A stretch of DNA of 64,000 bases from an uncultured Verrucomicrobiae bacterium (GTDB lineage: Bacteria > Verrucomicrobiota > Verrucomicrobiia > Chthoniobacterales > UBA10450). A program made the position numbers and the translations under genes. The notes below the pieces were generated by a model. That model searched no databases, was not told the DNA's origin, and saw nothing but the letters and a program-made list of their open reading frames with translations. The DNA lies in NCBI GenBank assembly GCA_963756875.1, contig CAVWPA010000003.1, positions 1,536,001 to 1,600,000 of the forward strand, in the 5' to 3' direction. This document shows positions 1 through 64,000 of the stretch, piece after piece; position 1 is the first letter of the stretch; each line of letters starts with the position of its first letter.

Positions 1-43
1 GCGAACTTTGCGGCGGGAGGCCGCGAGCGTTTGGCGAGTTGGT

Positions 44-1174
44 CTAGGGAAGCCGACAACTCGGTTCGGTGAAACCGAGGGAGGCCGGGGCCCCGGATGA
101 AATCCAGGCGAGAGCGCGCGTGGCGGCGGGATGGGAGGTTCGAGTCATGAAAAACTTGGCCGTACGCCGGCCAGCGGTTGGCTGCATCGCTTGGTTAGGC
201 TTTTCGTGATCCATGTTTTCAACCGCCGCGATTGCCGCTTGGACGGCAACTGGATCAAGTGTGAGTGAGATGTGGTCGATCCCCGGGAGCACCGTCACAG
301 GAACATCTTTGCCAGCTGTCTTGAAAACGGCTGCAAACCGATCGGCGTACGACACCTCATCGTTTTGACCGACGAGCACCCGAAGGGGTTGCCTAACCGC
401 TCGAATGTTTGCCTGGTAATCGCGCTCAGGCCTGAAGTTCTGCGCGAGGGCGAAGGAGTATTGCGGGGTGAGCAAGCCCTTATCCCTCTCGGCGACCGCG
501 AATCTGACCACTGGCAGGTCGTCAAACGCGTGCACCCGAAACCCGTTGAGCACGGCGGTCGCTATGATGCGCGGAACGCCCACGGTAGCCCAGCCGCCGT
601 TACCCGGACGCAACGTCGCTGCGTCCTGACTGATCCAAGGAGAAAGAAGAAGATAGTTGGAGAATAGTTCCTGACGTGGACTGCCCGCGAAGCGAAGCAC
701 AAATCCGCCGCCGGAAGAGAACCCGGCGAGCGTGGAAGGCTGAGCCAATTTAGTCGAATGGACGAAATCTTCCATGTCGTCCTCCAACTGGCCGATATAA
801 GCGATGTGGCCTTTTGTGCCTGATTCGCCGTGTCCGCGGACGTCCAAAGCGTAGGCTGCATAGCCAGCCGCAGCAAAACCCTTGGCCATCAGGTGCATGC
901 TGCTGCTAGTGGCAGAGGAGCCGTGCACGAGCACCACACTGCCTTTGACAGCGTCACCGGCATTCGGGTAGGCCCGAAAGGCGAGCTTGGCGCCATCGCG
1001 AGCCGTAAAGTAACTTAGCTCCGGTAAATCGGAGAAATCCACGTTCTTGAAAGGGTCACCAATGCTCGACATTGGCGGCGGCGCAGCGCCTGGCCCGCCA
1101 AGAGCGATTGCGAGCCCAAGGGCAGCCACAAGAACTGCGACAACAATAAGATTGGTGATGAGAAAACGCTTCAT
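44..1174 (-). CDS. Cassette: alpha/beta hydrolase with N-terminal signal/anchor; reads through its (truncated) attC
   Basis: VHGSS, DVRGHG, GFSSGG nucleophile motif, DHI catalytic His. ATG 8 nt after attC TAG. Confidence 0.85.
   Translation of the reverse strand: MKRFLITNLIVVAVLVAALGLAIALGGPGAAPPPMSSIGDPFKNVDFSDLPELSYFTARDGAKLAFRAYPNAGDAVKGSVVLVHGSSATSSSMHLMAKGFAAAGYAAYALDVRGHGESGTKGHIAYIGQLEDDMEDFVHSTKLAQPSTLAGFSSGGGFVLRFAGSPRQELFSNYLLLSPWISQDAATLRPGNGGWATVGVPRIIATAVLNGFRVHAFDDLPVVRFAVAERDKGLLTPQYSFALAQNFRPERDYQANIRAVRQPLRVLVGQNDEVSYADRFAAVFKTAGKDVPVTVLPGIDHISLTLDPVAVQAAIAAVENMDHEKPNQAMQPTAGRRTAKFFMTRTSHPAATRALAWISSGAPASLGFTEPSCRLP
107..200 (-). repeat. attC site, truncated (R'/L' arm missing)
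   Basis: Near-identical to attC 1667-1789 from gcgagagcgcgc to gttaggc; the rest is replaced by unrelated sequence. Confidence 0.85.
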
Positions 1175-1180
1175 GCGATG

Positions 1181-1304
1181 GCCTAACGAGACCAAGATCA
1201 GCTACGCCTTCCGACGGCGAGACTGATTTGGAATGAGGATAATCTAATCATAAGAAAATGTCGACGCGGTACGGGAAGGCGTTACCCGAATCGCCTGGTT
1301 AGAT
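1181..1304 (-). repeat. attC site
   Basis: gcctaac...gttagat, imperfect palindrome, 124 bp. Confidence 0.9.
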
Positions 1305-1309
1305 CCTCC

Positions 1310-1663
1310 TCAGTGCCGACCATGCAACGTGAACGTGATCGGAACCATCAGTGAATGTACTGCGTGGGGTTTTGCCTTCCAAAGTCTCAGAGCGGCTATG
1401 GCGTGTCCATCAAGGAGGGGCGAGCCTGTGCTCTTCACCACATGGATCTCACGCAAGTGACCAGAAGCATAATCAAACTTGAGCTCGAACAACGCGCTGC
1501 CTTCAACGTGGTGTCTGCGCATTTCGTACGGATAATCAGGGAGCGCAGCCCTAGTGAGTAGCTGCCGCTCTGCCTCATCCAAAGAAATCGTCGCTTTTTG
1601 GGAACCGGCAAAACTGGCGGCCCCAAGCGTGGCGAACATCAGAAGTAGAAGGCAAGCACGCAC
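1310..1663 (-). CDS. Cassette: secreted TonB C-terminal domain protein
   Basis: PDYPYEMRRHHVEG...VVKSTGSPLLDGHAIAALRLWKAKP...VPITF; GTG start 5 nt after attC TAG. Confidence 0.8.
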   Translation of the reverse strand: MRACLLLLMFATLGAASFAGSQKATISLDEAERQLLTRAALPDYPYEMRRHHVEGSALFELKFDYASGHLREIHVVKSTGSPLLDGHAIAALRLWKAKPHAVHSLMVPITFTLHGRH

Positions 1664-1666
1664 AAG

Positions 1667-1789
1667 ATCTAACGAGAACAAGATGAGCCACCACTGGCGA
1701 GAGCGCGCGTGGCAGCGGCATGTGGGGTTGGAATCACGAAAAACTTGGGCGTACGCCGGCCAGTGGTTGGCTCCATCGCCTGGTTAGAT
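1667..1789 (-). repeat. attC site
   Basis: atctaac...gttagat, 123 bp. Confidence 0.92.
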
Positions 1790-1798
1790 GCCGGCGTC

Positions 1799-2038
1799 CT
1801 ACGAAGCAAGTAGTGTCCGAACCGAGATGTCTTCATCCACGTCGTCCCAGTGAATGCCAACCCCGCGGCCAATCAACCGCCACTTCGCTCTTTGGTCGGG
1901 TGTGGCTCGCAGAAGCCGAGGGAACCACTCCAACGGAGCTGAGACGCGGCGGCCATCTGCGAGAGTGACGACCAACTCGTCGTCGGTGCACGACACATCG
2001 ACGGCATCGGCGACCGGCTTACTGGCTAAAGTGCTCAT
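1799..2038 (-). CDS. Cassette: DUF2442-family putative antitoxin
   Basis: LVVTLADGRRVSAPLEWFPRLLRAT...GIHWDDVDEDISV; overlaps the upstream DUF4160 gene by 20 nt. Confidence 0.85.
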   Translation of the reverse strand: MSTLASKPVADAVDVSCTDDELVVTLADGRRVSAPLEWFPRLLRATPDQRAKWRLIGRGVGIHWDDVDEDISVRTLLAS

Positions 2039-2255
2039 CCCAAGCAATGATAAACTTCTGAGCGTGCTCTGCAATAAGAGAGTGGATCTCGCGCAACTCG
2101 GAGCCGCGAAAGCCACGCGACTCCACCAGCTCGATCAGCTCCAGCCAAAACTTTGCGTATCGCTCGGCTTGCTCCACGTGGACGTGCCGGGGCTCCTGAC
2201 CTTCTCGACTGAAGAAAAAGAAGCGATAGCCGCCAATACGCAGAATCTCGGGCAT
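2019..2255 (-). CDS. Cassette: DUF4160-family putative toxin
   Basis: MPEILRIGGYRFFFFSREGQEPRHVHV...AKFWL...AWDEHF. Confidence 0.85.
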   Translation of the reverse strand: MPEILRIGGYRFFFFSREGQEPRHVHVEQAERYAKFWLELIELVESRGFRGSELREIHSLIAEHAQKFIIAWDEHFSQ

Positions 2256-2263
2256 CGCTGCCG

Positions 2264-2291
2264 AATCTACGGTGCCTTGCCGCCGCCGCAA
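2264..2291 (-). promoter_or_regulatory. Putative sigma70 promoter of the TA cassette (leaderless or short leader)
   Basis: TTGCGG-16 nt-TAGATT, 8 nt before ATG. Confidence 0.5.
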
Positions 2292-2313
2292 CACAACGCG
2301 CCTGGCTCATAGC

Positions 2314-2445
2314 ATCTAACGAGATAGTGCTGGGCCACCGCTGGCGGCGGCGGGCGTGGCGGACATCGAGAACTGCTTCATAAAATCAGGTGTGGACTTC
2401 ACAACGGCCCGCCTGAGGCGGGTTGGCTGCAGCGATTGGTTAGGC
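2314..2445 (-). repeat. attC site with small hairpin insertion (2408-2422)
   Basis: atctaac...gttaggc, 132 bp; extra cccgcctgaggcggg. Confidence 0.88.
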
Positions 2446-2555
2446 CTTTCGATCATCATCATGGGTTTTAGGATAGCGCGGAATAATCGTGACAACGCAC
2501 CGGTGTGCGCGGCAGAATCAATGCCCTGTTACGGTCTTGATGAAAACTCTACTCT

Positions 2556-3560
2556 ATGGAAAATCTTAATATCAATCTCCGACTCTGTGATTTTGCCGCG
2601 ATAGTGGCGACGATATTGATTTCGAGCAGTGCCCGCTCGGTCGCGCAAGCGAACGTGCAGAATGTCCAGGTGGTCAGTACTCCAGCCCCTTCAGGTTCAC
2701 CGCAGACGAATCTGCCGAATTTTTCAGCTCTTTCGACTCCTTCAGATACGCCGCCTCCCTCAACTTCCGGTTCCGGCCTATCTTCACTTATCGGGATTAC
2801 GCCTCAAAACTCCGGCTCGACGGCAACGTCGGCAAGTCCGGCAGCGCCGGCTTCACCCGCTGCTTCAGCTACTTCGTTTGTGCCCATCGACCCGGTCGAC
2901 TCGTTCCAAACGAAGTTTGCCCCCAACCAGAACGTCGGCGATGGTGTCGTCAACACTAACCCGGTCAAGCCCGCCCCTTCGCCTGCTATTTCGGCGAGCC
3001 CGGCGACGACTAATATCCCTATTCAAGGATCCCAGGTGAACGAGGCCGCCCACGCCACGGGAACAGGGACGGGAACGGTAATGCCCAGTAACAACGTGCT
3101 AATTCAGGGATCCCAGGCGAACGATAACGCCCACGCCGCGAGCTCAGGATCAGTGCCGATAACGCCCAGCAAAAATGTCTCTATTCAGGGAGCTCAGGTA
3201 AACAATCCGCTTACAGGCAACGCAGACAACAACGCGGGCGATGCAGATAACCGCCGCGTCAATCGACATCCTGGACACAAAATTAAGAACAAAGGCCAGG
3301 GACAACTGAGCAACGCAGGAGCCGGCGGCGACGACAGTGGACCCAAACTACACGACGGTCAGCACAAGAAGCGGGAACGAATCCAGACCCAGGGACAAGG
3401 AGGCAATGGGCAGCGCCATCATCACCAACAGCAGGTGCAATCCACTCAACCGCAGCCGGGCCTCAGGGCTTGGGGCACCACAGTCCATGCGGGCAACGTA
3501 GACAGCGCGGGCGATGGTGGTAAAAAAGGGAAACCAAAACCTACCCCAACCCCCCACTAG
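2556..3560 (+). CDS. Cassette gene in inverted orientation: secreted low-complexity S/P/T/Q-rich protein
   Basis: 334-aa ORF with signal-peptide-like N-terminus, three IQG[S/A]Q.N repeats and PTPTP tail; lies between two attC sites. Confidence 0.7.
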   Translation: MENLNINLRLCDFAAIVATILISSSARSVAQANVQNVQVVSTPAPSGSPQTNLPNFSALSTPSDTPPPSTSGSGLSSLIGITPQNSGSTATSASPAAPASPAASATSFVPIDPVDSFQTKFAPNQNVGDGVVNTNPVKPAPSPAISASPATTNIPIQGSQVNEAAHATGTGTGTVMPSNNVLIQGSQANDNAHAASSGSVPITPSKNVSIQGAQVNNPLTGNADNNAGDADNRRVNRHPGHKIKNKGQGQLSNAGAGGDDSGPKLHDGQHKKRERIQTQGQGGNGQRHHHQQQVQSTQPQPGLRAWGTTVHAGNVDSAGDGGKKGKPKPTPTPH

Positions 3561-3631
3561 AAGGTTTCGTGTGGATCACGAAACTTGTCACCGGAGGCAT
3601 CCTCGCTCTGCGTCGACGGCGCCGGCTTCCC

Positions 3632-3982
3632 GCCTAACGAGAACAAGATGAGCGACGGCTTCCGTTGTTACAACAATACGGAGGGAGTGCGTGAGCGCAG
3701 CGAATGGAGCTGCGGGTCAAGCGACATGGAAGGTAAAACGACGAGGGTAGGAGCGAGTGAGTGTGGGCAACGAACGAGTTTCAATCGCACTAGGGAAGCC
3801 GGGGTCTTGGATAAAATCCAAGCGAGGGCGCGCGTCGATCGGAGTGAATGGAGTGGACTGTCAAGCCACGACATAGACGGGAAGCCCGGAGGGGAGGGAG
3901 AGCGCGACGAACCAAAATGTGGAAGTCATCTCAAAAGTGGAGCGCACAGCGGTCCGCCGTTCGCTCCATCGCATGGTTAGGT
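3632..3982 (-). repeat. attC site interrupted by ~228-bp insertion
   Basis: gcctaacgagaacaagatgagcgac ... cgttcgctccatcgcatggttaggt; 351 bp versus ~123 bp. Confidence 0.85.
3657..3886. mobile_element. Putative MITE / non-autonomous IS inserted in attC
   Basis: Imperfect terminal inverted repeats ggcttccgt / acgggaagcc; duplicated internal motif gaatggag...gtcaagc; no transposase. Confidence 0.55.
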
Positions 3983-3994
3983 GCTTGGTGATAA

Positions 3995-4570
3995 TCATAG
4001 ACTTCGCTCCTTCAGGAGTCTGATTAACGTTAATGCAATATCAACGTATTGCGTAGCCGACTCCTCACTCATTTCAAAATCCTGTTTATGGGTAGCTGCG
4101 TTACGGATTCGGCTAAGAGAATTAAACAACTCTTCCTCGTGTCGCCCAAAAACCTCCTTGTCCCGGAGCATCTTGGCGATGGAGGTGTGGGCTAAGAGCT
4201 CTTCTTTCGTGTCAAGCTCCGGATAGTGTTTGATAAGGGCTTCAGCGGCCGGCCAGCTCAAGCATCGAATACGCGCCAAGAACGGCAGACCTTTGATCAA
4301 AGCAGGCGATCTCTCCAAGCTCGGTTCGCGGAATTCGATCAACCGACGTTGGTCTTTTGAGAGTGATGACGGGGCGGGAAGAGCAGCGACGTCATGTTTC
4401 AAATCCTCAATCTGCTTTGCGAAATCGATTATTGTATCCCGATGCTGCAACCTTGTTAGCCGAGGGAATACAGCGGCGATCCCTCGGCGGAATAGGAGTC
4501 CAATTACAATAACTGTGGCAGGCCAGCTTGTCGCCTTTATCAGTTCGGCTGTAAACGTGAGAGCGTCCAT
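3995..4570 (-). CDS. Cassette: hypothetical protein with N-terminal TM helix
   Basis: ORF fills the cassette; ATG 6 nt after attC TAG; IRNAATH motif near C-terminus. Confidence 0.7.
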   Translation of the reverse strand: MDALTFTAELIKATSWPATVIVIGLLFRRGIAAVFPRLTRLQHRDTIIDFAKQIEDLKHDVAALPAPSSLSKDQRRLIEFREPSLERSPALIKGLPFLARIRCLSWPAAEALIKHYPELDTKEELLAHTSIAKMLRDKEVFGRHEEELFNSLSRIRNAATHKQDFEMSEESATQYVDIALTLIRLLKERSL

Positions 4571-4574
4571 AGGG

Positions 4575-4699
4575 GCCTAACGAAAACAAGATCAGCGACG
4601 GCTTTCGAGAGCGCGGCTGACCTGAAATGATGATACACTAGTCATGTTTGAAATGTGAGCGCGACGCGGGAAGCCGTTCGCTGCATCGTTTGGTTAGGC
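4575..4699 (-). repeat. attC site
   Basis: gcctaac...gttaggc, 125 bp. Confidence 0.9.
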
Positions 4700-5374
4700 G
4701 TAATCGTTGCTCCTGCCATGGTGTATGAAATCGGAACCTTAAAATGTCGATCGTACGAACCCGGTTTAAACTGCCAGCGACGAAATGCGGACATAATAGC
4801 GTTGTCCAGGATGGGCGAGCCGAGTATTCTGCGCCATCGAAACGTCCGTGACTCTGCCTGAGGAGGGCTCTATAGTGAATAAAGCTACGCCGGCTCCAGT
4901 GATGTGTCGCGCACGTGCTCCGTAAGGATACTCTGGTCTAGGAGCTGACATCGCAATTGGGCGCGTAATAAGCGGGGTCGAGGTGGGCGTCGGCATCGCT
5001 GCCAGAGCAGCGGCTTGCTGTTGCTCTCGCTCGGCTGCTGCAGCTTTAGACGCTGCATCGAAGTGAGTAGCGTCATATAGAATGGTGCCGTCGGTGCGTT
5101 GCAATCCTTCAGGAACAAATCTGAAGTATATAGCCTGCGGGGAGCCTAGAACTGTAGCTACGACACGAAGTGAATCTCCATCTCGGGAATACTTGCAAAC
5201 GTAGTTGGGGTCGCCGCTGCTGGGAGTGAAGTCTAGCTCGTCCGATGAAATGATCTTCACGGCCGGGCCGCCGTTGACGGCGCGAAACATCGCGCCTCGC
5301 AGATCAGTGGAATCAGTGCTCGCGCGCAGTGCGAGGGCTGCGGCAAAGACGAGCAATAACGATGCGCGCTGCAT
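4642..5374 (-). CDS. Cassette: secreted protein with TonB C-terminal domain (apparent frameshift ~4820)
   Basis: PRPEYPYGARARHITG...; shifted frame continues SPILDNAIMSAFRRWQFKPG...VPISY and ends at a TGA inside attC. Confidence 0.7.
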
Positions 5375-5377
5375 TAG

Positions 5378-5500
5378 GCCTACGAGAATAAGCTCAGCTA
5401 CGCCTTCCGAGAGCGCGGCTGAACTGGAATCAAGGATACACTAATCATAACAAAATGTGAACGCGATACGGGAAGCGTTAGCTGCATTGTCCCGTTAGGC
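5378..5500 (-). repeat. attC site (R' reads GTAGGC, one T missing)
   Basis: gcctac...gttaggc; otherwise similar to attC 4575-4699. Confidence 0.8.
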
Positions 5501-6231
5501 CTCATGGTTGCTGGACTGCTAGCTCCACAACCTGCTTGGGAAGCGTGCCTAGGAAGAAGACCCGACTGAAACGTGTTGTGTGGTCCTTCCTGCCGAGTCT
5601 CGCTCGGTATCTCACACCAAGAGGACAGACCAAAACCCTCGGAAGCGATCAATAACCACACGGCCTCGCAACGCTGCCGATATCCATCGAGATATATTTC
5701 CTTCGTAGCGATTGCATTCCGAATGTGATCGGGTTGGCCAAACGGAAACCATCCGGCGCGAGGCACCCGCCAATCGCTCTCCGTATAGTCGATTAACCGG
5801 TCGATGCGCACGTGGTGGACGGAAGAAGCCAACGGCTCAGGTAGCAACGAACAATCGAGGTCACACCAAGCTCCGAGCGGCGGGATGTTCTGAGCGACCA
5901 CAGAGGAAAGAGCCTCGGATATAGGTCTGCGGCCAGACCGGGGAAGTGGCTCGCGGGTGATCCAGTGGACACTAACGCCAACCGTTGGATTGCCAGTTGC
6001 TTGATACTGATCACGCGCCATGTCAACGATTCGCTGTTCTTCGCTTTCGCGTCGCTTCTCGGGTTCGCGTATGTGTCGGGTAATCTCGATTCCGATGCGG
6101 CTGCCGCAAAAGTCCGCCAATATGTCAGGTGCGGGTGGTTCAGGTTGTTCGATACGCGTGAGAGTAAGTTCAGGCGATAGCCGCCTCAACTCATCGAATA
6201 GCTGAAGCTCGAATTGTTGCTTTGGAGTCAC
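5398..6231 (-). CDS. Cassette: hypothetical protein, possibly PD-(D/E)xK-like; C-terminus probably frameshifted
   Basis: PAPDILADF...IGIEIT motif; GTG start 13 nt after attC TAG. Confidence 0.6.
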   Translation of the reverse strand: MTPKQQFELQLFDELRRLSPELTLTRIEQPEPPAPDILADFCGSRIGIEITRHIREPEKRRESEEQRIVDMARDQYQATGNPTVGVSVHWITREPLPRSGRRPISEALSSVVAQNIPPLGAWCDLDCSLLPEPLASSVHHVRIDRLIDYTESDWRVPRAGWFPFGQPDHIRNAIATKEIYLDGYRQRCEAVWLLIASEGFGLSSWCEIPSETRQEGPHNTFQSGLLPRHASQAGCGASSPATMRPNGTMQLTLPVSRSHFVMISVSLIPVQPRSRKA

Positions 6232-6242
6232 GCGTGAATAAG

Positions 6243-6365
6243 GCCTAACGAGAACAAGCTGAGCGACCGCCGCCGAGAGCGAGCGTGGCTTCGACTGAAA
6301 CTGTTTTAATCATCTGAAATGTGGACGCGCAACGGGTGGTGGTTAGCTCCACTGACTGGTTAGGT
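6243..6365 (-). repeat. attC site
   Basis: gcctaac...gttaggt, 123 bp. Confidence 0.92.
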
Positions 6366-6366
6366 C

Positions 6367-6669
6367 TCATCGGGCAATGGATACTTCGCCCCAGTTAATC
6401 GGAATCACCGTATTCTGTGTGCTATTGACCCCGATGTACATTCCGTTTTTCGACTCGACCAAGTCGTGGCCCACGACTTGGGACAAGTTGACGTCGACGG
6501 TATTATCAACATCGACGTTGCCCCGGACTTCCACTGCAGCCCCGATGTCTGTAACAACCACTTTCTGCTGCTCGTGCGGCGGGATAACGCCAGCGTTCTG
6601 GAGTGCGATAACTGCGACACCGATGGAGATCAAATACAAGGGGAGTGTGATTCGCGTGAATTCTTTCAT
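6367..6669 (-). CDS. Cassette gene 2 of 2: small membrane-anchored protein
   Basis: N-terminal hydrophobic helix; ATGA overlap with the upstream gene. Confidence 0.7.
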   Translation of the reverse strand: MKEFTRITLPLYLISIGVAVIALQNAGVIPPHEQQKVVVTDIGAAVEVRGNVDVDNTVDVNLSQVVGHDLVESKNGMYIGVNSTQNTVIPINWGEVSIAR

Positions 6670-7031
6670 AGTAAGACCTTAATTATGACTGCGGAGAAAC
6701 TGAGAAGAATGACTAATAAAAAGAAGAGCGAACCACTAAACTCCGCCACGACGTATGGGAAGGAACCCCATGCCTTCTTAAATTCTTTTACTGTATATTT
6801 CGCTCTCTCACGCGCCGAGGCAGTTTTCGCGTCAGGCTCGTTTGCCGGCTGACGACCAGCATGCGCAGCCCATCGGGTGAGCACAATGTTGATAGCAACG
6901 AACGACACGGCGGCCGACGACAACACGGCCGCAACACCGCAGAGCTTGTCCAACGCGACGACGTTAAAACCGACCGCGGCAGCCGTAAACCAGAACTGCT
7001 CGTCGCGGTAGTTTGTAGAGGCTTCACTCAT
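6666..7031 (-). CDS. Cassette gene 1 of 2: small membrane protein
   Basis: About three hydrophobic segments; first ORF of the cassette. Confidence 0.7.
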   Translation of the reverse strand: MSEASTNYRDEQFWFTAAAVGFNVVALDKLCGVAAVLSSAAVSFVAINIVLTRWAAHAGRQPANEPDAKTASARERAKYTVKEFKKAWGSFPYVVAEFSGSLFFLLVILLSFSAVIIKVLL

Positions 7032-7044
7032 GCGCGCGCGGGAG

Positions 7045-7167
7045 ACCTAACGAGAACAAGATGAGCCACCACTGGCGAGAGCGCGCGTGGCAGCGGGAGA
7101 TGAGGTTGGAGTCATGGAAAACTTGGGCGTACGCCGGCCAGTGGTTGGCTCCATCGCCTGGTTAGGT
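7045..7167 (-). repeat. attC site
   Basis: acctaac...gttaggt, 123 bp; near-identical to 1667-1789 and 9889-10011. Confidence 0.92.
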
Positions 7168-7659
7168 CTTTGGGTCGCTTTCTTCGAGAGGCTTTGTATC
7201 CACGTTCAGCCTATTTGTGCTCTGTAAAACGCGAAGCCACTCGGTCTGGCACTGCCAGTTCAGATGCTGTTGATCGGCGTGGGCCTGCGGCGAGTAGAAC
7301 TTATCAATGTCCGTCTGCTCAAGCCGCTTGTAACCAAGCGCCCGCGCCATCGCAGACAGCATCAAAAGATATGTATGCTCCCGCTGCTGGAAATTCTGGT
7401 TGGCCGGTGGATTCACCAGCGCGGCGTAATACTCGTGCCACAACTGAACAACTTGAGCGTTCTCGGCAAAAACAACATCGATCACATTCAGAGCGTTCAC
7501 CCACTCGAACGCTGGGGGGAACGAACGCCTGTGGACCATCAGCGTCAGAAACAAGCGCTCTTTAGCATCCCGTCGCGCCTTACGAGCCTGCCACCAAAGC
7601 GTGATGATGACAGCGAACAATGGCCCGACGACGATCGCGATAATATTGACGGCCTGCAT
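7162..7659 (-). CDS. Cassette: DUF6680-like protein
   Basis: GPLFAVIITLWWQ...LFLTLM..R...VNALNVIDVVF...LSAMARALGY...DIDKFYSP pattern (recognised from memory). Confidence 0.65.
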   Translation of the reverse strand: MQAVNIIAIVVGPLFAVIITLWWQARKARRDAKERLFLTLMVHRRSFPPAFEWVNALNVIDVVFAENAQVVQLWHEYYAALVNPPANQNFQQREHTYLLMLSAMARALGYKRLEQTDIDKFYSPQAHADQQHLNWQCQTEWLRVLQSTNRLNVDTKPLEESDPKT

Positions 7660-7662
7660 GAG

Positions 7663-7810
7663 ACCTAACGAGAACAAGCTGAGCTACGGCTACCGGAACC
7701 GAGCGTCAAATGCGATCTGAATGTTTTAATCACGACAAAATGTAAATGCACAACGGGTAGCCAGCCTGCTCGCGAAAGCCTTCGGAGTTAGCTCGAGCGC
7801 CTGGTTAGGT
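7663..7810 (-). repeat. attC site with 24-bp insertion (7763-7786)
   Basis: acctaac...gttaggt, 148 bp. Confidence 0.9.
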
Positions 7811-7826
7811 CTCCGGCACAATAAAA

Positions 7827-8174
7827 TCAAATCGGTATGCCCTCCAGTGAGATGGAAACGAAAATCATCGCGAGCAAGAGAGTGGTCAAAAGCCCGGCGA
7901 GTATCCAGCGGCGATTTTGAAAGAGCAAAATATCTCCGGCCCATTTAAGGGAGTTGAGGGCAACCAAAGCACATAGGCCGAGATGCTCGACAGAACGGCT
8001 TGTCCAGCCGAGGCGAACCATAAGTGGCTGAAAGATGCGGTCGTGAAGCGGGACGTAAAACAGCGCATAGAGAGGAATTCGCTCGCAAACACGGTAGATG
8101 CCGTATGCCAAACCGCTAGCGACTAGCTCAGCAACTATCCCAAGGAGGATGGCCTGAACCAGACGAGCGCGCAT
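7827..8174 (-). CDS. Cassette: small membrane protein
   Basis: Hydrophobic 115-aa ORF filling the cassette. Confidence 0.65.
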   Translation of the reverse strand: MRARLVQAILLGIVAELVASGLAYGIYRVCERIPLYALFYVPLHDRIFQPLMVRLGWTSRSVEHLGLCALVALNSLKWAGDILLFQNRRWILAGLLTTLLLAMIFVSISLEGIPI

Positions 8175-8186
8175 AAGATAAGAAAG

Positions 8187-8310
8187 ACCTAACGAGACGG
8201 AGCTCAGCCGCCGCTGGCGGGAGCGAGCTTTGCTTCGGAGTTTAACGTTGAAGTCATTTCAAAGGTAGGTATCGGAACGGCCAGCGGTTGGCTGCAGCGA
8301 TTGGTTAGAC
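8187..8310 (-). repeat. attC site
   Basis: acctaac...gttagac, 124 bp. Confidence 0.9.
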
Positions 8311-8317
8311 GACGTCA

Positions 8318-8806
8318 TTAGTAGTGCTCCCTCGGAGTGACCGTAACGCTCAACTTGCCGGAATCGATAGCAGCGATGATTCCGGCGGGAGTTTCTGCTG
8401 TTTTGAGGCCATGCACCCTAGATCTTACGACGACCTTATCCTGATAACGCAAAAAGTCGGCCTTGAGCGTCGCATACAGCGGAGATTTTGTGAAAGAGAG
8501 GCCAAGTAAGGCATACGCCTTCGCTTCTGCAGTCCCGTTGAAATAGGTTTGCCGGAGATAAGTCTCACGGTTTTTGTCCCCGAGCATTCTCTCGAAACAC
8601 ATTTGATTCATGTAGCCGACGGTTTCACCGGCGGCTCTATCCTGTTTGGTCAAGAGTGGGTCAGCCTCGCGCTCAGCAGCGGTGGAGAGATCAAAGGAAT
8701 CGACGACGCGCAACATAGCGTCGGTGCACGGGTCCTCGGGTGAATCGATGGCGAACGCACCGACAGCAAGGCTCACGGCAGCAAGCGTGAGAAAGGTTTG
8801 TTTCAT
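8318..8806 (-). CDS. Cassette: secreted hypothetical protein
   Basis: Signal peptide MKQTFLTLAAVSLAVGAFA. Confidence 0.7.
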   Translation of the reverse strand: MKQTFLTLAAVSLAVGAFAIDSPEDPCTDAMLRVVDSFDLSTAAEREADPLLTKQDRAAGETVGYMNQMCFERMLGDKNRETYLRQTYFNGTAEAKAYALLGLSFTKSPLYATLKADFLRYQDKVVVRSRVHGLKTAETPAGIIAAIDSGKLSVTVTPREHY

Positions 8807-8823
8807 AGCGCGCGAGGCTAGTC

Positions 8824-8946
8824 GTCTAACGAGACGGAAGTGACCTACCGCCACCGAGGGCGAGCGTCGGTCGAAGTGGAAGCGGATTAGTCATGGAAAG
8901 CGTGAGCGCACGGCGGGTGGCGGTTAGGTCCACTGATTGGTTAGAT
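8824..8946 (-). repeat. attC site
   Basis: gtctaac...gttagat, 123 bp. Confidence 0.9.
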
Positions 8947-8961
8947 GGTTTGTGGCAATCC

Positions 8962-9370
8962 TCATCGACGTGCAACGACGAATGTCACTGGAAACGAGAC
9001 GGTGCCTGAAATAGCACGACCGTGCCGCCGACCCGGCTTCCACTGACACTGGTGAACCGCCGATGTGACAATCTTCTCCAACTCAGAAGGCAAATGCGGT
9101 GCGAAAGCAAGTGATCGAACGCGACCCGCAGCATCCACGGTGACCGATACAGGACCTCTTGCCTTCGATGTGCCTGCGACGGAGGTCCACTGGATAGTCG
9201 AGGCCTTTTGCGAGACCTGGCTCGCCACCAACAGGCAGCGGCGGGGAATCGAGCTGCTTCTTGTCCCAAGTAAACTTGTTTTCGTACTGGTAGCTCACGC
9301 CGGGAGCAGTCGCCGCTGCCGACATCGCGACTGCAACCAACGCACCGACCGTCAAAACAAAAGGCTTCAT
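8962..9370 (-). CDS. Cassette: secreted TonB C-terminal domain protein (apparent frameshift ~9155)
   Basis: LDYPVDLRRRHIEG in one frame; VSVTVDAAGRV...WKPGRRHGRAI...FPVTF in the next. Confidence 0.7.
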
Positions 9371-9382
9371 AACGCGCTTACC

Positions 9383-9506
9383 ATCTAACGAGAACAAGAT
9401 CAGGTACGGCTACCGACACCGAGCTCTGATCGAAGTGAGTGTATTCTGGTCATCTTAAAACGTAAACACGCGCCGGGTAGCCGTTACCTGCATCGCCTGG
9501 TTAGAT
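9383..9506 (-). repeat. attC site
   Basis: atctaac...gttagat, 124 bp. Confidence 0.9.
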
Positions 9507-9510
9507 GCGA

Positions 9511-9885
9511 TCATCGTAATACACCTGGGTGCCGCTGTGCTAAGGCGTCGTAAAATGTGAAAGGCTGGCTGCGCTCCCAATCGGGTGAAACGGAATCGAG
9601 ATGCCCCAGCACGTCGGCAATCTGCGCGTCGCTTACGGTGCCGTAGTCGTCCTCGCGCATCTCGATGCTGGATCGCCATGTGTCTATCCGAAGATTCAGG
9701 TCGTCGCTCTCGGACTGACGCTCGTCCAGCGCATCGCGATAAGCGCGGTATTCCGCTTCGCGTGCGGGATCATCGATCCTATCGAGTAGCTGCGATGCTT
9801 CTGTCTTCGTGAGTTTGGGTGAGAATGAAACCCCAAAGAACTCTAGCTTCACTTTTTGGCGCTCAGTGGCTGGCTCGTCGCGCAT
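9511..9885 (-). CDS. Cassette: hypothetical protein (PATERQ..L..FG....LTK.EAS.L.D motif)
   Basis: ORF fills the cassette; ATG 5 nt after attC TAG. Confidence 0.7.
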   Translation of the reverse strand: MRDEPATERQKVKLEFFGVSFSPKLTKTEASQLLDRIDDPAREAEYRAYRDALDERQSESDDLNLRIDTWRSSIEMREDDYGTVSDAQIADVLGHLDSVSPDWERSQPFTFYDALAQRHPGVLR

Positions 9886-9888
9886 AGC

Positions 9889-10011
9889 ATCTAACGAGAA
9901 CAAGATGAGCCACCACTGGCGAGAGCGCGCGTGGCAGCGGGATGTGAGGTTCGAGTCATGGAAAACTTGGGCGTACGCCGGCCAGTGGTTGGCTCCATCG
10001 CCTGGTTAGGT
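9889..10011 (-). repeat. attC site
   Basis: atctaac...gttaggt, 123 bp. Confidence 0.92.
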
Positions 10012-10728
10012 CATTTGATCTCAATCTGAATGGGACTAGGAATGTAGTTTCCGCTTAGTGTAACTTTACTGTCTCCAGAAAGTGTGAGCTCGACCACTGG
10101 CTGGCCCGCACCGATCAGAGAGTAAATGAGTCGAGCCGACAAACCATCTTCTGCGATTTGTTTGGAATCCTTGCCGGACTCAAACGCACTGGAATTTGGC
10201 TCTGAGGATGGCCAGAAATCTAGGATCTTGGCAGGCTGTGCTAGGGAAAAACCCGAGACTTCGGCCACAAACACGATTGCGCCAAGAGGAACGTTTTTCG
10301 ATGAATTGAAGCGCAATGTCGCTACCTTTGTGCGCGTCCTTGTCGCTCACTTTGCATGATGCGAGCGAAAGGACAGGCGGGCTGGCTTGAACAGAGGTTT
10401 CTTTAAGGGATTTTTCGAGAGTTTGAATCTTGGCTGTCTTCTCGGCGTCGAGGCGCTGGAGCAGCTCAACTTGAGAAGCGAGTTTGGCTAATGCTTCACT
10501 TGCGGGGCCTGTATATCGCTCCAAAGCGATTGTCTTGAACGGTGCAAGCTGCGTCTCGAGTCTTCGAATTTCAGCGTTCTTCTCGCCAATTGTCCGCTCC
10601 AGTCCGCGATTTTCGTCATTTAACTTCGGCACCTGCAAAGCGAGGGGGACGAGACCAGCTATGATCACAGCGGCTGCTGCAACAAGCGCCGCCTGGACAG
10701 TAGCCTTCTTATACCATTTCGTTGCCAT
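10011..10728 (-). CDS. Cassette: membrane-anchored coiled-coil protein (apparent frameshift ~10330)
   Basis: Two overlapping ORFs (10180-10728, 10011-10316) that together fill one cassette. Confidence 0.6.
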
Positions 10729-10735
10729 GGCGCAG

Positions 10736-10846
10736 ATCTAACGAAAAAAGCTGAGCCACGGGCGACTGGCGGCGTGGGCACGTCTGAAAATGCTGTCGGA
10801 CAACTGCCCGCGCCAACGCCCGTTGGCTCCGGGCGACTGGTTAGGC
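10736..10846 (-). repeat. attC site, divergent type (111 bp)
   Basis: atctaac...gttaggc with gagccacgggcg / cgcccgttggctc arms. Confidence 0.85.
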
Positions 10847-11046
10847 CACAGCAACGTCCCAACTGCAAATAAATCATGGCGAATCAAAGCGCTCATAAAA
10901 TCTGACGGCTCCGCACTTGCTCGTCGCGTAAGCCTGCGCGAGCTGAACCCAAACTGAAATCTGAAATCTGACACATCTCAATTCTGTGAACGGACTGTCG
11001 CACCGGAACGAAACCGACTCAAACAAAATCCCAAAGACACGAAGTG

Positions 11047-11166
11047 GCCTAACGAGAACAAGATGAGCCACGCCGCCGAGAACGGAGTTGGCTGCAAGCT
11101 GAGGATTGAACTGCAAGAAAGCTCATAATCAAGTTGGGCGGCGTTGGCTCCATCGCATTGTTAGAC
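11047..11166 (-). repeat. attC site
   Basis: gcctaac...gttagac, 120 bp. Confidence 0.9.
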
Positions 11167-11607
11167 CTATTTGGACTTCGGCGTCTGCTCAACTTTATAT
11201 CCAGGCACCGTCCTGTCCGGCCCAATGATAATCTTGCTACCATCGGGCAACTCGTCCGGGTCGGATGGCAAATGCAGTTTCCAAGTGATGAACTCGACGC
11301 TCGGCGTTTTGGGATCCTTCGCACCCGGAATGGGAACGAGAACGCCGTACAAGCGGAGTCTCATATGTTTTTCAGCGGCCTTCATATACGCGGGTCCAAG
11401 AAAATTAACCGTCTGCTTTGTAGCGCCGAGCAGAACGACATTCCCGCCCGTGTTGCCCTGCACGGTTTTGTCGGCCCGAAACATCAGTTGTCCGTCCTGC
11501 ATGATCGGGTCGCCCGTGATCCATATTGCATACTTTGCTGGATCATCGGCTGCGAACACGGCGATGCTGCGGGCGACAAGCAACAAGACAACCAGGAAAC
11601 AGCGCAT
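11167..11607 (-). CDS. Cassette: secreted hypothetical protein
   Basis: Signal peptide; ORF fills the cassette exactly. Confidence 0.75.
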   Translation of the reverse strand: MRCFLVVLLLVARSIAVFAADDPAKYAIWITGDPIMQDGQLMFRADKTVQGNTGGNVVLLGATKQTVNFLGPAYMKAAEKHMRLRLYGVLVPIPGAKDPKTPSVEFITWKLHLPSDPDELPDGSKIIIGPDRTVPGYKVEQTPKSK

Positions 11608-11609
11608 GG

Positions 11610-11732
11610 GTCTAACGAGAATAAGCTGAGCGGATCGCTGCCTGAACCGAGGCTGAAATGCGGAATGAGTGTTTAGTCATGGAAAATGTAAGCGCACAAC
11701 GGGCAGCGATTGGCTCAAGCGCCTGGTTAGAT
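11610..11732 (-). repeat. attC site
   Basis: gtctaac...gttagat, 123 bp. Confidence 0.92.
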
Positions 11733-11870
11733 CCAAACCGTGCCATGTCGCGGTAGCGGTTTTGGTGTCCATCACCACGACGGAAGGCATAACCGCAAAG
11801 ATGTCCACTCGCTCTTTCACCGCGTGTGATCTCGCTGACAGAACTCATAAAATCGCTCGCAGCCGTTTGG

Positions 11871-11993
11871 ATCTAACGAGAACAAGCTGAGCGCATCGCT
11901 GTCGAAACCGAGGCCGAAATGCGCGATGAATTTCTAGTCATGAAAAATGTAAGCGCACAACGGGCAGCGATTCGCTCCAGCGCCTGGTTAGGT
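11871..11993 (-). repeat. attC site
   Basis: atctaac...gttaggt, 123 bp; closely similar to 11610-11732. Confidence 0.92.
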
Positions 11994-12335
11994 CTATAGG
12001 TAGCCACCACACTGGAACTCTGTCGAGCCCAGCTTGCATGAGCAACTGACCTGTCCGCCCTGAGGCCAAGTCGGACTGTACGTGAAACTGAGGAAGCCAT
12101 GCTTGGTATCGTAGTGGAACTTGGGTTCTGATGGCAGCGCAGCGAGATATAAAGGCACCAACTGCTGAAGCGAAGTCGGAAATCGCCGATGATCGTGATC
12201 GTAGCGCTGGATAGCGACGGCGACCGCTGACGCCCTAGCCTTCAATCGGACGCCCGCTGGGTCTTCGCCCGCCTGCCACGGAAAGCACGCACCAAGCAGA
12301 AGTGTGACAACCGTCAGCCCAATCACGCGTCTCAT
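11994..12335 (-). CDS. First cassette: small lipoprotein
   Basis: LLLGAC lipobox; FPTSLQQLVP.YL..LP motif; ATG 4 nt after attI TAG. Confidence 0.75.
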   Translation of the reverse strand: MRRVIGLTVVTLLLGACFPWQAGEDPAGVRLKARASAVAVAIQRYDHDHRRFPTSLQQLVPLYLAALPSEPKFHYDTKHGFLSFTYSPTWPQGGQVSCSCKLGSTEFQCGGYL

Positions 12336-12337
12336 AG

Positions 12338-12367
12338 ACCTAACGAGAATTAGACGAATTTTTTCGC
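12338..12367 (-). other. Putative attI site
   Basis: Top strand gcgaaaaaattcGTCTAATtctcGTTAGGT: R box plus inverted L-like box, no attC palindrome, directly after the intI stop. Confidence 0.7.
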
Positions 12368-13393
12368 CTAATTCTGGATTTGGCGGTTATCCGATCCCAT
12401 CGTTCGCGGGTCATCAAGAGGGCTCTGGATCGCGAGCCCGGGTTTGTTCAGGACATGGGTATAAATCATCGTGGTCGAGACGTCCTTGTGGCCGAGCAAC
12501 TCCTGGACGTTACGAATATCGGAGCCGTATTCAAGCAAATGCGTGGCAAAAGAGTGTCGAAAGGTGTGGCAACTTGCTGCCTTGGGTATCACGCGTCCGT
12601 TGGACGGCCAATTTAACAGCATTTTGGAGGTTCTTTTCAAGACGAATGGTGTCGGCGGAGCTCGCCGGAGAGCGGGTCGATGGAAAGTTTGTTGGCCGGG
12701 AAAACATACTGCCATGGCCACGCGCGGCTGGCGTTGCGATATTTGCGTTCCAAGGCAAAGGGGAGATAGACGCGGCCGCCGCCGCCGGCGAGATCCCGCT
12801 CGTGCAACGCCTGTACATGGGCCAGATGTAACTCGGAGCCGGCGTCGCAGACGTTGCGGCAAGAGCGTTCTGCGTTGACGCAATCCTTTGCCGTCGCGCA
12901 CCGTGATTTGACCGTATCCGAAATCGACGTCTTTGACGCGCAGGCGCACGCATTCCATCAAACGCAGGCCGGCGCCATAAAGCAGTTCGGCCATCAGCTG
13001 ATGCTCGCCGTTCATTTTTTTAAGGACCGAGCGCGTTTCGGCAGGGGTAAAGACGACGGGTAGCTTGGGCGGGCGCGTGACGCGCTGGATGTCATCGATG
13101 AAACTCAGCTTGCGATCGAGCACGTGGTGGTAAAGAAAAAGCAGCGCGCTGAACGCCTGATTCTGTGTGGAGGCGGCGACGCGTTTATTGACGGCGAGAT
13201 GGCTAAGAAACTGCGATATCTCTGCCTCGCCCATTTCGTTCGGGTGACGTTTGCCCTGGAACAGAATGTAACGCCGGATCCAATCGACGTACGCTTCTTC
13301 GGTGCGAATGCTGTAATGTTTAACCCGTAGCTGCCATCGGACGCGGTCCAGCAATTTTGGGGAGGACGCAACGGTGGCGGTCGTGGGCTTCAC
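12368..13393 (-). CDS. intI: Integron integrase (three compensating internal frameshifts)
   Basis: [52 protein letters not shown]. IntI-specific WPWQYVFP...[11 protein letters not shown] patch is in an alternative frame. Confidence 0.93.
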
Positions 13394-13429
13394 GGTTCGG
13401 CGATGATTTCAGAGAGCCCGGGTAATGAC

Positions 13430-13650
13430 AAGCAGGCGGTTCGGCAAGCTGCCGGACCGGACAGGCTGGTTGCCTTTTCTCCCCGGATGGGACGAAGCGA
13501 GGCGCGTCGGCTACAGGGATCGACTATCGAGGATCTAGCATCCAGCAGCGATCAGGAGGAAGAGGAAGAGGAAGAGTGAACAGACGGGAAGCAGGCTGCT
13601 TTCCCTACAGAGGGTCGCGGCGCAGGCGACACGCCTGCCACTACAGGAGG
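13430..13650. repeat. Cluster of REP-like half-sites and short repeats
   Basis: gggaagcaggctgctttccctacag, gcaggcgacacgcctgccactacag, gaagag tandem repeats. Confidence 0.6.
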
Positions 13651-13661
13651 GGCGGAAGGGA

Positions 13662-14012
13662 TCAAGCGGTGGCGAGGGCGGTTTCGACGTCGGGGAAGAT
13701 GCGGAAGACCTGGTCGAGGCGCGCGATTTCGAAGATGGTCTGGACATCTTTGCTCAAACCGGCGATGGCGAATTTGCCGCCGTATTTCCCGACGTTTTGC
13801 ATGGCTTCGATCAAAACCGCGAGGCCGGAGCTGTCCATGTATGTGACGCGCGAAAGATCGACTGTTAGTTGCGCCGGTTTTTTGTCGATTATCGCCCGGA
13901 GGGTCTCAGCCACTTTGGGTGAGACATGCAAGTCGATTTCGCCTTCAAGCGGTAAAACGTTGGGCGAATCCTTGCGTGGAGTGGGGCCGGCCGGTGATGC
14001 GCTTTTCTTCAT
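13662..14012 (-). CDS. STAS-domain anti-sigma factor antagonist
   Basis: LEGEIDL...VDLSRVTYMDSSGLAVL. Confidence 0.9.
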   Translation of the reverse strand: MKKSASPAGPTPRKDSPNVLPLEGEIDLHVSPKVAETLRAIIDKKPAQLTVDLSRVTYMDSSGLAVLIEAMQNVGKYGGKFAIAGLSKDVQTIFEIARLDQVFRIFPDVETALATA

Positions 14013-14034
14013 TCGATTTCCAATCGCCGGCCAA

Positions 14035-14772
14035 TTACCAACCGAGCTTGTTTATTAGACGGTCAACGTCGGAAAGATCATCAATTAAAATATCAGGCTG
14101 ATGTTTTGCGAGCTGTTGGCGGCTCCATGTGCCGGTTGCGACGGCAATCGTGCGTGCGCCGAGCGCCTTGCCACATGCGATGTCGCGCGGCGTGTCGCCG
14201 ATGACGTCGATTTCGTCCGCGGAAAATTCGCACCCGTGTTTTTCATTGGCGCGCGCCCGGGCAAATGGTCCGAGCTGGTTGCGGTCTTGGTGGTCGTCGG
14301 CGAACGCGCCGAATTCGAAAAAGTGCCAGACGCCGTACTGTTCGAGTTTTAATTGCGCGCCGCGCGAGACGTTGCCGGTGAGCAGCGCGAGAACGAGGTG
14401 CTTTCGCGATTTCAATTTTTCGAGCAACTCGAGCACGCCGGGGAGCAGTTTGCCTTCGCGGCGAGGCAGTTCGAGCGACAGAAAATGGACGTAACTGTCG
14501 AGGAACGCGGTGAGAGTTTCGGGCGTTACGGGAATTTTGTGCTTGTTCAGGATGCTGGTGACGATGCCGGAATCGGTCACGCCGGCGATCTCGATGTCGT
14601 GCAGGTCGTCATCGATTCCGTGAAGCTCGGCGAGGACGCGTTTGAGCGCCTGGACGCCGGCGCCGCCGGAATGAATGAGGGTGCCATCAATGTCGAAGAG
14701 GAGAAGGCGCTTTATTATTGCGGAGTGCGGAGTGGTCCGAGCCGGACTGGCATTTATTTCGGAATGGGCCAT
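14035..14772 (-). CDS. HAD-family hydrolase (start uncertain, N-terminus repeat-derived)
   Basis: LLFDIDGTL, LLTGN, VIGDTPRDI. Confidence 0.85.
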   Translation of the reverse strand: MAHSEINASPARTTPHSAIIKRLLLFDIDGTLIHSGGAGVQALKRVLAELHGIDDDLHDIEIAGVTDSGIVTSILNKHKIPVTPETLTAFLDSYVHFLSLELPRREGKLLPGVLELLEKLKSRKHLVLALLTGNVSRGAQLKLEQYGVWHFFEFGAFADDHQDRNQLGPFARARANEKHGCEFSADEIDVIGDTPRDIACGKALGARTIAVATGTWSRQQLAKHQPDILIDDLSDVDRLINKLGW

Positions 14773-15420
14773 TGCGGAATGACGGATTTTCGATTGGGGA
14801 TGGGGAGTTGTCCAGGACGGAGCGGGGAGCGGAGGAGAATTTTCACAGAAGGTAGCGAAGGCAACGAAGAATTCGCGGAAGGGAATAGTAAGCAAACGCC
14901 GAACGCCCAACCCCGAAGGGATTCGGGGCCGTCCATCGGCGGGCGCCGAACGTCCAATGTTGAAGGCAGAGGACGGAGGACGGAGGACAGAGGACAGAGG
15001 ACAGAGGACGGAGGACGGAGGGGGAAGGGGATTGAAGAGCACCAAATTCCAAGCATCAACTCCGAAAGTCTTCGCGAGCGGGCCTCCAGGGAAGCTCCAA
15101 TCTTCAAGTTCCAAAGCGCGAGCATGCGAGCCTTCGTTAACTTCGTTTCCTTTTGTGCAAATTTCCGGGTTGGGTTTTGCAGAGAAGAATTTTCACAGAA
15201 GACAACGAAGGAAACAAAGAATTCGCGGAGGGGAAGAAGCAAACGCCGAACGCCCAACGCCCAACGCCGAACGTCCAATGTTGAAGGCAGAGGGGAGATC
15301 TAGCATCCAGTCCGCCATCGGACGGACTCGCCGTGGCGAGCATCCAGAATCTAGAATCGATCATGATCAGGAGCATGATCATGATCATGAGCGGGAGCGG
15401 GAGCGGGAGAAAACAGCGAT
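14720..15420. repeat. Mosaic of short tandem (mostly 7-mer) repeats
   Basis: (gaggaca/gaggacg)n, (aacgccg/aacgccc)n, caaattccaagca, (atcatg)n, (gagcgg)n. Confidence 0.85.
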
Positions 15421-15423
15421 CGG

Positions 15424-15930
15424 TCAGGGGCGGGGGGAGTGCATTAGGAGGACGGCGATCATGCTGCCGAGGAATGTGAGGATTGCGACGGCGGCGACGC
15501 CGAAAATGGCTGTGCGGACGGGGTCGCGATTTTTGGCCCGGCGCGGGAACGGCGAGGCGTTTGAAAAATCGACGGGGGCCGCGCTCATTTCCGCCGGTTT
15601 GGCTTCGATTTCCTCGAGCACGGGAAGAGGCTGGGAGCCGCGGATGTCCGGCTCGAAACGGGCTTCAATTTTGCCGAAACGGATGCGGTCGTCGAAACGA
15701 AGCGCAGTTTCGGTGACGGGAATTCCGTTGACGCGGGTGCCGTTGGTCGATTCGAGATCTTTGACGCGATAAATTTCGCCGGTGAGCTCCAGTTGCGCGT
15801 GACGGCTGGAAACGGAGGGATCGTCGATGACGATCATGTTATCGGGAGCGCGGCCGATGGTGACGAGGTCCTCGGTGAATTCGTAGGCGACTTTGCCCTG
15901 GGCTTCAGTGGTTAGAACCAGTTTGGGCAT
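15424..15930 (-). CDS. FHA domain protein with C-terminal TM helix
   Basis: TIGRAPDN...SVSSRHA...KDLESTNGTRVNG. Confidence 0.9.
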   Translation of the reverse strand: MPKLVLTTEAQGKVAYEFTEDLVTIGRAPDNMIVIDDPSVSSRHAQLELTGEIYRVKDLESTNGTRVNGIPVTETALRFDDRIRFGKIEARFEPDIRGSQPLPVLEEIEAKPAEMSAAPVDFSNASPFPRRAKNRDPVRTAIFGVAAVAILTFLGSMIAVLLMHSPRP

Positions 15931-16014
15931 GTCTTTAATAATATTGCAGGGAGGCTGGGTTGGGCGCCAGTTCAAAAAAAGGCGTTTCGCCGAAACGCCC
16001 TGAAATTTGGAGTG

Positions 16015-16296
16015 CGAGGAGGCGGAGAATTCTCACAGAAGACAACGAAGGAAACAAAGGGTTGGAAGAAAACGCCGAACGCCGAACGCCCAACCCCCAA
16101 CCCCGAACGTCCAATGTTGAAGGCAGAAGGGCGGGTTCAATGACAGAGGACAGAGGACAGAGGACAGAGGACAGAGGACAGAGGACAGAGGACAGAGGGA
16201 AAGTTCGTGACGGCGGGACGCCATCACCAACACGCGAGACGCGTGTGCTCCCCGGAACAATGTCGAAGACAGAGGACGGGGCGCTTGCCCTACAAT
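16015..16296. repeat. Repeat mosaic including about 8 copies of gacagag and REP half-sites
   Basis: Direct reading; same modules as 14720-15420. Confidence 0.85.
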
Positions 16297-16324
16297 TGAC
16301 CCACTGGGCCCGCGCCCGCATAGT
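16296..16324 (+). promoter_or_regulatory. Putative sigma70 promoter of lepA (very short leader)
   Basis: TTGACC-17-CATAGT, 9 nt before ATG, no SD. Confidence 0.55.
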
Positions 16325-16333
16325 GCGACTTTC

Positions 16334-18130
16334 ATGGCCATCGAGTTTACTCGGAATTTCTGCATCATCGCGCACATCGATCACGGCAAGACCACGTTGT
16401 CGGACCGTTTGCTCGAGCGCACGGGGACGATCCACGAACGCGATAAGCAGGATCAATTACTCGACTCGATGGATTTGGAGCGGGAGCGCGGGATCACGAT
16501 CAAGGCGCACCCGGTCACGATGAAATATGTGGCGAGATCGGGCGAGACGTACCGGCTGAATCTGCTCGACACGCCGGGGCACGTCGATTTCGCGTATGAA
16601 GTTTCGCGGAGTCTGGCTGCGGGCGAAGGCGCGCTGTTGGTGGTGGATGCGGCGCAGGGAGTCGAAGCGCAAACAGTGGCGAACGTGCACCTGGCGCACA
16701 AACAAGGGCTGACGATCGTGCCGATTATCAACAAGATCGATTTGCCGAACGCCGACATTGCCAGCGTGCACCGGCAACTGGAAGAGATTCTTGCGATTCC
16801 ATCGGAGGAAGCGATCGATGCCAGCGCGAAAATGGGAATCGGCATCGAGGAAATCCTGGAAGCGATTGTGCAGCGGATTCCGTCGCCGCAGAAGCCGAAG
16901 GACGAAACTTTGCGTGCTCTGGTTTTCGATTCCGTATTCGATATTTACCGCGGCGTGGTTGGTTACGTGCGCGTCGTTTCCGGGACGATGGAAGCGAACC
17001 ACGCAATCAAATTGATGAGCAACGATGCGCGCTACGAGATTAAGGAAGTGGGTGTATTCACGCCGAAGATGTTCGTGCAATCGCGCCTGGAAGCGGGCGA
17101 CGTCGGTTATTTCATCGCCAACATCAAAAGCATCGCCGATATAAAAATCGGCGACACCATCACGGACCAGCGCAATCCGGCGTCCGAGGCGTTGCCCGGA
17201 TTTCAGGAGATCCATCCGATGGTTTTCAGCGGCATTTATCCGATCAACACGGCGGATTTCGAGCATTTGAAAGGGGCGATCGCAAAGCTGCGCTTGAACG
17301 ATTCAGCGTTTATCTACGCGCCGGAAAGTTCGGTGGCGCTTGGTTTTGGTTTTCGCTGCGGTTTCCTGGGCCTGTTGCACATGGAGATTATTCAGGAGCG
17401 ATTGCGTCGTGAGTACAACATGGACATCATCGCGACCTCGCCGAGCGTGGTTTACGAAGTGGTCAACACGCGCGGCGAAACGGTGCTCATCGACAATCCG
17501 GCGCATCTGCCCGACCCGAGCATCATTCGCGAGATCCGGGAACCGATCGTAAAGGCATATGTGCTTTGTCCGAACGAGAGTATCGGAGACATTTTGCAGC
17601 TGATTTTGGAGAAGCGCGGGCAACTGGACCACACCGAGACGCTCGATGCCCGCCGGGTGATGCTGCATTGCGAGCTGCCGTTAAACGAGATCCTGGTCGA
17701 TTTTAACGACAAGATTAAATCGATTACGCGCGGGTACGGTTCGATGGATTATGAGCACTCCGGTTATCGGGCGGCCAGGCTGGTAAAGCTCGATCTGCTA
17801 GTGAACGGGGAACCGGTGGACGCGTTTTCGACGATTGTGCACAAGGACCGGGCGGAGGCGAGGGGCCGCCAGCTTGCGGCGAAGCTAAAGGAAGTGATTC
17901 CGCGCCAGCTTTATCAGGTGGCGATCCAGGCGGCGATCGGCGGAAAAATTATTGCCCGGGAAAGCGTTTCCGCCCTGCGAAAAAACGTGACGGCGAAGTG
18001 CTACGGCGGCGATATTACCCGGAAGCGCAAATTGCTGGAGAAACAAAAAGAAGGAAAGAAACGGATGAAGAGCATCGGGAAGATCAATATTCCGCAGGAA
18101 GCGTTTATTGAGGTGCTCAAAGCGCAGTAG
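16334..18130 (+). CDS. lepA: Translation elongation factor 4
   Basis: RNFCIIAHIDHGK, DTPGHVDF, GFRCGFLGLLH, KCYGGDITRKRKLL. Confidence 0.98.
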   Translation: MAIEFTRNFCIIAHIDHGKTTLSDRLLERTGTIHERDKQDQLLDSMDLERERGITIKAHPVTMKYVARSGETYRLNLLDTPGHVDFAYEVSRSLAAGEGALLVVDAAQGVEAQTVANVHLAHKQGLTIVPIINKIDLPNADIASVHRQLEEILAIPSEEAIDASAKMGIGIEEILEAIVQRIPSPQKPKDETLRALVFDSVFDIYRGVVGYVRVVSGTMEANHAIKLMSNDARYEIKEVGVFTPKMFVQSRLEAGDVGYFIANIKSIADIKIGDTITDQRNPASEALPGFQEIHPMVFSGIYPINTADFEHLKGAIAKLRLNDSAFIYAPESSVALGFGFRCGFLGLLHMEIIQERLRREYNMDIIATSPSVVYEVVNTRGETVLIDNPAHLPDPSIIREIREPIVKAYVLCPNESIGDILQLILEKRGQLDHTETLDARRVMLHCELPLNEILVDFNDKIKSITRGYGSMDYEHSGYRAARLVKLDLLVNGEPVDAFSTIVHKDRAEARGRQLAAKLKEVIPRQLYQVAIQAAIGGKIIARESVSALRKNVTAKCYGGDITRKRKLLEKQKEGKKRMKSIGKINIPQEAFIEVLKAQ

Positions 18131-18139
18131 AACTGCGCT

Positions 18140-18575
18140 TTGAAATGACGAATGACGAATGACGAAGGACGCAAAGAATTTGCTAAGGGGCAAGGGGAAA
18201 GGACGAGGGGGAAAACGCCGAACGCCCAACGCCCAACGCCCAATGCAGAAGAATCGAGCACGAGCATGAGCAGGAGCAGGGCTGAAAGAAGAAAACGCCG
18301 AACGCCGAACGCCGAACGTCCAATGCAAAATGCAGAAGAATCGAGCATGAGCATGAGCAGGAGCAGGAGAGCAGGAGCAGGAGCATGAGCAGGAGCATGA
18401 AATCCGAATGACCGCCAAATATTGAAAGCACCATGAACGTCGGAAGCACCAAATCCCAAACCCCAAGCACCAGAGAAGCACCAATTACCAAGCTTCAAAA
18501 CGTTAGCGGCAGTGATTTGAATATTGGAGTTTGGAGTTTCCCTGGGGCCTGGAGGTTGGTGCTTGGTGCTTTTAT
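18140..18575. repeat. Repeat mosaic (gaatgac, aacgccg, gagcag, caaatcccaa.. and inverted ttgg..tt modules)
   Basis: Direct reading. Confidence 0.85.
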
Positions 18576-18610
18576 CGTTTCGGTATCCACTACATAACGG
18601 TCACAACTCC

Positions 18611-19702
18611 ATGTTTACGGCGCGTTATATTAAGCACAGCAAGCTACTGCTTCGGCATGCGCAGAAATATTTGCGCTACAAGGGGGACGTATTGGACGCG
18701 GCAACGGCGGACGAGATCGAGGCCGAGATGCGCAGATTGAAGGCGGCGCTGCGGCAACGGAATCATAAACAAATCGAGACCCACGCCGAAGCGCTGGATG
18801 CGAGACTGCACAAGCTCACGCCGATTACGTGGGAGTCGCACTGGCGGGAAAATTGCGAAGTGATCCTGGTCGCGATTGTGGTGGCGGTCGGAATTCGTTC
18901 TTACTTTTTGCAACCGTTCAAGATTCCAACCGGGTCGATGCAGCCGACGTTGGACGGGATTGTGGGCTATCCCACCACCGAGCCGTCTCCGAATATTTTG
19001 GTGCAAGCGGTCGAGTTCGTCGCGCGCGGCCGGAATTACATCAATGTCGTGTCGCGTGAAAACGACCAGATCCTGCAGGTGGAGCAGAGGAAGTTTTTCT
19101 TTTTCTTCACGTTCTCGCGGGTCATCTGCGAACACCAGAAGTTCCTGGTCTATTCCGCGCCGGAGACGTTACGGCACGACTTCAACGTGTTTGCCGGCCG
19201 CAACATCGGGCGCGGCGAGGTCGTGGCGCGGGGCTACATCGACACGGGCGACCAGGTTTTCGTGGACAAGTTCACGTATAATTTTGTCAAACCGCACCGG
19301 GGAGACGTGTTCGTGTTCCGGACAAACCACATCCCCGGGATCCCGGGGGACCCGGAGAGCGGCCAGCCCTTCTATATTAAGAGGCTCGGCGGGGTGCCGG
19401 GCGACACGCTGCGGATCGACTCGCCTTTGTTGTATGTGAACGGGAAGATTCCGGAGAGTTTCGGTCTTAGACGAGTAATGAACGCCAAAAGCCCTTATCG
19501 CGGTTATGGTCCGGGGCGCGATTATCTGGGCCGGCCTGACAGCGAGTACACGGTGCCGGCGCACTGCTACTTCGCGCTGGGGGACAACAGTTACAACAGC
19601 TACGACAGCCGCTATTGGGGACCAGTGCCCGAGGACGACCTGGTCGGACGCGGGTTGATTGTTTACTGGCCGTTTATTCCGCATTTCGGTTTGATTCGTT
19701 AG
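18611..19702 (+). CDS. lepB: Signal peptidase I
   Basis: QPFKIPTGSMQPTL, YIKRL, GDNSYNSYDSRYWG; follows lepA. Confidence 0.93.
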   Translation: MFTARYIKHSKLLLRHAQKYLRYKGDVLDAATADEIEAEMRRLKAALRQRNHKQIETHAEALDARLHKLTPITWESHWRENCEVILVAIVVAVGIRSYFLQPFKIPTGSMQPTLDGIVGYPTTEPSPNILVQAVEFVARGRNYINVVSRENDQILQVEQRKFFFFFTFSRVICEHQKFLVYSAPETLRHDFNVFAGRNIGRGEVVARGYIDTGDQVFVDKFTYNFVKPHRGDVFVFRTNHIPGIPGDPESGQPFYIKRLGGVPGDTLRIDSPLLYVNGKIPESFGLRRVMNAKSPYRGYGPGRDYLGRPDSEYTVPAHCYFALGDNSYNSYDSRYWGPVPEDDLVGRGLIVYWPFIPHFGLIR

Positions 19703-19717
19703 GGAGAGGCTGATAGT

Positions 19718-19800
19718 GGAGAATGGAGTAATGGAGTAATGGAGCAATGAGCGGTTTCTTATTTCCAGTACTCCGTTACTCCAATACTCCATCACTCCAC
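19718..19800. repeat. Inverted pair of octamer tandem repeats (ggagtaat / tactcc..)
   Basis: ggagaatggagtaatggagtaatggagcaat ... tactccgttactccaatactccatcactcc. Confidence 0.8.
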
Positions 19801-19818
19801 CGTTCCTTTTGAGCGGCA

Positions 19819-20997
19819 ATGTCGCCGAATATTCCCCGCGTCTATCTGCTGCTCGGCTTTTTCAGCGGCTATGCGCTGGTCATGCTGTTCAATCCAGTGC
19901 GGCTGGCTTTACGCGACGGTCTCCGCTGCATCTCTCGATACAAGCGCGTCTGGCTGACTTTTGCCCTGCTGGGTTTCGCTTACTTCGTTTTTCAATTCAC
20001 AACCTTCACGCCGATTCGAAGCTCGGCCGATCTCGACCTGGGCCAGGTGGCTTCGCTGCCGACCTGGCATTGGCCGAGATTTTCGGAGGTCTGGCAGGAT
20101 GCGCTGCTGCCGGCATTCGAAGGAGTTGCAGGTCTGTTCGACAACGCGACTACGACTTATCCGCTCTCGGTGGCGGCGGCGGTGTTCATGATGATGAACT
20201 GGCGCGGCCTGCACAGCGCCCTGGTGCGCGCGTTGCGCCAGCGATACCGGTTTCGCGGTTATCTCATTTACTTCATTCTGTTGCTTAGCGCGCTGGCCGC
20301 TTTTTTGAAACCGATCGTCTTTTGGGCGTTGCCGGTGTGGGGCGGTTTGCTTCCCGCGGGCGGCCTGTTGCAAATTTCGGCCAGCGTCGATGCAGCATCG
20401 TTCATTTTTGAATATCTATTTGGCGTTTACATCCAGGTGTACCTGATCACGGTCTGTTTCGCCTGGATCCGCGGACTTAGTTTTGAGGAAGGCGAACTTT
20501 TCCGGTTTGCCATGCGCCGTTTCAGCTACGTCTTGAAATGGGCCGGCATCGTCGTGCTGGTGAGCATGTTGATCGTGCGGATGCCGCTGCTTCTCGCTTA
20601 CTTTATGAATATTCCAGATGTGCTCGATTATCTGCCGATCGAGCGCGCGGCGATGTGCGCGTTGATTATCACTTTTAGTTCCATGCAAGTCTCGCTTGCT
20701 CTGCACAATGAAACTCTGAGGGAAGCGGCGCACGCGCATTGGGAGTTCATTCGGGAGAATTGGAAGCGATTCGGGTGGTTTTTGCTCATTTGCGCGCTGC
20801 ATTTCTTTATGCTCATGGCATGCGACGGGATCGTGCGCGGGGCGATCGGCGATCGTTTGGTCATGGTGGTGCTTTGGAGATCTTTGTTTGTCGTCGCGCG
20901 CGGGTTTGTTACCGGCTGGTTGCTGGCTTCGTGGGTTTGTCTTTTCCGGCGAGGCGGAACAGGTCACGTTTACCAGCAAAGCTGGATCCAATATTAG
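19819..20997 (+). CDS. Polytopic membrane protein, unknown function
   Basis: 392-aa ORF with many hydrophobic segments. Confidence 0.8.
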   Translation: MSPNIPRVYLLLGFFSGYALVMLFNPVRLALRDGLRCISRYKRVWLTFALLGFAYFVFQFTTFTPIRSSADLDLGQVASLPTWHWPRFSEVWQDALLPAFEGVAGLFDNATTTYPLSVAAAVFMMMNWRGLHSALVRALRQRYRFRGYLIYFILLLSALAAFLKPIVFWALPVWGGLLPAGGLLQISASVDAASFIFEYLFGVYIQVYLITVCFAWIRGLSFEEGELFRFAMRRFSYVLKWAGIVVLVSMLIVRMPLLLAYFMNIPDVLDYLPIERAAMCALIITFSSMQVSLALHNETLREAAHAHWEFIRENWKRFGWFLLICALHFFMLMACDGIVRGAIGDRLVMVVLWRSLFVVARGFVTGWLLASWVCLFRRGGTGHVYQQSWIQY

Positions 20998-21016
20998 ACA
21001 AGGTTTTACTCCCAGC

Positions 21017-21835
21017 GTGAACGCGGCGAAAATTACACGTGAAAGCAGGTCGAACCTGGCGCTGGCATTTATTTCGTTAGGCCGGGAGCGCCGGCGCGAT
21101 ATCACGGTGTTTTATGCTTTTTGCCGGGTCATCGACGACGTAGCAGACGATCCCAATCTGAGCGTGGAGGAAAAGAAACGCCGGCTCGATGCGTGGCGAG
21201 GCTGGCTGCACGCTCCGGGGCAGGGAGAGCCGTCACTCGCGGGCGACATTCGCCATTTGATGCAAAAGTATTCGCTCGCCCCGGAAATGTTCGAAGAAAT
21301 CATCGCCGGCGTGGAAATGGATCTGACTCAGCGGCGCTATCCGACTTTCGAGAAGCTGCGCGTTTATTGTTATCGAGTGGCCAGCGCTGTCGGTCTGGTC
21401 AGCATCGAGATTTTTGGATATCGCAATCCCGCCTGCAAAGAGTATGCGATCCAACTGGGGCTCGCGTTGCAAATGACCAACATCATTCGCGATGTCGGCA
21501 AGGACCTGCGCCAGGGGCGAATTTATTTGCCGCAGGAAGACTTGGTCGCTTTCGATTATTCGGAGGCGGAGTTGCAGGAACGTCAATATGACGATCGCTT
21601 TATTCAACTGATGGAATTCGAGGCAAAGCGCGCCCGGGAATTTTTCGCGCGGGCCGCGGCCATTCTTCCGGCGGAAGATCGACGATCGATGGTCGCGGCG
21701 GAAATCATGGCGTCGATTTATCGGGCCCTTTTGCGCCGCATGGAGCTCGACAAATTCCGTGTCTTCGAAAAGGAGTATCGGTTGAGCAAATTGGAGAAGG
21801 CCGGCCGGATCGCGATCCGGTTGTTGAGAAGGTAA
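21017..21835 (+). CDS. Squalene/phytoene synthase family (HpnD-like)
   Basis: YAFCRVIDDVADD, YCYRVASAVG, LGLALQMTNIIRDVGKD..GRIYLP. Confidence 0.88.
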   Translation: MNAAKITRESRSNLALAFISLGRERRRDITVFYAFCRVIDDVADDPNLSVEEKKRRLDAWRGWLHAPGQGEPSLAGDIRHLMQKYSLAPEMFEEIIAGVEMDLTQRRYPTFEKLRVYCYRVASAVGLVSIEIFGYRNPACKEYAIQLGLALQMTNIIRDVGKDLRQGRIYLPQEDLVAFDYSEAELQERQYDDRFIQLMEFEAKRAREFFARAAAILPAEDRRSMVAAEIMASIYRALLRRMELDKFRVFEKEYRLSKLEKAGRIAIRLLRR

Positions 21836-22475
21836 GGGGGGAGAAAGCACCAAATTCCAAGCACCAACTCCGAAAGCTTTCGCGAGCAGGCCACCAGGGA
21901 AGCTCCAATGATTAAGCTCCAAGGTCGGAGGCTGGCTAAGGGGCAAGGGCAAAGGGCGAAGGGCGAAAAGGGCGAGGGGGAAAACGCCGAACGTTCAACG
22001 TCGAAGGCAGAGAGCTGGGAGCGTGGAGGGATTGAAAGCACCAAATTCCAAGCACCAATGACAGAGGACAGAGGACAGAGGACGGAGGGATTGAAAGCAC
22101 CAAGCACCAAGCACCAAGTTCCAACTCCGAAAGCTTCGCGAGCAGGCCACCAGGGAAGCTCCAATGATTAAGCTCCAAAGGGGGGAGGCTCGAGCCTTCG
22201 TTACCTTCGTTTCCTTTTGTGAAAATTTCGGGGTTGGGAAGCAGGCTGCTTCCCCTACAGAGATTTCGATTTCGCGTTAATTCGCGTGCTTCGCGGGAAT
22301 CAAATCTGAATCGGTGAAGTTCGCGGATGCGAGGGCGCATCCGCCAACACGCGAGGCGCCCGCACACGGCGGGCAGGCAGTGTGCTCCCCGGAACAATGT
22401 CGAGGACAGAGGACGGAGGACGGAGGGAAAGATGAGGAGGCAAGCGAGGCAAGCGGAGCGCTTGCCCTACAACCA
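21836..22475. repeat. Repeat mosaic with nested hairpins and REP half-sites
   Basis: aagcacc tandem repeats, two tccgaaagc(t)ttcgcgagcaggc copies, gacagag, gcgcttgccctacaa. Confidence 0.85.
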
Positions 22476-22669
22476 GGATTTGCGCGGCGGGTATCGAGTG
22501 CTTTTGAATCTTTCTCAAGAACATCCGTCTGACCTTTGCGTTGCGAAATCTTGGGAAGCTCGCCACTATGAGAATGGCGTGGCGCGGAGATCGAATAATT
22601 AAGAGTTTTTTTTATTCTGTGCTGCAACTTCCGTCCAACTACTGCGGTTTAACTAGAGATCAGGCAATT

Positions 22670-23059
22670 ATGAATAAGAAGATCTTCGGAATCATTTCAT
22701 CCATTTCGGTGCTGGCGTTTGCTTTTAGCTCGTGCGATCAGCCGACCGGCAAGGGCGCTGCGTACGGGGCAGGGGCCGGCGCGATTTTGGGAGCTGCTGC
22801 AACCGGCCGCGTGCGTGGCGCGGCAATCGGCGCGGCCGCGGGTGCAGCTGCCGGCGCATTGATCGGGCGTTCCATTCAGGAAGATCAGTCCGGAAGCTAC
22901 GGTCCTCCTCCGCCAGGGGGATTTCCATACGGACGTTATGCCGGGACGCCTGGTTTCTATCACAGCCCTTACACGGGCCGCGTTTATGATCTGAGCGGTG
23001 TGCCACATGGTGGGCTGACTCGGGATGTGGACACTGGGCAGTTATTTCGGCGTCCATAA
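22670..23059 (+). CDS. Glycine-zipper lipoprotein
   Basis: AFSSC lipobox; GAAYGAGAGAILGA...GAAIGAAAGAAAGALIG. Confidence 0.8.
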   Translation: MNKKIFGIISSISVLAFAFSSCDQPTGKGAAYGAGAGAILGAAATGRVRGAAIGAAAGAAAGALIGRSIQEDQSGSYGPPPPGGFPYGRYAGTPGFYHSPYTGRVYDLSGVPHGGLTRDVDTGQLFRRP

Positions 23060-23222
23060 AGAAAAGCACCAAATCCCAAACCCCAACTCCGAAAGTCTTC
23101 GCGAGCGGGCCTCCAGGGAAGTTCCAAATTTCAAACTTCAAAAGCTGTGGCATCGCGCATCGATTGCCTCGGTGCTTGATGCTTGGTGCTTCTTTGGATG
23201 TTCGTGCTTGGAATTTGGTGCT

Positions 23223-24761
23223 TTAGCCCGTGTTCCTCTGTAGTTCGTCCACCAGCTTTTTGGCTTCGTCGGACATCTTCAGAATCTCCGGCCATTGCCG
23301 GTGGTAATTTTCGCCGGGTAACTTGCGGGTGGCATCGAATCCCATGTGGGAGCCGATGTTTTGTTCGCTCGGCGCGTGATCGAGCGAATCGCTTGGGTTT
23401 CTGATGATCGTGGTATCGCGTTCCGGATCGGTATTGGCGCACAACCGGAAGAGCACTTCGCTGGTGTTGTGCACGTCGCAATCCTCGTCCACCACCACGA
23501 TGTATTTGCTGAACATCATTTGTCCCATTCCCCACAACCCGTGCATCACTTTGAAGGCTTGATAGGGATACTGTTTTCGAATGCTCACGAAAACGAGATT
23601 GTGAAATACGCCTTCCGCCGGCAACGTCATGTCCACCAGTTCCGGGAAATTCATTTTGAATACCGGCAGGAAAATGCGCACGGACGCGTCGCCCATGTAA
23701 AAATCTTCCATGGGTGGAATGCCCACGATCGTTGTCGGATAAATCGCATCGCGCCGATGGGTGATGGCCGTGATGTGGAACACGGGATAATCCTCGACCG
23801 CGGTGTAATAACCGGTGTGATCGCCGAACGGCCCTTCGGGGCGCATTTCGCCGGGTTGCACATAACCTTCCAGGACAAAGTCCACATCGGCCGGCACGTC
23901 GATATCGATGGTTTTGCACTTTACCAATTCGACCGACTTCCTTCGCAAAAATCCCGCGAACAAAATTTCGTCGAGCCCGTCGGGCAACGGAGCGGTTGCG
24001 GCAAACGAATAGGCGGGATCGCCGCCGAGAGTGACCGCGACCGGCATCCGTTCGTTGCGTTCGTAATACCGTTTACCGTGGCGGGCCCCGACCTTGTGGA
24101 TTTGCCAGTGCATCGCAGTCGTCCGGTCGTCAAAAATCTGCATTCGATACACGCCGACGTTGCGCGCGCCGGTTTCCGGGTCGCGCGTGTGCACATTCGG
24201 GAGTGTGATGAAACGTCCGCCGTCTTTCGGCCAGCATTTCAGAATCGGCAGATCGCGGAGGGTAATCGAAGCCGATGCTGGATCCTTGATACTCGATACT
24301 CGATTTTTCGCCGGGCTGTCCTTCTCATCCAGCATCGAGAATCCAGCATCAAGTATCTCGACTATTTCCTGGCACGCCCCTTCCTTCACGTGCTTCGGGC
24401 GCGCATGAAGCAAATGCATTCCCTGTTTGAGCAGGCTCCAGCCTTCGCGCAGATCGGTCGGCGGTTTTGCCTTGAGAATGAGATGAATTTCCTGGGCGAT
24501 CTCATCGACGTTTTCGCGCCCGAGCGCCATGGCGATTCGCCGGCGCGAGCCCATGGTGTTGATCGCCACCGGGAACTGTGAAATTTTTCCATCGACAGTG
24601 GGCTGCTCGAAAAGCAGCGCCTTTCCGCCACCGGGCGATTTCATTTCGCGATCGGCCCATTCCGCGATGAGCAGATCGGTATCGACCGGGACTGCGACCC
24701 GTTTTAGCTCGCCTGCCTGCTCGAGCGCTTCGAGGAAATCCCGGAACGAGCGGTGAGCCAT
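23223..24761 (-). CDS. UbiD-family (menaquinone-pathway-type) decarboxylase with in-frame repeat insertion
   Basis: CWPKDGGRFIT, RNVGVYRMQ, EGPFGDHTGYY. Confidence 0.92.
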   Translation of the reverse strand: MAHRSFRDFLEALEQAGELKRVAVPVDTDLLIAEWADREMKSPGGGKALLFEQPTVDGKISQFPVAINTMGSRRRIAMALGRENVDEIAQEIHLILKAKPPTDLREGWSLLKQGMHLLHARPKHVKEGACQEIVEILDAGFSMLDEKDSPAKNRVSSIKDPASASITLRDLPILKCWPKDGGRFITLPNVHTRDPETGARNVGVYRMQIFDDRTTAMHWQIHKVGARHGKRYYERNERMPVAVTLGGDPAYSFAATAPLPDGLDEILFAGFLRRKSVELVKCKTIDIDVPADVDFVLEGYVQPGEMRPEGPFGDHTGYYTAVEDYPVFHITAITHRRDAIYPTTIVGIPPMEDFYMGDASVRIFLPVFKMNFPELVDMTLPAEGVFHNLVFVSIRKQYPYQAFKVMHGLWGMGQMMFSKYIVVVDEDCDVHNTSEVLFRLCANTDPERDTTIIRNPSDSLDHAPSEQNIGSHMGFDATRKLPGENYHRQWPEILKMSDEAKKLVDELQRNTG

Positions 24762-24827
24762 GGATGGATGCGGGCCGCTACACTGGGTTGGCTGGGTGGC
24801 CGGCCGGTTTCGAATTTCCAGTCCGCG

Positions 24828-25367
24828 CTACGATTGCTGCAGTATTTGGAACGAGACAACACGTCCGCGCGAGAAAGTGACCGTTTTGTACGGATAGGGA
24901 ATGCTTGGCGGAATGTAGGAGTAGAAAAACGGATCGTAGAACGGGCTGCCTGCGAAGATGAAGGCACGGCCATGATGATGGGTGCGGACAAATCCAACGG
25001 TTCCAAATCCGTACCCGAAGCCCGGACCATATCCGTATGGTCCGTGGCGGTATGGGCCATACGGATAACCGTAGGGACCGTATGGGGCGGACGCATAGTG
25101 CACGTAGATCCAGGTTTCGGTCTCGTGCCCGCGCATGTTTCCAGAGACCTTCTGGTCGGGCGATCCCCAGGCCAGCCAAACCGCGCTTTGCGGCATTCCA
25201 ATGCGAATCTGCCCATGGCTTGCCAACGCCTGGTCTCTGGCCGAAAGGCTTTGGTAAATGTCAGGGCGATCGGAAATTCGCGTTTCAACAGTCGAACAAC
25301 CTGTGAGGATCATCGCGCCGGCGCAGAGACCGGATGTCAGCGCTATGGAAAGAAATTGACGCTTCAT
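24828..25367 (-). CDS. Lipoprotein, unknown function
   Basis: ILTGC lipobox; IRIGM...V.LAWGSPD. Confidence 0.8.
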   Translation of the reverse strand: MKRQFLSIALTSGLCAGAMILTGCSTVETRISDRPDIYQSLSARDQALASHGQIRIGMPQSAVWLAWGSPDQKVSGNMRGHETETWIYVHYASAPYGPYGYPYGPYRHGPYGYGPGFGYGFGTVGFVRTHHHGRAFIFAGSPFYDPFFYSYIPPSIPYPYKTVTFSRGRVVSFQILQQS

Positions 25368-25413
25368 AAAAAAATCATACAGCCGCGGAATTTTGAGTCA
25401 ATGTGTCACTTTC

Positions 25414-25442
25414 TTGATTCAACACCGCCGCGACCGTAAAGT
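25414..25442 (+). promoter_or_regulatory. Putative sigma70 promoter of moaA (leaderless or short leader)
   Basis: TTGATT-17-TAAAGT, 8 nt before ATG. Confidence 0.55.
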
Positions 25443-25450
25443 CGCGCAAA

Positions 25451-26452
25451 ATGGAAGATCGTTTTGGCCATCGCATTTCGTATTTGCGCGTTTCGATCAC
25501 CGACCGCTGCAACGAGCGTTGCACGTACTGCATGCCGCAGGAGTTGCAGGAGTGGCTTCCGCGCGCGGAAATTCTTAGTTACGAAGAAACGCAGCGCATC
25601 ATTCGCATCGCGGCGGGGCTCGGCGTCACCAAAGTGCGCGTGACCGGCGGCGAACCGCTGACGCGCCGGGACGTGATCGATTTCATCCGCGCGATTCCGG
25701 GAATTCCCGGTATTCGCAGCCTTGGCCTCTCGACAAACGGAACATTACTTGCCCGTGAGGTTGGGCCCGGCAAAACGATGGCGGCGGCATTGCGCGATGC
25801 CGGAGTGCAATCTCTCAACATCTCGCTCGATACCCTGGATCCCGACGTTTATGCGCAAATCACCGGGCGCGATTTTCACGGACAAGCGCTCGATGGAATT
25901 GCGGCTGCGATCGCCGCCGGTTTCGAGCAGATCAAGTTGAACGCGGTTCTGATGCGCGGTCGCAATGAGGACCAGCTCATTCCGCTGCTCGAATTCGCGG
26001 GCACCTGCAAGCTGATCCTGCGTTTTATCGAGATGATGCCGGTCAGCACAACCGAAGTCTTGAGCGAAAAGAATTTCATGCCGGTATTGGAAGCGAAGCG
26101 AATGATTGAGTCGCGTTACGGCGCGTTAATCCCGGAACCGGCATTTCAGACAAACGGTCCGGCCACGTACTATCAAATCCCCGGCCGCGAACAGCGGGTC
26201 GGATTTATCGGGGCGATGACGAACCTGCATTTCTGCGAGAGCTGCAACAAACTGCGTCTCACCTGCGACGGCAAATTGCGTCCGTGTCTGGGGAGCTATC
26301 TCGAATTCGATATTATGAAACCGCTCCGGGCCGGCGCGAGCGACGAGGAGCTGCGCCAGTTCTTTATCGGTGTGGTCGATCGCAAACCGGAGCAGCACGA
26401 TTTCCGGAACAATTATCAGCCGGACCGCAAAATGATAGCGATTGGCGGCTGA
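25451..26452 (+). CDS. moaA: GTP 3',8-cyclase
   Basis: YLRVSITDRCNERCTYCMP, TGGEP, FCESCNKLRLT..G.LRPCL, C-terminal IGG. Confidence 0.96.
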   Translation: MEDRFGHRISYLRVSITDRCNERCTYCMPQELQEWLPRAEILSYEETQRIIRIAAGLGVTKVRVTGGEPLTRRDVIDFIRAIPGIPGIRSLGLSTNGTLLAREVGPGKTMAAALRDAGVQSLNISLDTLDPDVYAQITGRDFHGQALDGIAAAIAAGFEQIKLNAVLMRGRNEDQLIPLLEFAGTCKLILRFIEMMPVSTTEVLSEKNFMPVLEAKRMIESRYGALIPEPAFQTNGPATYYQIPGREQRVGFIGAMTNLHFCESCNKLRLTCDGKLRPCLGSYLEFDIMKPLRAGASDEELRQFFIGVVDRKPEQHDFRNNYQPDRKMIAIGG

Positions 26453-26455
26453 GCG

Positions 26456-26908
26456 ATGCGGCGCCTTTCTCACATCGGGGACGATGGCCGGGCGCAAATG
26501 GTGGATGTATCGACCAAGCCGCTGAGCGCGCGTGTGGCGGTGGCAACAGGCAGGATCAAACTTCAACGCAAGACGCTCGATTTAATCTCGAAGAACCGAA
26601 TCGCGAAAGGAGACGTGATCGCGACCGCCCGGCTGGCCGGGATTCAGGCGGCCAAGAAAACCGCGCATCTGATTCCGCTCTGTCACACGATTCCGCTGGG
26701 CGATGTGAAAGTCGATATCGTTACCGGGCGCGGAAGGGCCGAGGTCAAGTGCACGGCGCGCACCGTCGCGCAGACCGGCGTGGAAATGGAAGCGCTCACC
26801 GGAGTGACCGTTGCGCTGCTCACGATTTACGACATGTGCAAGGCGGTGGATAAAAAGATGGAAATTTTCGATATTCGGTTGGTGGAAAAAACGAAGAGGA
26901 AACTGTAG
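26456..26908 (+). CDS. moaC: Cyclic pyranopterin monophosphate synthase
   Basis: MVDVS.K, LIPLCH, TGVEMEAL, IYDMCKAVD. Confidence 0.96.
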   Translation: MRRLSHIGDDGRAQMVDVSTKPLSARVAVATGRIKLQRKTLDLISKNRIAKGDVIATARLAGIQAAKKTAHLIPLCHTIPLGDVKVDIVTGRGRAEVKCTARTVAQTGVEMEALTGVTVALLTIYDMCKAVDKKMEIFDIRLVEKTKRKL

Positions 26909-27019
26909 CGGCCCCGAAAGTTTTCGGGGTCGCTCGAATTGTGAAATAGAAATCATGCGACGGTCATCCGCCTTCGCCCGGCTACGGCGCGACAGGTAGA
27001 CCGCCGCTACAGAAGAGAT

Positions 27020-27502
27020 ATGCAGATCACCGTCGGAATCATTACGATCTCGGACAGGGCCAGCGCGGGCGAATATAAGGACCTTGGCGGGCCGGCATTA
27101 AAAAAAGCGGCGGAAGATTTGGGCTGGCAGGTACTGGCGGAAGCGATTGTGCCTGACAACCTGCAACGCATTCAGGATGCAGTCCGTTCGTTTGCCAAAC
27201 AGGGCTGCGGTTTGATCCTGACGACCGGGGGGACCGGGATCAGCCCGCGCGACGTTACACCGGAAGCCATCCGCGCTGTCATGCGCGTGGAATTACCGGG
27301 GTTTGGCGAGGTGATGCGTGCCGAGTCGATGAAAATCACGCCGAACGCGATTCTTTCGCGCAATCTTGCGGCGGTTGTCGATGGCGCGGTGGTCATCGCA
27401 CTTCCGGGCAAACCGAGCGGCGCGGTGGAATGTCTCGGCTTTGTGACGGGCGCCATTCCGCATGCGGTCGCAGTGGCACAGGGAACGCCGACCTCGTGTT
27501 GA
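27020..27502 (+). CDS. mog: MogA/MoaB-family molybdopterin adenylyltransferase
   Basis: ITISDRAS, TTGGTGISPRDVTPEA, LPGFGE.MR, LPGKP. Confidence 0.88.
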   Translation: MQITVGIITISDRASAGEYKDLGGPALKKAAEDLGWQVLAEAIVPDNLQRIQDAVRSFAKQGCGLILTTGGTGISPRDVTPEAIRAVMRVELPGFGEVMRAESMKITPNAILSRNLAAVVDGAVVIALPGKPSGAVECLGFVTGAIPHAVAVAQGTPTSC

Positions 27503-27505
27503 GTG

Positions 27506-27557
27506 GCAGGGTCGGCGCGCTGCGCCGACCGGACGCCGCAGCGCGGCGTCCCTGCCT
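27506..27557. repeat. REP-like palindromic doublet (second copy at 44819-44870)
   Basis: ggcagggtcggcgcgctgcgccgaccggacgccgcagcgcggcgtccctgcc. Confidence 0.8.
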
Positions 27558-27559
27558 TT

Positions 27560-28603
27560 TCAATCCGGGTAAACGAGAAGACGCATTGTTTTCTGGCCGT
27601 GCTCGGACAGATGCGCCCGTTTTCCCCGACCGGCGATTTCGTCGTGTGTCAGGTGAGAGCAATCGATCTTGGTTTTGTTTACGTAGGTGAGGCGCGGCTC
27701 CGAAACCGGCTCGTCGCTCGGTTCGATTTTTAGCGGCAATCCCGAGCGGGCGAAAGAGACTTCCCACGAGACTGTTTTTTTGTCCGCGCTGCCTTTTACC
27801 ATCCAGGGATAACGTTTCGGCAACTCGAAGTAGCCCGATCTGGGCACGGTCACTTTATAAAATGTTTCTTCGGCATCGAGGAATTGCGGAATGGTGAGGG
27901 AAGGATTTCTGCGCAGCTCGAGATAAAGCCGCGCGATGTCCAGGCCGTCGAGATTGATTCCATTGTAAATGCCGTGGTAGTTCGGTTCTTTCGGATAGAA
28001 ATGGTCGTACCACGCCTGGAAATGATCACTGATCATCAGGTTCAATTCGAGATGGACGTGTGCGCGTGCCTGATTAATTCCCGTCCCGGTATGGCCCATT
28101 ACTGCGATATGTTCGCCGCGCTGCACGCTCTGGCCGGTCTGAACGTCGATGGCGCTGAGGTGCCCGTACAGGCTGTAGTAGGGCGAGCCGCCCCAGCGAT
28201 GTTCGATGACGATATATCTTCCGTAGTTTGAATGTCCCGCAATGGCGCTGGTGTAAACGACGCGCCCGTCAGCGATGGCGCGGACTTCATCGAGTGGTTC
28301 GCCGCGGTCGCTGCGATGGAGACAGCGAATGTCGATGCCTTCGTGAAAGCGGGTATAGACAATGCCGATGGCGGTCTGCATCGGATCGCGAACGAACCCG
28401 TATTGGCCGCCCTCCCATGGTGTCGATTTCACACCTTTATAATCGCGCTCGATGTATTGATAAAATGCAGGGCCGCCGCCGTGAAAAAGCGCGTCGTTAT
28501 CAGTCGGCAAGCTGAGCTCGATGACATCCCCTTGCGCAAACATGACGGTGCTCGAGCAGAGAAACAGCGCAAGCGCAGCGGCGGACCACAGGGGAATCTT
28601 CAT
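27560..28603 (-). CDS. M23-family metallopeptidase
   Basis: FHEGIDI, YSLYGHL, GHTG, HVHLE; signal peptide. Confidence 0.9.
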   Translation of the reverse strand: MKIPLWSAAALALFLCSSTVMFAQGDVIELSLPTDNDALFHGGGPAFYQYIERDYKGVKSTPWEGGQYGFVRDPMQTAIGIVYTRFHEGIDIRCLHRSDRGEPLDEVRAIADGRVVYTSAIAGHSNYGRYIVIEHRWGGSPYYSLYGHLSAIDVQTGQSVQRGEHIAVMGHTGTGINQARAHVHLELNLMISDHFQAWYDHFYPKEPNYHGIYNGINLDGLDIARLYLELRRNPSLTIPQFLDAEETFYKVTVPRSGYFELPKRYPWMVKGSADKKTVSWEVSFARSGLPLKIEPSDEPVSEPRLTYVNKTKIDCSHLTHDEIAGRGKRAHLSEHGQKTMRLLVYPD

Positions 28604-28611
28604 TTTATTCC

Positions 28612-28748
28612 GGGGAGCACAGGCTGCCAGCCTGTAGTTCGCGGCAGCCTGCCGCGAACAATGGTCGTGTTCGCAGGCCCGGAATCGGCAGCAAAGCATG
28701 CGTTTGGCAAGGCTGCCAAACGTTACAGGCTGGCAGCCTGTGCTCCCC
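28612..28748. repeat. REP-like inverted doublet
   Basis: ggggagcacaggctgccagcctgt ... acaggctggcagcctgtgctcccc. Confidence 0.8.
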
Positions 28749-28779
28749 AGAAACAGATCAGAACGCATCAAGTCCAGGG

Positions 28780-29259
28780 TTACCGTTTCTTTTTTTGGCC
28801 GATCACGCGCCAGTCTTTCTTCATCGAATCGATGTCGGCTTTTGTGAGTCCGGATTCGACATAGATTTTGCCGTCGGACACGCGCCGGTCGATTTGCAAT
28901 TCACTCACGGGGCGTCCATTGATAAAAACAAAAAGCAGGCGACCCCGCTTCTCGATGCTTAGTGTATCGAGAGCCAGAGTGCCGTGTTGATCAAGTTGAA
29001 CCAGCGCGCCGTAAGTCCCATTTGCCGCCGAGTACGGATAAAACGCCGCCACGTCGTGTTCCGTAATGCGGGGCACTCTTTCGATCGCGACCTCCTGTCC
29101 CGAGAACCGGGCGTGGACCGACGTGGCAAAGGCCGCCGTGTCGTTGGCGTTGGCTTCCACGTGCACGCGAAACATGCAATGGCGGCCTTTTGCGGTGACG
29201 TAGGTGACGCAGGTGACGGCGAGGAAAGCGAGGAACGCGCTCGTGCAAGCTGTTTTCAT
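28780..29259 (-). CDS. Secreted hypothetical protein
   Basis: Signal-like N-terminus; divergent from the 29329 gene. Confidence 0.7.
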   Translation of the reverse strand: MKTACTSAFLAFLAVTCVTYVTAKGRHCMFRVHVEANANDTAAFATSVHARFSGQEVAIERVPRITEHDVAAFYPYSAANGTYGALVQLDQHGTLALDTLSIEKRGRLLFVFINGRPVSELQIDRRVSDGKIYVESGLTKADIDSMKKDWRVIGQKKKR

Positions 29260-29328
29260 GGTCGATTGATAAAGAGTTTGACACAAATCTTGCAACCCCG
29301 AAAGGTTTCGGGGCTGTTTAACCCGCGC

Positions 29329-29871
29329 ATGATCCGAAGCGTTGCCTTCCTTATTTTGATGGTCGCGATTGCGGCGCAGGCGTGTGCGCAGGAGCCGCCG
29401 TTGATGCCGACGCCCACGCCGGCGAAACGAAGCTGGTTTCACCGGATTCTGCATCCATTCTCTTCTTCCGGTCCGCAGCTTCCACGCTATAAAAATCCCA
29501 AGTTGCGAGGCCTTACACTTGAGGTGCAGGTCTCGCCGCAGCCGTTAAAACTTTCCGAGGTCCGGCAGCTTAACGTCAAGGCGATTCTGAAAAGTGACGC
29601 AAAAGGCCCCATCACGCTCGATTTTCCGACCGATCAGCGCATTGAGATTTATTTGATGGACTCGGAGGGAAAGATCCTTACCAAATGGTCCGACAACCAT
29701 GCCTTCAGCGAGACGCCGGGCATCGTCACGATTAATCCCCAGGAACACGTCGAATACGATGACACCATCGCGACGCGCGATCTGACTCCGAACAAGGTTT
29801 TTATCGCGGCAGTTTCCTTTCCAAAGTATCCTGACTTAAAGGCGCATCAGAAATTCATGACCGCGCCGTGA
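29329..29871 (+). CDS. Secreted protein with BsuPI-like (proteinase inhibitor) domain
   Basis: ITLDFPTDQRIEI......LTKWSDNHAF. Confidence 0.65.
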   Translation: MIRSVAFLILMVAIAAQACAQEPPLMPTPTPAKRSWFHRILHPFSSSGPQLPRYKNPKLRGLTLEVQVSPQPLKLSEVRQLNVKAILKSDAKGPITLDFPTDQRIEIYLMDSEGKILTKWSDNHAFSETPGIVTINPQEHVEYDDTIATRDLTPNKVFIAAVSFPKYPDLKAHQKFMTAP

Positions 29872-29901
29872 GGGAAGTTGATAGTTGGTAGTTGATTGTT
29901 G

Positions 29902-30726
29902 ATGGTCTCGAATGTGTCTCTCTCTCAACTCTCAACTATAAACTATCAACTCTTCTCGGATTACCACACTCATCCGCAGGGGAATGGGGTCCAGGCGTAC
30001 TCGCAGGAACTTTTGCAACCATGGGCCGACAGCGCCCGGCGGCATGGCCTGCGCGATATCGCATTTACGGATCACGACCGGTTTCATGCGGGAGTCGATT
30101 TCGACGAAATCGACCGGCTTGGTGAAAAGAACAGCGATCTCAGGATCCGGGGCGGGATTGAGCTTGATAACGACCCGAAAAGTTCGGCGGCGGGACGTGG
30201 ATGGGTTGAGAAGAATTGGGACAAACTCGATTTCGTTCTCGGTTCGGTGCATTACCTCGGGCACCCGACCCAGATGTTCGACGAAGTTCCGGCGGGCGCG
30301 GGGCAATTCGCCGATCGCGATATCGACGAGATTTATGCGGATTATTTTCGTCGGGTCCGCGAAATTGCGGCCAGCGGCCTGGTTGATTGCCTCGCGCATT
30401 TCGACCTGATCAAAATTCACGGTCACCGCCCGGATTCGAACCTTCGGATGCTGGTCGATGAGACGCTCGATTTCATTCGCGCGCGCGATCTGTCGATCGA
30501 ACTTTCCACAGCGGGCTGGCGCAAGCCGGTCAACGAACTTTATCCGTCGGACGAAATTATCCGGCTTGCGATGGAGAAGGGGATTTCGTTTACGACTGCT
30601 TCGGATGCACATTCGCATGCGCAGCTGGGCGACAAATTCGAACGGTTGGCGCAGAAGATGGCGGCTTTAGGCGTGCGTGAGGTCTGCGTTTACGAAAAGC
30701 ACAAGCGGGAAATTCGACAACTGTAG
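29902..30726 (+). CDS. PHP-family histidinol-phosphatase (HisJ-like); start uncertain
   Basis: DYHTH, FTDH, GIELD, DFVLGSVH, LAHFDL, SDAH. Confidence 0.88.
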   Translation: MVSNVSLSQLSTINYQLFSDYHTHPQGNGVQAYSQELLQPWADSARRHGLRDIAFTDHDRFHAGVDFDEIDRLGEKNSDLRIRGGIELDNDPKSSAAGRGWVEKNWDKLDFVLGSVHYLGHPTQMFDEVPAGAGQFADRDIDEIYADYFRRVREIAASGLVDCLAHFDLIKIHGHRPDSNLRMLVDETLDFIRARDLSIELSTAGWRKPVNELYPSDEIIRLAMEKGISFTTASDAHSHAQLGDKFERLAQKMAALGVREVCVYEKHKREIRQL

Positions 30727-30778
30727 AGGCGGCCGTGTCGGCCGCATTCCCGTGGAAAAGCAGGCGAAACGCCTGCCA

Positions 30779-31075
30779 CTACAATCCCAGGCCGCCGGTG
30801 ATCTTTGTCATTTCCGAATGAGCGAGCGCTTTGCCTTGCTCGATTGCCTGTTTTACGCCGCTCAGGATCATTTCCTCGAGGAATTCCACATCGTTCGGGT
30901 CGACAATTTCCTTGTCGATTTTGATTGAGATCACATCGCCGGCGCCGTTCGCGACTACTTTGACTTTTCCTCCGCCGGCGGCCACTTCCACGGTTTTCTC
31001 TTCGAGATCAGCCTGGGTTTTGGCCATCTGCTCCTGCATCTTCTGCGCCTGCTTCATTAACTTGTTCAAGTTCAT
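30779..31075 (-). CDS. ybaB: YbaB/EbfC nucleoid-associated protein
   Basis: MKQAQKMQ...AGGGKVKV..NG; downstream of dnaX. Confidence 0.93.
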   Translation of the reverse strand: MNLNKLMKQAQKMQEQMAKTQADLEEKTVEVAAGGGKVKVVANGAGDVISIKIDKEIVDPNDVEFLEEMILSGVKQAIEQGKALAHSEMTKITGGLGL

Positions 31076-31092
31076 AGGTTTTAGATGGTTCC

Positions 31093-32778
<1,686 letters not shown>

Positions 32779-32900
32779 GCGCTCAATCTAAATGCGTTGA
32801 TTGAAGCGTGAAAACAGAAAATCAAAATCATTTGGGAGGATTAATCGGATTTTCATGATTTTCATTGAGCATTGGACGTTGAACGTTGAACGTCTTCTGC

Positions 32901-34151
32901 ATGTGCCAAAGGCCGAGATCCATCTTCGGGCTCCTGTTCGTGCTCGTAATCGTGCTCGATTCCTCGGCGCGCGAGCCGCAGAAGCATCCGCCGGCCAGGC
33001 CGACAACCGAAACCAAAGTTGTTCGGGCGCGCGATCTCGGGGTTCCATTCGATGGAACGCCCGGAAAATGGAACGCCATCACGGATGTCGCCGGCGTGGA
33101 GGTCGGTTATACAACGTTGATCCGTGGCGAAGGCAAGCTTGTGGCCGGCAAGGGCCCGGTGCGCACCGGAGTCACTGCAATCATTCCGCGCGGGCACGAG
33201 TCGTTGAACGATCCGGTTTACGCTGGCGTCTTCGCGTTAAATGGGAATGGCGAGATGACAGGAACAGCCTGGGTGGAGGAGAGCGGATTTCTCGAAGGTC
33301 CCGTTGTGATCACAAATACGCACAGTGTCGGTGTGGCAAGAGACGCGACGATTGCGTGGCGATTCAAGCATGGCGCTGCCGATAAGACCGGTTACTGGTG
33401 GAGTCTGCCGGTGGTTGCCGAAACCTGGGACGGCTGGCTCAACGATATCAATGGCTTTCACGTGAAACCCGAAGATGTTTTTCACGCGCTTGATTCCGCA
33501 CACGGCGGTCCGGTCGAAGAGGGAAGTGTCGGCGGCGGGACAGGGATGATCTGTTACGAGTTCAAGGGTGGCAACGGGACCGCATCGCGAAAGATCGAGA
33601 TCAAGGCTGACAAGCCGCAGTCCGCGGGAAGCAGCGAAGAATCCGGCACTTCGTCCCGTAGTTACACGGTCGGCGTTTTCGTGCAGGCAAATTGCGGGCG
33701 CAGACCGCAGCTCACGATTGCGGGCGTTCCGGTGGGCAAGGAAATACCGGGCTCGGTTTACAAGCAAGAAGCAGGCTCGATCATCATCGTGGTTGCGACA
33801 GACGCGCCGTTGCTGCCAACTCAACTGAAACGTCTCGCCAAGCGCGCATCGCTGGGGCTCGCTCGTACTGGCAGTGTTTCCGGCAACGGCTCGGGCGATT
33901 TGTTCATCGCGTTCTCGACTGCGAATCCGAACGTTGCCAATTCGGACGCGGTCACACATTCAATCCAAACCGTCCCCAACGACCTCATGGATCCGATTTT
34001 CACCGGTGTGGTGCAGGCGACCGAGGAAGCAATTGTAAATGCGTTGGTTGACAATCACGGCATGACCGGTCGCGATGATCATCATGTCGATGCTCTTCCG
34101 CGCGATCGTCTGCGCGAAATCCTGAAGAAGTACAATCGTCTCCAGCAATGA
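32901..34151 (+). CDS. DmpA/P1 (S58) family aminopeptidase
   Basis: RARDLG, NAITDVAGVEVG, NGNGEMTG, GSIIIVVATDAPL. Confidence 0.9.
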   Translation: MCQRPRSIFGLLFVLVIVLDSSAREPQKHPPARPTTETKVVRARDLGVPFDGTPGKWNAITDVAGVEVGYTTLIRGEGKLVAGKGPVRTGVTAIIPRGHESLNDPVYAGVFALNGNGEMTGTAWVEESGFLEGPVVITNTHSVGVARDATIAWRFKHGAADKTGYWWSLPVVAETWDGWLNDINGFHVKPEDVFHALDSAHGGPVEEGSVGGGTGMICYEFKGGNGTASRKIEIKADKPQSAGSSEESGTSSRSYTVGVFVQANCGRRPQLTIAGVPVGKEIPGSVYKQEAGSIIIVVATDAPLLPTQLKRLAKRASLGLARTGSVSGNGSGDLFIAFSTANPNVANSDAVTHSIQTVPNDLMDPIFTGVVQATEEAIVNALVDNHGMTGRDDHHVDALPRDRLREILKKYNRLQQ

Positions 34152-34176
34152 AGCTCGTGCACCGAAGGGATTAAAA

Positions 34177-34545
34177 ATGGTTAAGGTCGAGATTGATCAA
34201 CCGAAGAGGCTGCTTGTGATTCGCTATCACGGACGAATCGGTCCCGGCGCGGTAAAGCAAGCCCTGAAAGAAGTGGGAGCCGGGCTCGAGAAATTGGAAT
34301 CTGGTTTTCAGCTGCTGGTAGATCTGAGCGAATTGGAGTCGATGGAAGTTTCCGCGGCGCCTCACGTGGAAAAAATCATGGACTTATGCAACGAGAAAGG
34401 CGTGACCAGGGTAGTGAGAATCATTCCTGATCCTCACCGCGACATTGGTTTGCAGATCATGTCTTATTTTCATTACGGAACGGGCGTTCACATCGTCACC
34501 TGCCAGACCGTGGCCGAAGCGAATGAAATACTCGGGCAAAATTAG
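34177..34545 (+). CDS. Hypothetical protein
   Basis: 122-aa ORF between DmpA and the convergent OCD gene. Confidence 0.7.
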   Translation: MVKVEIDQPKRLLVIRYHGRIGPGAVKQALKEVGAGLEKLESGFQLLVDLSELESMEVSAAPHVEKIMDLCNEKGVTRVVRIIPDPHRDIGLQIMSYFHYGTGVHIVTCQTVAEANEILGQN

Positions 34546-35447
34546 CCTGCCGCGGATCGATGGACCAAAAGCGCCGCGGCAATGTCTTCCACCGCCAGTC
34601 CGAGCGATTTGAAGATCGTGGTCTCGTTCGCGCGCGAAGGACCTTTGCCTGCGAACGCTTCGCCCAGCTCGGCGTAGATTTTTGCGCCGGACAAAATCAC
34701 GTCGCCCGATTCATTCATTGCGGCTTCGCGCGAATCGACGAAGACCACATTCGCCATTGTTTCGTTATCCAGTTCGCGCCAATCGGCACGACACGCGCCG
34801 ACCGCGTTGACATGGCAGCCGGGCTTTAACCATCCGCCGTTTAAAACGGGTGTGCGCGAACTTGTGGCGGTGACGACAACGTCAGCGCCGCGCACTGCTT
34901 CCTCCGCAGACGTGGCTGTCGCGCCGATTTCTTTTGCGAGCTGCTCGGCATGCGCTTTCGTCGGACTCCAGACGCGAATTTCTTCAAATTGCCTGACGAG
35001 TCCCAGCGCCTCCGCATGACTGCGCGCCTGAACGCCGCTGCCGAGGATCGCAAGAACTCTGGCATCCGGCGGCGCAAGAAGTTTTGTTGCAGCCGCTGAA
35101 ACCGCGGCGGTGCGCATCTCTGTGATCAGCCGGCCGTCCATTATTGCGAGCGGCGCTCCGGTTTCCGGATCGGCGAGAAAAATCGTTGCCATGTGTGTTG
35201 GCAGACCGCGTCCCGCATTCGGGGGATAGAAGGTCACGATTTTCAGGCCGAGTCCGTCGGCCAGAGCAGGCATGATTCCGAAAAATCCGCCATGCGCGTC
35301 GACCGGGATGATCGAGCGTAGCGGCTGTATCACCCTGCCCGCTGAAAAATCGAACAGCGCTTTTTCCATCACCGGAATCAGCTCTTCCATCCTCAGATGC
35401 TGCCGTACCTGTTCTTCGTCGAGATATAAAGGCTGGCTGATTTGCAT
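34542..35447 (-). CDS. Ornithine cyclodeaminase / mu-crystallin family
   Basis: ITEMRTAAVSA, LGSGVQA, VNAVGA, FKSLGLAVED. Confidence 0.92.
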   Translation of the reverse strand: MQISQPLYLDEEQVRQHLRMEELIPVMEKALFDFSAGRVIQPLRSIIPVDAHGGFFGIMPALADGLGLKIVTFYPPNAGRGLPTHMATIFLADPETGAPLAIMDGRLITEMRTAAVSAAATKLLAPPDARVLAILGSGVQARSHAEALGLVRQFEEIRVWSPTKAHAEQLAKEIGATATSAEEAVRGADVVVTATSSRTPVLNGGWLKPGCHVNAVGACRADWRELDNETMANVVFVDSREAAMNESGDVILSGAKIYAELGEAFAGKGPSRANETTIFKSLGLAVEDIAAALLVHRSAAG

Positions 35448-35580
35448 TGGGCGTTGACCTCCGGAGCGTAGAGCCGTTTTAGCGGCGCTTGTTCCCACAG
35501 GCAAGTTAACCGATTGGTGATCTGCGGCCTTTGGAACAAGATTAGCTTTACACACGGCCAAAATTGGAGGAATCACCAAG

Positions 35581-36006
35581 ATGGCAATGTTTACGCGAAG
35601 GACCGACCCTGTGACTCCAGCATCCCAGCCGGCGGCACCATCTCTAACTTCACAACAATCTAATTCCGCACCTGCTCCGGCCCCGTCCGGTGGTATTCTC
35701 TCGCGTGGAGTTTCCATCAAAGGCTCCGTCAAATTTACGAACGAGCTGCTGATTGACGGTGAAGTGGAAGGCGAAATCAATTCGACCGGCACACTCACGG
35801 TCGGCGAGCACGCCCGAATTCGTGGCGAGATCAAGGCGAAATCGGTGAAAGTGAAGGGGAACGTCGAGGGCAATATCTCGGCGACAGAACGCTGCGAGCT
35901 CCAGCCCGGCTGCACGTTGCACGGCGACATCGAAGCGCCGCGATTGGTGGTTGACGAGAACGCCAGCTTCTTCGGCAGCGCCAAAGTCGCGACGAAAAAG
36001 CAGTAA
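35581..36006 (+). CDS. Bactofilin (polymer-forming cytoskeletal protein)
   Basis: IKGSVKF...IDGEVEGEI...VGEHARIRGEI...LHGDI. Confidence 0.9.
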   Translation: MAMFTRRTDPVTPASQPAAPSLTSQQSNSAPAPAPSGGILSRGVSIKGSVKFTNELLIDGEVEGEINSTGTLTVGEHARIRGEIKAKSVKVKGNVEGNISATERCELQPGCTLHGDIEAPRLVVDENASFFGSAKVATKKQ

Positions 36007-36340
36007 AAGCCGGCAGTTCAATTGCGGATCACTCAACGCGGCTTTCGCTGCCAGTGGCGTTCACCCGCGAATCACGCGAATGAACGCGAATACGAAAGTG
36101 CAGCGGCAACGGCGCTTTCATAACCGCCCCCTTTTTTGATTCGCGTTCATTGGCGTGATTCGCGGGTTGAGAAATCTTCGCAAGACTTCGGTTGCGTTGA
36201 AGAGGATCCGCTAAAAAACCCGCCTTCGCCTGGCTTCGGCGCGGCAGGCGCTAAAAAAACACGAAAGGTTCGGGTAAGAACCTTTATCGGTTTTGTTTGG
36301 CGCCATTTAGCATATTTGGCGGACCATGTCCTTCTGACAC

Positions 36341-36541
36341 CTAGTCTTCCAACTCCTCGAACATTTCCCGCTTTAAATTCTGGCGTGCTGCCTTCTTGAC
36401 TGCGCGGCGCGCCGCCGCGACTGCCTGTTTCTCCTTTTGCCGATCTTTCCGCGTGCGTTTGTCGATTCCGGCCGGCAAATGCGAGATCATGGGCCGTTGA
36501 GCGCCTACCTTGTGTTCGTTCGGCTTCGCGTACGGATCCAT
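36341..36541 (-). CDS. Small basic hypothetical protein
   Basis: 66-aa K/R-rich ORF in an intergenic position. Confidence 0.6.
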   Translation of the reverse strand: MDPYAKPNEHKVGAQRPMISHLPAGIDKRTRKDRQKEKQAVAAARRAVKKAARQNLKREMFEELED

Positions 36542-36632
36542 CGCCGCAATGTATCACCGGGGCGCCCTGCTTGAACTCATTTTCGCTGCTGTAGATCGCT
36601 CGGGGAAGTGGTAGCTTGCATGGAAGATCGAG

Positions 36633-37919
36633 ATGAAGATTGCGTCGACATGCTTGGCTTTCTGGCTGGTGTGCGCGGCTACCACTCCGGCGGCGGAGAA
36701 GGTTTCTCTGATCAAAATCGACGGAGCGATCGGTCCGGCGACTGCGAGTTACATTTCGCGAAGTATCGATGAAGCCCGGACGCAGAACGCACAATGCTTG
36801 ATCGTTCAACTCAACACGCCGGGCGGTTTGCTCGATTCGACGCAAAAGATCGTGCAAGACTTTTTGGGGTCGCCTGTGCCAGTGGTAGTTTACGTCGCTC
36901 CGACGGGCGCGACCGCGACCAGCGCCGGTTGTTTCATTACGATCGCCGCAAGCGTCGCGGCAATGGCGCCGGCCACGACCATTGGTGCAGCGCATCCGGT
37001 GACGTTGGGGGGTGGTTCGACCGGCGGCGAACAGAAGCTCGACGAAACGATGAAACAGAAGCTTGAGAATTTTTCTGTAAGCTACATGGAGGCAATTGCG
37101 GCGCGGCGCCATCACAACGTCGAGTGGGCCAAATCGGCCGTGCGTGAGAGCGCGTCTATCAGCGCAGAGAAAGCGCTCCAGTTAAAAGTCATCGATTTGA
37201 TCGCTGTCGATCGTACGGAGTTGCTGAAGCAGTTAAATGGACGCGTGGTGGATGGCAAGACGCTCCAGACCGCAGGCGCAGAGGTCGTGGAGATTAAGAT
37301 GTCGGCGTCCGAACGCGTCTTCCAAAAGCTCTGGCGACCCGAAGTCATGTTCATTCTCATGCTCATTGCGATCTACGGAATCATCGGTGAAATGACCACG
37401 CCTGGCGCGATTCTGCCTGGGGTGGTTGGCGCGATTGCGTTGATCCTTGCGCTCTATATGGCGGCGATTCTGCCGGTCAACGTGACCGGACTTGTGTTGA
37501 TCGCGCTCGCACTGATGCTTTTCATCTTTGATGTTTATGCGCCCACGCACGGTGTTCTGACTATGAGCGGGATCATTTCATTTCTGATCGGCTCGCTCAT
37601 GCTCTTCAACCGCGCCGATCCACTCTTTCGTTTATCGCTCAGCTTCATCATTCCGGCGACACTGGTTACCGCGGCGTTCTTTGTTTTCGTCGTTGGAAAG
37701 GGTTTGCGCGCGCAGCTCTGGCCCGTGAAGGCCGGAGCGGAAACGATGATCGGAAGAAAAGTGACCGCGTTGACGCTAATCGATTCGCACGGCGGCAGGA
37801 TCTTCGTCGAAGGCGAGTATTGGAACGCGGTCAGCGACCGACCCATCGAGAAAGGCGAAGCCGTAGAGATCGCAGCGGTGCAAGGATTAACTCTAAAAGT
37901 AAAAACCATAGAAGACTAA
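36633..37919 (+). CDS. nfeD: NfeD-family membrane-bound protease
   Basis: LNTPGGL, ATSAG, IGAAHPV, C-terminal GEYWNA OB domain. Confidence 0.92.
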   Translation: MKIASTCLAFWLVCAATTPAAEKVSLIKIDGAIGPATASYISRSIDEARTQNAQCLIVQLNTPGGLLDSTQKIVQDFLGSPVPVVVYVAPTGATATSAGCFITIAASVAAMAPATTIGAAHPVTLGGGSTGGEQKLDETMKQKLENFSVSYMEAIAARRHHNVEWAKSAVRESASISAEKALQLKVIDLIAVDRTELLKQLNGRVVDGKTLQTAGAEVVEIKMSASERVFQKLWRPEVMFILMLIAIYGIIGEMTTPGAILPGVVGAIALILALYMAAILPVNVTGLVLIALALMLFIFDVYAPTHGVLTMSGIISFLIGSLMLFNRADPLFRLSLSFIIPATLVTAAFFVFVVGKGLRAQLWPVKAGAETMIGRKVTALTLIDSHGGRIFVEGEYWNAVSDRPIEKGEAVEIAAVQGLTLKVKTIED

Positions 37920-37923
37920 AGCC

Positions 37924-38709
37924 ATGTCATTATCCGAAGGACCATTGAAGTTAATTAGTTGGCTCATACCCCTCATCATCCTGGGTGTGATCATGCTGCC
38001 CCAGGCCATCCGCATCCTGCGCGAATACGAACGGGGTGTGATTTTCCGGCTCGGAAAATTACTCGGCGCGAAAGGGCCGGGGCTGATTTTCCTCATCCCG
38101 ATTGTCGATCGAATGGTGCGAATGGATTTGCGCGTTGTGACGATCAACGTCGAACGACAAGAGGTGATGACGCGTGACAACGTGCCGGTGACGGTTGATG
38201 CGGTCGTTTATTTCCGCGTGGTCGATCCGCAAGCCGCGGTGGTGAAAGTGGTGAATTTTCTCCAAGCGACCTCGCTCATTGCCCAGACCACGCTGCGCAG
38301 CGTGCTCGGCCAGGCCCCCCTGGATGACCTGCTTTCGCAGCGCGAGTCGATCAACCTGAAGTTGCAGGAGATCATCGACCGGCAAACCGAGCCATGGGGG
38401 GTGAAAGTCACGGCGGTCGAGGTAAAGGACGTGGCGCTGCCCGACACCATGAAACGCGCCATGGCCAAGCAGGCCGAAGCCGAGCGCGAGCGCCGCGCAA
38501 AGATCGTCAACGCCGAGGGCGAATTTCAGGCCGCGGAAAAAATGGTGCAGGCCGCCGCGATGATGAGCAAAGAGCCGATTGCGCTGCAACTGCGTTTCCT
38601 GCAAACTATGCGTGAAATTTCCAGCGAGCACAATACGACGACGTTTCTTCCAGTTCCGATCGATCTCTTCGCACCCTTCACGAACAAAGGCGGGCCACCC
38701 AAGCCATAG
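37924..38709 (+). CDS. Slipin/SPFH (stomatin-like) protein
   Basis: EYERGVIFRLG, QTTLRSVLG, AEAERERRAK. Confidence 0.93.
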   Translation: MSLSEGPLKLISWLIPLIILGVIMLPQAIRILREYERGVIFRLGKLLGAKGPGLIFLIPIVDRMVRMDLRVVTINVERQEVMTRDNVPVTVDAVVYFRVVDPQAAVVKVVNFLQATSLIAQTTLRSVLGQAPLDDLLSQRESINLKLQEIIDRQTEPWGVKVTAVEVKDVALPDTMKRAMAKQAEAERERRAKIVNAEGEFQAAEKMVQAAAMMSKEPIALQLRFLQTMREISSEHNTTTFLPVPIDLFAPFTNKGGPPKP

Positions 38710-38879
38710 GACGAACGAAGAGAACGTCCGGCGTTCAACGTCCACTTGGCAGAAATCAGAAATACACAGTGGACGCGACCTCAATGTCGCGCTCCCTATC
38801 GGCAGTTGGTTGTTAATTCGGCGGACGGATAATATTTACTGCGTGCGTGAACGCCCAGCCGAGTCTTAGTTTGGAAAAT

Positions 38880-39833
38880 ATGTCTCTCGATCTCGATAGG
38901 ATTCGCGCGGCCCATGAGCGGATCCGTCCTTACATCAAGCGGACGCCGGTGATGACAAGCGAACGGTTGGATCAGGCGAGCGGCGCGTCGTTGTTTTTTA
39001 AGTGCGAGAATTTTCAAAAGATCGGTGCGTTTAAGGCGCGCGGGGCGACCAACGCGGTCTTTTCGCTCGACGAGGCGGCAGCAAAACGCGGTGTGGCCAC
39101 GCATTCCTCGGGCAACCATGGGGCGGCACTGGCGTGGGCGGCGAAACTGCGTGGAATGCCCGCGCACATCGTGATGCCGTCGAATTCGGCCAGGGTGAAG
39201 GTGCGAGCCGTTGAAAGCTACGGGGCGCAGATCGCCTACTGCGAACCGACGGAAGCAGCGCGCGAGACTGCGTGCGCCGAAGTAATCGCAAGAACTGGCG
39301 CGACGCTTATTCACTCGTTCGAAAACGAAGATGTGATGGCGGGGCAGGGGACAGCGGCAGTCGAATTGCTCGAGGATGTTTCCGATCTCGATCTGGTCCT
39401 CTGTCCGGTCGGTGGTGGCGGTTTGCTTTCCGGCACGGCCGTCGCGGCAAAATCGATGCGGCCGCAAATCAAAGTGGTGGCGGCGGAACCGGCGAATGCT
39501 GACGATGCGGCCCAGTCTTTTCGTGCGGGGCGATTGATTCGCACAGAAAAGAAGTTCACCATCGCCGATGGATTGCGAACAAATGTCGGTGCGCCGAATT
39601 TCGCGATGATTCAGCGCTACGTGGACGACATCCTGACAGTCACTGAAGAGGCAATTGTCGCGGCCATGCGAACGATTTGGGAGACGATGAAAATTATTAT
39701 CGAGCCATCAGCGGCTGTTCCGTACGCGGTGATCGAAACGTCGGCAGGCAAAATGGATATTGCCGGCAAGCGCGTTGGAATCATTCTCACCGGCGGCAAC
39801 GTCGATCTCGACGCGTTGCCATGGAATCTATAG
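38880..39833 (+). CDS. PLP-dependent serine/threonine dehydratase (serine racemase-like)
   Basis: KCENFQKIGAFKARGA, HSSGNHG, PVGGGGL, TGGNVD. Confidence 0.92.
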   Translation: MSLDLDRIRAAHERIRPYIKRTPVMTSERLDQASGASLFFKCENFQKIGAFKARGATNAVFSLDEAAAKRGVATHSSGNHGAALAWAAKLRGMPAHIVMPSNSARVKVRAVESYGAQIAYCEPTEAARETACAEVIARTGATLIHSFENEDVMAGQGTAAVELLEDVSDLDLVLCPVGGGGLLSGTAVAAKSMRPQIKVVAAEPANADDAAQSFRAGRLIRTEKKFTIADGLRTNVGAPNFAMIQRYVDDILTVTEEAIVAAMRTIWETMKIIIEPSAAVPYAVIETSAGKMDIAGKRVGIILTGGNVDLDALPWNL

Positions 39834-40023
39834 AGGGCCCCGCGCCGGCTGCAAAGCCATAGTGAGTGCAGCCGGCACGGCTTGCCTCTACAGAGGAACC
39901 GCGGAGTGACCGACTGCCGAGTCGGTGCCGCCCGGACGGCGCGCCGCGCCGTCCCTACCATTTAACGAAGGCGCCTCCCCGGTTGGGGCCGGAGAGGCAC
40001 TATCGAAATTTTCGAAGAACGCC

Positions 40024-40500
40024 TTATTTCAGCGTGACTTCGCGCATAAGTTTGGTCCCGAGAATGTCGCGGATCTCCATGCGTTTGACCGAGCCCTGAT
40101 GCATCTGCTCTTCGCTCCCGATCATTTTTCGCTCAATCGGGTCGGTCCTTTCCCGAATGTTATCGAGCGCCGCCATGTTTTTGTATTCGACCATCAGTAA
40201 AACATCGAAATCGCCGTGGCAGGCAGCGTCGCCGATGAAGATTTTGTAATCCATGATGATGCCTTCTTTTTTCATCTCGTCGCTGCTCTTCTTGTAGGCT
40301 CCGGCAAGATTTTTGAGGTAATCATCGGTCATACCCGGCTTGGTTTTGACCATGGTAACGTCCCAGACGGTGCCTTCGGTGTAAGGCGCCATGCTGCCGC
40401 CGGCGGCGGATGTTTTGCTGGTTTGCGCAGAACAAAGGCCCGCGAGGCCAAGTGAAAGCGCAACGATTGCGATGACATTAAGTTTCTTGATTGTGTTCAT
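40024..40500 (-). CDS. Secreted hypothetical protein
   Basis: Signal peptide; SD aggagg upstream. Confidence 0.8.
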   Translation of the reverse strand: MNTIKKLNVIAIVALSLGLAGLCSAQTSKTSAAGGSMAPYTEGTVWDVTMVKTKPGMTDDYLKNLAGAYKKSSDEMKKEGIIMDYKIFIGDAACHGDFDVLLMVEYKNMAALDNIRERTDPIERKMIGSEEQMHQGSVKRMEIRDILGTKLMREVTLK

Positions 40501-40639
40501 TTAATTCCTCCTGAGTTGGAGCTGTTGTTTTTTTTGAGTTTGGAGTTTGCCGCTAGCAAACGTCCGTTACAACAGCTGGTTATTCTGGAAGACTGCGGTT
40601 TTGATTGACAGCTGGCGAGAACAAATTTTGTTCTTTCTT

Positions 40640-41674
40640 ATGAAAACAAACTTGTCTCGCGTCGTGGTCGCCGCTTTCTCGCTTGGTTTTGCAACAAACA
40701 TCGCGACCGCGCAATCAACCGGGGCGACGATGAAGGCGATCGTCGTGCATGAGTACGGCGGGCCGGAAGTTTTGAAATATGAAGACGCGCGGCGTCCGGA
40801 ACCGAAGGAGGATGAGGTTCTCATCCGCGTGATGGCCGCCGGCGTGAATCCGGTGGATACGTACGTGAGGCAGGGGACCCTGGCGAAAAGAGGCATGGAC
40901 AATCGTCCGTTAATCCCTGGCTATGATATTTCCGGCGTGGTCGTGGAAACCGGCGCGAACATCAGCAACTTTAAGGTTGGCGACGCGGTTTACGCGTACC
41001 TGCCCGTTGTACGGGGAGGTGGTTACGCGGAATTTGCGGTTGCCAAGGAAGGCGAGATGGCGCTTAAGCCGAAGAACATCGATTTTGAAAAAGCGGCTGC
41101 GGTTCCGCTGGCAGCGACGACGGCGTGGCAAGCGCTCGTCGATACGGCGAAGATCCAGAAAGGGCAAACGGTGCTCGTTCACGGCGGCTCGGGCGGCGTG
41201 GGAAGTTTTGCGGTGCAAATCGCAAAAGCGCGCGGCGCCAAAGTTATCGCCACCGCCTCAACGGCAAATCAGGATCTGCTCAAGCAACTCGGAGTCGATG
41301 AGCCGATCGACTACACGAAGACAAAGTTCGAGGACGTGGTGAAAGATGTCGACGTAGTGCTCAACGCGGTGCGCGGAGACACGCTTGCCCGTTCCTACGG
41401 CGTGGTGAAGAAGGGAGGCATTATCGTTTCGATTACCGGCGAGCCCGATCAGGCCGAGTGCGGGAAACATGGTATTCGCGGAGTGGGTTTAATGGCTCAT
41501 CCGGATGCGAAAGCGCTGGAAGAACTGACCCAATTGATCGAAGCGAACAAGATCACGCCGATCGTGTCGCAGGTTTTTCCTTTGGCGGAAGCTGCCAAGG
41601 CGCAGGAACAAATCGAAACGCATCACACCCGCGGCAAGATTGTCCTGAAGGTGGCGAACGGGCCGAAATCCTGA
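40640..41674 (+). CDS. NADP-dependent (MDR/quinone) oxidoreductase
   Basis: MKAIVVHEYGGPEVL, AAGVNPVD, HGGSGGVGSFAVQ, TRGKIVL. Confidence 0.92.
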   Translation: MKTNLSRVVVAAFSLGFATNIATAQSTGATMKAIVVHEYGGPEVLKYEDARRPEPKEDEVLIRVMAAGVNPVDTYVRQGTLAKRGMDNRPLIPGYDISGVVVETGANISNFKVGDAVYAYLPVVRGGGYAEFAVAKEGEMALKPKNIDFEKAAAVPLAATTAWQALVDTAKIQKGQTVLVHGGSGGVGSFAVQIAKARGAKVIATASTANQDLLKQLGVDEPIDYTKTKFEDVVKDVDVVLNAVRGDTLARSYGVVKKGGIIVSITGEPDQAECGKHGIRGVGLMAHPDAKALEELTQLIEANKITPIVSQVFPLAEAAKAQEQIETHHTRGKIVLKVANGPKS

Positions 41675-41709
41675 CGAGCCCGCTATTTTCTACACCGCAG
41701 GGGAAGGCG

Positions 41710-42156
41710 TTACTTGCACGGGCCGGGAACAGGAATAACGAATTTCCCGTCCTTTTCGGCGACGAAATTCTCGCTCTTGCTGGTCGAAGAGCCGTTGGCG
41801 TTCTTGGTTTCGATGGTGATAACAAGTTTTTTAGTCGGCTTCAACGTCAGGCAAACCTTGCCACCTGTCGGCGAATCCTGAGACGCTGCCGCCTTGGCGG
41901 CATCTTCCGGAGTCAGAGCGACCAATTCGATCTTGGAGACTTTTGAGCCGGCCTGGGCCGCCTGCATCATTTTGTAAAAACCGACAATCGCCGGGTCGGA
42001 CCCTTGTGTGTAGAGGAACGATTCCAACGTGGCGTTATCTTTGGCTTCGAGGGCTGCTTTGTATTTGTCGGTAAACGCCTTTTCATCCGCCGCGTGGCAA
42101 CGGATCGAAAATGATGCAACGAGAATGAAAGAAAGAAGAGTGATAATTGATTTCAT
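41710..42156 (-). CDS. Secreted hypothetical protein
   Basis: Signal peptide, K-rich. Confidence 0.75.
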   Translation of the reverse strand: MKSIITLLSFILVASFSIRCHAADEKAFTDKYKAALEAKDNATLESFLYTQGSDPAIVGFYKMMQAAQAGSKVSKIELVALTPEDAAKAAASQDSPTGGKVCLTLKPTKKLVITIETKNANGSSTSKSENFVAEKDGKFVIPVPGPCK

Positions 42157-42292
42157 GTAACTTTTTTCCAGCTACGAGTGTGTTGCCGCTTCAATGACTG
42201 GTTGCGGCGGGTCGAGCCAAGTAGGTTGTCCCGGCGTGCACAAGCTTTTTCGGTGCGGCACAGCCCGAGATGTCTGGGAGCGGGACGGATTA

Positions 42293-42601
42293 CTAACTTT
42301 GCGTCTCCGCGTGCCAGTCGAAGGAAGGGAGCTTTTGCGGCAGCAGAGGTCGTGATTGCTTGCGCGCGTTGAGAAAACCGCACGCTGGAGCGTTTCGTGT
42401 CTTCTCATCGACTGTGCTAATCCGAACACTGACGCATGCGTCGCTCGGATCTTTGCCGGCGAAGAGGTGTTCCCAATCGGCCCGGGCGGATTCGAGGAAC
42501 CGCCCGTAATGCCGGTCCAGTGCGCGCTGCAATCCTTCGAGGATTTCGACTTTCCCAGCCGCGACTTCGATCGCTTTCGTCTGTTGCGATTCGGCGCTCA
42601 T
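42293..42601 (-). CDS. Hypothetical protein
   Basis: Plausible ORF divergent from the 42689 gene; C-terminus uncertain. Confidence 0.4.
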   Translation of the reverse strand: MSAESQQTKAIEVAAGKVEILEGLQRALDRHYGRFLESARADWEHLFAGKDPSDACVSVRISTVDEKTRNAPACGFLNARKQSRPLLPQKLPSFDWHAETQS

Positions 42602-42688
42602 CTCCCGGAAAAACAAGGCAGCATGAATTGCGCCCGTAGCGACGGCAACTCTTGTATGTGCGATGCGATTGCGCTTTAATGGCATCCG

Positions 42689-44683
42689 ATGAAGTTGTGG
42701 AGGGTAACTTTTTTCGGGGTTCTTTTGATTGCGGCGACTGTTGTGGCGCAATCGCCGCGGCGGAGTAGCGCAAAAACGGCCAGCTCGCCGGTATCGGCCA
42801 GATTTTTCACCGTCGATCGCAGCACGCTGCCACCGGGGTTGCAGCAGATTCCGCTCGAACGTCTTTCGTCCGGCGCGCTGATGCTGCTAAATCACAACAA
42901 TAACCTGGTGCATCCGCCGGCTGCCTGGTCGCAAAGACTCCCGACGACGTCAGCGACAGCTACGCCACTGGCAACGCCAACGCCCGGGGTAGTACTCGAT
43001 TTGCGAGTCGGCTCGAACCTGCGGCTCGGCGACGATCCATCTGCGCTACCCTCCAATATGCGGGCGCAGGCGGAGCCGCACATCGCGCGGTCGCAGATCG
43101 ACCCGGACTTTCTTGTTGCGACGTTTCAGGAAGGCCGCTTCACCAACGGCGGCGCGGTCGATTGCGGATATTCAATCAGCACAGATGGCGGACTCAGCTG
43201 GACGCGCGCGTTGATTCCGAACCTGACGCTGGTTACGGGAGGTTCATATTATCGCGACACGGATCCAGTAGCCGGAGTCGATCTCAGCGGAAATGTTTAT
43301 CTCAACACCGAAGGTGCGACCGATTCCAGCTTCGGCAGTGGTGACATCCTTGTCAGCAAGTCGACTGACGGCGGCGCCACCTTTCCAGCGCCGGCTCTAG
43401 TTTATCATCCAACGAACGCGAGCGTCTTTCCGGACAAGCCCTGGATGGTAATCAATAATTTCTCGGGCACATCCACCGCAGGGCGCATTGTTGCTACGTT
43501 CACGCGATTTCTCGCGAACATTGCCTCACCAATCGTCAGCAGCTACAGCGATGATGGCGGAGCGACGTGGAGCGCAATCACCTTTGTTCATTCATCGAGC
43601 ACCAACGCGCAAGGCTCGCAACCGGTCTTTCTGCCGAACGGCAACCTGGTCATCGTTTACTTCAACTTCAACACAAGCGGTCTCCACCTTGTTACTTCCA
43701 CTGATGGCGGAGTGACGTTTGGAACTCCGCACCTCATCACTACGGTGAATCTGTATAATGAGCCGAGTATTCGCAGCGGCTCATTCCTTCCTTCGGCGGT
43801 TTCCGATCGCACGAATGGGAATCTTTACCTGGTGTATCAGGCGCTCCTGTCCAATCACCCGAGGATCGCGTTCACCAAATCCACCGATGGCGGTTCTACC
43901 TGGACCACGCCGATTGCGATTAGCGACAACCCGACGGGTTCCGGCGTATTCAACCCCGCCGTCAACGTCTCGCCGGACGGCCAGACCGTGACCGTTGTCT
44001 TCTACGATCACCGGAACAATCCCGGCTCGAATGTGCTGGTTGATCTTTATCTCGCGCAATCGTTCGATGGCGGCGCGACCTGGCAACCAAACATCCGCCT
44101 TACTTCGGTATCGACCGATGCGTCGCTCGCGCCAGATACATCTGATAACCCCCTTCAGCACCAGTACATGCTGGGGGACTATCAGGCGGTCGCTGAGCCG
44201 ACCAATGTAAATGTGCCGGCCGTCCCGGTCTGGATCGATACCCGCGCGGGCAATCCGGATCCGTTCATTGCGCGCGTGGGCATTTCGGCGCAATCGAATT
44301 TTACCAGCTGGGAGGCAGCGCGCTTGTCGTTAGGCCAAATCGACGATCCTTTTTTTGGCGGGCCGGGTGGCGACGCCGACTTAGATGGCAAACCGAACCT
44401 GATCGAGTACACAATGGGCACGCCGCCAAACCAGAGCGACAACGTCGGCGTTTCGATCACTCAGGTCGGATCGACATTTGCCATCACTTATCCGCGGCTC
44501 AAAGCCGCAACCGACGTGACGCTGCACGCATATCGTTCGATGGATCTCTCGACGAATAGTTGGACCACGAATGGCGTGACAGAAACGCTTCTTTCAGACG
44601 ACGGGATAACGCAAATGTGGGAGGCCTCCACTCCGGCGAACGCGTCGCCGCTTCTCTTTCGCTTGCAGGCAACTCAACCGTAA
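42689..44683 (+). CDS. Secreted BNR/Asp-box (sialidase-like beta-propeller) protein
   Basis: Six S.DGG.[TS][WF] Asp-boxes, DKPW, GDY; C-terminal DADLDG..NL.EY domain. Confidence 0.88.
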   Translation: MKLWRVTFFGVLLIAATVVAQSPRRSSAKTASSPVSARFFTVDRSTLPPGLQQIPLERLSSGALMLLNHNNNLVHPPAAWSQRLPTTSATATPLATPTPGVVLDLRVGSNLRLGDDPSALPSNMRAQAEPHIARSQIDPDFLVATFQEGRFTNGGAVDCGYSISTDGGLSWTRALIPNLTLVTGGSYYRDTDPVAGVDLSGNVYLNTEGATDSSFGSGDILVSKSTDGGATFPAPALVYHPTNASVFPDKPWMVINNFSGTSTAGRIVATFTRFLANIASPIVSSYSDDGGATWSAITFVHSSSTNAQGSQPVFLPNGNLVIVYFNFNTSGLHLVTSTDGGVTFGTPHLITTVNLYNEPSIRSGSFLPSAVSDRTNGNLYLVYQALLSNHPRIAFTKSTDGGSTWTTPIAISDNPTGSGVFNPAVNVSPDGQTVTVVFYDHRNNPGSNVLVDLYLAQSFDGGATWQPNIRLTSVSTDASLAPDTSDNPLQHQYMLGDYQAVAEPTNVNVPAVPVWIDTRAGNPDPFIARVGISAQSNFTSWEAARLSLGQIDDPFFGGPGGDADLDGKPNLIEYTMGTPPNQSDNVGVSITQVGSTFAITYPRLKAATDVTLHAYRSMDLSTNSWTTNGVTETLLSDDGITQMWEASTPANASPLLFRLQATQP

Positions 44684-44728
44684 AACAGGCAGGGTTGGTG
44701 TGCCGGCGGGCCTCTGATGGGTTCAGAA

Positions 44729-44792
44729 ATTGCAGGGCAAGCGCTTCGCTTGCCTTGGATTGGATTTGGCAAGCGGAGCGCTTGCCCTACAA
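44729..44792. repeat. REP doublet of the family flanking the 60655 RAYT
   Basis: ttgcagggcaagcgcttcgcttgcc ... ggcaagcggagcgcttgccctacaa. Confidence 0.8.
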
Positions 44793-44892
44793 AGGTCAGG
44801 CTAGGACCGCGTGTTCCGGGTAGGGTCGGCGCGCTGCGCCGACCGGACACCGCAGCGCGGTGTCCCTACCCGTTGGTTACGGAGTTGCGTTC

Positions 44893-45321
44893 CTAGTCGT
44901 GAAATTCGTATCTCGCCTTGGACAAATTGCCGATGTGAGTGCGCGCGCCTCCCCAATACACATATCCGCGAAGCTTTCCCGGATTTCGTTTCCTCACGTA
45001 GATGCCGCCATCGTGCCAGATTGAGGTGCCGCTGGAATGTTCCGCAATTCTGCGCGACGCACGATAGTAATAACCTTTGCTGTCCTCTGCGTACAACGAA
45101 TAGGTTCCTGCCGGAAAGTGCATCGTCGCGACCGACACCTCGGATCGAAGATCGAGGTAGCGCGGCGCACCCATCGGTCCTTCGGCCGGAATCGGATGAT
45201 ACCCGCGGCCGCCAGTGCAGGAGCAGAGCAGGAGGGGAAAAAGTAGAAGGGAGAAAGTAGAAAGTAGAAAAGATTGTGCCGGAGCAGGGGATGGTTGTTT
45301 GCCATTAGTGATCCGTTTCAT
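44893..45321 (-). CDS. Lipoprotein, unknown function (start uncertain)
   Basis: LLCSC lipobox followed by a globular region. Confidence 0.65.
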   Translation of the reverse strand: MKRITNGKQPSPAPAQSFLLSTFSLLLFPLLLCSCTGGRGYHPIPAEGPMGAPRYLDLRSEVSVATMHFPAGTYSLYAEDSKGYYYRASRRIAEHSSGTSIWHDGGIYVRKRNPGKLRGYVYWGGARTHIGNLSKARYEFHD

Positions 45322-45362
45322 CCGCTGCCCGCCCGCCGTGGCGGGTAATCCGTGGTTCATTC

Positions 45363-47129
45363 CTATTTTAATGCCTTGTCGATCGAAGTCGGATCGTCGA
45401 GCAAGATCCATTCGATAATCGAAACGGGCAGGCTGCCGTTTTTGATCAAGGCGTCGTGGAACTGGCCAAGTCGGAATTTGTCGCCTTGTCGATCCTTGTA
45501 GCGCCCGAGCAAATTCATAATCTGCCATTTGCCGATGATATAGCTGATCTTTTGCGTCGGACTTGATGCGGCCCCGGCCGCTTCACCTTCGGCAGCTTCG
45601 CGATCCAGTCCGCCTGCTTCCATGAAATATTTTACCGCTTGCTCAAAGCTCCATTTACCCGTGTGGAGATTCACATCCACGCCGATTCGCGCCGCGCGGT
45701 ATCGCGCCAGGCGGAGGACCTGTCCATGCCCGGCTGAGTCGAGCGGATAAAGCCCTTCGCGGAGAAGCATCTCTTCGCCGTAGAGCGCCCAACCTTCGAT
45801 GAAGACGTTGTCCTCGTGCTGGCGGCGGATCTCGTCGGTCAAATGATTGGCGATGGAGAGCTGCAGGAAATGCCCCGGGATTCCTTCGTGGCCGAGGATC
45901 GGCCGTGGATCTTCAATTGCCGCGCGAATATAAAAATTCTTCGAGTGTGGATTGTAAGTGGGAATGAAATAGAAGCCGGTGGGATCTTTGTCGTAAACTC
46001 CCGGCGGATTCATAAAACCACCCGGACTGGTCGGCTTGAATGCGTCCGGCAATTGGCGAATCTCGAACTTCCCGAGATAATTCGGCAACGTGACCAGATG
46101 GTGCTCCTTCAAAAAGCTAATCAGGTCCTGTTCCCGGCTTTCATATGCTTTCAAAAAGGAGGCCTGATCGGGGGGGATGTGTGCGCTGCGTGCCGGATCG
46201 GGATCGGCCAGCTTCGGATCGGGAAGCTGCGCTTCGAGAGCCCGGTAGCGTGCTAGCTCAATGCGCCCGATCATGGCCACTTCGGTCGCGTCGAACGGCA
46301 GAAGCAGAACGTGTTTGAGATAATAATTGTAATTGGCTTCGCCCATTGGCGCGAAATCGACCATCGCCGGCAAACGCTTCTCGAGTTCGTTAGCGTAATT
46401 GTGCAGCGCCACGAGGGCGGCATCGCGCGCCTTTACCAGTTCTTGGTGCTCACCGGGTGCAAGACCGACGTCGAGCGCCATCAAGCTCTTGTTCAAGAGC
46501 GGATCGATCGAGCGCGCGGATTGGATCGCCAGGTTCGCATAAAGTTTCACCGGGCTCTGCAAATTAGTCAGGCCTTGTTTGAGTAACGCCGGCATGGCTT
46601 CAAGCCGCGCCGTGGCAGCCAGCGCGCGTTTGCGTGGCGTGTCGTAATTCTTTTTCAGCAGCGAGAAAATCGCATTTGTGCATTCGTCGACGTAAACCTC
46701 CGGGTTCGTTCGCTCGAATTTCAGAACGCGATTCTGAAAATCGATGTTCTCGAGTTGGGCGCGAAAAAGAATCGCGTCGATCCGATCGTCTTTTCGCCAG
46801 CTGTCGGTCTTCATGGCGCGCACTTTTTCCAGGAGCGCATGAACGTGTTGCGCTCGCTGCGCGATTTTGTCCGGCGAATAATCGGTGAGTTTGTTGTCCC
46901 AGGTGTGTAACCCGGCGTCGGAAGAACCGACCGGGTAGTTCTCGTTACGCCATTTGTAATAATCGTTCGCCTGCGCGCGCAACGCCGCTGCGGCCATCAC
47001 TTCTTCAGTATTTGCCTTGGTAATTAACGCCTTGTTGATGACGTTTGGTCGCGTGCCCGGAGGCTGCTGTCCGTGCGCCGCAGACAAAGCGATCGCGATT
47101 GCCGCTGCGAAAAAGATCTTCGATTTCAC
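45363..47129 (-). CDS. DUF885 family secreted protein
   Basis: HEGIPGHFLQ, EGWALYGE, RAARIGVDVNLH. Confidence 0.9.
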   Translation of the reverse strand: MKSKIFFAAAIAIALSAAHGQQPPGTRPNVINKALITKANTEEVMAAAALRAQANDYYKWRNENYPVGSSDAGLHTWDNKLTDYSPDKIAQRAQHVHALLEKVRAMKTDSWRKDDRIDAILFRAQLENIDFQNRVLKFERTNPEVYVDECTNAIFSLLKKNYDTPRKRALAATARLEAMPALLKQGLTNLQSPVKLYANLAIQSARSIDPLLNKSLMALDVGLAPGEHQELVKARDAALVALHNYANELEKRLPAMVDFAPMGEANYNYYLKHVLLLPFDATEVAMIGRIELARYRALEAQLPDPKLADPDPARSAHIPPDQASFLKAYESREQDLISFLKEHHLVTLPNYLGKFEIRQLPDAFKPTSPGGFMNPPGVYDKDPTGFYFIPTYNPHSKNFYIRAAIEDPRPILGHEGIPGHFLQLSIANHLTDEIRRQHEDNVFIEGWALYGEEMLLREGLYPLDSAGHGQVLRLARYRAARIGVDVNLHTGKWSFEQAVKYFMEAGGLDREAAEGEAAGAASSPTQKISYIIGKWQIMNLLGRYKDRQGDKFRLGQFHDALIKNGSLPVSIIEWILLDDPTSIDKALK

Positions 47130-47218
47130 GAGAGCGATTCTAGCCGGTTGCGCGCAATGAGAAAGCGTAATCGAGTCACCGGGCCTCTGACTTCTGATCT
47201 GCGGACTCCTCCGAGAAA

Positions 47219-47290
47219 TGGGCGGTGAGGGTTTCGAACCCCCGACCTACTGGGTGTAAACCAGCCGCTCTACCACTGAGCTAACCGCCC
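47219..47290 (-). tRNA. tRNA-Val(TAC), CCA not encoded
   Basis: GGGCGGTTAGCTCAGTGGTAGAGC...TTACAC...GGTTCGAAACCCTCACCGCCCA cloverleaf. Confidence 0.95.
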
Positions 47291-47362
47291 CGAATCGGCG
47301 TTGAAGGTTGCATTATGATGCGAAATGGGTGCCAAGACGAATCGAAAAACCAGAGTTGAGTT

Positions 47363-49112
47363 CTAGCGCGCGACCGCTTCGCGATAAGGTTTATGCTGCT
47401 CGTAAAGCTTCAGCCGTTGTTCCGCTCCGGCGCGATGAGCGTCCGCGGTCTTGTTCATTTCCAGGGCTTTCTTCTGATATTTGACGGCGTCATCGAAATC
47501 GCCGGCTTCCGCATAACTGGCAGCGAGCGTATCGATGTAGGCCCATACCTGCCAGTACCGATAGTTCGCACGCTTTCATCGCTGCGTCGGTGGCTTTCTT
47601 TCCATTGCGCACGGCTGCTTCAGGCGATGTCGCCCGGAACCACGCCAAAGAGTTCAATCCTGGAGCGTCGGCTTTTTTAAGTTCGATCTGCGTTATTTTT
47701 TCCATGTCGGCCGTTGCCTTCGCGTATTCCTTCTTGCGGGCGCGAGCCAGAGCGCGCGCCGCGTAGGCGGGAACAGAATTGGAATCGATCGCGATGGCCT
47801 TGTCGTAATCGCCGATGGCCTTGTCGATCTCGCCTTCTCGAATGTAAAGGGCGCCGCGATTTATGTATGTGCCGATGAAGCGCGGGTTTAGTTGCATCAC
47901 CTTGTCAAGGTCGGCGAATGCTTCCTTTAATCTTCCTTCATCGCGCAGCTGGATTGCGCGATTAAAGTAAGCCTGCCATTGCTTCGGATTAATAAGAATC
48001 GCCGCGCTCAGATCTTTGATCGCACCGTCCCGGTCTCCTTTCAGCGATAAGACCGACGCGCGATTGACGTAACCGCCCGAGTTTGCCGGATCAAGCGTGA
48101 CAGCTTCGTCGTAATCGCGAAGGGCTTTGTCCAGCTCCTGCTTCGCCTGGTAGGCGTTGCCGCGATTCATAACGACAACCGACGCTCGAGCGGTGCTGAT
48201 GTCGCGCGTCATGAGATAGTCATTCAATTCTATCGAACGATCAAAGTCGCCTGCGTCGTACGCCGCTTTCGCCTGATCAAAAATGTCTAGATAGTTGTCT
48301 TCGAGTTGTTGCGCCCATGATTCGCCCGGTATGCGGGGCCGTTTGCTTTGATAAACAGTAGCCCGGCTCAAAGCCTTCGATGTCTGTCGATCTGGATTCA
48401 GCCGCTGCGCTTCGGCAAGCTCGCGAGCGCTTTTCTCGGAATCTCCCTTGCGACGATAGATGTCGGCCCGCTCGAGGTGCGCTCTCGCATTTGCCGGATC
48501 GACGGCGAGCGCACCGTCAAAATTCGCAAGCGCCCGGTCCGGGTCATTTTTAGCCACATAACAAAGGCCACGCGTGATGAGTTCGTTTGGACTGCGTGGA
48601 TTACATCGAATTGCTTCAGTAAGGTCGGCAATGGCGTCATCCATCTTGCCCTTATTGTAGTAGATCAGCCCGCGACTGTAGTAAGCTGACTTCGAATTAG
48701 GATCGAGGCGGATGGCTTCAGTAAGGTCGGCAATCGCCTTATCTGTTTTACCTTTCCATTGCCATGCATACCCGCGGCCGCCATAGGCGCCGGCAAGGGC
48801 CGGGTTCAATCGCAGCGCCTCGGTGAAGTCGCCGATGGCGGCGTCTAATTCCCATTTAAAATTGTAAGCCGTTCCGCGGTTCAAGTAAACGTAAGCTCGC
48901 TGATCAGTTGGAAGGGGCTTCTTTAGAGCCGCGGTAAATTTTTCGATTGCCTCGTCGCGTTCGCCCGAGAGGTTCGCTGCGTAACCTTGGTTTGCCAGTT
49001 TAAGTCCCGTTCGAAGACCGATCAGGTAGGAAGTAATAAGATAAGCGATCACGGCCAAGGTACAGATCGCGATCACTGCAATTGCCCCGCCGATCTTTAC
49101 ACTCCTCGTCAT
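47363..49112 (-). CDS. Membrane-anchored TPR protein (apparent frameshift ~47555)
   Basis: Many AY.NRG...AI.D...AI.L.P repeats; shifted frame continues [22 protein letters not shown]. Confidence 0.85.
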
Positions 49113-49177
49113 TCCTGTTTCTAATTGCTATTTGAATCTACTTTACCCTTTCACTTAGTAAATAAACGATCCGCCGC

Positions 49178-49618
49178 ATGAGATATTTCGAAGATTTAAA
49201 AGCAGGCGATCGATTCAACTCGGCTACTTATACAGTCAGTCAGGAAGAGATGATTTCCTTCTCGCGCAATTTCGATCCGCAAAGTTTTCACCTCGATCCT
49301 GCAATCGCGCAGCGGACGATGTTCGCTGGTCTGATCGCCAGCGGGTGGCACACGGCTGCGATTACCATGCGTCTCTTTGTGCAGACCCTGGATTTCTCGG
49401 AAGGTGCGATTGGCCTGGGAGTAGATGAATTACGCTGGCCATTTCCTGTCCGGCCGGGAGATGTCTTGCGAGTTGAGACAGAGATTATCGATTTACGTAC
49501 TTCGCGTTCAAAATCGGACTATGGCATCGTTCGGTTGCGGAATGTGACAACAAACCAGCGCGACGAAGTAGTTCAGACTATGCTAGCTTCTGCGCTGGTG
49601 CGGCGCCGCAAGTCATAA
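49178..49618 (+). CDS. MaoC-family dehydratase
   Basis: YFEDL, FDPQSFHLD, GLIASGWHT, PVRPGD. Confidence 0.92.
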   Translation: MRYFEDLKAGDRFNSATYTVSQEEMISFSRNFDPQSFHLDPAIAQRTMFAGLIASGWHTAAITMRLFVQTLDFSEGAIGLGVDELRWPFPVRPGDVLRVETEIIDLRTSRSKSDYGIVRLRNVTTNQRDEVVQTMLASALVRRRKS

Positions 49619-49708
49619 GAAGAACGCATGGAATCGGTCATGGTTCAGATATATCGTCAAACCGTTTAGACTTGCATACTACCTAACTCTACTCTATTCG
49701 AAAGCTAC

Positions 49709-50038
49709 ATGGACTTATCACTCAGAGATCTTGAACGTGCAGTGTCGATTCGGCGACAGATTGACGGACTGCAGAAACAACTGTCGGCGATAATGGGCGG
49801 GAGCAGCGGGAGTACCGGAGGTGGTGGAGGCCGGCGGCGCCGGCATTTGTCAGCCGCAGCGCGGGCCAAGATCGCAGCAGCAGCAAGAGCTCGCTGGGCG
49901 AGAGTGAGACGAGGAAATAGCGCAAAAGCAAAACGTCCAGCCCGGAAGCGCCGGCTTTCAGCTGCCGGTCGCAAGAGACTTTCGGACCTAATGAAAGCTC
50001 GATGGGCAGCGAGACGACGGAGCCAGGCTAGAAGATAA
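49709..50038 (+). CDS. Small Arg/Ala-rich basic protein, possible nucleoid-associated protein
   Basis: Coiled-coil N-terminus plus two LSAA.R.....ARWA repeats. Confidence 0.75.
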   Translation: MDLSLRDLERAVSIRRQIDGLQKQLSAIMGGSSGSTGGGGGRRRRHLSAAARAKIAAAARARWARVRRGNSAKAKRPARKRRLSAAGRKRLSDLMKARWAARRRSQARR

Positions 50039-50058
50039 GCGGGTAGCAAAAGCAGTTA

Positions 50059-50138
50059 GGACCCATCTTAAAAAAGGATGGGTGCGGAGCCAGGATTGCG
50101 GGACTGACAGGCAAACCGCAGACTCTTGTTGCGGTTTC
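50059..50138. terminator. Two hairpins between convergent genes (possible terminators)
   Basis: acccatctt..aggatgggt; aaaccgca..tgcggttt. Confidence 0.4.
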
Positions 50139-50145
50139 GTGCCGT

Positions 50146-51135
50146 CTAGCGGCTGAGTAGTTTCATCATTGCTTCGGGATAGCGCGAACCGGCGAATGCG
50201 TCTTTTGGCGCGACCTCGTCGATGCGCGCCAGGTCTTCGCCGGTAAGGTTTACGTCAAGCGCACCGATATTCTCCTGCAGATATTTTCGGCGCTTGGTGC
50301 CGGGAATTGGAACAATGTCGTCGCCTTGCGCGAGCACCCACGCCAGAGCGAGTTGCGCGGGCGTGCAGCGTTTCTCGCGAGCGATCCCTTCGACCCGTTT
50401 CACCAAATCGAGATTGCGCTGGAAATTTTTGTCCTGAAAGCGCGGTGTCGTGCGCCGGTAATCATCCTGCGGCAAATCTTCGGGTTTCTGAATCTTCCCC
50501 GTCAAAAACCCGCGGCCGAGTGGACTGTAGGGAACGAAACCGATTCCAAGTTCGCGACAAACACCCAGGACCTCATCCTCCGGGTCGCGCGTCCAAAGCG
50601 AATACTCGGACTGCAATGCCGTGATGGGATGAACCGAATGTGCGCGTCGAATGTTTTCCGCGCTGGCTTCCGACAAACCGAGAAAGCGCACTTTCCCCTG
50701 ATGTACGAGTTCTGCCATCGCGCCAACTGTTTCCTCGATCGGCGTGTCGGGGTCGACCCGATGTTGATAATAAAGGTCGATCACGTCGATCTTGAGCCGG
50801 CGCAAACTTGCTTCGCACGATTGACGCACATAATCGGGTTTGCCATTGATCCCGCGGAACTGCGCCTTGTCGGGGTCGCGAACAATTCCGAATTTGGTCG
50901 CGATGATCACCTGTTTTCGGTGGGCCTTTAATGCGCGACCGACCAGTTGTTCGTTTGTGTGTGGGCCGTACACGTCGGCTGTATCGAAGAAAGTAATTCC
51001 CAGTTCGATTGCGCGCTGCATGGTGGCGAGCGATTCCTGCTCATCGCGGTCGCCATAAAAATCCGACATCCCCATGCAACCGAGACCCATGGCGGAAACA
51101 ATCGGGCCACCTCGTCCCAACTTTCGTTGCTTCAT
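50146..51135 (-). CDS. Aldo/keto reductase
   Basis: [37 protein letters not shown]. Confidence 0.95.
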
Positions 51136-51493
51136 GGGACAACCTTACAAAAAGTCTCGGAAGCTCCAAGTCCCAAGCACCAAATCCCAGAGAAACTTCA
51201 AACTCCAAGCTTCAAAGAGTGTCCCCGTTTTTGAAGTTTGGATCCTGGACATTCCCTGGAGCTTGGAACCTGGAGCCTGGGATTTCCGGCTGCCGAGCTT
51301 GGCCGACTGTCGGTCAGATCTGGCCAATCCAGATGCGCGGCGCGACTTCATTTTCTCCAGATTGTAATCGCGCAAAAAATCGTAGTTCAATTTGCGGAGC
51401 CGTTCCCAATATTCGTGATGATACGAATTCATTGGGCGATGTGCAAAGCATCGAAACGAAGTTATCGGCACAGCGTTCGTCCAATGCTGTTGT

Positions 51494-52972
51494 CTAGCTT
51501 TCGCGTGTTGCCAGTTCGGAAAGTTTTTGGATCATTCCCCGGAAAATGAGCGCGTGGATCGGGTAAAGGCCGTACCAGTAAATGAGTCCAAGCAAGCCTT
51601 TCGGCGCGAAGAAGGCGGTCTGCGTGAGCAACGGCCGCGGGTCGTGATCTTGCGCTTTGACTTCGAATTGCAGCCACGCTTTGCCGGGTAATTTCATCTC
51701 TGCGCGCAAGCGCATCATACGCCCGGGATCGAGGGCTTCGACCCGCCAAAAATCGAGCGCTTCTCCCACGCACACCGCATTGGCGTCGCGCCGCCCCGGG
51801 CGCGATCCCACCCCGCCAAGCAAGCGATCGAAGGCGCCGCGGATGCGCCATGCCCAATTCATGTAAAGCCATCCACGCGCGCCTCCCAGCCCGGTAAACA
51901 CACGGAAGATTGCCTCAGCCGGCGCATCGACAGCGATCTGCCGACGCTCGATGATCATGCCTTCATGCGTAGCGAGAGCGACAGGCGTCACATCGCGCCG
52001 GCCGGTAGCGAGCGAGTCGCCCCACGTAGTCTCGACCTTGTGAGCCTCCAGTTTTTCGAGCGCGAGTTTCACTGCGATTCGATAGTCCAGCGGCTTAATC
52101 GATGGAAAAAGACGACGCGCAAGATCGTCGCGCACGATGATTTCATTGCGCAGGCCGGCGACGAGCGGACGCGCGATGGAGGCGGGAATGGGCGTGACCA
52201 AGTGAACCCAATATGAGGAAAGCTTTGGCGTGAGCACAGGCACTGGCAGGAGCCAGCGGCGCAGCCCGCGGACTTCCGCGTAGAATGTGAGCATTTTGCC
52301 GTAAGTGATGACGTCGGCGCCGCCGATCTCGATCGTGCGACCGGTACTCTCGGAGACGCACAGCGCCGTAATGAGATAATCAAGCACGTTGCGAATAGCG
52401 ATCGGTTGGATGCGCGTGAAAACCCATCGCGGGCAGATCATCACCGGCACGCGCTCGGTCAGGTAGCGAATGATCTCGAATGAAATGCTACCTGACCCGA
52501 CGATGACACCCGCGCGAAACTCGGTTACGGGCACGCCGCTCTCGCGCAGCGCATTGCCCGTTTCGTGACGCGAGCGGAGATGCGCTGATAGTGCCGTCGA
52601 CGTGTCGCCCAGGCCGCCGAGATAAATAATACGGGCGACGTTTGCCTGTTTCGCACTCGCTCCGAAATTCCGTGCCGCTAACACATCCCGCTCGAAAAAA
52701 TCGGAGCCTGCTCCGAGGCTGTGCACGAGGTAATAGGCTGCCGTCACGTCGCGCATCGCGGGAGCCAGCGTTTCCTGGCGCAGGACATCGCCCTCAACCA
52801 ATTCGACCTCTCCGCTCCATGGCCTTTTCCGCAGGCGCTCAGTGTCCCGCGCAAGGCATCGCACTCGAAACCCTGCCTCGAGCAGTCGCGGCACAAGCCG
52901 GCCGCCGATGTATCCGGTTCCACCAGTCACGAGCACGAGCGGCTTCATTGTTTCGGCGCTTGTCCTGTTCAT
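51494..52972 (-). CDS. Atypical SDR / NAD(P)H-binding protein with DUF2867 domain
   Basis: VTGGTGYIGG, GSGSISFE, LDFWRVE, RAEMKLPG.AWL. Confidence 0.88.
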   Translation of the reverse strand: MNRTSAETMKPLVLVTGGTGYIGGRLVPRLLEAGFRVRCLARDTERLRKRPWSGEVELVEGDVLRQETLAPAMRDVTAAYYLVHSLGAGSDFFERDVLAARNFGASAKQANVARIIYLGGLGDTSTALSAHLRSRHETGNALRESGVPVTEFRAGVIVGSGSISFEIIRYLTERVPVMICPRWVFTRIQPIAIRNVLDYLITALCVSESTGRTIEIGGADVITYGKMLTFYAEVRGLRRWLLPVPVLTPKLSSYWVHLVTPIPASIARPLVAGLRNEIIVRDDLARRLFPSIKPLDYRIAVKLALEKLEAHKVETTWGDSLATGRRDVTPVALATHEGMIIERRQIAVDAPAEAIFRVFTGLGGARGWLYMNWAWRIRGAFDRLLGGVGSRPGRRDANAVCVGEALDFWRVEALDPGRMMRLRAEMKLPGKAWLQFEVKAQDHDPRPLLTQTAFFAPKGLLGLIYWYGLYPIHALIFRGMIQKLSELATRES

Positions 52973-53052
52973 CGCTCAGCGATTCCCCGCCTGGGAATTG
53001 ACGCGGATCATCGCTTCATTGCGACGCATGAACAGCGGAGTCCAGGCGGATG

Positions 53053-54117
53053 TCACGGATAAGTCGAAAGAATCTGCGTTATCCGCGTAATCTGCGGTTG
53101 AAAGGAGAGGCGCACTTTTCCGGTGCCGCGCACAATCCTGCCGATTCGTTTCGCGCGCAGGATCGACATGGCGCGTTTTGCATTTCGTGCGGAAACGATT
53201 GCCACCATGCCGACGCCCATGTTGAAGACCTGATACATTTCGACGCGATTCACGCGTCCCTGTTCCTGCAAAATTTCGAAAATACGCGGCACGCGCCAGC
53301 TTCTGGTTTCGACGACCGCATCGCAGTTTTTGGGAAGGATACGCGGCAGATTATCGATTAATCCGCCACCTGTGATGTGAGCGGCGCCCTTGATCATGCG
53401 GGAAGGCGCTTTCGCAAGAAGCGGCTGATAGTTCTTATGCACGCGCAAAAGTTCTTTGCCGACCGGGCCGGCTAATCCGGGCAGACGCGAGCCAGGCTTC
53501 AGTCGCATTTTCTCGAACAGGATTTTCCGCGCGAGCGAATAGCCGTTAGTGTGCAAGCCGTTGGACGCGAGACCAAGAACCACGTCGCCTGGTTTGATTT
53601 TGCCGCCGTCGATCATTTTGCTCCGATCGACCACGCCAACGATGCAGCCTGCGAGATCGTATTCGCCTTTCCGATACATCCCCGGCATCTGGGCGGTCTC
53701 GCCGCCGATCAACGCGCAGCCGGCGGATCGGCACGCCTGTGAAAATCCGCTCAGCAGTTGCTGAAAAACGCGTGGCTCGAGTCTTTCGCAACCGATGTAA
53801 TCCAGAAAAAATAGCGGACGCGCGCCGATGACCGCGATGTCGTTCACACAATGGTTCACGAGATCGGCGCCAACCGTGTCGTGTTTGTTCATCGCGAACG
53901 CGATTTTCAATTTGGTTCCCACGCCATCGATACTCGCGACCAGGACCGGATCGCGCATTCCGGGAAAATTGGCCCGGAACAATCCACCGAAGCCGCCGAG
54001 TTTCCCCAAAACCTGCGGACCGTGGGTCTGTTTGACGAACGATTGAATGCGCCGCTTGAGCTTGTTGCCGAGATCGACATCGACGCCCGCGCGTGCGTAA
54101 GCTTTTCTTGTTCTCAT
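53053..54117 (-). CDS. purM: Phosphoribosylformylglycinamidine cyclo-ligase
   Basis: YARAGVD, DGVGTKL, GGETAQMPG, SNGLHTNGYSL, HITGGG, FNMGVG. Confidence 0.95.
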   Translation of the reverse strand: MRTRKAYARAGVDVDLGNKLKRRIQSFVKQTHGPQVLGKLGGFGGLFRANFPGMRDPVLVASIDGVGTKLKIAFAMNKHDTVGADLVNHCVNDIAVIGARPLFFLDYIGCERLEPRVFQQLLSGFSQACRSAGCALIGGETAQMPGMYRKGEYDLAGCIVGVVDRSKMIDGGKIKPGDVVLGLASNGLHTNGYSLARKILFEKMRLKPGSRLPGLAGPVGKELLRVHKNYQPLLAKAPSRMIKGAAHITGGGLIDNLPRILPKNCDAVVETRSWRVPRIFEILQEQGRVNRVEMYQVFNMGVGMVAIVSARNAKRAMSILRAKRIGRIVRGTGKVRLSFQPQITRITQILSTYP

Positions 54118-54186
54118 CGGAAATGGAGGGACGCGCTCTGTGGCGTCCCAAGAATTAATGGGACATGACGGCGCATGTCCCTCCAA

Positions 54187-55687
54187 TCATTTGAGATCGG
54201 CGAACAGTGTTGGTTGCGTCTCCTCGTCGGCGAGCGCTTTGGAACGGGCTTCGCGTTTTTCCATGATAAATTTGTCGAGCGCGGGATCGACGGGCAGGGG
54301 ATAATTGCCGGTGAAACAGGCGAGGCAAAATTCGTTCATCGGTCTTCCCGTTGCGCGCACCATTCCCTCAACGTCGAGGTAACCAAGGCTGTCCACGCCG
54401 AGATATTTGCGGATCTCTTCCATCGACATCTGGTTGGCGATCAGTTTTTGGGGATCCGGGAAATCGATTCCGTAATGGCAGGCGAAACGATGCGGCGGGC
54501 AGCTTACTCGCATGTGCACTTCTTTTGCACCGGCCTCGCGAAGGTTGACAACGCGGGCCCGGGCCGTGGTCCCGCGCACAATGGAATCATCGATGACGAC
54601 CACTCGTTTTCCTTCGACCATTTCCTTGATCAAGATTCAACTTTACCCGCACATCGAAATCGCGAATGAGCTGGCTGGGCTGCAGGAACGTGCGCCCGAT
54701 GTAGTGATTGCGCACAAACGCGTGCTGGTAGGGAATCTTCAGTTCCTCCGCAAAACCGAGCGCCGCATAATTTCCCGAGTCGGGCACCGGCACGACGATA
54801 TCGGCATCGACAGGGAATTGGCGTGCCAGCTCGCGGCCCATCTCCGTCCGGACTTTGCCGACATTGACGCCGCCCATCATGCTGTCGGGCCGGGAGAAGT
54901 AAACATATTCAAACATGCAAAAGGCCGGCTGCTCCGGCTGAAACGGGAATTCCGAGCGCATTCCATTTTCGTCGATGATCAACACTTCGCCCGGTTGGAT
55001 TTCGCGAATAAACTCCGCGTGAATGAGATCGAACGCGCACGTTTCGGAGGCGAGGATGTAGGCGCCGTCGAGTTTGCCTAACGAAAGCGGCCGCCAGCCG
55101 AACGGATCGCGCACTGCAATGAATTCGCGTTCGCTCATGATGAGCAGCGAAAACGCGCCTTCGATTCGCCGCAACGCCGCCAGAACGTTGCCGCCGTTCT
55201 CGGAGGGCTGGGCCAGCAGATGCAGAATGATCTCGCTGTCGGCTGTTGTTTGAAAAATGGAGCCTTTGCGCTCCAGCTCGTCGCGCAAAATATCCGCGTT
55301 AATCAAATTGCCATTGTGGGCAATTGCCATCTGTCCGCGAACGCAATCGACCACGAACGGTTGCGCATTTTTAATCGTGCTGGTGCCGGTTGTGGAATAA
55401 CGCGTGTGACCGATGGCGCGCCGCCCTTTGAGTTTCTCCAGTTCGACCTGGCCGAATACCTGGGAGACCAACCCCATGTCTTTGTGAATGAGAAACGAGG
55501 TGCCGGGGCCGTTGCTTGTCACGATGCCGGCGCTTTCCTGCCCGCGATGCTGAAGAGCGAAAAGTCCGTAATAGGTCAGCACGGCAGCGTTCGGATGCCC
55601 GAACACGCCAAAGAGCCCGCATTCATGCTGCGGATAGGCCTCCGCGTCGGTTAACTCGCGCGTGTCGATCTTGTCCAGGAAGGGCAC
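54187..55687 (-). CDS. purF: Amidophosphoribosyltransferase (apparent frameshift ~54632; start uncertain)
   Basis: ECGLFG, LQHRGQESAG, GHTRYST, PVPDSG, then DDSIVRGTT in the next frame. Confidence 0.93.
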
Positions 55688-55730
55688 ACCAAATGATCCA
55701 CTAAATCGATCAGCATTCAATTGGGCAATT

Positions 55731-55787
55731 TTGGAGTGCGCGGACATGTCCGCGCTTTTAAAGCGGCGACATGTCGCCGCACTCCAA
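55731..55787. repeat. REP doublet (copy 1 of direct repeat flanking RAYT)
   Basis: ttggagtgcgcggacatgtccgcgc..gcggcgacatgtcgccgcactccaa. Confidence 0.9.
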
Positions 55788-55789
55788 CA

Positions 55790-56317
55790 TCAAAAATCGT
55801 CGGGGAGTTTTAGTCTATCAGTCTTGAAATTCTTCACCGACTCCGCGAAGGCTGGCGACGCGTTTCGCAAGAACCATGCAGCCGAACACCATTTATAATT
55901 CTCCGCTACCGGTGCAATCCCGTGTCGCACCGGATTGTAATGAACATAGCTTAATCGCGCCAGGTACGACCGCTCGAACGTGATGTGGCTTTCCCAATAC
56001 TGAAACCACACTTTCCGCCCCGGTGCGTTGTCCCAGCGGTTTAGTTGTTTTGCCGTCTGCATGTGCAGTTTGCTCACAAACTTTCGGAGACTTTTGGGGT
56101 TGCGAGGTGAGGCCGCGATGAAGTGGTAGTGATTTGCCAGCACCGACCAAGCGCGCAGGTCCCACCCGAATTCACCAGCGCGCGCGAAGAGAGATTGCAA
56201 AAAGAAATCCAGCCTCATCGGCGAATTCAAATGTGGCCGTTTCAGGTATGTGCCTGCCGTGACCATGTACGATCCACGCTCAAAAAGCCAATGGGACGGC
56301 CCGTGTGGCCAATTCAT
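55790..56317 (-). CDS. REP-associated tyrosine transposase (RAYT, Y1 HUH)
   Basis: YMVTAGT, WSVLANHYHF, WFQYWE, YVHYNPVRHG, YKWCSA. Confidence 0.9.
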   Translation of the reverse strand: MNWPHGPSHWLFERGSYMVTAGTYLKRPHLNSPMRLDFFLQSLFARAGEFGWDLRAWSVLANHYHFIAASPRNPKSLRKFVSKLHMQTAKQLNRWDNAPGRKVWFQYWESHITFERSYLARLSYVHYNPVRHGIAPVAENYKWCSAAWFLRNASPAFAESVKNFKTDRLKLPDDF

Positions 56318-56359
56318 GGAAGGTGATTGCCTAAAACAAAATTGCGCGGCAAGAACATT

Positions 56360-56416
56360 TTGGAGTGCGCGGACATGTTCGCGCTTTTAAAGCGGCGACA
56401 TGTCGCCGCACTCCAA
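56360..56416. repeat. REP doublet (copy 2, one mismatch to copy 1)
   Basis: 57-bp direct repeat of 55731-55787. Confidence 0.9.
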
Positions 56417-56418
56417 GA

Positions 56419-58885
56419 TCACAGACTTGGAACGGACTCGGCGAAATCGCTTTCCACCGCGCGGCGGATGGCGTTCCACCAATCGTCGTAAAGATCGGCA
56501 ATCGGCCAGCGGAAGTCTTCGTCGCTCAGGCGGATGCGAAGCTCGTTTCCGCCGACTTTGCCAAGCTGCTGAAACGGAACGTCGCGCTCGCGCAGAGCCG
56601 ATATGGTTTTTTCCAGATTGTTTTCGGCGATGGAAATCACGATCCGCGATTGCGCCTCGTTGAAGAGAATTTCCGCTGTGGAGGCAGGCGTGTCGCCTGC
56701 ATCGCGGCCCACACGGCCGCCACTACGGCTACAATCGATATCCGCGCCGAGAAGGCTGTCCGGATTGAAGCAACATTCGGCGAGGGCAACCGCGAGGCCG
56801 CCTTCGCTGCAATCGTGGGCACTCTTCACGAGGCCTTCCCGAATTAAATCGCGCACTGCATTTTGGATTTTGATTTCGTGCGCCAGATCGACATGAGGGG
56901 GCGGGCCCTCCTTCCGACCGAGGCAGACTTTCAAAAATTGCGAGCCGCCAAGACTTGGAGGGACGACCAGAGCCAGCCCGCTGCGGCGGGTGTCGTCCGA
57001 ATTTTGGGACGCGACAGAGCGCGTCCCTCCAACCAGAATGATGGCGTCGCCGGCATTTTTGAACCATTGCGTCGTGATGTGCTTTTCGTCGTCGATCAGG
57101 CCGACCATGCCAACGGTCGGCGTTGGATCGACCACTCCGGAGGGGCTCTCATTATATAGAGAGACATTTCCGCCCGTGACCGGGGTACCGAAAGCCCGGC
57201 AGGCTTCGGCAACTCCCTCGACCGCTTCGCGCAATTGCCAGAAATTTTCCGGCTTGTAGGGGTTGCCGAAATTCAAATTGTCGGTTACAGCGAGCGGCTT
57301 CGCGCCTGAGCAGGTAAGATTCCGCGCCGCTTCGGCAACGGCGATTTTGCCGCCTTCGCGCGGATCGAGCCGGCAGTAGAGCGAATTGCAATCGGTGGTC
57401 GCGGCGAGAATTTTGTTCGCATAACGGACGAAAAAGACGGCGGCATCCGAGCCCGGTTTTACGACCGTGCCGGTGCGAACAGTGTGATCGTATTGGCGAT
57501 AAACCCAATTCTTCGAGGCAATGGTGGGATTACGAAGCAACTGGCGAAGCGCGGAGTGAGCGTCGATTTTGGAAAGATCTTGTAGCCACGGCCCTGCGGG
57601 CTGTCCTTTCCCGACGCGCCACAGGCGCGTGGCTACAGCCGGCGGTTTGGCTTCGCGCGAGTAAAGAGGCGCTTCGTCCGCGAGCGGTTTTGCCGGAATT
57701 TCGGCGGCGATCGTGCCGTTGTTGCGCACGCGCATCATTCCATCGTCGGTAACGCGTCCGATTTCCGCGCAGGGCACGTCCCATTTGTCGAAGATCTCGC
57801 GAACGACATTTTCTTTTCCATGTTTCGCGATGATCAACATGCGTTCCTGCGATTCGCTAAGCAGAATTTCGTATGGCGTCATTCGGGGTTCGCGTTTTGG
57901 CACCTTGGCGAGGTCGATTTCGATGCCGGTGCCGCCGCGGCTCGCAGTTTCGCAGGTGGAACAGGTCAGGCCGGCCGCGCCCATATCCTGGATGCCGGCG
58001 ACCGCGTCCGCGCGCCAGAAGTTCCAGGCACGCTTCGAGCAATAATTTTTCTTTGAATGGATCGCCGACCTGGACGGCCGGACGATCCTCGCGTGATTGT
58101 TCGGTGAGTTCGCGCGAGGCAAACGCGGCGCCGGCCAGACCGTCACGCCCTGTTTCTGCGCCGACATAGAAAACCGGATTGCCAATGCCGCGCGCCGCGC
58201 CGCGCGCGAACTGGTCGTGACGCAAAACGCCAAGGCAAAAGACATTCACGAGCGGATTGCCTTCGAAGCTTTCATCGAAATAAATTTCACCGCCGATGGT
58301 CGGGATGCCGATGCAATTGCCGTAATGCGCGATGCCGGAGACAACGCCGGTAAAGAGCCGCCGGTTGGCGGCGATGCTGGATGCTCGATTCTTGATACTT
58401 GATGATTCGCCGCGCGCCTCCGATCCAGCATCGAGTATCGAGTATCGAGTATCTTCTGTGATTGGTCCGAAGCGCAGCGAATTGAGACAAAACTCCGGAC
58501 GCGCGCCCATGGTGAAAATATCGCGGATGATTCCGCCCACGCCGGTGGCTGCGCCTTGAAAAGGCTCGATGGCGCTGGGGTGATTATGGCTTTCGATTTT
58601 GAATGCAATGGCCCAGCCATCACCGATATCGACGACTCCGGCGTTTTCTTCTCCGGCTTTCACCAGGATGTTAGGCCCCGTGGTGGGAAATTTTCTCAAC
58701 TCTTTGCGAGAATTTTTGTACGAGCAATGCTCGCTCCACATGACGGAGAAGATTCCGAGCTCGGTAAAATTCGGATCGCGTCCGAGGATTTTCCTGATGC
58801 GCTCGAATTCCTCCGGCGTAAGGCCGTGTTCCGCCACAAGTTGCGGAGTAACAGGCGGGTCGAGAGTCGGAGCTGAACTACTCAT
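56419..58885 (-). CDS. purL: FGAM synthase II (small PurL) with four in-frame repeat insertions; apparent frameshift ~58010
   Basis: [56 protein letters not shown]. Confidence 0.94.
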
Positions 58886-59121
58886 CGGCGCTTTACGTTA
58901 GCGAGTGCATGCGTCTGCTCAACTCGCGAAAGATATCAGCGTGAACGGCGCAAAATGGTCATTCGCTCGAATCGCGGGGCGGCAACAGGAAGGCGCTACC
59001 TTCCCAAGAGAGGGAAGCTAACAGCTTCCCCTACAGAACAAGACATTCGACGGACGCCTCGGAGAGGCGCCCATAGCTGCCATAGATTTGCGTTTCCGGC
59101 GCAAATCGCAGAACATTGCGC

Positions 59122-60540
59122 ATGGCTTTTGATCTGAAGGAGATCGTGGCGGCGCGATTGGGTGAAAATTACGAGCTGCACGAGAAGCACATCAACCGGA
59201 CACTGGTCGCCGCGCAGCGCGTCATCGGGTTCGACAAGGTCTATGCGCGGGCCGAGGGCGCGTACCTGTACGACATGGATAACCAGCCGTATCTCGATTT
59301 TCTGAGCGGCTACAGCGTTTTCAACATCGGCCGCAATCATCCGGTGGTGAAACAGGCGATCCGCGACGTGCTCGATCTCGATTTGCCGAACATGGTGCAG
59401 ATGGATTGTTCGCTTTTAAGTGGATTGCTCGCTGAAGCGATCGTGAAACGCACGCCGCCGCATCTCGATGCCGTTTTCTTTTGCAATTCTGGCACCGAGG
59501 CGATGGAAGGCGCCCTGAAGTTCGCGCGCGCCGCGACCGGCCGGAAACGGGTCGTTTCTCTGGCAAGCGCATTTCACGGATTAAGCCTCGGCTCGCTTTC
59601 TTTGATGGGCTGCGAAAGTTTCACCGAAGGTTTTGGACCGCTCATGGAGGGATTCGATGCCCGGGTAGCGATCGACGATCTCGATGAATTGGATCGGCAG
59701 CTGCGTTCGGGTGACGTGGCGGCGTTCGTGATTGAGACGGTGCAAGGCAAAGGCTGCCAAACACCCAGGACCGATTTCTTTGTTCGCGCCCAGGAGCTTT
59801 GCCGCAAGTATGGAACGCTTTTGATTTCCGACGAAGTGCAGACCGGGCTCGGTCGCACCGGGAAGATGTTCGGTTTTCAACATTGGAATTTGGAGCCGGA
59901 CATTATTACCCTGGCGAAAACCTTGAGCGGCGGATATGTCCCGTGCGGCGCGATCGTGACGCGGCGCGACATTTATCAAAAAACGTTTTCGCGGATGGAT
60001 CGCTGTGTTGTTCACTCGACCACGTTCGGGCGGAACAATCTCGCCATGGCATGCGGGCTCGCCTCGCTGGAAGTGATCGATGACGAAAAGCTGGTCGAAA
60101 ATTCAGCAAAGGTGGGCGCGTTGTTGATGGAAAAAATCGACGCGTTGCGCTCGAAACATTCATTCATTAAAGAGGTGCGCGGTAAAGGACTCATGATCGG
60201 GATCGAGTTTCACGAGCCGACCGAGTTCAAGCTCAAGATGGCCTGGAAGCTTCTGCACAAGATCGACAAGGTGCTCTTCGCGCAAATGATCGTGACCCAA
60301 ATGTTGAGCAAGCATCGAATCCTCACACAAGTGGCCGGACACGCCATGGACGTGATGAAAATCCTGCCACCACTCATCATTGGCGAGCGCGAGGTGGACA
60401 TGTTTGTCAACGCGCTGGACGAGACGCTGACGGAATGCCGCAAGTTTCCCGGGCCAATGTGGGAGCTCGGAAACAATTTCGTGCGAGCGGCGATCGGTTC
60501 GAAGCGCGGATCGGAAACGCGACCAGCCGTCTCCGCGTAG
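59122..60540 (+). CDS. Class III aminotransferase, HpnO-like
   Basis: DFLSGYSVFNIGRNHP, NSGTEA, DEVQTGLGRTG, AKTLSGG, HSTTFG.N. Confidence 0.85.
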   Translation: MAFDLKEIVAARLGENYELHEKHINRTLVAAQRVIGFDKVYARAEGAYLYDMDNQPYLDFLSGYSVFNIGRNHPVVKQAIRDVLDLDLPNMVQMDCSLLSGLLAEAIVKRTPPHLDAVFFCNSGTEAMEGALKFARAATGRKRVVSLASAFHGLSLGSLSLMGCESFTEGFGPLMEGFDARVAIDDLDELDRQLRSGDVAAFVIETVQGKGCQTPRTDFFVRAQELCRKYGTLLISDEVQTGLGRTGKMFGFQHWNLEPDIITLAKTLSGGYVPCGAIVTRRDIYQKTFSRMDRCVVHSTTFGRNNLAMACGLASLEVIDDEKLVENSAKVGALLMEKIDALRSKHSFIKEVRGKGLMIGIEFHEPTEFKLKMAWKLLHKIDKVLFAQMIVTQMLSKHRILTQVAGHAMDVMKILPPLIIGEREVDMFVNALDETLTECRKFPGPMWELGNNFVRAAIGSKRGSETRPAVSA

Positions 60541-60565
60541 GAATACGAACGATATCTTGGGGAAG

Positions 60566-60644
60566 ATTGCAGGGCGGGCGCATCGCCTGCCGCGTTTTGA
60601 ATCCGGCGTTTTCGCCTCGGCAAGCGAGGCGCTTGCCCTACAAT
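60566..60644. repeat. GTAG-type REP doublet upstream of RAYT
   Basis: attgcagggcgggcgcatcgcctgcc ... ggcaagcgaggcgcttgccctacaat. Confidence 0.88.
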
Positions 60645-60654
60645 TCCAGACATC

Positions 60655-61131
60655 ATGGGCCATCCTCCCAGGATTCCGGTTTGGCTGCAGTGGGAACAAT
60701 CGGTGATGTATTTTATCACCATCTGTGTCGCAAATCCCAAACCCGTCTTGGCTAACGAAAATGCCTTCATCGCATTCAAAAATGCTGCAGCGAAACTGCG
60801 AGATTGGACCGTTCTGGCAGGGATCCTCATGCCGGACCACCTTCACGTTATCGTTGCACCAACAAAAGATCGCGATGCCAAGCTAGGCAATTTCACGGCT
60901 GCAATTAAACGCTGGATGCGGCAGGAAATACAAAGAGATGGCAACCGACGCGGTTGCCCTACAATATCGCAATGGCGCTGGCAGCCGGGGTCTTTCGATC
61001 GTCTCCTTCGTTCCGATGAATCGCTTCACGAAAAATGGCTCTATGTCGAAGAAAATCCGGTCCGCGCCGGTCTGGTGAAACGTTGGCAGGATTGGCCCTA
61101 TCGCTACGAGTTCAACGAGCCAAAATTGTAG
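60655..61131 (+). CDS. REP-associated tyrosine transposase (RAYT)
   Basis: YFITIC, LMPDHLH, WQPGSFDRLLR, YVEENPVRAGL, WPY. Confidence 0.92.
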   Translation: MGHPPRIPVWLQWEQSVMYFITICVANPKPVLANENAFIAFKNAAAKLRDWTVLAGILMPDHLHVIVAPTKDRDAKLGNFTAAIKRWMRQEIQRDGNRRGCPTISQWRWQPGSFDRLLRSDESLHEKWLYVEENPVRAGLVKRWQDWPYRYEFNEPKL

Positions 61132-61188
61132 GGCAGGCGCATCGCCTGCCATGTCTTGGCTCGGCAAGCGGAGCGCTTGCCCTACAAT
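61125..61188. repeat. GTAG-type REP doublet downstream of RAYT (supplies its stop codon)
   Basis: attgtagggcaggcgcatcgcctgcc ... ggcaagcggagcgcttgccctacaat. Confidence 0.88.
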
Positions 61189-61277
61189 TGATCGCTGTGT
61201 CATGTCGGCATCCGTCAGTTTCTCGTTGTCGATCGTTCGTTTGGGCGTACGGTTTCGAGAAAGGGAGAAGTTAATTT

Positions 61278-62267
61278 ATGAGTAGCGCTGTTGCTGAAGA
61301 AAAGAAGACGAAACCGAGCCAACTCGAACAGCTCAAGAAATTTACCAAGGTCGTCGCCGACACCGGGGACTTTGAATCGATCAAGGAATTCAAGCCGCAG
61401 GACGCGACGACGAATCCGAGTCTGATCTACGCCGCTACCCAAAAGGAGCAATACGCCCATTTGCTCGAAGAAGTACTGGCGGACCGCAAGAAGTCGGGCC
61501 TAACCGGCGCGGCCCGGATCGAAGACATCATGGATCGCCTCCTCGTCCAGTTCGGCTGCGATATATTGGAGATTGTGCCCGGCCGCGTCTCCACGGAAAC
61601 CGATGCCCGCTTGTCTTTCGATGTCGAAGGTTCGATCAAAAAGGCGCGGCAACTGATCAAGCTCTACGCGGAGCGGAAGATCCCCCGCGAGCGCGTGTTG
61701 ATCAAAGTGGCGTCGACATGGGAAGGCATCAACGCGGCGGAGCAACTCCAGAAAGAAGGGATCAAGTGCAACCTGACGCTGATGTTTTCGCTTCCGCAGG
61801 CGGTGCGATGTGCCGAGGCGAAGGCGCAATTAATCTCGCCTTTCGTCGGCCGGATTTACGATTGGTACAAGGCGCATGAAAAGCGCGATTACACCGGGCC
61901 GGAAGATCCGGGCGTGCAGTCGGTCGATGAAATCTACACCTATTACAAGAAGTTCGGTTACCAGACCGAAGTGATGGGCGCGAGTTTTCGAAACACGGGA
62001 CAAATCCTGGAGCTCGCCGGTTGCGATGCGCTGACGATCAGCCCGGAATTGATGAAAGAGCTCTCCGGATCGCAGGAGCCGATCGAACGTAAGCTCGATC
62101 CGGAAAAGGCGAAAAGCGCGAAGATCGAAAAGTTGGACCTCGACGAGAAAAAGTTTCGTTTTCTGGTGAATGAGGACGCAATGGCGACGGAAAAACTGGC
62201 GGAAGGAATCCGCAAATTCGCGGCAGACGTGGTGAAGCTGGAAAAATTCGTGGCGAGCAAGCTTTGA
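61278..62267 (+). CDS. tal: Transaldolase
   Basis: [45 protein letters not shown]. Confidence 0.97.
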
Positions 62268-62341
62268 ACCACGGATTACACGGATCAAACGGATAGATCA
62301 GACTGATTCAGGAATCTGTGACATCCGTGGTTCGGGCTTGT

Positions 62342-62788
62342 GTGTTTAACATTGTCTTGATCGAACCGGAGATCCCTCCGAATACCGGAAATATCGGCCG
62401 GCTTTGCCTGGCGACACGGTCGGCCCTGCATCTGGTTAAGCCGCTGGGGTTTTCGCTGGACGATCGACAACTGAAACGTGCGGGACTCGATTATTGGGAC
62501 GAAGTCGATCTGCGCGTCTGGGATTCTTTCGCCCAGCTGCAATCCAAACAGAAGCCCGGTGCGCGGTACTTCTTTCTCACGACGAAAACGCAGCGCGCTT
62601 ACTACGATATCAAATTTGCGCGTGGAGATTTTCTTATCTTCGGGCGTGAAACGAAAGGGCTCCCTGAGCCCTTGTTGGCTGCAAACGACGACCATTGCAT
62701 CAGCATTCCGATGCATGGGACGCGCAGTTTGAACCTCGCAACGGCGGTGGCGATTGTTTTGTTTGAAGCGGTGCGGCAACAGCGGTGA
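62342..62788 (+). CDS. trmL: tRNA (cytidine(34)-2'-O)-methyltransferase
   Basis: EPEIPPNTGNIGR, RAGLDYW, FGRETKGL, RSLNLA. Confidence 0.94.
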   Translation: MFNIVLIEPEIPPNTGNIGRLCLATRSALHLVKPLGFSLDDRQLKRAGLDYWDEVDLRVWDSFAQLQSKQKPGARYFFLTTKTQRAYYDIKFARGDFLIFGRETKGLPEPLLAANDDHCISIPMHGTRSLNLATAVAIVLFEAVRQQR

Positions 62789-62962
62789 CGGTTGTCCTCA
62801 CTGGCAGGTCCATTGATTGCCGCCGAGGACTCCGAAAGGGCTCGCGAGCAGGCGGCGGCCTCTACAAGGCGGCCATAGACATCGTCGAAGGCGATAGTTA
62901 ACGACGTTGAATAATATGTCCGCCAGCGTTGTCTAAGGTGTTTGGGAAGAAAAAGGGAGATT

Positions 62963-63814
62963 ATGAAACGAATTCTATCTTTAATATGTGTTGGGAGTCT
63001 TGCGCTAATGCTGCCGATGGCTGCGCAAGCGGCGAGACATCGGGGCGACAAGAATGCCAAAGGTGAAACGCATGCTGCCGCGACCGGCCGAGCGTCGGTT
63101 TCAAGAGGAGTCAGAGGCACGCATGCCAGCGTGAGCGGCCGTTCTCATTTTAGAGCGCGAAGCGGGAACATGGCCAACGCCCGCGTCCGTGCTTATAACC
63201 ACACGAACCGCACGCGCGTAGCCGCGCGCACAAACGCGGTTGCCAATCGTTCAAACAACCATGTCCGGACGTTTCGTGGGAGAAACCTCGCCACGAACAA
63301 CCGCATTCGCACACGAAACAATGTGGCAGTTAACCGCCAAAGAAATATCAATCGTAATCGGAATGTGACGATTACCCGGCAACGAAACGCCAGGATCGTT
63401 AATCACTGGCGGGGTGACCGTTTTAGCGGAAGAAGCTATGCAGCGTTTCGCAATTATCACCGGGAATGGCACAACCGTTACTGGTGGCATAACCATTACA
63501 ATCGCATCGAGTTTGTTCTCGGTGGTTGGTGGTATTGGGATGCCGGCTACTGGTATCCGGCCTGGGGTTATGCTCCAGGGGCGTACTATCCGTACTACGG
63601 ACCAATTTATACCGGCTACGCCAGTCTGACGCCTTATCAGGCGACCGTAAATGTGCAGGTTCAGCTGCAACAGGAGGGTTATTATGCCGGCCCGATCGAC
63701 GGCATTCTTGGACCGCAGACGCGTGGAGCGCTTGCGGCGTTTCAGGCGGACCATGGATTGGCGATCACTTCGGCAATCGACGAGCCAACCCTTGCAACGC
63801 TTGGGTTAACGTAA
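62963..63814 (+). CDS. Secreted R/N-rich protein with C-terminal peptidoglycan-binding domain
   Basis: VQVQLQQEGYYAGPIDGILGPQTRGALAAFQADHGL. Confidence 0.85.
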   Translation: MKRILSLICVGSLALMLPMAAQAARHRGDKNAKGETHAAATGRASVSRGVRGTHASVSGRSHFRARSGNMANARVRAYNHTNRTRVAARTNAVANRSNNHVRTFRGRNLATNNRIRTRNNVAVNRQRNINRNRNVTITRQRNARIVNHWRGDRFSGRSYAAFRNYHREWHNRYWWHNHYNRIEFVLGGWWYWDAGYWYPAWGYAPGAYYPYYGPIYTGYASLTPYQATVNVQVQLQQEGYYAGPIDGILGPQTRGALAAFQADHGLAITSAIDEPTLATLGLT

Positions 63815-63835
63815 TACATGCGAGTTGAGTCATTT

Positions 63836-63881
63836 AAGCAGAGCCGCGCGATGAGTTCATCACGCGGCTCGCTTGCTTTTT
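63836..63881 (+). terminator. Putative intrinsic terminator
   Basis: gagccgcgcgatga..tcatcacgcggctc hairpin followed by a T run. Confidence 0.6.
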
Positions 63882-64000
63882 AAACGGGTGGCAGGGCTAA
63901 AATTTTGTTCGCAAGATGGTCTCCGTTACAGCAACTTAGCGCCAAGAATTGAGTTGAATAAGTACAACAAAGGAAATGTCTAACAACCCAAGGAGTAAAT

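Follow-up and report, generated by a model that had tools for sequence, protein, structure and literature searches.

A conserved start codon and open frame in the attC hairpins of a verrucomicrobial chromosomal integron: a putative translational relay between gene cassettes

In class 1 integrons, gene cassettes that lack an initiation region of their own are thought to receive ribosomes from ORF-11 (and ORF-17/ORF-18), a short ORF in attI1 (Hanau-Bercot et al. 2002, as reviewed in PMC8876359). According to this review, ORF-11 extends across the recombination site, has a canonical SD (GGAG, 8 nt upstream), encodes a peptide whose sequence is unimportant and ends at a TAG that constitutes positions 3-5 of GTTRRRY and is supplied by the downstream cassette. 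Because it sits in attI, it serves the first cassette only. A short ORF within attC has also been proposed to relieve, by termination and reinitiation, the block formed by the mRNA stem-loop (Jacquier et al. 2009, Mol Microbiol, per the same review). The principle of coupling is not new and has already been put forward for class 1 integrons. The attC families of sedentary integrons, such as the Vibrio cholerae repeats, are DNA structures of ~120 nt with R''/L''/L'/R' boxes, extrahelical bases, a long unpaired centre or variable terminal structure and a high similarity within lineages, and in the part of PMC5027507 available to us the centre is given no translational role.

The attC sites described here share these structural features with the Vibrio-type repeats. 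At the same time they resemble attI1 in having a short ORF that crosses the recombination site, ends at a core TAG, encodes an apparently arbitrary peptide and may pass ribosomes to a cassette without its own initiation region. The mechanism that we propose, translation that opens the hairpin for the next cassette, is the one suggested by Jacquier et al., who worked in E. coli with single attC sites of class 1 integrons of the mobile kind. The mini-ORF differs from ORF-11 in that it starts without an SD in the hairpin loop, that its location in attC makes it move along with each cassette, and that its conservation extends over an attC family found in at least 25 genera, its role here being putative. 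In the literature that we searched, no report was found of a family-wide, evolutionarily maintained ORF in attC, or of stop avoidance in one.

The integron and its attC sites

The analysed set consists of the 16 uninterrupted attC sites at positions 1181-11993 of the window (the whole 64,000-nt stretch of DNA under study); they belong to an array of ~30 sites (1526005-1547993 of contig C3) in a soil bacterium, and the cassette ORFs run on the minus strand, which is also the top strand of attC. The features are:

1-216, minus strand: left part of a second interrupted attC, whose R' end lies beyond the window at C3 1535912
1183-1251, minus strand: mini-ORF in attC ~1181-1304, ATGA at 1251..1248, early L'-box TGA
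1669-1737, minus strand: mini-ORF in attC ~1667-1789, GTG start, 69 nt to the R' TAG
2316-2381, minus strand: mini-ORF in attC ~2314-2445, 66-nt subfamily, TTTTATGAAGC
3634-3980, minus strand: interrupted attC, its central block separated from the right stem by an insert of ~165-230 nt
4577-4645, minus strand: mini-ORF in attC ~4575-4699, 69 nt, early L'-box TGA
5380-5448, minus strand: mini-ORF in attC ~5378-5509, degenerate R' (CTCGTAGG), early stop
6245-6313, minus strand: mini-ORF in attC ~6243-6365, peptide MIKTVSVEATLALGGGRSACSR up to the stop
7047-7115, minus strand: mini-ORF in attC ~7045-7167, 69 nt
7665-7733, minus strand: mini-ORF in attC ~7663-7810, GTG start, 69 nt; this attC is 144 nt long with an additional insert in its left arm
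8189-8257, minus strand: mini-ORF in attC ~8187-8310, early L'-box TGA
8826-8894, minus strand: mini-ORF in attC ~8824-8946, peptide MTNPLPLRPTLALGGGRSLPSR up to the stop
9385-9453, minus strand: mini-ORF in attC ~9383-9506, early L'-box TGA
9891-9959, minus strand: mini-ORF in attC ~9889-10011, 69 nt
10738-10844, minus strand: short attC of 107 nt without the central ATGA, the sole exception among the 16
11049-11126, minus strand: mini-ORF in attC ~11047-11166, 78 nt
11612-11680, minus strand: mini-ORF in attC ~11610-11732, peptide MTKHSFRISASVQAAIRSAYSR up to the stop
11873-11941, minus strand: mini-ORF in attC ~11871-11993, 69 nt
12330-12350, minus strand: attI-like junction, TTCTCGTTAGGTCT; the first cassette begins (ATG) 4 nt past its TAG
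12368-13393, minus strand: integron integrase gene, co-oriented with the cassettes, middle ~85 codons out of frame

These are genuine attC sites of a sedentary chromosomal integron, having inverted R''/R' cores, a compensated imperfect hairpin and a position in an integrase-adjacent array. The core sites read RYCTAAC...GTTAGRY in all 16 except the one at 5380, and R' is GTTAG in 296 of the 304 homologous sites that were collected from relatives. RNAalifold, applied to the 16 sites, yielded 24 pairs, 14 of them with double-sided changes, left unpaired the spacer that separates the R boxes from the L boxes, and placed two single-base bulges on the top strand, in its 5' arm. The integrase matches the TIGR02249 profile with 330 bits (cutoff 265), and its nearest homologs are found in MAGs titled Chthoniobacterales or Ca. 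Udaeobacter. Its out-of-frame stretch reflects either a pseudogene or an assembly error, and because of this frameshift the array may be decaying.

The central start codon and its frame

A recount confirmed what the initial annotation had observed in the window, namely ATGA or GTGA at the centre of 15 of the 16 sites on the cassette strand (GTGA at the sites with R' at 1669 and 7665, neither in the short site 10738-10844). In 13 of the 15 the start lies 69 nt from the TAG of the R' GTTAG; the exceptions are 2316 with 66 nt and 11049 with 78 nt. The five frames reported to stop 5-6 codons early were recovered (the L'-box TGA at 1183, 4577, 8189 and 9385, a TAG at 5380), and the three example peptides given there were matched exactly upon retranslation. 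Outside the window the same array holds seven more uninterrupted attC sites, six of which have an in-frame start (ATGA, ATGG or GTGA) 69 or 66 nt from the TAG.

An attC family of ~120 nt (model R1) was detected in 50 of the 61 genomes searched; among the 36 that belong to the same bacterial family, 34 have it. Unpublished genomes (G002, G007 and G014) are counted in this tally. The sequences analysed below, 304 full-length homologous sites, came from 26 further genomes, which include no unpublished ones. The central start proved to be conserved in these related genomes. In 223 sites (73%), which occur in 25 of the 26 genomes, the nearest ATG or GTG shares its frame with the R' codon; it is off frame in 33 sites and absent from 48. 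The homologous alignment column is occupied in 294 sites, and of these 196 have ATG and 25 have GTG. That the span is always a multiple of three, as had been stated for the window, holds for the 223 sites but not for the 33 off-frame ones among the 256 with a start (70 nt in 14, 71 nt in 5, other lengths in the rest); and independent length variants, by a rough hand count ~20 in frame vs ~24 off frame, show a weak excess over the chance ratio of 1:2. The R' stop terminates 142 of the in-frame ORFs and a TGA located 15 nt ahead of it another 79, leaving one premature stop and one run-off.

On the strand with mRNA sense, most family members show a conserved RTGAYT motif where the hairpin is unpaired at its centre, and from its ATG or GTG the frame runs for ~22 codons through the 3' arm. 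In the predicted RNA structures of 90 sites the central AUG falls in the least-paired region (pairing probability 0.17-0.5 vs 0.85-0.99 in the stems). The A at +4 is conserved in 249 of the 304 sites, and the upstream TTT and the following YT are as conserved as the ATG itself, so that the conservation beyond the ATG is not explained by a start codon alone. One could regard the conserved centre as a DNA-level feature of the recombination site (a determinant of folding or strand choice in the variable terminal structure, an apex whose AT-richness helps the hairpin to extrude, or a site for a host factor), with the open frame arising secondarily from common descent, the constant geometry of the hairpin and the scarcity of purines in the top strand. 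We consider this rather unlikely, although several observations agree with it: the conserved block exceeds the start codon (yAnnTTT..RTGAYT plus GCTCGCTCTCG), the in-frame start is missing from 27% of the sites, and the unpaired parts of attC influence recombination and are purine-skewed between the strands (PMC5027507). The variability of the homologous attC sites also revealed no codon periodicity, which fits a situation in which only the act of translation matters and equally one in which the frame does not code.

A mini-ORF that encodes a functional peptide of 22 residues would account for the conserved start and open frame, but seems highly improbable, as the first 13 codons are hypervariable without a third-position excess, the C-terminal residues are set by the stem and the L'/R' boxes, and the last five codons are lost to TGA in one third of the ORFs.

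Initiation signals and the promoter question

By reading, a yAnnTT hexamer (TACATT, CACATT, CAAGTT, TACGTT, TACCTT, GACATT) precedes the start in most window sites (the initial annotation had noted it as YAnnnT), at a spacing of 3-6 nt instead of the 4-6 nt given there. It had been taken as a possible sign that every attC carries its own promoter, with yAnnnT as the -10, from which a leaderless mRNA would begin at the central ATG independently of Pc. In favour of such promoters one can cite the conserved A and TTT located 3-6 nt 5' of the ATG, the three window attC sites that score as sigma-70-like (TTCACA/CTCACA/TCGACA, 17/18 spacing, TATCCT/TATCAT), and the TSSs that were mapped inside attC sites of Vibrio cassettes and that the authors themselves describe as possibly spurious (PMC11014356). 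Nevertheless, the first base of the hexamer is C in 212 and T in 53 of the 304 sites, and neither a -35 element nor an extended -10 was found with it. The distance between the hexamer and the ATG is variable, and at 3-6 nt it is shorter than the usual distance between a -10 and the start. A sigma-70 scan of 13.5 kb returned 10 promoter-like sites where 6.3 +/- 2.5 were expected, none of them at the proposed hexamer, and the -10 of the three that lie in attC falls downstream of the ATG. A sigma-70 promoter for a leaderless mRNA would be expected to combine a -10 (TAnnnT) with either a -35 or an extended form of the -10, and the start to lie 6-8 nt further on; the attC hexamer does not show this arrangement, and we regard promoters of this kind as improbable. 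Because the promoter and leaderless part is unsupported, the suggested independence of Pc has no basis.

Neither an SD nor another recognisable ribosome-loading signal was found 5' of the central AUG, where the sequence reads yAnnTTTnn(n) without GGAG; an SD of its own ~8 nt upstream of the ATG, as in ORF-11, is lacking. The genome as a whole is SD-poor (12.2% vs 9.7% background), and since the lack is genome-wide the SD-less cassettes are not special.

Stop codons, the next cassette start and a putative relay

The absence of stops from the frame, already remarked upon for the window, could be compared with shuffled controls and with the other frames in the homologous sites. For 182 unique 69-nt sites the stops at positions +6..+41 were related to the number of one-step paths to a stop. 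Downstream of the ATG, frame 0 has 0 stops for 488 paths, vs 17 for 627 in frame 1 and 9 for 204 in frame 2; upstream of the ATG, frame 0 has stops at a normal rate (27 for 642 paths), and the bottom-strand frames contain 119, 24 and 101 stops. Likewise, all of 177 unique sites are stop-free in frame 0, vs 159 in frame 1 and 152 in frame 2, while dinucleotide shuffles predict 160.6 in each frame. Codon 3 is TCA, AAA, AGA, CCA, CGA, CAA or ACA and never TAA or TGA. The probability that all sites are open is 6e-4 after thinning to ~34 representatives (more than 12 of 42 positions different) and 0.002 by the path method, values that are approximate since the sites are related. In fact, the attC sites are far from independent, because near-identical subfamilies recur across genera (the site at 7047 is near-identical to those at 1669 and 9891 and to sites from other genera). 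Moreover, stops are rare in every frame because the top strand is pyrimidine-rich (43% C), and with a stop expected in ~16 of the 177 sites the signal rests on a modest number of missing ones. Judged by this comparison of sequences, stops are avoided only in the frame of the mini-ORF and only downstream of the ATG. A purely DNA-level constraint provides no reason for three-periodicity or for an onset at the ATG, nor for an absence of stops confined to that frame and side when nothing unusual is seen in the shuffles or in the five remaining frames.

As with ORF-11, the stop occupies T-R-R of GTTRRRY and lies near the next start. In the window, the site at 11049 excepted, the next cassette starts 4-24 nt past the TAG by reading (24 nt after 11873), i.e. 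over a wider range than the 4-19 nt reported initially; the reported lack of an SD stands, in that no SD-like sequence is visible before these starts. Among 268 cassettes the median distance is 5.5 nt and half start at 0-5 nt (0 nt in 51, 4 nt in 48, 5 nt in 25), and SD-like 4-mers precede the start in three. GTTAGATG exemplifies how the stop built into the R' crossover core can abut the start codon that follows. Of the 194 cassettes behind an attC with the in-frame ORF, 111 start at most 5 nt after R', vs 23 of the 74 behind others (Fisher OR 2.97, p = 2e-4), an association that also appears when genomes are stratified (Mantel-Haenszel OR 2.45, chi-square 8.06). In four genomes of the same order whose attC types lack the conserved central start (G040, G055, G051 and G041) the median start lies 15-21 nt after R' and none lies within 5 nt; their in-frame starts amount to only 0-38% in any frame, with no frame preference. 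Neither the preference of the R'-abutting cassettes for ORF-bearing attC sites nor the longer 5' leaders in these sister families would be predicted from a role in recombination.

Motif conservation, frame maintenance in 73% of the sites, frame-specific stop avoidance and the stop-start geometry are the observations from which we infer, with a probability of roughly 0.55, a translated mini-ORF that couples the translation of successive cassettes and whose peptide is irrelevant. The frame has probably been kept open in evolution for ribosomes to unzip the hairpin and reach the next gene. Without an SD, as must be the case on most genes of this SD-poor genome, ribosomes would load at the AUG, which lies in an open loop rich in A and U, would unwind the attC stem along its 3' arm while translating, and would terminate at R' and re-initiate at the cassette start 0-20 nt further on, which would make the mini-ORF the attC-borne counterpart of ORF-11. 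Of the portable expression module envisaged in the initial annotation, the relay geometry and open frame thus find comparative support and the promoter with its leaderless mRNA does not. We would give even odds to the broader proposal that every cassette of this verrucomicrobial lineage carries such a portable SD-less relay inside its own hairpin (a loop AUG, ~22 arbitrary codons and an R'-core stop that abuts the next start) and that the cassettes have co-evolved to start 0-5 nt after R'. If true, a relay in every cassette would keep any recombined cassette order translatable, where de novo initiation 0-5 nt after R' would otherwise be blocked by the stem, and in dozens of genera a recombination site would be selected at once as a DNA structure and as a coding sequence. 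Alternatively, ribosomes might re-initiate at the attC AUG after finishing the ORF of the previous cassette, which ends at most 50 nt upstream of the attC start or exactly at an overlapping ATGA.

The cassette array and its attC sites

The window covers positions 1536001-1600000 of C3, one of three contigs in a genome (G000) of 2.69 Mb and 56.8% GC. The proximal part of an integron cassette array occupies positions 1-12350 of the window, and the array continues past the window start as far as position 1526005 of C3. Cassette ORFs and the top strand of the attC sites lie on the minus strand, and the integrase gene stands at the head of the array in the same orientation as the cassettes (i.e. 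the 'inverted' arrangement), followed downstream by an attI-like TTCTCGTTAGGTCT and then by the ATG of the first cassette, 4 nt past the TAG.

Integrase of the array (window positions)
13393..12368, minus strand: integron integrase gene (TIGR02249, 330 bits against a cutoff of 265; Pfam Phage_int_SAM_4 and Phage_integrase)

The closest integrases come from MAGs titled Chthoniobacterales and Candidatus Udaeobacter (63-51% identity), which suggests a verrucomicrobial host. About 85 codons in the middle of the gene give no main-frame alignment to an intact relative and the expected residues are found in other frames, so that the gene is either a pseudogene or affected by assembly errors; as it is frameshifted in G000, we set it aside as a functional partner. 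The integrase ORF remains open by chance across this out-of-frame middle. Recognisable cassettes encode an alpha/beta hydrolase, TonB_C, DUF2442 and DUF6680, most others being of unknown function. In one cassette (1799-2310, minus strand) a small ORF for a DUF2442 protein overlaps a second small ORF, of 91 aa and lacking a Pfam match, and this cassette may be a two-gene module; another (2556-3560, plus strand) carries an opposite-strand, low-complexity ORF of 334 aa, likewise lacking a Pfam match, with an 81-nt tandem duplication at 3021-3182. An Rfam scan of the window at gathering threshold returned one tRNA and no match within the array.

The repeats between the cassettes are attC sites. 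Each has the form RYCTAAC...GTTAGRY. Folding the 16 uninterrupted window sites to a consensus gives 24 pairs, of which 14 show double-sided compensatory changes; the R and L boxes are separated by an unpaired spacer, and on the top strand the 5' arm bears two bulged bases. In this consensus no pairs form within the central ~56 nt, which nevertheless contain conserved blocks, namely CCGyyGTGCGyTyACrTTTnnRTGAYT and GCTCGCTCTCG. Near-identical subfamilies of sites (e.g. ...CCAACCACTGGCCGGCGTACGCCCAAGTTTTCCATGACT..., at window 7045-7167, 1667-1789 and 9889-10011 and in the array stretches L034, L039, L040 and L048 from relatives) recur across genomes of different genera, which suggests either cassette exchange or very strong conservation. 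In four further sites the conserved central block is separated from the right stem by a shared insert of ~165-230 nt, always at the same point, with the pattern TGGATTTyATCC...GTGCGATTGAAAC...CCGTATTGTTGTAAC; Rfam gave no match to this insert at gathering threshold, and it may be a small mobile element with attC as its target.

Insert-bearing attC sites (window positions unless C3 is given)
3634-3980
1-216 with C3 1535912-1536000
C3 near 1533577-1533668
C3 near 1531508-1531654

A start in the attC centre in frame with the R' TAG

The initial annotation described, on the cassette strand, a central ATGA or GTGA in frame with the TAG supplied by the R' core GTTAG, i.e. a mini-ORF within the attC site. 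The motif is indeed present in 15 of the 16 uninterrupted window sites (the short site at 10738 lacks it). Thirteen of these starts lie 69 nt from the R' TAG; the start of site 2316 lies at 66 nt and that of site 11049 at 78 nt. The example peptides were reproduced exactly, as were the five early stops, four of which fall at the TGA of the L' box and one, in site 5380, at a TAG. The close spacing of the next cassette start also stands, with a range, by reading, of 4-24 nt and not 4-19. In the part of the same array that lies outside the window, and thus had not been seen when the claim was made, an ATGA, ATGG or GTGA lies in frame, 69 or 66 nt from the TAG, in six of the seven uninterrupted sites; the seventh is short and has no central start.

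Searches with R1, the covariance model of the 16 window sites, gave ~900 matches in 50 of the 61 genomes searched (G000 included), and within the same family in 34 of 36 genomes, each a different genus. This tally takes in three genomes flagged as unpublished (G002, G007 and G014), which are left out of all other results. Sequence analyses were performed on 573 kb of arrays from 26 other genomes, in which a profile of the window sites recovered 359 matches, 310 of them full-length and 304 with a GTTRR R' core. The columns homologous to RTGAYT contain A 215/G 40/T 29/C 10, T 269, G 240 and A 249/G 36; of the 294 sites that have a residue in the start columns, 196 read ATG and 25 read GTG. Of the 304 sites, 223 have their nearest ATG or GTG in frame with the R' codon, 33 have it off frame and 48 have none (i.e. 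27% of sites are without an in-frame start), and sites with the in-frame start occur in 25 of the 26 genomes. This confirms the observation and extends it to hundreds of sites from other genera.

Distances from start to R' are mostly 69 nt (183 sites) or 66 nt (22), followed by 70 nt (14), 72 nt (6), 71 nt (5) and a tail beyond, so that frame-breaking lengths do occur (the 33 off-frame sites). The periodicity of indel lengths, for which the initial annotation had suggested a test, is weak: a rough hand count of independent variants gave ~20 in frame against ~24 off frame, slightly more than the 1:2 expected by chance, and we do not count it as support. Multiples of three are not required in the left half of attC, where the spacing of the ATG from the R'' TAA is 49 nt for 105 sites and 50 nt for another 58. 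An upstream ATG in the L'' box was considered as the true start and rejected, since only sites with the 49-nt left arm (105 of 177) have it in frame, and it is therefore not the consistent start.

The central start had also been read as part of a promoter, with a YAnnnT hexamer giving rise to a leaderless mRNA and to expression independent of Pc, the integron cassette promoter. This reading is not supported by the sequences: the first base of the hexamer is C in 212 of 304 sites, no -35 is present, and a sigma-70 scan returned 10 sites where 6.3 +/- 2.5 were expected, none of which coincides with the proposed hexamer. The cassettes do lack Shine-Dalgarno sequences, as had been noted (SD-like 4-mers precede 3 of 268 cassettes in the relatives' arrays), but this does not set them apart, because SD poverty is genome-wide: among 2017 long ORFs of G000, SD 4-mers occur in 12.2% of upstream windows against a background of 9.7%, with no purine peak. 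A search of G000 for the 3'-end motif of 16S rRNA (anti-SD) gave one match, which is not rRNA-like. Around the starts of long ORFs in G000, positions -14..-5 are only mildly enriched in AT, and A is favoured at +4.

Stop avoidance downstream of the central start

The 223 in-frame ORFs end at the R' stop in 142 cases and at a TGA 15 nt earlier in 79; one ends prematurely and one runs off. Within the 69-nt class, frame 0 (the frame of the mini-ORF) has no stop before position 48, and in frames 1 and 2 stops do occur within the variable part. Codon 3 is TCA, AAA, AGA, ACA, CCA, CGA or CAA, and never TAA or TGA. In the path method, the stops present in 182 unique sequences were set against the mutational paths that lead to a stop in one step; as the sites share ancestry and subfamilies recur across genera, these and all other statistics are approximate.

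Stops over one-step mutational paths to a stop, by frame
Downstream of the ATG (+6..+41): frame 0, 0 over 488; frame 1, 17 over 627; frame 2, 9 over 204
Upstream of the ATG (-42..-1): frame 0, 27 over 642; frame 1, 39 over 807; frame 2, 52 over 683

The bottom-strand frames contain 119, 24 and 101 stops. Dinucleotide-preserving shuffles of the variable 36 nt gave an expectation of 160.6 stop-free sites out of 177 per frame, against 177, 159 and 152 observed; the expected number of frame-0 stops is modest (~16 of 177). Because the sites are related, they were thinned to representatives differing at >12 of 42 positions, which left ~34; for all of these to be open, shuffles give a probability of 6e-4 and the path method one of 0.002. 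Stricter thinning (>16 differences) left ~17 representatives, with power lost (P = 0.11, path method). A column-independent expectation (34 frame-0 stops against 0 observed) was judged crude, since subfamily structure alone gives deviations (e.g. 35 expected and 56 observed at position 5 of frame 2), and was replaced by the path, thinning and shuffle tests.

As the absence of stops is both frame-specific and anchored to the start, translation of the mini-ORF frame would be the simplest account. The peptide itself is not conserved, as variability in the relatives' attC sites shows no codon periodicity. A serious rival is that the attC centre has a role at the DNA level, in folding or strand choice, as excerpts of PMC5027507 describe, and the conservation that reaches beyond the ATG (an upstream TTT, A at +4 and the following YT) speaks for it; such a role could possibly coexist with translation and its coupling to the next cassette.

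A candidate translational relay to the next cassette

With the start of the next cassette defined as the first start of an ORF of at least 60 codons, the median spacing past the TAG is 5.5 nt (n=268 cassettes), with 0 nt in 51 (GTTAGATG), 4 nt in 48 and 5 nt in 25. On the other side, among 244 cases in the relatives' arrays L031-L069, the ORF of the upstream cassette stops short of R'' in 107, terminates on the R'' TAA in 80 and within the left arm in 16; in 15 it reads through the left arm to stop precisely on the TGA of the central ATGA, and in 26 it was not found. Predicted RNA folds of 90 sites are least paired from -11 to +20 around the AUG (0.17-0.5), the stems being paired at 0.85-0.99. 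Within the same family, the next start lies at most 5 nt after R' in 111 of 194 cassettes behind an attC with an in-frame ORF, against 23 of 74 behind other sites (Fisher OR 2.97, p = 2e-4; by genome, Mantel-Haenszel OR 2.45, chi-square 8.06).

These observations are consistent with a relay in which ribosomes would initiate or re-initiate at the AUG in the loop, unwind the 3' arm of the hairpin while translating, terminate at R' and restart on the next cassette. A relay fits the stop located in R' or 15 nt before it and the position of the next start, 0-5 nt further on, at the base of a 25-bp stem. It would equally fit a peptide whose sequence is indifferent and a leader length that is linked to ORF status. 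The candidate reading as a leader ORF with reinitiation has the support of sequence evolution. To our knowledge, mechanistic data on expression past attC hairpins concern only a handful of class 1 sites in E. coli.

A relay of this kind has been described for ORF-11 in attI1, and was proposed for short ORFs within class 1 integron attC sites by Jacquier et al. 2009, both according to excerpts of the review PMC8876359. ORF-11 and the mini-ORF both end at the TAG of GTTRRRY, but the former lies in attI and the latter in attC. For a family-wide, evolutionarily maintained attC ORF, a literature search yielded a review-level statement only. The principle is known; what appears to be new is that a chromosomal integron family has it in a conserved form, SD-less and borne by attC.

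The question bears on the expression of cassettes far from Pc, each behind a stable hairpin, in large chromosomal integrons. If the reading holds, the translational relay would be an evolved, portable part of the cassette rather than an accident of single sites, it would operate without Shine-Dalgarno pairing, and translation as well as recombination would shape the attC sequence. The relation of attC ORF status to the leader length of the next cassette is a simple rule that can be applied to any integron data set.

Other families of the same order have different attC types. G040, G055, G051 and G041 show no conserved central start, with an ATG or GTG open to the last 31 nt in 0-38% of sites per frame and no frame preference, and their cassettes start at medians of 21, 19, 15 and 16 nt past R', respectively, none at 5 nt or less. 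In a third family, represented by G038 (array stretches L154-L157), reading of the sites reveals a central ATGA with a frame of 17-18 codons, for which a TAG or TGA of the right stem serves as the stop. The R' cores of G038 are variable (GTTCG, GTTAC and GTTGT besides GTTAG), and the central ATGA frame is still kept.
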